Of a stretch of DNA of 64,000 nucleotides, positions 1 to 64,000 are shown piece after piece. The stretch lies in contig NC_135254.1 in NCBI RefSeq assembly GCF_964204865.1, positions 23,622,001 through 23,686,000 on the forward strand, written 5' to 3'. Within the stretch, counting starts at the first letter, position 1, and each line of letters opens with the position of its first letter. This DNA comes from Styela clava (Eukaryota). The notes beneath the pieces are model-generated. The model worked only from the letters and a program-made list of their open reading frames with translations. It ran no database searches and had not been told where the DNA came from. Both the position numbers and the translations under genes were made by a program.

Positions 1-2009
1 GATTTACCTCTAAACTTGAGTCATTGTTGGCAAACATTCAAACCAATAAACAAATAGAACGGGAACGAAACAATGAATTTCGAAGAATTCTACTTCTGTT
101 GGAAGAAAATGAACAAAGCAAGATTCGGAATGTTCGTACATCTATACTGGAACTGAAAAGCCACAAGCAAGGGATATGAAAAAAGCGATACAATTTTGAA
201 AACGGTTGAAATACAACCGGGACAATTCAGATTTTAACATTAATTTCAATGAATGTGCTTCTGGATTTCATATTACGGATATTCGACTCAAAATTGAAAA
301 TATAGTTTCGACTTCAACAGATGGATTTCTTCCAAACTATTCTGAAAATCCTACTTACAAAATGGACAATTCATAGTGTAATCATTCAAGAGCATTTGTT
401 GTAGTTTCATATTTGGCATAGAATGAAAATCGCCTTATATGTCAAATCTATAGTATATATATATATTACTTTTAAAGTTTTATTCTGTCGATGAAAATTA
501 ATTTGCCTGTGATAATTTTGAATATAATAATTGACATAGACAACGTAAAGTTTGATACTTCAGTCTGCCTTCGTTCACAAACTTCTATTGAATAAAACAA
601 ATAGCTGAGTCGTACGAAATTCAGGAGCGTGGCTAAGTAAGTGACTAAAATAACAAAATAGTTCTATTTGCTAAAGAGAAGCACATATCTGCTCGCGTGG
701 GGTCGAGGTTTGTGCGTAAAATATAAAAGAGGCTGGAGCATGATATGAAGATGGGTGGCTACTGTAAAATAAATTCCCTTTAAACAATATTCAAATACGC
801 TGCACGCACAAGTTGATTTATCATATGATTTCGTGGTGTGGCTTATGCAGTCCTGTCCCAAAATTATGCCAATCGACTCTAGAGTGTTAATTTGGAGCCA
901 TTCCTCCGAGTAGCCTATATCAATTAAAGAAATGTAAACTTTTTGGTAGACTCGACATCGTTCCATTGCCAGTCAAGTTATGCTCGATGTCATCTACTTT
1001 TAAACTTGCATTTGCATTAAAAAAATTCACTTGTTGCAGCAATATTACGTGATAAACAGCGATGATACCAAAATGGACTGGTCAGTGGCGTAGCGACGCA
1101 ATATACCCCCTTTGGAAATGCCGCGCTCTTAACACCGTCGTAAAATCTGATTCACATAGGAACGGTAAAGACCTTCATCTTACCACATGAAGATGGACGA
1201 ATCGTCGTCTATCTACCACAAACAAGTGGTAAGGGTGGCAGTTGACTCGATGACTTCACAGTCCCTTCCTGTCTCCCTGCGAAAGTGAAATAAACTGAAA
1301 ACTAATCAAAACTTAACTACTAAAGCCAAATTGACCGAACAATGCAACAGTTTACAGTTACATACCTCAATGGTTACAACCGGCATTCTATTATGACTTC
1401 AACGGCATGAGCATCATTATATCGTCATAGATACCACATAGTGAGTCACAAACTAAAAAAAAGTTGCAAATTAGTTCAGAGTCGGGTTTCCCAATTTATT
1501 TAGGCCACGGACCCCTGGTTGTGAATTTTATTTTTGGCCGACCCACACCCTATGCCGTATTTATTTCTGTGCCTAATCAACGAGAAAGGGTAATGTTACA
1601 TTTGCAACATAAACTACATTAAGGACAGGGTGATAGATGAGGTTGCTGTTCAATGCACACAATTTATCATTTTTTGGTGAAATATGCGGCAAGCAAATTC
1701 CTAGGTCCGATTCTACGGCACATCTCGACCTAAATTTCGTCATAATATTGGTAAGAGCTGATAATGATGCGCGCACATAATATAGGTCGTTTCAAACGTT
1801 AATAAAATTTAATTGCCATTTTTGACAGCAACGGCTATTTGTCCGCAACGCTCAACCAAAAATATGAAATTTCTTCTTGATTAAAGATTTTTCCTCATCG
1901 TTGCGAACCCCCTGCTCAGTCATTAGTATCAAGACCCCTGGGAGTTTGCGGAAACAAGTTTGAATACCATGGTTTATAAATAAGTATACCTGTAGTGATT
2001 AGATATCAC

Positions 2010-3275
2010 CAGTATGTTCCCCAGCTTTTTATTTTAGGGGGGGTGTTTCGAAATTTAGGGGGGGGTGGTAAATAATTTACTATTAGAGATAATACTAGGT
2101 TATTTGTATTCTTAAAAAAATGGTATGTATTTAAGAAACGATGTACATGAGGGCCCCCCCAAGTTGATTGACGGCGAGCCAAAATCCACAGCAGAATAAA
2201 ATTGTAGGGCCAGAAAAGGGGAGCGAGGAAAAGTGCGGGACGACACGGCTGGGGTTCAGGGCGCGCTTAAGCGGCCTGAGAAAATTTTGAGAAATAGGCA
2301 CCAAAATAGGCTCTAAGCTTGATTTTAGATACACCTAGCATCGCGGTTTGTTATGTAATAAAATCAATAATTATAATATTTAGCTGATAGAATTCCCGGG
2401 AAATAGATAACAAACACGACTTTCAACCGTAAATATATATATACTACTACGTTTCAACAAGTAATTTGCAACTGATAGTGACTAATGAAGTTACTTGCTC
2501 ATCTGGCATTGTATGAATGGCTACTTATGGCTTGTTTTGTTACACATTTCACATTTTTTTGAACATGTGTGTTTGACTTTTGTATGAATTAAATTTTGAA
2601 ATACGCGCGTCAACTGATCATAATGGCGCATAATGTTGTATTCCTTCAGAACTGAAATATTTTGTTGGTAAGAAGACAAATCGCTGAAGTTTGATTCTTT
2701 TCAATAAAGAAATAAAAACGCTGTCATTCATCTAAAAAACGTCTGTTTTCAGTGCCTACTTTTCGTTTTGTGACATCTTTAAGCTTTCTTAATATACGGC
2801 AAATATCTAAAATACTGACGTGTGTAATTCTAATACCCATACGCATCCTAACACCCTAATACCCATACCCATCCACAATTAAACTACTGACTGACATACG
2901 TATACATAAGATACCGGTATAATTCAATTGTTACGAAATAAACGTGCTTAAACTGTGATAATGATGTAACAATAGACGGTATCTAAAACTCAAAAGGTAC
3001 TACATGAAGGGTTAGCTCGTTAAACTATTTCACTCAAGTTCGGCGGGCCATTTTAAATAGTCACGCCGGCCGTAATTGGCCCGCAGACTGCGGTTTAGAA
3101 CCCCTCATCTACACTGATAAATATGCCATAGTCGTTATATTTGAATACAATTATACTTGAGTTAGGAAATAAAATGTGGAATCGCACCTCAAAATTAGGG
3201 GGGGGGGGGGGGTGTTTGAAATTTTAGGGGGGGGGGGTGTTCACCCCCTATAGGGAGGGTGTAGGAAAATCACTG
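2010..3275. mobile_element. Non-autonomous hAT element nested in the 1083-5655 element
   Basis: CAGT...ACTG termini with imperfect TIRs. Perfect 8-bp TSD GATATCAC at 2002-2009 and 3276-3283. G-run subterminal repeats near both ends. Confidence 0.8.
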
Positions 3276-3639
3276 GATATCACTATACTGTACATAAAAT
3301 GGTTGTTGAATGGCCTGATTTGCGGATTATGACTCCAGCATTGACTGACAATAGTTTTGTCCCAAGTTAACCTGACGATGAACACCGGCAGTTGTCGACG
3401 CCCACGTGGTGTGATTTGATTCCTGCGAAAGTCTTTGTTTGAATTTTGAGAAAAATTAACATTGGTTTCATATTTTTAATAGTAAATGGGGGTAAAACCC
3501 CGAAATTATGGTAAACTCATAAGGGGTGTTGCTATATACCTTAATGTAATTTTTCGGCTTTACTTAAATCACTGTCAACCTAGGTCGTGTTAATAATGTC
3601 TTGGTTATATGTTAAGTTCTACCGTAAATATATACCACT

Positions 3640-4060
3640 AGAGAGAGAGAGTGAGATTTATTGCCACAAAAACAAAATCAACACTAATATAAACAATAAT
3701 AGATAATAATATAATGAAGAAAATATTTCATCAGTAATAAACAGCGATTGATTATTGTTTTGTGCGGGTCAGTGTGCAGGACCGATTAAGGTCATCTAGG
3801 CTCCCGACCCTTTTGTAAATGCTGTATATAAGGTTATCATGGCATAATATAGTACCATGGGTAAATGCAAATGGGATTAAATAAAATATATATAAGATAA
3901 AGAAATGAGTGAATGAGTCGGCAATTTAAAGTTATTATTATTAAAGTTATCAAAGGGCAATTTAGGATTTTGAGAGGTCATGTACCGATGTAACCGATCA
4001 TGTCCAATGAAAGAATTAAAACAGTCAAAGATTTAAAAAAAGCTTTTTTTTATTGGACAC
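3640..4060 (-). mobile_element. Possible 3' end fragment of a non-LTR retroelement
   Basis: On the minus strand AATAAA is followed directly by a (CT)n microsatellite tail at about 3640-3663. No ORF support, and the upper boundary is uncertain. Confidence 0.3.
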
Positions 4061-4229
4061 AGACCGAGATCAAAAATTGAAAGATAGGGACAAGAAAATA
4101 ATAATATCATCACAGATTCAGTAATGGAGTGCATGACGTAAAAGTATCATTTGACTCCTTTTGGCACCTTAATTAGTTCACATGAAGAAGCAGGGGAAAA
4201 ATAATAACAATCGATGAATATTGTTTAAT

Positions 4230-5300
4230 TGCTACCAGCATTCATAAGTATTTATACATACTTGAATAAGGATTCGAATATTTATGTATTATCCACAATT
4301 AAATATACAGCTCACTTGTTACACAATGAGTTTAACAATATAAAAAGGTTATTAGGTAAATTAATTTACGAAATGAAAGCATGGAAAAACACAGTGACAA
4401 TCACTGAATACTGTATGGTGGCTACCAACATTCATAAAGATTTTTAAAAATATGAATTAGAAATGGAGTATCAATGTATGATCCACAATTAAATATGCTA
4501 TTGATAATGCAGTTCATCACTTATTATATAATTAGTTTAACATGTAAATAGGTTAATAAATTAATTAATTTACAAAGAGGCTAACAACATTTACAAATAT
4601 TCATACCAAGCGTACTTGAAAAAGAACTAGAATATTAATGTATGGCCCACAATTATATATGCAGTTCATTTGTTACAAAATGAATCTTAACAATATAAAA
4701 AGGTTATTAGGTAAATTAATTTACGGAATGAAAGCATGGATAAACACAGTGACAATCACTGAATACTGTATGGTGGCTACCAACATTCATAAAGATTTAT
4801 AAAAATATGAATTAGAAATGGAGTATCAATGTATGATTCACAATTAAATATGCTATTGATAATGCAGTTCATCACTTATTATATAATTAGTTTAACATGT
4901 AAATAGGTTAATAAATTAATTTACAAAGAGGCTAACAACATTCACAAGTATTCATACCAAGGGTACTTGAAATAGAACTAGAATATTAATGTATGGCCCC
5001 CAATTATATATGCTGTTCATTTGTTACAAAATGAATTTCAACAATATAAAAAGGTTATTAGGTAAATTAATTTATGAAAGGAAAGCATGGAAAAAACACA
5101 GTGACAATCACTGAATACTGTATAGTGGCTACCAACATTCATAACGATTTATAAATACTTGAATTAGAAATGGAGTATCAATGTATGATCCACAATTAAA
5201 TGTTCATTTCATCACTTCTTATACAGTGATTTTTAACAATATGAAAAGGATATTAAATTAATTTACGAGATGGAAGCTTGGGAAACACACTGACAATCAC
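4230..5300. repeat. Tandem repeat, about 353-bp unit x3, each unit made of two diverged subunits
   Basis: CAATATAAAAAGGTT(T)ATTAGGTAAATTAATTTA recurs at about 4337, 4691 and 5042. Sub-motifs GCTACCAACATT/GCTAACAACATT and AATGTATGATCCACAATTA/AATGTATGGCCCACAATTA alternate within each unit. Confidence 0.9.
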
Positions 5301-5969
5301 CACCCAAGCTATTATAGAATAAGGGTTCAACTGCATACGCTTACACTTCTTTATTGCACCAGCATAACACACAACATAAGATGCTTACAGCAACAGAACA
5401 TACTAGCGAGTGACGCAACTGCGACACGTTAGCACTAGACAGATAGCACAATCAATTATTAGGGACGTTACTCGACAATGCATTATTAGCCATCACCAAC
5501 AGGTCGTTTAAGTATCTCTGAGAGAATAAATTAATATGACTGTCTTTGTTCGTTTAAAACGTTTTGCCGCTTCGTTTAAAACGTTTTGCCACCCCCATGC
5601 AGCAACGCGCCGCCCCTGGATTATCTACAAGATCAAGTGGGTAGCTACGCCACTGGGACTAGTCACCGGACGAGGGGTTTGGTTCGCCACATGATTGGCT
5701 GTCTTAACGACTTCTTCATCCCCATGGGATAGATATGAAAATCCTATTCTAGCATGATACCATCTAAGCGCCACTACTTGTATTTTTTTTTCAATTGTAA
5801 TGCCGATGTTCCATTCTCTGGAGTAGGGAACTGGGACTGGGAGTTATGTGGGCAAATCAATCAATTTTAATTTGTTTACTCTGACAACAAACGGACAAAC
5901 AAAGCGAAGCGGTTCTGGAAGACGAGCATAACTTAAGCACAAAGTTTAAAAGAAAACGTACGCACCCGT

Positions 5970-6320
5970 TAGGATAGGATAGGATAGGATTTACATATTT
6001 ATCCCGGGGGAGAGGAAAGCCGATAAGACGGCTTATTCATATGGCGAACCACGGTCTCTCGTCCGGTTACCATTCCAAGTCGGGTATGGGATTAGATTTA
6101 CTGTATTGTTTGTTTTCGGAAGCATGGACTTGGTGGTGGAGGAAGCCGTAACCGACCAGCGGTTACGTGAACCACCCAACGACGGCGAGGAGTCCAGCAA
6201 TCCTCTCGCACATAACCATCCCTGCATGGGATTCGAACCTGCGAACCCACGCAGAGTAGTTAGAGGTGCGGTGGCGAGCGTATTCCTAACGCTTAGCCCG
6301 TTGAGCCACACCGCCGCGCC
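5970..6320 (-). mobile_element. Full-length tRNA-derived SINE
   Basis: Minus strand starts GGCGCGGCGGTGTGGCTCAACGGG (Pol III A box), contains GGTTCGAATCC (B box) and ends in a (CCTAT)n tail. Related fragments lie at about 5660-5750, 14500-14630, 17580-17740, 19080-19260, 26398-26665 and 45590-45650. Confidence 0.85.
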
Positions 6321-6633
6321 AACAGTCAACAACAGTTAAAGAATAAAATAAAATAGAAACACACGATACAAAATAGTGAAATACCTTTTAAATGCAAAAT
6401 AATGAACACTTCAGCAAACTGTGCGGGTCGAAACCATACACTGGTCCGCTCCATGTGCAGTAAAATAAAAAACAATGAATCTTTTCATTTTCTCATATCC
6501 ACTAGGTGACACTGCTTCGATTGTTTATAATTGCTATGCCGATGGGATGGCTCCATTCTTGGAAGTGGAGTAGCCTACAGCTGGGAGTCGGGGCCTTGTT
6601 ATATAACATTATAATACTGTAATATTAGATAAT

Positions 6634-6653
6634 GTTACCGGTAACTGGGTAAC
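6634..6653. promoter_or_regulatory. Candidate RFX X-box(es) upstream of ATAT1
   Basis: Perfect palindrome GTTACCGGTAAC (6634-6645) overlaps GTAACTGGGTAAC. Both resemble the RFX consensus GTNRCC(N0-3)RGYAAC. The site lies about 2.5 kb upstream of the ATAT1 ATG, with a LINE in between. Confidence 0.35.
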
Positions 6654-6749
6654 ATTACAGCAGTCATGTACTACTACAGTACGGCACACTTTATCGATCT
6701 AGGACATTGCTTCGTTTTAACCTTTTGATGTAACAAGATGTAAACAAGT

Positions 6750-8940
6750 AAAAATTTGTTCGAGACATGACTGCATGAACTTGCCAAAAACCAACGGACC
6801 ACCACACAAAAGGATTAAGTTCTAAGAAGTTAAACAGTAAAACGACATATGTAGAAATTCTTTGTTTACACTCGAGTTGTTAATCATAAATGAGAACAAT
6901 AGAGTCTGGCATAAAATGCGGGTCAATTTCGTACCTACAGACCTAGGTGCTAGGCTATACAGTATTATGTGGAATTTATTGTCGCCACGTCTCAGCATGA
7001 TAAATTTAAATTTGTATAAGATGATCTTTTTATTAGAGATGATCCAACGAAGTAACTGTACAAAGCTAATAAACCATAAAAATATGCAGGAACTAGAGAC
7101 AATAGATCTCAGTGGGTTGCCCGAGACTTGTTTCCTGAGCAATGCTGCAATGAGAGTTGGTTGCATCCACGATGTTATGTTAGTCAAACGGAGATATTTT
7201 TCATTTTTCACCAATCATCAAAAGGCCCAGGAAACAAATTTGGTTTACACTTTGGATGCACTTGGACTGCAGAATTAGCTCATCGTTGAGGATGGGTAGT
7301 TTTTGTCTAGGTGCACTGAAAATCATGTACTTGGTCTTTTCCGCATTTACTCTTAGTCTGTTTGCAGTTAGCCAAGATTGAATGTTAGTAGGGTCAGCAT
7401 TAGCTTTTTCAATAAGGTCTGGTAAATATTTCCCTTGTAGGAAAGGGGTGGTGTTGTCAGCAAATAGGATAGCATCGGAGTTTTTGAGTGATTTAGGGAA
7501 GTCATCAATCATAATTAAGAAATATATAGGCCCCATAAGCGACTCTTGAGGCCTCTAACACCTATGTGGTAGAGTTTGGAAAGCAAGATATGATGGTCAA
7601 TGCAAAAAAGGCCAAGAAATAGTCCGAGAGTATAATGGCCTTTTTCAAATCTACCCAGTATTTTACTTTACCTGCGAAGTGGTATGTCCCTTGCGAAAAC
7701 CAAATTGTTGCAGAAAAAACTATTTTGTTCTAAAAAGGTAACTAATCTATTGTACATTACTTTTTCTAAAGTTTTTGAAAAAGACGGCAGTAAGCTAGTC
7801 TGTCTATAGTTTTTGACATTTTTCATGTCTCCCCCTTTGTGAAGCGGTACAACTTTAGCGATTTTAAATTCATCAATAAATTGTCCCGATTGCAAAGAAA
7901 GATTAAAAACATGAGCTAGAGAGAGCATGCAGTTCCACGGCATTGCTCTGATAACCTTACTAATAGAGATTCCATCAAGCCCACAGCCGGTTTTAGGTCT
8001 AAAAGCTCGAATAATAGCTTGTATTTCTGTGGCTGTTACGGGTGATAAAAACATCGAAGAGTTACTTCATTCGTCCATGTATTTCATGAAGTTACCGTCA
8101 TTATCATTAGTGAATTTATCAGACATTCGCTTTCCTATCGTAGAAAAATGTTCATTGAAAAGATCGGCTATCAATACAGGATCACACGTTTCCTTATTTC
8201 CCACAACAAATACTTTTGACAGTTTAGATTTGCATTGACCTAGCAGGGTATTCATTGTTTGCCACGATTTTTTCAGATCATTTTCAGTTTTACTCAAGAG
8301 CGATCTGTAGTAAGAATGCTTTTTGGTCAATATCATTTTTTCATAAGTTTTCTTAATTTCCAAGTATTCCTAGAATATTGCGATTTATTGATGAGGACTT
8401 TTTGTAATGTTTCTGTTTTTCGTGTGAAGTTTTGATAATTCTCTATCAAACCACTTTTTGTTAGTTTTTTGATCAAAATTTGAGAAAAAACTGACATAAC
8501 ATGGCAAGAATAATTTCTAAAGGCATCGCTGGGGTCTGACTCTTCATATACTACAGAAAAATCAATACATTCTAATGACGTCCTAAAATTAGTCATATTG
8601 GTCGGATTAAATGATCTAGAAAATCCGTTTTCTTCGTTTTTAAGTGTTTTTTGTTCTATCGGCATGCACAGCATTACAGGTAGATGATCAGAGATTGCAT
8701 CGGTTAGAATAGCGCTGACAGGTTTTCGATCGTATATGTTTGTCCATATATGATCGAGAATTGCCGCGCTGTTTTCACTTATTCTGGCCGGTTTGGTTAC
8801 AGTGGGATAAAAGAATATTGGTTCATCAACTCAGTCAATTCGTTGACAAAACGGTGCGAGGTGTCCACTAGGTCGTAATTAAGATCACCCATTAGTTTAC
8901 TTTGTCTTTATAGTGTGCATTCATTTATTGAAGTTCCAGA
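6750..8940 (-). mobile_element. Degenerate 5'-truncated LINE (CR1/L2-group) ORF2: APE endonuclease C-terminus plus reverse transcriptase
   Basis: Frameshifted minus-strand peptides: DHIWTN...SDHLPV (APE), GLDGIS...AKVVPLHKGGD...NYR.TSLLPSFSKTLEK (RT), ILFADNTT (degenerate YADD), NRLRVNAEKTKYMIF. Internal deletions and stop codons. Confidence 0.9.
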
Positions 8941-9121
8941 ATATAGCCACAAATCCAGAATCAGAGTGGTGTGGCGTACTGCTGTACTGTCTGACTGTGC
9001 TACTTTGCAACCCCACTGAGTTTGATGTTCAACTTATATATTATGTAAAATCAGATGTTGGCCTATTTGTCATTATCATCGTCTGCTTTTAATTTAACGA
9101 AGTGTATATTAATTTAATTCC

Positions 9122-18572
<9,451 letters not shown>

Positions 18573-19927
18573 CCCTCAACCCAATCTTTTAATGCCTGAA
18601 ATTTTTTCCAATGCAGAAAAGTTACAGAATTGTGACTGAAAGGGTCCTAATATTATTCTTTTAGAAATCTTTACTTCAAGCAATAAACTAGCTTACTCTT
18701 AATTTTCGTAGAATCACACCAGATGGTACTTTATCACTTTTTCTTCAAATGGACATTTTTTTTTATTTTCATTACCTCCCGAAAATGCTGTGAATTTTCA
18801 GGTGATCCCAAGTTTAACAAGTAAACCTAAATTTGTATACAACTGTCAGGTACTGTGGCATCATTTACTGTGAACTTTCTAGTAAAAATATTTATATCGT
18901 ACTTGAAATGATTCTCATTTTACTTTTCACCATAGAAACTTAGCTTAGTTATTATTACTTTAAGGCGACTAGTGACTTTTGCAAACTTTTTTTATGAAAG
19001 AAATGTTAATATATAATGCAATAATACACGTTTATATTTTGTTGAATAGTAATGTTTTTTTTTGTATTTGGAAATCTTAACTTCGAAGAGCAGAGATAAT
19101 CCTGTAGATATATATGGGTCGTTCGGTCGGAAGCTTTTGGCCCACATATTACATCCATGGCGTGGAGTATATCCAGTGGTGGGGTGGGATTCAGCCGGTT
19201 CACACTGGTTCTATAGAACCGTCTCACGGAATTTTATGAGATCAGCGAACCGGTAAGCATTACTGGTTACTGTCAATGGATTTTTGCATCTTATCTGACA
19301 CCCCGATTCTTGAGATCAAGTAGCTCACATGTTTTTTTTTCAAAATGTGAAATGATCAAGTTTGCACGTAACAGTTATACATTGTGTTAAGTGGAGTATA
19401 CACCTTCAGGTTTTTAAGTTGATTATCTACACTATATAATATATACAGCAATATAGACAATACACAACATCATCAAAATCTTTGATGTTAATTTTGACAT
19501 AATGATGCTTACTTAACGATGATTTCGAAATGTTAATTAGGAGGTAGTTGAAAATAATCAGTTTATCTTCTAAAAAATATGACGTTTTGTAACAGAACCA
19601 GCTGAAAAAGATGACTTTTGTGATGGTACCGGCTTACAAAAAATTTGAATCCGACCACTGCTAATAACGCTTTTGGTTGACGCGGCATCGAGATTTCGTG
19701 GTAATTCTTCGGCAGTGTAAATTAGTTCAATTCGAGTTATATCGTTTGTATACTTAACCTCCTCACTTGTCGAGTCCACTAAAATAGCATGCGGCATAGA
19801 CTCGTAGCCGATAACGTTGTTTTCAAAAATCGGTTGGTTAATATTACACAGAACGTGCGTGAAACATCTTTGCAGCGTTGGATATCATAATTGCTGATTG
19901 TAATAGCACATCTCTACAGATAAGGTA

Positions 19928-20461
19928 ATGTCTACATTCAAATATTTTGGATATGCCAGTAACTTGGCAGATTACAAAGTAGGATTGGAATGTAAATCTT
20001 GTCGATTAGAAAGCATAGCGCGACTTGATGGCTTTACTTTGAGTTTTGGCGAGTATTGTCCGGATTGGTGTGGGGGTTCTGCCACATTAAGAATGGAGAC
20101 AGGATCTGAGGTTTGGGGAGCAGTCTGGGTTATTGACAACTCGGAGATGGATATTTTGGATGAGCAAGAACATGTTACCAGTGGCCAATACAAAGCGGTA
20201 ATCATCGAAGTTGTCGGCAAGGATGATCGAATTATACAATGTCGGGCATACGAACAGATAGACAAGCAGGGCGAACCAAGTAAACCGTCTCCGCAGTATT
20301 TAGCCGTGATTTTGGATGGAGCGAGAAAATGTGGATTGCCAAATGGATATATTGCTAAACTTGAAGCTGTTGAAACAAATGGTAACAGCGAAATAACGGA
20401 ACTCATGGTTGCAATCAGCGAACGACGCAAAGCATTTGGCCTTCTCAGTCCATTATTTTAA
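19928..20461 (+). CDS. GGCT: Gamma-glutamylcyclotransferase, 177 aa, intronless CDS
   Basis: YFGYASNL N-terminal motif, W.GGSATL, VWGAVW, LDEQE (catalytic Glu position), CRAYE, KPSPQYL.VI..GA...GLP..YI.KL..VETNG. Confidence 0.92.
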   Translation: MSTFKYFGYASNLADYKVGLECKSCRLESIARLDGFTLSFGEYCPDWCGGSATLRMETGSEVWGAVWVIDNSEMDILDEQEHVTSGQYKAVIIEVVGKDDRIIQCRAYEQIDKQGEPSKPSPQYLAVILDGARKCGLPNGYIAKLEAVETNGNSEITELMVAISERRKAFGLLSPLF

Positions 20462-20949
20462 AAACAAATGAAAGATATAATAACGTTTTTTTCTTTGAAT
20501 CCACTCACGATATATACTGTACATTTTAAACACTTACTCTTTAAAGTCTGTGCATGATTTGAAAATGGATGGTTACTGTAGTTCGGCAGAATCGGGCCTT
20601 AAACATTGTTTTGGGACATTAAGTTTTTTTTATTGTTTAGATACAATGTCGATGACATAAATAATGATACCCAGGTGGGTGTGGAGTATATTATGTTGAG
20701 CAATTTTTTTTAAATGGATTTCAAGTATTCGTACCAAGATGACACACAACCTGAATCCTAAACTGGTACACATGCAATGTTGAGGTTGTGCGCCATCTTG
20801 GTATGAATACTTCGAGAGCACTTTTTCGTTAAAAACAATTATTTCATAATTACATGGGTTAGTTTTGAATACATAGTAACATTGCATCTCCTTACAATGT
20901 CAGAAATTCAATTTTAGTAGAATAAATGGTAGCTTATTTCACTAATATA

Positions 20950-21385
20950 AGCTAAGCTCTGCCGCGTCATGTTATTCATCATTTTTCTTTGTTGTTCCTG
21001 TGCTCATTTGAGCATGACATTAATACGCGCAAATGATTTATCCAATTCTATTCGCTTGACTGATTCTCTCGTTTTGTTTATTTCATTTCATGTTATTCGA
21101 CTGCTCGCTTTACTGATTCTCTCGTTTTGATTTGTATTTCCCAAATTGTATTCACTCTATTTTCAAAAATTATTTATTTCATGTTATTGACGTCTTCTGC
21201 TTATCTTAGCAAACACGGTGTCGCTGACACGATGACTTTATTAGTCTCTCGCGGTTCCTCGTCAATTGCGCAAATATTGTATTCCAGTATATTTTAATTG
21301 ATGTTTTGTTATATATTTTGATCAATTTTGTTTGTACAATATTTCATGCACGACGAAAATAAAAATCTGAATCTGAATCTGAATC
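20950..21385 (+). mobile_element. 3' UTR/tail fragment of a non-LTR retrotransposon
   Basis: T-rich tract ending AAATAAAA followed by (ATCTGA)n tandem repeats at about 21365-21385. The 5' boundary is approximate. Confidence 0.5.
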
Positions 21386-24117
21386 AGATCCATCGACAGC
21401 ATCTAGCCACTTTCTTTTGCGCTCGTCAAACTACATTTGTGTTGCTGCGGGCATTTCGTTTTCCTGCTTAAAGCTTAGGGACTTGGGAAATATTTTATTA
21501 GTTGAAATGGATTGGAATATTCGACCTCGTCTTTCACTCCGAACAAGGCCATGTAAAACCATCCACTGGTATCTAACGATGTGTAACGTGTTTTCTTTTG
21601 GAGGAACCGGAACCTTTCAGGTGTGTAGCATTGACTTTGGCCAAATTAATATATCCTTGTGGAGATAAAAGGTATGCTTATGCGAAACCGAGATGTGCAC
21701 ATGTTACGCCAACATAGTTGAGTCAAACATTTTGATCACTAGTAAGTACATCACACCCATTTTCCTGCGTGCTTTGTTTGTACGTAGTAACGCGCACATT
21801 ATTGCGAGCATGCATCAAATTGCACTTGTTTATTGAGCTATAGGTTTTTGACGAGCTTTTGTGTATGATTTCGTTCAATAGAATTTGTATGCTGTTTTAA
21901 AGAATACTAGATTCAGCTTTTTTATTCATTCAAACCGCGTGTTGGAAGTAAGTTTTGTAATACTGCGTGTTGGTTTTTAAATGGTTTATTTATATCCATC
22001 AATTGACATCCTTAAATCGGTGATGCCAGTAAATCTTTAATACAAAAAAAAAACAGTATCATATGATAGGTGGGGGATGGATACTCATATTATCTGCTCC
22101 ATCGCGTGCCTCTTACCAGTTTACATGAGTGCCAATTGGTATTGGATTGGCAATTGGTAGTTTTTCAAGTGTGTAGATAGGTATAATCTTTTCCACGCTG
22201 TTGAGATGGGAATGCGCGAATATATCTGAGAATCGCTAATATTGGTTTGCAATGCGATGGAATCCCATCTTGGCATTTCTGCCTCTCGCAATTGCTGTTT
22301 ATATTTATCGGAGAAGTTCTGTGGCGTGGTTATCAAATGAAGAACACATGGGAGTATTTTTTCCACTTCTCTACTACTCTCAAACCTTGACATTTTGTCA
22401 AACCTTTTTTCCATTCAATCTTTTTTTTGAAACATCCCCACCAACCACAATTAGTTCTGTCATTAAACTTCCGAAACAAACAGATAAAATCATCAACAGA
22501 TGCATATCACCAAGTCCTAAGTAGATATTGCTAAATTGATCTTTATGTTACCATTTTTCATGTAATGCTTTTTGGTAAACCTGTTATCTATCGTAAATAC
22601 AGCACATTTGGCTATGTTGTAGTGTAACTTTTTTGGCCTCACATTTTTGATATTTGTATTCAGATCTCTTGGCCTTGGGGCTTTGTCAAACAAAGTTACA
22701 TATATATAAAATATTGGTTGTAAGTTGCAAAACATGATCATGCTGTTGGAATAACTCGCATTTTATCACCTGTATGTATATCATTCATTGTCGAGAATCA
22801 TAACGAAATCATAAAATCTAAAACCCGTTTTCGTGAATTTTTTGTTGTAGCTGAATTCGAGGGACAGCATGACAACAGGCACGAGAAGAACGGTAGCCTC
22901 TTATAGTTTATGACAGGGTTTCCTAAAAGGGGACCCCGGCCTCCTTGGAGGCCACTGATAGGTTATCTGGGAGCACGAACAAACAGATGGAAATGCGAAT
23001 ATATAATTACAATGTATTTTTATAGAAAAGAAGAAGCAAAAGTGTTGAAAGTCTTCGGTAGTTTGAATAGCATTGGCATTGAACATAAGAATGAACTACA
23101 TACTTTCCCAGGGATATACTATAAAATGTAGCAATTTCTCATTCTTGTTCTCGTGATAGCATTATCTTTCACTGCATCGTCGTGATCATCCCGCTGCATA
23201 ACAATCCTTGCTAGCAAATAATTGACTCTTCTCCACCGGGTGTATATCCACTTGAACCACTGCCGACTGCATTAGCAGGCTTGTATTGTTTATTGAAACA
23301 AAAAGCAGGTATTTTGAAATAGTACTCTTTATTTTACGCGTATGTTTCAACAGTATTTCCATATATATGGGTCGCCACCCAAAGCTGGGTTCAAAAAATA
23401 CCTAAAAGTTATTGATTTTTATTTCCTAGTAAATTTGGTGCCCCCGTAGTTTGTGCACCAAGATGGCACAACCTGAACATAGTACTGTAACAGGTTAGGT
23501 TTCAAGTTGTGCGCCATTGTTGCCAAATTGCTCAAGGCTGCAAACTCCACACCCATGTAGAAATGATGGGCAATAACCCCAAGATGAATAATCACAAATA
23601 AAAAACTTTATGTCTGAAAACAAGGTTGGGCCCAAAAAGGCCCCTTATCTGCCGGACTATTGTGGATATCTTCGAAAAATTCAATGCTAATAGTATGAGC
23701 TAAATGAGTCACTCGAAACGAGGTCATATTGAAGACTCGTGGCCACCACGCCCAAAAGTTGGTCAGCATTATATGTATGTATCGAAGGCTATAATTGTAT
23801 TCTCATTTTTATCTGTACCTGTTTTTATTTCAGTTCGATACAAGCTTTGTAATATATGGACATTCGGCTACCTAATGCTGAGTGATGATTATCTACCGCT
23901 GATGAGGTAGATTGGACCAATTCATATAAGAAAGCCAAATAGTATAGAATAGAGGGGAGAAATGCGCAAAAGTTAGGGGCAGATACCCACAGACCTTAAT
24001 ACCACAAAACAAAATACTTGGCCGTATGAAGATTTAAATTTATTTTGTTTATTGCCTCAATTAGTAAATTAAAGTACAAGCAGTTCATTCCTAGGAAATG
24101 AATATTTCATCTTTTGT

Positions 24118-27100
24118 TTACGAAACTATTCTATCCAACATCCTCATGACTGCTTTGATCTGCTCGCCATTGGCTGTTGCTGTAAATGAAAATATAGCAG
24201 TGCTTGAACACTGGTACATAAGAAAGGACACAATATTGATTTAGCCTATTTCGCGAACACTGAAATGTTTCTTGAATATATTTAATGTATATATATAAGA
24301 TACGAAATTGAAACAAAAACTTACCATAATACTCGCTGGTGAATCCCCACCTGCGCAAAAAATACCATGAATTATTTTGTTGTGCGGGTATCAGGCGTGA
24401 AGAAACCCACAAACTATCTGAGCCAATTTTTAAGTTTTAAAACACTCTACAGTCATAGTGCCACAAAAATGTCGTCTACAGAAAAATTGTGTTGTTATGG
24501 TGCAACGGTGGGCAAACCGCGACTCGCCGGAGTTTTATACAGCTCTTCTCGCTAGCAATAATTATATATTATCCAAATTTAACTAAGAGAAACTGTATCG
24601 TAACAGTTTTAATTCATTAAGCGGTTGAAGAAGCGTTCAACAATGATTAAGAAAAATTATGTTTTAGTATGAAAAGCGTAGAGTGGAATTTAATTTAAAT
24701 CAGTCAAACGACAAATCTTACATCCCAGCGATCAAATGTTTGTTGCTGCGTTGGCGGTTTGTTGTAGCTTTTTTGCGGTTAGTCTCCGCACTGCATTGTC
24801 TACATATCACCAAGACTTACAAACTTCCAGATAAGATGGAAACACACCAGTCAACTACTTCTGATATGTCCTCGCAATATATACTTTACAATATTGTTAT
24901 CATATTATTATTAGTTTGAAAAATTATGCGGCTCTTATACTAAAAAAAATTGCGTACCCCTGTTATAGTGCTTCGTTAAAATATTTTTTGGGGTCATTTC
25001 GTTGGTTGTATTGAAAATACAGGTAGATGATCGAAAAGGCAAATTTTGTAACTATAAATAAGTTGATCACTTTTTATATAAATGAAATTAAATAAAATTC
25101 TGCCACATTTTTTAAATGAAGTTTCAACTCATCTTAGCAGTTATTAATATGCTTCTAAAACCAATTTGCATAAACCAAATACAATAGCATACCAGTCCCA
25201 GCAACCCTGAGGATTTGTAATAAGATTCACTGATGTTCTCGGATAGAGTATGATAATGTTATTCAGAGCTGCAACTTCGTTATAACCCGCATCGTTAGCA
25301 AATGCTTCGGCTACGCTGTCGCTTGTCTTACATCCATGGAAAGCTACGTGCACGCGGCAACCTACAACATATTTAAGAGATCAAATTAGAGCGTTTTCAG
25401 ATCATGTCATATTGTATTTTTTGAACTTTTCGTTATTTTACTTTGTACTCCAAAAAGGAACTTCTGTTAGTTTTTTTGTAACTAGTATCATACGCTAAAT
25501 ATACTACTACTACGTCCCCTCAAAACAGCATGGGCATTGATGTGACTTTCTGGGAGCGCCAGAGGGACATAGCTAATAAAAATATAATAGCCTTTATTTA
25601 TAAACATAGTCTTTCCTGAGGCATATAGAATTTTTGTATGGTTAAATAGTTTTATAAGAAACATGATATATTCAAGAGAGACATGGCATATTGAGGGCGC
25701 TATAATATAAGATGACCGCTCACTTGTGGTTCCACTACTGCAGGACGTTGGCACAAATACCAGCCCGGTCTCATCCATAACAATATCTTTCGGATTTGAT
25801 GAATCCACAAAATCAGCTTGACTAAATTCTAGCAACTGTCCCTTCGGCAAATCATTGCTCTCATAATCCGGCATCTATAAGTCAATAACTATACATATAT
25901 ATTAGCATATTAAAATTATATCCATAAACAATTAGGTAAATCCCTACTGCCCGGGTATCGACGAAGCCCCGCGGATTTTCTATCTTTGTTGACTTGCTCG
26001 ATATCTTGTGGCACATAGGTACATAAGGAGCTTAATATTGCAGAGTAAAATTATAACACTTTTAACAATTACGATCTAACATAATAACATTACGAACATT
26101 TTTAACTAATTTTTTTTTTCCGAATCATGATAACAAATTAATGGACGTGAAATGCGGTTTTATTATCTGTGTCGTTAATTTGCCTTACTCAAAGTCAACC
26201 TGGCAAAATATAACTATTACCTGCAAGTTCCCGCCATAAATATGATTGAGAATATGATATGCCGCTGCAAATCCGCAATTATTTATATCATTGGTGTTTC
26301 TGAAGCCACAGAGTCCTCCTTTGTTCATTGTCGGCTTAACATAATTTATTGTGCAATAAGAAAATTATTTTGGTTGTCATTCTGTCATTCGGATATTGGC
26401 TCGATGGTGTGACGCATCGTGCTAAGCGAAAAGAATACGCTGGTCACCGCACCGCCGTAGGGTGGTTCCGTAAGCCCTGATTGGTTGGGACTTCCTCCAC
26501 CAATCCAGTCCATGTATCTGGAAACAAATGACTGGATAACTAATCCCATACCATACCCGACATGGACTGGTAACCGGGCGAGAGGCCGTGGTTCACCATA
26601 TATGATCAAGTCGTCTCATTAGATTTCCTTACCCATAGGGATAAATGTGTCAATCCCATCCTATCTCAAGAAGCATTGTACAGGCTGTAGAGCAGCAAAA
26701 CGACAAATATGTGCGGCTTTTGAAAATATACTCAATTCGACAAAATACCCTACCTCTATTCATTTTAAAACAAAATGCAACAAAATAGTTTTATAAGACG
26801 TAAATTGTCATTTCTGTAGCTGATAAGTCAATTATTTTGTTGGAAAATCGGAAAACAAAAACACGAGTTTCAAACTGAATCCGACCGGTAGAGTAGGCTT
26901 GAATAGACATAAATTGCATTAATTTCCGGTTTGTAAACAGTTGAATAAAATAGTATATACTCACAAATCCGTTCTGTGATGCAACATCGTATTCTGTTTT
27001 AATATTTGAAGGATTCACATAACTGAGATAAAATTCTTCTGCTTTTTCAACCACCCCTCAAGAAAAATAAAAGCTTGTAAGGCAATATTCATGTACTAAG

Positions 27101-30100
27101 TTTACCACAAGTTGTTTTATTCCTAAATATGTGAATCGAGGGTCTCAAAAATGCGTCATGGAATGCAAGGTGGGGCAAAAGTAGACTAATAGTTATTAAT
27201 CAATATAAATATATATATATATATTTAAATCCTATGATATTATACTAACAATTAAAAACTTGGAATGCTTTACATTTGTCAAACCATATTTTATTTGATT
27301 CGCGCTAACGCTCAGGTTAGACACTACTTGTGTGTATGATTGCCTACCTTTTAAAACTGTTGTGTCTTCTGTGCCGCTGTAAAGGTATACTTTGTCGTTA
27401 TTTAAGTTGGATAAATCTGGAACCGCACCACTTATGACGTAGTCCTGTGCATCAGATTTCAAAGTCGCCACATTTATACCCATCGGCATCGTCATGCAAT
27501 AGGTTGTCGCCAATGTTAGACTGTTTCTCGCACAATAATAAGGACCTAGAATATGAGAGTCATAGTTCCATTTCCAATCATCATTTTTGAGTAAAAAAGA
27601 TCAAAAAGAAGTAAGCAGTAGACAGAATATATATAGTGAAAAATATATATATATGAAAAAAAAAAATGTTTGGTTATCAATGGTTAGAACGACTGACTAC
27701 AGCCCCACTCATCAAAGTAAACTCATTTTTTTGTTCAGTACTGAGATGGGTGTTTCGCAGTCAGCATATTTTTCAATTAGCGATGGGTTTTGTGAAGCTC
27801 TGTGTTAGATATAAGAGACAAATTATATATAATATATATATGAAATTCGAACCACCACACGCAACGAAACAATTGAGCTCGTATACCTCCTGCTATTGCC
27901 CCGGCTCCCATTATATTATCGGATTCAGCAACATGCATTTGAATTGCCATATATCCACCCGAAGACAATCCACTTACTGAAATCGCATTTTTATCCGCTT
28001 TGTATGATCCTTAAAATATAGCAATGTTTGGTTATATCACGTGAATGGTTGGGCCCCGTTTGACGTTACTTAGTGAATTCAGCTCCCTACTAGATAAAAG
28101 CCTGAATCAGTAAAACGTCCGCATTTAACAAAATAGCCCACAAAAAATCGTGTAAAATTTATTTGAGTTTGATGTCGTTCAAAAAAAAGTCTGTTTAAAT
28201 GTATCACGCCTGTTCATTCGGAGGTCAGAACTTAAAATTAGAACTGAAATTACAGTGTATCCTGCTGATGTATAGTTTTGGTTTGACTAACCATTTTTTT
28301 TTGTTTCTTTGGTATGTGTGGTAAACAAAATTAAACCATTTTACCCAAAACTCCATCCTCAATAGAAGACCCTGGCTTTGTTGTTGTTTTCGGTTCAGTA
28401 ACTAAAAATAAATGAAAAAATATGTTTAATAATTATAATCAACAAGAACATCTAAACCAACCTTCTAAATCTAGCCCATATTTACAAACCAATATTTGAA
28501 ACTAGCTTTTTTAGTTATCATACTGAAACGTTCGCTATGATAAAATAAGCCGGAGACTAACTTTTGATAGTTGATGCGTCTGTTGGTACTACGTCAGGAG
28601 TTGTTGTAATCATTGTAGGTGCTGACGATGACGTCATAGCTGTTGAACCCGATGTCAGTCTTTTTACCATGTTCATTATTGCTACTACTTGTTTGCCATT
28701 GTGGTACGCTGCAAAATTATGAAGTTGAAAAAAAGGTATAAAAACCAGGGATGGGGTTTTACTACTACACTTAGGTATATATATATAAATATATAATAGG
28801 TTGAACTTTGAATTTTAAACGGCATTTCAACAAAACTGAATTCAATTTATTCAAAATACTGAGACAATTCATCATTGTTTTTAAACATAGTTTAGTCAGA
28901 GCTTCGAGGTATTACTAACAGTTGGAACTATAAAATCGCATCGCATGATCCATCTAGCAACCTACCGTAGTTTGAGTCGGTGTATCCCCAACTGCAATAA
29001 AAAAAAACACATGACAAAAAGATATGAATAGCTCATGTTTACATAATATATTACGTGCAGATATGCTACCTTTTTAAATGATTGATCCTATATGTAACGG
29101 AATTATCAGATCGAAAAAGCTCATTAAATTACTATTTCGGGTATTTTTTAAAGAATTATGGAAAAATAATTTAGATTTGACTAGATTTAAAATTGAAACA
29201 TCACGAGTTTTAATTAAACATTATTGGATACGTTTCAACTATCTTTGATATTGTACGATATGGCACGTTTCAGGCGACAATCAAATTCAGTAAATCTGGA
29301 ATGATGCAAGACCAAAACAGTGAAATTGGAATTGCAGACCGTATAATTATTCAGTTATACTTGAAGAAAATTATTCTTAAACGCTCTAAACTCTAATTTA
29401 ACAATATGTATCAATATACATGCGTGATAAAACATAAGAAAAATCGATAGGTTTGTGTTTTAACTTACAAGTCCCAACACCCATTGGGGTTGGAGATGGG
29501 AATGACTGACGCTTGAGGATATATAACAATAATATTATTCAATGCCGAAACCTCATTATAACCAGTCTGCATAACATAAGAATCTCCGATGAAGCTATCC
29601 CCTTGTTTACATCCATGTATAGAAACATGTAGACGGCATGCTGGAAAATTCAGAACGTTCAAAATAACCTATATATATATATATATCACCCATTAGCCTA
29701 CATCACTCAACAACTCAAGCTTTTAATACAAAGGAAGTTAGGTTCCATTTAAATGACGGTGACAATTTTGGTATTACATACTATTGAACTGTTAAGGTCG
29801 AATTTTCAGTATTCTCATAGTTATAGGCAATAATAAACAAACATGAGATTTCTAGACACCTAGACAACGTGCTGATATAGTCGATACCATATTGCCTTGG
29901 TATCGAAGAACGCAGTTTCAATCTTGTTACAGCTGTACAGTTGGAAAATTTGCCTTGCATTATAATTAGATAACAAAATTACAATACATTCTGTTGCTCC
30001 AGCGCAGGAATCTGGCACAAAAATATATCCTTTGGAATCCATTCCAATCGATGACGGATTTAGAGTATCTATGAATTCAGATTGGTCAAATGCCAAAACC

Positions 30101-32289
30101 GTGCCTCGCGGAGCAGGAGCTGTCAACGAATAACTGGGAACCTAAATAATAAAGTCTATTTGTAATACTTCATTTCAAATAGTTGTTTATTGGCTACTGA
30201 AATGAGCTCTTGTGAACATTACTCAATACTACGTTCCTAGATTGGCTGATAGAGTAATCTAATCATTTCTCGAGTTATATGTCTGCTGATCAATTACCAT
30301 AACCCTGTTTTGCTATCTTGTCCTTCTTGATGTTGCCCACGTGTGTGAGTGTTGGAAGACAAAAAGAATCATTGGCTACATTTAGTTCAAACTGATTATG
30401 AGGTCGGAGAATTTGTGATTGGACCCCGATTTGTCTTATTGTAACGTATTTCTATGATTCAGGTACCTCGAGGTTTCCGCCGTATATGTGATTAAGAAGA
30501 TGATAAGCAGAATCGTAATCACAGTCATTTATGTAAGTTGGTGTGTATATTCTGTTACACGCTCCACCATTGTCCATTGTGACCTGGGATTTGGAAAAAA
30601 GAATTTAGAATCGAAGAAAGTTTTAATACTACTGGAATACTGCAATCGAATACAAATATTGTCACATAAAAGACTATTATCTCACAAATCCATGCTCTGC
30701 AACAATGTCATACTGTGTCAAAATGTTGGCGGGATTAACAAACTCTTCGTAGAACTCCTGAGCTTTCGTCATCACACCTGAGAATAAAATGTTCTATTAT
30801 GTTATGTTCTTTCAAAAGCTGTCTTTTATGACTGGAAACTTTACCCACCTGGCTTGACGATCGAATCCTCTTTTCCACTAAATAGATAGAGTTTTGAATT
30901 GTACAGATGATCTAGCGAGCTTATTCGACCCAAGTCAGCTTGTGCTTTTGCGTTTTCTATCAAACTTTTTACTTGTATCATATAAGGTGATGACATGCAT
31001 GCTGTCAAAGCAGTTGATAGAGAATCCTGTGCGCAGTTGTATGGACCTGTAATACGGGGGAAAGGGTTTATATAATGACACAGATTGTAAAATCTATTTC
31101 ATCACAATGTACTCTATACGTAATACGCTAGGTAATGTTTTGTAAATTAAACGAAACTAGAAACGGCAGATCTATTCGAAGGTTTGACAAAATCTCCATT
31201 CACTTGGTATAATGGGTTTCTTGTATGTGTAGTTACAATTAAAACAAGATACGATCGCATGCACTACGGAAATGGTTGAGTGTGCTGAAAATGACGTCAG
31301 CATTTGGCCTATCGATTTTCTGAACCGATAAAGCTATATGATGTGCGTTACCCTTACCTCCAGCTACAACTCCAGCACCCATGAAAGTATCAGATTCAAT
31401 GATATGCATTTGTACTGCCATAAATCCTCCCGACGATAATCCACTAACAGAAATTGCAGTAGTATCAATGTTATAGGATCCTCATCGAATAAAAAAAAAA
31501 TTGTTCAACAAATAGCCAATTCAGAATACTTAATTCATATATTGCATTTCATCACTTTTCATATTGCTAAATCGAGTCGACTCCACTACTAACACATCTG
31601 ATTTCCCATTATTCATTACACAAATTGAAAATTTTCTGCTTCATCTTGGTTTCTAATGTTAAATATTTACTTATCACAATTAAAGAGTTTGCTGGCAGAA
31701 AATTGCCCTTCAAAATTTTTGAAAATTAAGCCATTATGGAATATTCTAACCCTGTGGTTTCGAACCTTTTTTGTGGAACGAAACACCAATGAAACATTCC
31801 CGAGGCTCGAATCACCATACAGTTCATTTAATTGTCTTTTATTGATTGTCGAAGTATATAAAACATAAATGTATAAATAGAGGAATCCTCCTAATACTAA
31901 CAGAATGAACTTATAATATTAGTAAATTCAATACACATTTAATTATATAAATTTAAGCAATAAACATAATATAGTAATATAGACTCTGGACTGGACCCCT
32001 GTACTGTACTGGCGGAACGCTGGGATGCAGCGGAACCTTGGTTGAAAACCACTTTTCTAGACGTGTGCGTTTTAAGAACTCAAAACTATTGTTATCAAAT
32101 TGCAATTTAATAATTAAACATGACAATGTCAGTCAGCCTTTGAATCTGCTTCAATTTTGTGCCCTAAACTTAGTTAGGCCTACATCAAAACTTACCAAGC
32201 TTTCCTTCGTTTGAAGCAGCGAAACTTGAATAACAGTAGAGACAAAATATGCAATATACAAGTTGCCATATTCGTATGGAATTCATCAT
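24118..32289 (-). CDS. Secreted two-domain poly(3-hydroxybutyrate) depolymerase-like protein (fungal PhaZ type), about 704 aa, 18 exons (copy B)
   Basis: Signal exon 32289-32196. Domain 1: 31480-31358, 31046-30849, 30777-30686, 30583-30467, 30141-29988, 29640-29469, 28991-28966, 28708-28562. Linker exon 28401-28345. Domain 2: 28009-27887, 27545-27348, 27056-26965, 26334-26221, 25874-25724, 25361-25193, 24350-24325, 24179-24118. All phases fit (2115 nt). Motifs: ISVSGLSSGG(F/Y)MA.QMH, GAG..AGGPY.CA, SG.EDxxV, AEHGF, YIFVP.SC, CRLHVSIHGC.Q, GYNEV.ALNNII..YPQ, NP.GCWD(F/W)WG. Confidence 0.88.
26398..26665 (+). mobile_element. Internally deleted copy of the tRNA-derived SINE, in a depolymerase intron
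   Basis: Colinear with the reverse complement of 5970-6320 (GCTAAGCG..GAATACGCT.G.CACCGCACC, CTTCCTCCACCA, GGTAACCGG, GGGATAAAT...CCTATC). The B-box segment is missing. Confidence 0.75.
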
Positions 32290-34112
32290 TCGGTGTTTGC
32301 AAGATACCACACTAATTTCGTTAAAAAGAAAATTTGCAAAATAGATGTACGTTATTTCGCAAGTGTGTTTAGGCTGTTCAATTCTGATCATCCAGGTAGG
32401 ACGTACGGTATATCAAAAATTTACTCTTGAATAATGTGTAATCAGACATATTACAATATTACCCTGGTTTACTCTTCACAATAAACAGGAAAATTTGCGT
32501 GAAACACGAATAACGGTAAAACTTCATTGATCCCAAGAATTCTGTACGCTACCGGATGTTCGCCATAGCAACCTCAACAATTAAAAAAAAGGCAACAACC
32601 GACAAAGTAACTGACAACAACTGAAAATTAATCCTTGGATACCATGGCGTATCCGTGAGACTTTTTCTTTGAGTTACACATGTTTGAATGGCAGATGATG
32701 ACGCAGATAGTCTAAAAACTCGATCCAAATTTAGAATTTCAGAGACCGTCAATAAACAAAACAATGGGGATTTCCCATTTGCTGATGTTTATTATGGTAT
32801 ATACACTATATACTATAGTATATACCAGGAGTGACCAACCGTTCGACCAAAATCTTCGAAATAGCTCGCGACTGATCGGTAATAAGGTCATACAATAAAA
32901 TGGCTGCTGAATATGCAGATAATTGTAAGTATCCATATTATCTAATCAGAGAAAAACTTCGATACTTCGATACTTATTTTACAATTTCCTCGAAGTGCAA
33001 TCGTCGCTCGCTTGGAATAAAAAAATTGGACATTCTGAATTATGATGCCACTGCTACTGTTGAGAATACAATTTATCACTCTATACAAAACAATAAAATT
33101 TATTTCGGCAGTCTGAAAACACGAAAGGAACAAAACACATAACAGAAATGCCCGGAAAACGAGCAAGACTTATGAATAAAGTTTATAACGCACAATGTAC
33201 GTGATCGTTTACCAAAAGTAACACAACTACACGTTTCATGTGAAAAAAGTGAGTCACACATTCAGGTTGAAAAAAAATGATAATAAAGTTGATAGCGTGT
33301 CGGACACAAACACGTTTCGGCCAAATAAACGCAGTTGGGCAATAATTACATGTGATAAAAGAGAATGCAAACTAAACACAATAAAACAAATAAACTCGAG
33401 ATTCTAGAACACGCATATATACAGATACCAAAATTGATTGATTAAGGGCAGTCCGATTGTTGCACATAAAAACTAACAATAAAAGTTTCCATGGATTTCG
33501 GATGAATTAAAGTCATTCTTTACATTAAATAGTATGTTATGTTGCTTTGCTACTGTTACAGGGTTCTTCATTGTTCTGATCATTTGTTTGTATTTTGTAG
33601 TACTTTCACGCCGATCCGATGGTTCAACATTCTTATTTCTGTCCAGGATTGCAACAACTCTTTTCGGCTCCACCCGGTTATCAGTACAGTTCTGAAATCA
33701 GATTCACAGAGAGAATTATTTTTGTCCGGGTTTCCAAGTTTTAGTCCAAAAGATCTCTTATTCTAGTTTTCCATCGCCCAATATCGGTACCACGTCCGCA
33801 CCCGACGGCGGTCTGATCAGAAATTCTATTCTTTGAGTGAGACAATAACTTTTGCGTACTGCAGAAGTCATTGCAGGATCATTTCTACGTCAAGACACAC
33901 GGTATTCACGGCTAAACTTTCATTTGTTAGATATTAAATAGAATCCATTTGGCTTGCCGAGACTCAAATATTGTAGGCCTATGGATATATCGTATTTTAC
34001 ACATGTCCCACACACATTTTTGGGTATGCTATTAAATTCACTCAACTTCAGACGCGACGTTGCAATGGTACATTTAATAGGAAATGAAAATATGAAAAAG
34101 TGCGGTAAAACA

Positions 34113-37100
34113 TTAAACTATTTTACCCAAAACTCCATCTTCAATAGAAGATTCTGGCTTTGTTGTTGTCTTCGGTTCAACAGCTGAAAATAAATGAAAA
34201 AATCACGTTTTAATAATCAACAAGAACATCGAAACCAACCTTCTAGCTAGCCTATATTTACAAACCAATATTTGAAACTTGTTTTTTTAGTTACGTTATG
34301 CTGTGATAAAATACGCTTAAGACTAACTTTTTATAGATGATGCTTCTGTTGGTACTACCGTAGGAGATGTTGTAATAACTGTAGGTGCGGGCGATGATGT
34401 CATAGTCTTCGAATCAGATGTCAGTCTTTTAACCATGTTCATTATTGCTACTACTTGTTTGCCATTGTGGTACGCTACGAAATTATAGTGTGGAAAAAAA
34501 ACTTGTTATAAATATCAGGGCTGAAGTTTGACTATTAAACTATTAAAAAGTATATATAAAATAAGTTGAACTTTGAATTTTAAACAGCATTTCAACAAAA
34601 CGGAAATCAATTTAATCAACATATTGAAACAAAGCATATCTGTTTTTAAACATAGATTAGAGATTATAATTTTTCCTAACAGTTAGAACTATAAAATCGC
34701 ATCGCTTGATTCAATCTAGCAACCTACCGTAGTTTGAGTCGGTGTATCCCCAACTGCAATCGAAAAAACAAAACAAATGACAATAGATATGAATAGTACA
34801 TGTTTACCTATACTACGTGCAAATCTGCTACATTTTTAAACGATTGATCACGTATGCGGCAGAAATATCAGAAACATCTTATTAATTGCTATTTCGTGTA
34901 CTTTTTAAAGAATTATGGAAAATAAATTAGGATATGTCTACATTGAAAACTGAAACATCACGAGTTTTAATTTAACAAGATCGGATACGTTTCAACTATC
35001 TTTGATACTGTTCGATATTGCACGTTTCATGGACAATTAAATTCAGTAAATCTGGAATGATGCAAGACCAAAAAAGTGGAAAATTTGAATTGCATATCGT
35101 AGAATTATTCAATTATACTTGAAAAAAATTATTTATTCCAAACGTTTGTTGAACTCTTATTTAACAATATGCATACGTGATAAAACATAAACATGTTGAT
35201 AGGATTGTGTTCCAACTTACAAGTCCCAACATCCATCGGGGTTGGAGATGGGAATCACTGACGCTTGAGGATATATGACAATAATATTATTCAATGCCGC
35301 AACCTCATTATAACCAGTCTCCATAACATACGAATCTCCGATGAAGCTATCACCTTGTTCACATCCATGAATAGAAACATGTAGACGGCATGCTGAAAAA
35401 TTCAAAACTTTCAAAATAACCTATATATATATATCACCCATTAGCCTACATCACTCAACAACTCAGGCTTTTAATACAAAGGAAATTAGATTCCAAGAAA
35501 ATGACGGTGGCCGTTTTGGCTACTACTATTAAACTGCTATAGTCAAATTTTCAGTACTCTCTTAGTTAACGTTATAGGTAAAAATAAACGAAACATACTA
35601 TTTTTAGACACCCAGACAAAATGCTGATACAGTCGATACTATATTGCCTCGGTATCGAAGAACGCGGTTTCAATCTTGTTACAGTTGTAAAGCTAGGAAA
35701 TTCGCATTGTATTATGAATAGCTAATGAAATTACAATACTTTCTGTTGCTCCAGTGCAGGAATCTGGCACAAAAATATACCCTTTGGAATCCATTCCAAT
35801 TGATGACGGGTTCAGAGAATTAATGAATTCAGATTGGTCATATGTAAAAACCGTGCCTCGCGGAGCAGGAGCTGTCGACGAATAACTTGGAACCTGAATA
35901 TTAAAGTATCTCCGTAAAACTCAATTGCAAATAGTTGATTATTGCTTACTGAAGTGTAAACTCTTGTGAACATTACTTAATATTACGTAATAGGATGGCT
36001 GATAGAATAGTGTTTTCGTTTTACGAGCTATGTGATTGCAGACTATCGATTACACTCTTTCGCTATATCTTTTCCTCCTTGAATCATGTGTGTCAGTGCT
36101 TGAAGACAAAAAGAATCATTCGCTACATTTTATTCAAACCTGTTTTAAGATCACAGGATTTGTAATGGGATCCTGATTCTTGTAGCACATATATATCTGT
36201 GATTTTCGTACCTCGAGGTTTCCGCCGTATATGTGATTAAGAAGATGATAAGCAGAATCGTAATTACAGTCATTTATGTAAGTTCTGTATATTCTGTTAC
36301 ACGCTCCACCATTGTTCATTGTGACCTGAAATTTGAAATAAGGAATTTAGAATCGAAGAAAGTTTTAATACTACCGGAATACTATACTGCAATCGAATAC
36401 TAATATTGTCACATAAAAGCTATTATCTCACAAATCCATGCTCTGCAACAATGTCATACTGTGTCAAAATGTTGGCGGGATTAACAAACTCTTCGTAGAA
36501 TTCCTGAGCTTTCGTCATCACACCTGGGAATAAAATGTTCTATTATGTTGTGTTCTTTCAAAGGCTGTCTTTTAGGATTGGATACTCTACTCACCTGGCT
36601 TGACGATCGAATCCTCTTTTCCACTAAAAAGATAGAGTCTAGAATTGTACAGATTATTGAGCGAGCTTATTCGACCCAAGTCAGCTTGTGCTTTTGCGTT
36701 TTCTATTAAACTTTTTGCTTGTATCATATATGGTGAAGACATGCATGCTGTCAAAGAATTTGATAGAGAATCATGTGCGCAGTTGTATGGACCTGTAACA
36801 CAGGAGGAAAAGGTTTATATAATGACACAGAAATTCTATTTCATCACAATGTTTTAACTGACTATTCAATGTTTCGTATTAAACTGAGACAAGAAACAAC
36901 AGATCTATACGAAGGTTTGAAATAATGCTCATTCACTGTGTGTGTAGTTACAATTAAAACAATATAGGATGGCATGCACTATGGAAATTGTTGAGCGTGA
37001 TGATAAATGAGGTCAACATTTGGCCTATCGATTTTCTGTACCGTTAAAGCTATTTGATGTGCGCTACCCTTACCTCCAGCTACAACTCCAGCACCCATGA

Positions 37101-37910
37101 AAGTATCAGATTCAATGACATGCAGCTGTACTGCCATAAATCCTCCCGACGAGAATCCACTAACAGAAATTGCAGCAGTATCAATATTGTAGGATCCTCA
37201 TCAAAAAAAAAAAATCAGTCAACAAATAGCTGTATCAGAATACTTAATTCATTATTCATATATTATGTTTCATCACATTTCATATATATTGCTAAATTGA
37301 ATGGTTTCATTACATTTGAACCCACAACAATTGCACCTATGAACTTTTTTTTTTCGGATATTTGAACACATACTAACCCTAACCCATGGATTTAGCACCC
37401 GCAAATAGATTGAACCCGTGAAAATTAACCTATTGTGGATTATTCTAGACAGGTGGTTTAGAACCTTTTTCGTGAAAGAAAACTCCAATGAAACATTCCA
37501 GAGCCTCCATAAAATTCATTTAATGGTCTCTTATTGCAAAAACAAATATATATGTATATATAGAGCAATCCTCCTAATACAGACAAAATGATTCTATAAT
37601 ACTAGCAAACACAATACACATTTATTCATATTTAAATATGAATAATATAGACTCTGGACTGTACTGGCGGAACACTAGGGTTCAGCGGAATATGGACGTG
37701 TTCGTTTACGAACTCAAAACTATTGTTATAAAATTGCAATTGAAGCCTCTGAATAATTAAACATAACAATGTCAGTCAGCCTCTGAATCCCTAAACTTAG
37801 TTACACCAACACTTACCAAGCTTTCCTTCGTTTGGAGCAGCGAAACTTGAATAACAGTAGAGACAAAATATGCAACATAAAAGTTGCCATATTCGTATGA
37901 AATTCATCAT
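34113..37910 (-). CDS. PHB depolymerase-like partial duplicate (copy A): signal peptide, one catalytic domain and a Ser/Thr linker; about 396 aa if it reads through the last donor
   Basis: Exons 37910-37817, 37196-37074, 36792-36595, 36523-36432, 36325-36212, 35893-35740, 35392-35221, 34753-34728, 34474-34328, 34183-34127. All are in frame with intact splice sites. Triad intact (GFSSG, SGKEDSIV, AEHGF). The 3' end is ambiguous: read-through to TAA at 34115-34113, or splicing into 31480. Confidence 0.82.
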
Positions 37911-38527
37911 TCGGTGTTTGCAAGATACCTCCCTAAATCCGTTTAATGAAAATTTGCAAAATAGATGTACGTTATTTCAAGATGTGTTTGGGCTGTTCAA
38001 GTCTGATTATCTAGATAAGAAGTACGATATATATATACATCAAAATATTTACACTCGGATATGTGTAATCAGATATATAACAATATTACCCTGGTTTTGA
38101 CCTCTCCGCAATAAACAGGAAAATTTGCGTGAAACCCGAATATTGGGAAAACTTCATTGGTCCTAGAAATTCTGTACGCTACCAGATATTTGCCATACCA
38201 ACATCAACATTTAAAAAAAGGGCAACAGCCGATAAACCTGACTATTAATCATTGGATACCAGTTCGTATTATTTATTTGTTTGTGAGATATCCGTGAGAC
38301 TTTTTCTTTGCGTTGCACATGTTTGAACGGGAGATGATGACGCAGAGAGTCTAAAAACCCAATCCAAATTTGAGATATTAGAGACCATCGATAAATAAAT
38401 ACAGACAGCACAATGGGGATTTTTCATTCGCTGATGTTTATTATAGTGGCCAACCTGACTTCGACTAAAATCTTCAAAATAGCTCGACTGGTCGGTAAGG
38501 TCATAAACATAAAATGGATACTGAATA

Positions 38528-39344
38528 TCGTCACGCCAATAACCGAATTGCGTAAGTCATTTTTGGCGATTTTGAGTTTTTTTTATAAAATAGGTATTTA
38601 GGTAATGCTGCGCACCTGTCTGTTAACTCAGATTTTATTTTATAAATTCTGAAACCCATAAAGATGGAGATTTAGTATGACATGCACATTTGTGCAATTG
38701 TTTCGTCATAATGAATTATCAATGTTACCGCAGGACTATTGTGACGTCACAAAGGCAAAATAACCTCGGCGAAGTATTTTCGAGTTTTGCATCTCGGATT
38801 CTAGCTTAGCGCGTATTAATTTGAATTTATACTACAGTATAGGAAGACCTGCACTTGTGATATTCACTGTCCGAGTCCAATTCACCTTGGTTAGCTTTTA
38901 TATTGGGTGCATTGCTGTTTTATTCTTTATATTTAATCTTAGTCTTATTTCGGTGGGTGTGCAGAACGTGTTATATTGATGAAATATATATTTTTAAACA
39001 TAAAAAATAATGTAATTGAAACTGATTAGCTATTTTGGGGATTAGACATTGTAGATACTGAGAATTACATTCGTTTTTGGAATGTTTAGTTTTCAGGACT
39101 GGTGCATATAGTAAAGTTGCAAAATTGCGTATGTCCCCAAGTCTTGGACACATTTCTGCCTTAGTCACAGTGTGCCATTATGACGTCACTTAACTGCGTC
39201 ATACAAATTAACTTAAATCCGGCTACGATCAAAAAATTGAACCATTGCAAATTATTGACTCCCAATGGCATAACAATATCATTAGAAGTTCAAAACTCAA
39301 AACTGCTAAAAATGACTTACGCAATTCGGTTATTAGCGTGACGA
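38528..39344. mobile_element. MITE with about 50-bp TIRs, present only upstream of depolymerase copy A
   Basis: TCGTCACGCCAATAACCGAATTGCGTAAGTCATTTTT... and its inverted copy ending at 39344. The paralogous empty site GAATATGCAG is at about 32908. The TSD is either TA/CA or ATAT/ACAT. Confidence 0.85.
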
Positions 39345-40601
39345 CATGCAGATAACTGCAAGTATCTATATACATATATTATCTAAACAGGGAAAAATGA
39401 AATTTCTCTAACCATAAATGTTACATGACTGCTCAAACTATAGTATCTAATTTAAAATTTCCTCCAAGTCCGATTCGTCGTTCGCTTGGAATAAAAATTA
39501 ATTAGGCATTCTGAATTTTAATGTCACTACCGTTGCGAATAAAATTTACCACTATACTCTTTGAGCAAGACTATAACTTTCGCATACTGCAGAATTCATT
39601 GCAGGATCGTTTTTCAGTCAAAACGCACGCCATTTACGGCGAAACCTTCATTTGATACGTATTAATACGATCCAATTAGCTTGTCATACTCAAATACTGT
39701 ATGTATATATCGTATTTGGCACATGTTCCACAAATTTTTGGGGTATGTTATTAAATTCACTCAACATCAGACGCGATCGACTACTCGAGTCGTTGTAATG
39801 GTACATTTAATAGGAAATTGAAAACGTCGTTAAACAAATGCCCACAAATTCGTGAGAATTTTCACGCACTTCCTGTAAACACGTTGGAATACAGGACGCT
39901 GGCAGAAACGGGCCTGCTCGTCGGTGGCTATGGGATAGAAATGGAAGACGTTATAATGAAATAGGACTTAATTACTGATTATTAATTATTAGAAATGATT
40001 ATATGCGGAAAGGCATCCGTCCTTGCTGCCGAACTGAAGTTCGCGAGATGAAAAATCATTTGTGTTCGACATGCTTTTTTCTGCACATAGTACATGCAGA
40101 ATCGAAAGAAGCATCTGGTATTACCTATTACAGACGGACCAAGCAATACTAAACTGCATAATATGAGCTTACATCACTATCTGTGGTTCATTAATAGCCA
40201 GGATATTGGGTAAAACAGCCATAATTTTCGACGACGTATGAAAGTTTCCAATTGCCGAGTATAAACATTTATATATATACTGGTATTTAGACAGCTAGTG
40301 TGATATCGTTGAATATGGGTAAAATATCAGATGTTTCCACAGATATCAATACGTCCTTCCAATTACATCTGTACTTAACATATCTTCCCCCATAAAAAAT
40401 AAAACCCAAAACAAAAAAACTCCAACGCCCTGGCGATGCGATCACACAGTTATTATTAACTAAGATGAAGTTTAATTGATCCATAACAACATTTGGCAAA
40501 AAATACAAAGCTTAATCTCAATGGTTATGAAAAATTGGTACAAAACAGAATTAACACTCATTATAGCTAAAGAATATATAAAGATGAAAAACATAATTAG
40601 A

Positions 40602-64000
<23,399 letters not shown>

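Follow-up and report, generated by a model that had tools for sequence, protein, structure and literature searches.

Two adjacent Styela clava genes predicted to encode secreted type-2 poly(3-hydroxybutyrate) depolymerases, one of them with a second domain that lacks the catalytic histidine

Two adjacent genes of Styela clava quite probably encode secreted type-2 poly(3-hydroxybutyrate) (PHB) depolymerases. Gene A codes for a protein with one complete catalytic domain, and gene B-C for a complete domain followed by a disordered linker and a copy in which the catalytic histidine is replaced by asparagine; on this reading, domains A and B cleave PHB and domain C is a putative holder of the polymer. 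The original prediction, made from the DNA alone, is supported with respect to family, animal origin and filter-feeder context, and a putative secretion signal is present. It is not new, as the family has been published and the locus is already present in RefSeq.

The window, i.e. the whole stretch of 64,000 nucleotides that was analysed, is S. clava DNA located 23.6 Mb into a chromosome-scale contig. Positions 24118-37910 carry, on the minus strand, three intron-split copies (A, B and C) of one esterase domain (Table 1). The series of exons is identical in the three units, and so is the order of motifs, which reads G-x-S-S-G, SG-x-ED, His box, HGC and NPxGCWD; three homologous intron-split domains with this order had been predicted. 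The 11 exons of gene A and the 18 of gene B-C, 29 in total, have GT-AG boundaries and consistent phases throughout. The exons of the window were searched singly, and splice phase was checked on junction peptides of about 20 residues. For full-length searches and fold analysis, the database proteins P0454 (XP_077969308.1) and P0381 (XP_039269886.2) were used, which map at or near 100% to window exons: P0454 to those of gene B-C (100% in most reported pieces) and P0381 to those of gene A (97-100%). All 15 exon matches in the 377-Mb genome fell inside the window, and copies of the family elsewhere in the genome were not found. The locus is flanked by ATAT1 and carboxylesterase genes.

Table 1. 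Features of the predicted PHB depolymerase locus (positions in the window).
Feature	Position	Strand	Remarks
Gene A	33681..37910	-	RefSeq LOC120344660, "poly(3-hydroxybutyrate) depolymerase-like", 395 aa, 11 exons
Gene A exons 1-6	37910-37817, 37196-37074, 36792-36595, 36523-36432, 36325-36212, 35893-35740	-	boundaries/phases
Gene A exons 7-11	35392-35221, 34753-34728, 34474-34328, 34183-34127, 33691-33681	-	boundaries/phases
Unit A	34127-37910	-	homologous esterase-domain unit
Domain A Ser nucleophile codon (G-F-S-S-G)	37150..37152	-	aligned to S39 of 2D80
Domain A Asp codon	36613-36611	-	aligned to D121 of 2D80
Domain A His codon	36440-36438	-	aligned to H155 of 2D80
Domain A oxyanion Cys (HGC) codon	35363-35361	-	aligned to C250 of 2D80
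Gene A linker exon, intact	34127..34183	-	phase-1 donor at 34127; joined to 33691 in RefSeq
Gene B-C	24118..32289	-	RefSeq LOC120344730, "uncharacterized protein", 703 aa, 18 exons
Unit B	28345-32289	-	homologous esterase-domain unit
Domain B exons 1-5	32289/32286-32196, 31480-31358, 31046-30849, 30777-30686, 30583-30467	-	boundaries/phases
Domain B and linker exons 6-10	30141-29988, 29640-29469, 28991-28966, 28708-28562, 28401-28345	-	boundaries/phases
Domain B Ser nucleophile codon (G-L-S-S-G)	31434..31436	-	aligned to 2D80
Domain B Asp codon	30867-30865	-	aligned to 2D80
Domain B His codon	30694-30692	-	aligned to 2D80
Domain B Cys of HGC codon	29611-29609	-	aligned to 2D80
B-C linker	28345..28640	-	T/S/P-rich end of exon 28708-28562 plus 57-nt exon 28401-28345
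Unit C	24118-28009	-	homologous esterase-domain unit
Domain C exons 1-4	28009-27887, 27545-27348, 27056-26965, 26334-26221	-	boundaries/phases
Domain C exons 5-8	25874-25724, 25361-25193, 24350-24325, 24179-24118	-	boundaries/phases; stop 24120-24118
Domain C Ser codon, kept	27965-27963	-	alignment
Domain C Asp codon, kept	27366-27364	-	alignment
Domain C Asn codon AAC (SQNGF)	26971..26973	-	at catalytic His position; A and B have CAT
Domain C HGC Cys codon, kept	25332-25330	-	alignment
High-copy interspersed repeat	26380-26640		intron between C exons 27056-26965 and 26334-26221
ATAT1/Mec-17 exon	10855-11340		same window

All three domains, A, B and C, fall within the family of extracellular type-2 short-chain-length PHA depolymerases. 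Against the NCBIfam model NF050059 (cut-off 280 bits), P0381 scored 358.5 bits and P0454, in two stretches, 686.7 bits, and single window exons matched model positions 3-42, 42-131 and 220-279 in colinear order. In sequence searches, P0454 matched PDB entry 2D80 with E=7e-53, and a profile of animal homologues matched it over the full length with E=6e-77. The AlphaFold model of P0454 (mean pLDDT 86.5) showed both domains folded, with secondary structure elements in the same order. The family assignment had been made dependent on the best structural matches, which might have fallen in another esterase family; the top Foldseek matches were 2D80/2D81 (E=7e-33, target TM 0.90, rmsd 1.9 Å), and the next ones were far weaker. 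In type-2 enzymes, as described in PMC13642032, the lipase box lies ahead of the oxyanion-hole box. This order was present in all three domains, the first of the domain exons carrying G-x-S-S-G and the sixth carrying HGC. The Pfam profile PF10503 (Esterase_PHB, threshold 23 bits) gave no match in a six-frame search of the genome or in P0454 and P0381, the HGC exon alone reaching 16.3 bits; since this profile has the type-1 order, its miss says little about function. With single exons as queries, Pfam detected next to nothing, and the informative results came from NCBIfam and PDB. Pfam searches of P0454 returned no substrate-binding module, and weak matches of the alpha/beta-hydrolase type, near or below the cut-offs, in the N-terminal domain. 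In a quick IQ-TREE run, the S. clava domains clustered with Ciona and other animal sequences.

A complete Ser-Asp-His triad, aligned to S39, D121 and H155 of 2D80, was found in domains A and B; the roles of the triad and of the oxyanion Cys in 2D80 have been described (PMC5445757). Catalytic motifs had been expected in three domains, and the complete triad is confined to two of them, domain C being without the His: the predicted AEHGF box occurs in A and B, and reads SQNGF in C. Likewise, the predicted hydrophobic leader precedes only A (MMNFIRIWQLL...) and B (MMNSIRIWQLV...), and domain C has none. The leader, a putative secretion signal, comprises about 25 residues, ends with SSFAA, and forms a helix at residues 2-22 in the AlphaFold model. 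In the product of gene A, it is followed by a single complete catalytic domain and then by a tail rich in T/S/P; the last exon of this gene codes for ELY and the stop. In the product of gene B-C, the linker between the two domains corresponds to residues 348-389, has a pLDDT below 50 in the AlphaFold model, and is in phase 1 at both ends.

Domain C resembles domain B at the protein level only, with 51% identity. At the position of the catalytic His, Asn is present in two RefSeq protein versions (P0379 and P0454), and Asp in the orthologous domain of P0318, which comes from one transcript-sized contig of a relative. The IQ-TREE run paired C with the second P0318 domain (P0318_d2, support 100) and grouped A/B with the first (P0318_d1, support 98). 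Two otherwise invariant Gln residues are replaced in domain C in a lineage-specific manner (HGCxQ to T/S; YPQ to YPR), which may affect the crevice and is a point against a binding role. Domain C is homologous to the family but is better not classed among its enzymes. It is unlikely to be a functionless, decaying relic or a hydrolase that uses another base. Loss of the His is a classic first step of decay, but here it is older than the split from the P0318 species, and domain C has nevertheless stayed without frame breaks. Of the 54 positions that are invariant in the family, 49 are unchanged in it, all eight Cys among them, and it matches the live domain in conservation (64% identity to the orthologous P0318 domain, compared to 61%). 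Residual hydrolysis could be carried by the Ser, Asp and oxyanion Cys that domain C still has; however, the residues found at the His position in the two lineages, Asn and Asp, are neither of them usual general bases in this fold. Domain C is therefore, as far as residues and conservation indicate, most likely non-catalytic and retained for another role, for which we infer a putative polymer-binding module.

A wider proposal, which we regard as possible rather than probable, is that the conserved His-less domain binds polymer without catalysis, and that the bacterial layout arose anew in animals, at least twice independently, when their own catalytic domain was duplicated and one copy lost its activity. 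The two cases would be the styelid ascidians, with a dead C-terminal copy, and the lineage of P0380, possibly a mollusc, with a dead N-terminal copy; P0380 is an unrelated protein of 700 aa, duplicated independently. Two other candidates for a two-domain protein were rejected. In P0316 (Corticium candelabrum, 646 aa) the second half has its own Met and signal peptide, and the entry is therefore probably a merger of two tandem genes by the annotator. The partial internal repeat of P0377 (Artemia franciscana, 543 aa) looks like an artefact of assembly or gene modelling.

A and B form a 4.7-kb tandem duplicate with 80% DNA identity, introns included. Their exons are 93.3% and their introns 81.3% identical, with a dN/dS of 0.35; the duplication is recent, and purifying selection has maintained both copies. 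A PHB depolymerase expanded to three domains had been predicted. Three domains are present, divided between two genes (one plus two) according to the RefSeq models, which already annotate the locus and align with window sequence at or near 100%. The predicted length of 704 aa agrees with the 2112 nt of B plus C; the RefSeq protein starts one Met later and has 703 aa. Transcript structure was taken from RefSeq models and from the one contig of the relative. The locus might also yield a three-domain A-B-C form by joining the donor at 34127 to the acceptor at 31480 (B exon 2), promoter or splice choice then setting the number of domains. Both sites are intact, in phase 1 and join in frame, the linker exon of gene A is conserved, and the domain forms a phase-symmetric cassette (1-1). 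Against this, gene A terminates with the short exon at 33691 in each of its four RefSeq models, B has a leader and an upstream region of its own, both duplicated, and no protein longer than 703 aa was recovered in a search that admitted up to 1218 aa; we therefore give the A-B-C form little probability and retain the division into two genes.

Within these two genes, domains A and B would most likely cleave ester bonds of PHB and PHB/PHV polymer derived from ingested bacteria, with the Ser-Asp-His triad and an oxyanion hole formed by Ser+1 and the Cys of HGC. Substrate and site of action are predictions. By analogy with the enzymes of a sponge, an earthworm, a springtail and a gutless worm, A and B would release 3-hydroxybutyrate. 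Between B and the His-to-Asn copy C lies a disordered stretch of about 45 residues rich in Thr, Ser and Pro. Copy C may hold the polymer chain and would then mimic the bacterial arrangement, in which a linker connects the catalytic domain to a substrate-binding domain. It is improbable that A and B act as esterases on a different substrate (a second kind of polyester, an acetylated polysaccharide or a lipid) and owe the PHB name to annotation carried over from microbes. Feruloyl and acetyl-xylan esterases are neighbouring PDB folds with weak scores, and the members assayed so far are non-tunicate; yet the closest solved structure is, by a wide margin, a true PHB depolymerase, the specific model NF050059 was passed with room to spare, and four phylogenetically spread animal members degraded PHB (PMC13642032).

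The locus is a host gene locus, as predicted, on the basis of its introns, the host repeat in one of them, its chromosomal position with the ATAT1 exon in the same window, and the RefSeq models. The repeat measures about 190 bp. A first look across the genome gave at least 3333 candidates, and the 40 that were scored are about 80% identical and spread over many chromosomes. Microbial contamination or very recent horizontal transfer, to which the bacterial origin of the closest non-animal relatives (about 43% identity) might point, is already refuted by the gene structure (29 GT-AG exons, an interspersed host repeat within an intron), and is further opposed by the place on a chromosome-scale contig, where ATAT1 and carboxylesterase genes enclose the locus, and by the clustering with Ciona and other animal sequences.

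Animal enzymes that digest PHB, with assays of their activity, have been in print since August 2026; the S. clava locus adds one more species. The modest new element is the architecture, a tandem of a live and a dead copy of the catalytic fold with a mucin-like linker, which is conserved between ascidian species and is mirrored independently elsewhere. Polymer binding by the dead copy, if true, would explain how a single-domain animal family gained grip on an insoluble substrate, would offer a model from nature for the engineering of enzymes that degrade bioplastics, and would correct the label "uncharacterized protein" of LOC120344730.

Degradation of PHB by animal enzymes of the type-2 family was shown by Zeidler et al. 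(Nat Ecol Evol 2026, PMC13642032), who surveyed 66 species from 9 phyla, chordates among them. Heterologously expressed enzymes of Olavius algarvensis, Amphimedon queenslandica, Lumbricus rubellus and Folsomia candida are reported there to have released HB monomers from PHB and PHB/PHV. These animal depolymerases have a signal peptide, for which the leader of A and B is a putative counterpart, and share with the ascidian domains the type-2 domain, the triad and oxyanion residues, about 40-45% identity (41-43% between domains A and B and the Amphimedon protein P0157), and a common clade with other animal sequences. They are presented as single-domain proteins with a fully conserved triad, and the words "tandem" and "multi-domain" are absent from the main text of that paper; in contrast to the enzymes described there, gene B-C of S. 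clava has a second, His-less domain after a T/S/P-rich linker.

The Penicillium funiculosum enzyme (2D80/2D81) is like the S. clava domains in fold (TM 0.90), sequence (36% identity), the GCWDW motif and the order of Ser, Asp, His and oxyanion Cys, and unlike B-C it is single-domain. At Trp307 of 2D80 (numbering by the 20-residue offset between chain and Ser39), A and B have Phe (GCWDF-W) whereas domain C keeps Trp. The bacterial type-2 enzymes of the Acidovorax, Variovorax and Comamonas group share the NF050059 catalytic domain with about 43% identity, and as in B-C this domain is followed by a linker and a C-terminal module. In the bacteria, the linker is Fn3 or similar and the module a small dedicated substrate-binding domain, whereas B-C has a disordered T/S/P linker and a second NF050059 stretch without the His; the two three-part layouts are analogous, not homologous. 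A hydrolase fold that was kept after loss of a triad residue and reused for binding is known from the neuroligins and from the cholinesterase-like domain of thyroglobulin, which belong to a different hydrolase family and serve only as an analogy for the putative role of domain C.

On the minus strand of the window, between 24118 and 37910, one protein domain is present in three copies (A, B and C), each broken into short exons. Open stretches and motif scans bore out the originally predicted order of Ser box, Asp, HGC and GCWD in all three copies, the common series being G-x-S-S-G, GPYxCA, SG-x-ED, His box, HGC, NPxGCWD, WGYT and a final helix. Splice sites were assigned from phase and homology; AG/GT was found at every exon boundary, giving 29 GT-AG exons in total. 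The predicted hydrophobic leader is encoded by an exon upstream of A and of B, but C is without one. From B the reading frame continues into C through an exon whose end is rich in Thr, Ser and Pro, followed by a linker exon of 57 nt; B and C together comprise 704 codons counted from the first Met, the spliced length expected. A and B are 80% identical at the DNA level across 4.7 kb, introns counted; C shares 51% protein identity with B.

Positions of the three depolymerase domain copies
Copy	Position	Strand	Relation
A	about 34100-38528	minus	tandem-duplicate partner of B
B	28316-32914	minus	tandem-duplicate partner of A
C	24118-28009	minus	likeness to A/B at protein level only

RefSeq proteins were reached by an exon-profile search of public proteins and follow-up searches, and show that the window belongs to Styela clava. 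XP_077969308.1 (P0454, LOC120344730, "uncharacterized protein", 703 aa) maps onto the exons of B and C, with 100% identity in most reported pieces, and XP_039269886.2 (P0381, LOC120344660, "poly(3-hydroxybutyrate) depolymerase-like", 395 aa) onto those of A, with a last short exon at 33691. The RefSeq annotation thus divides the three domains between two genes, one domain in A and two in B-C. Since the donor of the intact linker exon of A (34127) and the acceptor of exon 2 of B (31480) are both in phase 1, splicing them together would keep the frame through A, B and C. This join is absent from all four gene A models in RefSeq, and no longer protein was found in a protein search admitting lengths up to 1218 aa. 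Two further isoforms of gene A are annotated in RefSeq. In one (419 aa), exon 5 is longer by 24 codons (36325-36140); in the other (380 aa), an inner acceptor in exon 3 (36792-36747) removes 15 residues (GPYNCAHDSLSNSLT), one of them a Cys that is invariant in the family, and proper folding is unlikely. Compared with P0454 and the window, an older S. clava protein version (P0379) has a few differing residues: domain C accounts for three (N/T, M/I, A/E) and domain B for one (D/A). They presumably reflect polymorphism among individuals or assemblies.

The assignment to the PHB depolymerases was supported by profile and structure searches. Single window exons matched NF050059, the NCBIfam model of type-2 extracellular scl-PHA depolymerases, in colinear order; the full protein of gene A scored 358.5 bits and that of gene B-C 686.7 bits, spread over two stretches, at a cut-off of 280. 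The Penicillium funiculosum PHB depolymerase (PDB 2D80) was matched by the HGC exon alone (E=3e-9), by P0454 (E=7e-53) and, over its full length, by a profile of 13 animal homologues (6e-77). Full-length searches and fold comparison were performed with the database proteins mapping to window exons. The AlphaFold model of P0454 (mean pLDDT 86.5) has both domains folded and residues 348-389 disordered. Foldseek placed 2D80/2D81 first (E=7e-33, target TM 0.90, rmsd 1.9 A), with type-1 PHB depolymerases and other esterases far behind; the best structural match is thus not in another esterase family. Pfam PF10503 remained below threshold on the depolymerase exons, genome and proteins, which is probably why gene B-C is unnamed in RefSeq.

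The locus is of host origin, and microbial contamination is dismissed, because all 29 exons are GT-AG, an intron of C contains an interspersed repeat (26380-26640), an exon of ATAT1/Mec-17 and a gene of AIG2-like type are found upstream, and the locus is placed 23.6 Mb into a chromosome-scale contig. Thousands of first-look candidates for the repeat were obtained genome-wide, and the 40 scored were spread over many chromosomes at ~80% identity. When the complete 377-Mb genome was searched with a profile, no further copy of the depolymerase family came up.

Other features of the window were recorded as well. An AIG2-like/gamma-glutamyl cyclotransferase-like domain (Pfam AIG2_2, E=8e-23) occupies a single 184-aa open frame on the plus strand (19907-20458), apparently an intronless gene with ATAT1 on one side and the depolymerase genes on the other. 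Similar translations occur in open stretches at 5983-6336, 14326-14679 and 26385-26609, which we take as copies of one short interspersed repeat; the genome search covered the one within the domain C intron. Several long open frames at 7204-8830 (minus) resemble a non-LTR retrotransposon endonuclease and reverse transcriptase; a Pfam scan of one of these frames (7671-8066) gave no match. A long array of type-B carboxylesterase exons (Pfam COesterase) extends over 40605-64000 (minus), with several domains in succession. In one stretch the Ser box is not in its usual GESAG context, and at 40605-40985 there is a stalk rich in Pro and Thr together with a transmembrane-like segment. A thyroglobulin-like protein of Styela clava was reported in 2026 (PMC12992692), which this array might encode. 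Amid the carboxylesterase exons, long open frames with Pfam DUF4371 (48424-50126, plus) resemble a hAT/ZBED-type transposase.

The triad of 2D80 consists of Ser39, Asp121 and His155, while the Ser40 and Cys250 amides make up its oxyanion hole (PMC5445757). All of these residues are also present in domains A and B. Domain C retains the Ser, the Asp and the HGC Cys, but the His box predicted for all three domains carries Asn (AAC) in C in place of His (CAT). This exchange comprises two base changes and is the same in two RefSeq protein versions; catalysis by the Ser-Asp-His mechanism is not open to domain C.

A relative's protein (P0318, 696 aa, from a 2280-nt transcript-sized contig) has the layout of B-C, namely leader, live domain, T/S-rich linker and second domain, the latter with Asp at the catalytic His position instead of Asn. 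In a quick maximum-likelihood tree, C was paired with the second domain of P0318 (support 100) and A/B with its first (support 98), and Ciona fell outside the styelid clade, a placement less well supported (93 at the styelid clade, 81 at the node uniting it with Ciona). This tree puts the live/dead duplication before the divergence of the two species and the duplication that gave A and B later. Domain C is 64% identical to its P0318 orthologue, and the live domain 61%. Of the 54 positions that do not vary among eight single-domain references, domain C keeps 49, all eight Cys among them. At two Gln positions that are otherwise invariant, it has the same lineage-specific replacements as the second domain of P0318. 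This pattern fits retained function, not decay. Identity between A and B is 93.3% in exons and 81.3% in introns (dS 0.14, dN 0.05, dN/dS 0.35), so that purifying selection has acted on both copies. A second live-plus-dead tandem is P0380 (700 aa, from another transcript-sized contig), whose nearest Atlas cluster, as a lead only, is mostly molluscan. Each of its domains has the other as closest relative (56% identity, support 100), and the dead copy (lipase-box Ser to Ala, His to Ser, HGC to HSC) is N-terminal, whereas that of gene B-C is C-terminal. Two further two-domain candidates were rejected: P0316 (Corticium candelabrum) probably represents two merged tandem genes, its second half having its own Met and signal peptide, and P0377 (Artemia franciscana), with a partial internal repeat, is probably an artefact.

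Animals are known to possess type-2 PHA depolymerases, with 195 homologues in 66 species of nine phyla, chordates among them; enzymes of Olavius algarvensis, Amphimedon queenslandica, Lumbricus rubellus and Folsomia candida released 3-hydroxybutyrate from PHB and PHB/PHV (Zeidler et al., Nat Ecol Evol 2026, PMC13642032). The PHB depolymerase reading of the locus is correct, yet was published before, and the locus is annotated in RefSeq. Both genes would yield secreted proteins. Judged by family membership and the assays on other animal members, domains A and B would hydrolyse short-chain-length PHA of bacteria filtered from sea water to 3-hydroxybutyrate. Domain C, behind a linker that would be flexible and probably glycosylated, may bind the polymer and keep the live domain at the surface of the insoluble granule. 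This role is proposed because C is conserved, follows a flexible linker, and has an independent parallel in the tandem of P0380; we give it somewhat less than an even chance. As such a polymer-binding module, domain C would be the analogue of the bacterial substrate-binding domain.

What the first reader, a model, noticed from the sequence alone, without database searches (positions are those of the whole stretch)
26965..27056. Second depolymerase domain has lost its catalytic His (His to Asn): a fused pseudo-enzyme
Seen: domain 1 reads YDIVAEHGF (His codon 30694-30692). The homologous 92-nt exon of domain 2 reads YDVASQNGF (AAC at 26973-26971). Domain 2 keeps Ser (GLSSG), Asp (GTEDTTV), HGC, the cysteines and an open frame over 8 exons. 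It also keeps the more canonical FPT and CWDWWG motifs where domain 1 has FVT and CWDFWG. Established: bacterial PHB depolymerases often use catalytic domain + linker + substrate-binding domain. Inference: this animal may have rebuilt that layout by using a dead duplicate as the polymer-binding module.
Basis: partly seen in the sequence, partly recalled or inferred. Interest (0 to 1): 0.8.

Follow-up and report, generated by a model that had tools for sequence, protein, structure and literature searches.

The report
Sea-squirt depolymerase with dead second domain
A sea-squirt gene for an enzyme that digests bacterial storage polyester (PHB) appears to carry a second, intact copy of the enzyme domain in which the essential catalytic histidine is replaced by asparagine, so this copy probably binds the polymer rather than cutting it.

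Summary
On the minus strand, the 92-nt exon 27056-26965 reads ..YDVASQNGF, with AAC at 26973-26971. The homologous exons of the two upstream units read ..YDIVAEHGF. That column is His in 310 of 312 homologous domains and aligns with catalytic His155 of the Penicillium funiculosum PHB depolymerase (2D80).

The window, from Styela clava or a very near relative, holds three type-2 PHA-depolymerase units: A, B and C. C has no start or signal exon. Its first exon accepts in the same phase as the donor of B's Ser/Thr/Pro-rich linker exon, so a B-linker-C protein of about 702 residues is frame-compatible.

C is old (52% identical to B) but constrained:
- pN is 0.31 against a saturated pS of 0.82.
- It shows no significant rate excess over B.
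- All 8 exons, Ser, Asp, HGC and 8 Cys are intact.
- It has no new His.

Not shown:
- No read covered the AAC codon.
- No transcript of C or of a B-C junction was seen.
- Polymer binding is inference.

A protist (Diphylleia) has an independently duplicated two-domain homologue whose second domain has Ser changed to Thr. Animal PHA depolymerases were published in 2026, so this is a new variant of a known kind. Earlier scan notes concern this same window only.

The parts
28345..32289 (-). Unit B ('domain 1'). Exons: signal 32289-32196, Ser 31480-31358, Asp 31046-30849, His 30777-30686, then 30583-30467, 30141-29988, HGC exon 29640-29469, WG exon 28991-28966, and linker exons 28708-28562 and 28401-28345.
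   Evidence: Exon table with AG/GT flanks is. Spliced joints 29469/28991, 28966/28708 and 28562/28401 were seen in a paralogous (unit A) transcript contig.
30692..30694 (-). CAT, the catalytic His codon of unit B.
   Evidence: It lies in profile column 157.
28345..28708 (-). Linker. It comprises the second half of exon 28708-28562 (GSTAMTSSSAPTMITTTPDVVPTDASTIK) and exon 28401-28345 (TEPKTTTKPGSSIEDGVL), which ends in phase 1 at G|gtaaaa.
   Evidence: Ser+Thr+Pro make up 24 of 47 residues.
24118..28009 (-). Unit C ('domain 2'). Exons: 28009-27887 (Ser, GLSSGG), 27545-27348 (Asp, GTEDTTV), 27056-26965 (Asn in place of His), 26334-26221, 25874-25724, 25361-25193 (HGC), 24350-24325 and 24179-24118 (ends in TAA). 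It has no start or signal exon.
26965..27056 (-). The exon of the finding, ..YDVASQNGF.
   Evidence: It is 66% identical over 29 residues to the frog (Spea) homologue P0295.
26971..26973 (-). AAC (Asn) at the catalytic His column.
34127..37910 (-). Unit A, a younger copy of B (265 of 290 columns identical). It has its own signal exon 37910-37817 and linker exons up to 34183-34127.
   Evidence: It is transcribed and spliced in run X8.

Best explanation
Units B and C together encode one secreted protein of about 702 residues (counted exon by exon). It consists of a signal peptide, an active type-2 PHA-depolymerase domain (Ser-Asp-His, HGC oxyanion hole), a linker of about 50 residues rich in Ser, Thr and Pro, and a second complete depolymerase-like domain.

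In the second domain the general-base His is Asn, so this domain cannot, or can barely, hydrolyse ester bonds. It keeps the fold, the disulfide cysteines, the nucleophile elbow, the oxyanion loop and the Trp that I recall as recognising the substrate. It has been kept by selection as a non-catalytic module. Its most likely role is to adsorb to PHB granules or hold a polymer chain in its crevice and present it to domain 1, the role played by the substrate-binding domain of bacterial enzymes.

Shown: the sequence facts, the homology, the long-term constraint and the frame compatibility. Inferred: the fusion transcript, the loss of activity and the binding role.
For: Catalytic position:
- His is found at this column in 310 of 312 homologous domains.
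- The column maps to 2D80 His135, which is His155. Ser39, Asp121 and His155 are named as the triad in passages of PMC5445757.

No substitute His: C's His residues lie at columns 47, 186, 190, 246 and 250, all shared with A and B, and none lies in an insert.

Constraint on C:
- Between B and C, pN is 0.313 and pS is 0.816 (saturated) over 286 codons.
- Changes unique to C against those unique to B do not differ significantly with any of 10 outgroups. C has more in 7 of 10, and the lowest p is 0.055.
- All 8 exons have AG/GT sites at the same positions and phases as in B.
- C matches the consensus at 45 of 53 columns that are at least 90% conserved.

Fusion:
- tblastn with B's signal exon finds it only upstream of A and B.
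- The 336-nt gap before C holds no plausible start exon.
- The linker donor and C's acceptor are both phase 1, like the signal-to-Ser-exon junction.
- The alignment of a unit-A transcript contig ends exactly at the homologous donor, so that donor is used.

Precedent:
- Diphylleia rotans P0151 (728 aa) has domain, Thr/Pro linker and a second domain with GLTAG. Its two domains group together in an NJ tree, which indicates an independent duplication.
- A catalytically dead S39A enzyme of this fold binds a 3HB trimer (2D81; passage).
- The springtail homologue P0221 adds a CBM14 module.
Against: - No read or contig covered the AAC codon independently.
- Run X8, which is RNA as shown by its spliced joints, covered no exon of C and held no B-identical sequence. 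It covered only unit A.
- What follows A's linker donor in that contig (142 nt) is unknown, so even for A the downstream partner is not shown.
- If the linker donor is not used, the frame stops 4 codons later (..GVLGKMV*), and an AATAAA lies at 28163. A one-domain product of B is therefore possible.
- C deviates from the consensus at 8 of 53 highly conserved columns, against 4 of 53 for B. The deviations include the Gln of HGCxQ and the Gln of YPQ. This could equally mean early decay.
- Binding was not tested.
- A structure model could not be made, because joining exons was barred.
Confidence: 0.45

Rival explanations
1. Unit C is a silent or dying relic. It is an old tandem paralogue that lost its first exon and then its catalytic His, is no longer part of any product, and looks intact only because the loss is recent.
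For: C has no start or signal exon. None of its 8 exons is covered in the RNA-like run X8. It departs more often from highly conserved columns than B does, at 8 against 4 of 53. One X5 contig joins 24927 to 28492, skipping six C exons, though one side lies about 20 bases beyond the edge of a dispersed repeat.
Against: Between B and C, pN is 0.31 against a saturated pS of 0.82, and amino-acid change on the two lineages is near-equal. There is no stop, no frameshift and no lost splice site in 8 exons. The His exon itself is 66% identical to a frog homologue. Absence from one run's contigs does not show silence.
Confidence: 0.2
2. Domain 2 is non-catalytic but does something other than bind PHB. 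It might stabilise or regulate domain 1, bind another polymer or a surface (mucus, tunic, gut matrix), or act as a spacer.
For: The same evidence of constraint and triad loss applies. Other animal homologues add unrelated modules, such as CBM14 in Orchesella.
Against: The crevice-related features of the family are kept in C: the Trp column 299, HGC and the lipase box. These would not be needed for an unrelated role.
Confidence: 0.15
3. Domain 2 is still an enzyme. It would act either with very low activity through Ser/Asp and water, or with a changed substrate or chemistry.
For: Ser, Asp, the oxyanion-hole Cys and the fold signatures are all kept. Rare homologues with Tyr or Phe at the His column also exist as otherwise conserved proteins.
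Against: His is the general base of the alpha/beta-hydrolase triad (established knowledge). It is present in 310 of 312 homologues. C has no compensating His.
Confidence: 0.1
4. The AAC is an assembly error or a rare allele of CAC.
For: AAC and CAC differ by one base. No independent read covered the codon.
Against: Neighbouring residues also differ from B (ASQNGF against VAEHGF). Three other near-invariant residues are changed only in C: columns 254, 284 and 302. This fits an old loss rather than a one-base slip. The assembly has a single copy.
Confidence: 0.07

Closest known systems
Animal PHA depolymerases (Zeidler et al. 2026, PMC13642032), e.g. Olavius algarvensis PHAD and Ciona intestinalis XP_002119263.3 (P0060)
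   Same: They share the type-2 order (lipase box before the oxyanion hole), a signal peptide, many introns and a domain of about 330 residues. Units A and B are 48-50% identical to the Ciona protein over 289-290 columns. Ciona scores 365.5 bits on NF050059.
   Different: [quoted passage not shown] The words tandem, inactive and linker do not occur in the main text. Here there are three units, a linker, and one unit without the His. Supplementary tables were closed.
Penicillium funiculosum PHB depolymerase (PDB 2D80 / 2D81)
   Same: It is the best solved relative. Ser39, Asp121, His155 and Cys250 align with columns 37, 123, 157 and 252. It has no separate binding domain and binds the polymer in a hydrophobic crevice (passage).
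   Different: It is a single active domain. Unit C has Asn at His155. Units A and B have Phe where 2D80 has Trp287 in chain numbering, which I recall as Trp307 with a role in substrate recognition. That role comes from memory, not from a call.
Bacterial modular PHB depolymerases (e.g. Ralstonia pickettii T1): catalytic domain, linker, substrate-binding domain
   Same: The layout is the same: a catalytic domain, a Thr-rich or Fn3 linker and a C-terminal adsorption module (passage in PMC5445757). Bacterial hits with Fn3 and C-terminal modules appear.
   Different: The C-terminal module here is a whole depolymerase-like domain of about 309 residues, not the small bacterial binding domain. It is an analogy of layout, not homology of the module.
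Diphylleia rotans two-domain PHAD (EP00002_P037724, P0151)
   Same: It has two type-2 domains joined by a Thr/Pro-rich linker and is 728 aa long. Its second domain lacks one triad residue, with GLTAG in place of GLSAG. A one-domain isoform also exists, identical over the first 341 residues.
   Different: A different triad residue is lost (Ser to Thr, with His kept). The duplication is independent by the NJ tree. It is a transcriptome model from a protist.
Tandem enzyme / pseudoenzyme pairs such as receptor tyrosine phosphatase D1-D2
   Same: An active first domain is followed by an inactive homologous second domain that is kept for a non-catalytic role (abstract listing of 10.1101/805119; otherwise general knowledge).
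   Different: The fold and biology are unrelated. This is cited only as the general pattern.

Membership tests
Type-2 extracellular scl-PHA depolymerase catalytic domain (NCBIfam NF050059; 2D80-like; animal PHADs) | Collinear similarity to the whole 305-position model, above the 280-bit cut-off | tested here: inconclusive
   Exons hit the model in order. For B: positions 4-42, 44-108, 112-140, 142-175, 180-217 and 221-278, with per-exon bits of 51.2, 51.4, 13.2, 24.4, 28.3 and 78.5. For C: 50.8, 50.0, no hit, 19.8, 26.8 and 71.3. The whole-protein cut-off cannot be applied without joining exons, which was left out. Ciona and frog homologues score 365.5 and 371.
Type-2 extracellular scl-PHA depolymerase catalytic domain | Lipase box G-x-S-x-G placed before the oxyanion-hole motif HGC | tested here: met
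   GLSSGG lies in the first domain exon and HGC in the sixth, in B and in C.
Type-2 extracellular scl-PHA depolymerase catalytic domain | Catalytic triad Ser-Asp-His | tested here: not met
   The triad is met in A and B. In C, Ser (column 37) and Asp (column 123) are present, but column 157 is Asn. C is therefore a homologue of the family but is not filed as an active member.
Type-2 extracellular scl-PHA depolymerase catalytic domain | Hydrolysis of PHB | not testable with these tools
   An enzyme assay is needed.
Pseudoenzyme domain | Clear homology to an active enzyme family, with a key catalytic residue missing | tested here: met
Pseudoenzyme domain | Kept by selection, not a decaying pseudogene | tested here: met
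   pN is 0.31 against pS 0.82. Lineage changes are near-equal. The frame and splice sites are intact over 8 exons. This speaks for most of C's history and not specifically for the time since the His was lost.
Pseudoenzyme domain | Expressed as protein | tested here: inconclusive
   No C exon is covered in the one RNA-like run laid.
Modular catalytic-linker-binding PHB depolymerase layout | Linker rich in Thr/Ser/Pro between two folded modules in one reading frame | tested here: met
   Ser, Thr and Pro make up 24 of 47 linker residues. The phase-1 donor and phase-1 acceptor are shown. The transcript itself is not shown.
Modular catalytic-linker-binding PHB depolymerase layout | C-terminal module homologous to the bacterial substrate-binding domains | tested here: not met
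   The C-terminal module is a PHAD-like domain. It may work like a binding domain, but it is not one by descent.

The most novel reading that the evidence does not exclude
Eukaryotes have at least twice independently (an ascidian and the protist Diphylleia) rebuilt the bacterial 'catalytic domain - linker - binding domain' design of PHB depolymerases. They did so by duplicating the catalytic domain in tandem and disabling one triad residue of the C-terminal copy (His to Asn here, Ser to Thr there). The dead copy now serves as the polymer-adsorbing or chain-feeding module. In the ascidian there is a division of labour: domain 1 keeps the triad but has Phe at the Trp that I recall as recognising the substrate, while domain 2 keeps that Trp but not the His.
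Probability: 0.3. Interest if true: 0.65.

Novelty: new variant of a known kind. Interest (0 to 1): 0.5.

Why it matters
Animal PHA depolymerases were only described in 2026, as single-domain enzymes with a fully conserved triad. A naturally fused, selected, triad-defective second domain would be the first pseudoenzyme reported in this family. It would suggest how animals, which lack the bacterial binding domain, hold on to an insoluble polyester. It would also give a natural template for binding modules in engineered polyester-degrading enzymes.

The claim is easy to test by RT-PCR across one junction, a PHB plate assay and granule pull-down. If the second domain turns out to be unexpressed, the finding reduces to an old tandem paralogue on its way out.

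Tried and rejected
- Pfam PF10503 against the whole genome found nothing. Pfam models this circularly permuted type poorly, and even the Ciona enzyme scores below the cut-off. NCBIfam NF050059 was used instead.
- The His exon alone gives no PDB match; only an unrelated 1b0z hit at E 0.63 appeared. The His was therefore mapped through the full-length Ciona protein and a profile built from 24 database proteins.
- I tested whether B's second linker exon derives from a former signal exon of C. The local DNA alignment score was 17, against a maximum of 24 in 200 shuffles, so this is rejected.
- I looked for a hidden start exon for C in the 336-nt gap before it. No ATG-led hydrophobic frame was found there.
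- I looked for close orthologues to date the His loss. None is available:
  - The best representative hit reaches only 86.7 bits for the Asp exon profile.
  - No Styela PHAD appears among the 120 listed relatives of the Ciona protein.
  - No two-domain protein appears among the 120 listed relatives of P0151; all cover at most 54% of it.
- I looked for haplotigs carrying an alternative codon. There is one copy only.
- C as an orthologue of the amphibian enzymes was suggested by per-exon best hits. It received only 22 of 200 bootstrap replicates, against 117 of 200 for A+B+C together, so it is weak either way.
- An X5 contig joins 24927 to 28492 (table 5c). The stretch 24500-24905 is a dispersed repeat with at least 59 genomic matches, while 28420-28560 is unique apart from unit A. 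This is left unexplained.
- No structure model of domain 2 was made, and no whole-protein family score was computed, because both need the exons joined.
- The supplements of PMC13642032, which list the animal species and may include Styela, were closed.
Full report
**What is in the sequence**

On the minus strand the window holds three homologous units (tblastn of unit B's exon translations against the window):
- A lies at 37910-34127.
- B lies at 32289-28345.
- C lies at 28009-24118.

I derived every exon with its AG/GT flanks and phase. The exon of the finding, 27056-26965, is 92 nt long and is flanked by cttgag| and |gtgagt. After a split Gly codon it reads VVEKAEEFYLSYVNPSNIKTEYDVASQNGF, and the Asn codon AAC is at 26973-26971. 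The homologous exons of B (30777-30686) and of A read ..YDIVAEHGF. The His codon CAT of B is at 30694-30692.

Unit C has eight exons with the same intron positions and phases as B and ends in TAA at 24120-24118.
- GLSSGG, SGTEDTTV and HGC.
- NGF|PT in C against HGF|VT in B.
- CWD-W-WG in C against CWD-F-WG in B, the W and the F being split codons.

The whole genome holds only these three units: 3 of 3 candidates matched with C's HGC exon. It holds one copy of the His-exon region.

**What family it is**

Pfam's PF10503 finds nothing in the genome and is weak even on full-length relatives. NCBIfam NF050059, 'extracellular catalytic domain type 2 short-chain-length polyhydroxyalkanoate depolymerase', matches the exons of B and C one after another along its 305 positions.

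The best solved relative is the Penicillium funiculosum PHB depolymerase, 2D80/2D81. The Ciona homologue P0060 matches it at E 3.7e-49. In that alignment the Ser, Asp and His of the family fall on chain residues 19, 101 and 135. With the 20-residue offset these are the Ser39, Asp121 and His155 named as the triad in PMC5445757, which also names Cys250 of the oxyanion hole (passages read).

I built a profile from 24 database proteins of 300-360 residues and aligned each exon to it separately. The His of A and B and the Asn of C all fall in column 157, together with the Ciona His.

**How unusual the Asn is**

Column 157 is His in 202 of 202 domain hits that cover it (291 proteins in hand). After adding relatives of the Ciona protein it is His in 310 of 312 (405 domain hits in 395 proteins). 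The two exceptions are P0309 (Tyr) and the N-terminally incomplete Saccoglossus model P0363 (Phe). None is Asn.

In the same set, Asp is found in 392 of 392 and Cys of HGC in 283 of 283. Ser is found in 305 of 307, the exceptions being a Thr in Diphylleia domain 2 and an Asn in P0094.

C has His only at columns 47, 186, 190, 246 and 250, all shared with A and B. No new His could take over.

**The organism and what is published**

A single-exon GGCT-like gene at 19928-20461 is 99% identical to a Styela clava protein. The window is therefore from that ascidian or a very near relative.

Zeidler et al. 2026 (PMC13642032; abstract and sections 6, 9 and 10 read) describe PHA depolymerases in more than 66 animal species of nine phyla, including chordates. 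[quoted passage not shown]

The words tandem, inactive, linker, 'two catalytic' and Styela do not occur in the main text. Its supplements were closed. A search for 'Styela clava' plus depolymerase gave one unrelated review. No paper combined 'PHB depolymerase' with pseudoenzyme or tandem-domain terms among the 10 listed of 35.

The enzyme family in animals is therefore known. The dead second domain is not in what I could read.

**Is unit C alive?**

- B and C share 148 of 286 profile columns (52%). B shares 145 of 289 with Ciona, and C shares 128 of 291.
- By Nei-Gojobori counts summed over exons, pS between B and C is 0.816 (saturated) and pN is 0.313. Between A and B, dS is 0.138, dN is 0.038 and omega is 0.275.
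- With ten outgroups, changes unique to C against those unique to B never differ at p < 0.05. C has more in 7 of 10. The extremes are 38 against 23 with Ciona (p = 0.055) and 28 against 36 with Cyprideis.
- An NJ tree on the profile columns puts A, B and C together in 117 of 200 bootstraps. C groups with the amphibian enzymes in 22 of 200.
- C's His exon is 66% identical over 29 residues to the frog homologue.

C is therefore an old paralogue that has evolved under purifying selection at about the pace of the active copy. That does not fit long-standing decay.

Against this, C departs from the consensus at 8 of 53 columns that are at least 90% conserved, while B departs at 4 of 53. Five of C's departures are unique to it: columns 104, 157, 254 (the Gln of HGCxQ), 284 (the Gln of YPQ) and 302. 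This may reflect relaxed constraint around a disabled active site, or early decay. The date of the His loss cannot be set without orthologues, and none was found.

**Is it fused to B?**

Several facts point to fusion:
- C has no signal or start exon. B's signal exon has homologues only upstream of A and B.
- The 336 nt before C hold no plausible start exon.
- The only in-frame Met in C's first exon lies after the nucleophile Ser.
- B does not stop where C's last exon stops. It runs on through GSTAMTSSSAPTMITTTPDVVPTDASTIK and a further exon TEPKTTTKPGSSIEDGVL, in which Ser, Thr and Pro make up 24 of 47 residues.
- That exon ends in phase 1 at G|gtaaaa. C's first exon begins in phase 1 after tattttaag|, exactly as the signal exon joins the first domain exon.
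- The junction would read ..EDGVL-G-SYKADKNAISVSGLSSGG, which starts domain 2 where the mature domain 1 starts.
- Counting exon by exon gives about 393 + 309 = 702 residues.

**What the reads say (one call allowed)**

- The Hi-C run X7 gave no unique cover.
- X5 holds short contigs that each show 0 to 5 differing letters from the window. The one nearest the codon covers 26993-27184, so the AAC was not independently read.
- X8 holds a 544-nt contig with the joints 29469/28991, 28966/28708 and 28562/28401. All have GT..AG ends on the minus strand, so it is RNA.
- All 11 of 11 listed variant letters of that contig equal unit A's letters. Unit A is therefore transcribed and spliced through both linker exons.
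- The alignment ends exactly at the donor of the second linker exon, although the next 7 intron bases of A and B are identical. The donor is therefore used, and 142 nt continue somewhere outside 24100-30099.
- X8 shows no B-identical sequence and no cover of any C exon.

The linker donor is thus a real donor in the sister unit. A B-to-C transcript is not shown, and C was not detected in this one run. If the donor is skipped, the frame ends 4 codons later, and an AATAAA lies at 28163. A one-domain form of B is also possible.

**Parallels**

The representative search listed 150 of 797 hits, and 149 of them had a single matched stretch. Cluster look-up nevertheless revealed Diphylleia rotans P0151, of 728 residues. 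It has two type-2 domains joined by a Thr/Pro-rich linker. The second domain has GLTAG instead of GLSAG and keeps its His. A one-domain isoform shares the first 341 residues. The two Diphylleia domains group together in the tree, so that duplication is separate from the ascidian one.

P0158, from a metagenome, is the tail of one domain, an acidic Thr/Pro linker and a full second domain with an intact triad. Of the three tandem cases seen, two have a triad-defective C-terminal domain.

The springtail enzyme P0221 carries a CBM14 module. Many bacterial relatives carry Fn3 and C-terminal modules. Adding a non-catalytic module behind this catalytic domain is therefore common.

**How it most likely works**

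Established facts:
- The His is the general base of the triad.
- Bacterial enzymes need a binding domain to adsorb to, and disturb, crystalline PHB.
- The fungal single-domain enzyme binds a chain in a hydrophobic crevice, and its S39A mutant still binds a 3HB trimer (passages of PMC5445757).

Inference: domain 2 folds like the enzyme and still takes up a polymer chain or sticks to the granule surface, but cannot cleave. Tethered by a flexible, probably O-glycosylated linker, it keeps the active domain 1 on its insoluble substrate.

In 2D80 the residue aligned with column 299 is chain Trp287. I recall it as Trp307, with a role in recognising the ester next to the scissile bond. That role comes from memory and not from a call. 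It is Trp in C and Phe in A and B, and it is Trp in 276 of 278 homologues. This hints at a division of labour between the domains.

I put this reading at 0.45. The rivals are:
- an unexpressed relic (0.2);
- another non-catalytic role (0.15);
- residual or altered catalysis (0.1);
- an error or a rare allele (0.07).

**Verdict**

This is a new variant of a known kind and is of moderate interest. It is a neat, cheaply testable candidate for the first pseudoenzyme domain in the newly described animal PHA depolymerases, with an independent protist parallel. It still lacks transcript, read and biochemical support.

Noticed in passing
window 34127-37910 (unit A); laid on 28345-29640: A spliced transcript contig in run X8 carries unit A's letters at 11 of 11 listed variant places. 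It ends its match exactly at the donor of the second linker exon, with 142 nt continuing outside the laid stretch. It may join B's first domain exon, giving a multi-domain product, or it may join another exon.
   Followed up: partly
window 19928-20461 (+): A single-exon gamma-glutamylcyclotransferase-like gene is 99% identical to a Styela clava protein. This identifies the organism.
   Followed up: yes
protein P0151 / P0002 (Diphylleia rotans transcriptome): These are two isoforms. One has a single PHAD domain (348 aa) and one has two domains (728 aa), whose second domain has Thr in place of the nucleophile Ser.
   Followed up: partly
proteins P0309, P0363 (Saccoglossus kowalevskii), P0094: These are other natural homologues with a broken triad: His to Tyr, His to Phe, and Ser to Asn. 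Stand-alone dead depolymerase paralogues may therefore exist in other animals, despite the published statement of complete triad conservation.
   Followed up: partly
protein P0158 (JGI metagenome, 408 aa): This is a fragment of another tandem PHAD: the end of one domain, an acidic Thr/Pro linker, and a second domain with an intact triad.
   Followed up: partly
window 24500-24905: A dispersed repeat of about 400 nt lies in the intron between C's HGC exon and its WG exon. It has at least 59 genomic matches among 352 candidates and is also present in the RNA-like run.
   Followed up: partly
window about 26500-26700: A very abundant repeat lies in the intron after the exon of the finding. Depth is in the thousands in runs X5, X7 and X8, and a 76% identical copy lies at 5978-6198 in the window.
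   Followed up: no
window 24927 / 28492: One X5 contig (depth 8.6) joins these two places with 25 other letters between them. It skips six exons of unit C and B's last linker exon. It could be a deletion allele or a repeat artefact; this was not resolved.
   Followed up: partly
window 48451-49760 (+): Two long open frames look like a hAT/ZBED-type transposase. This is judged from reading the translation only.
   Followed up: no
run X7 (Hi-C, same species label): About 1.9 billion letters were read, yet there was no unique cover of the 6-kb stretch, only repeats. This is odd for a run labelled as the same species.
   Followed up: no
protein P0221 (Orchesella cincta): This springtail PHA depolymerase carries a C-terminal chitin-binding CBM14 domain.
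   Followed up: partly
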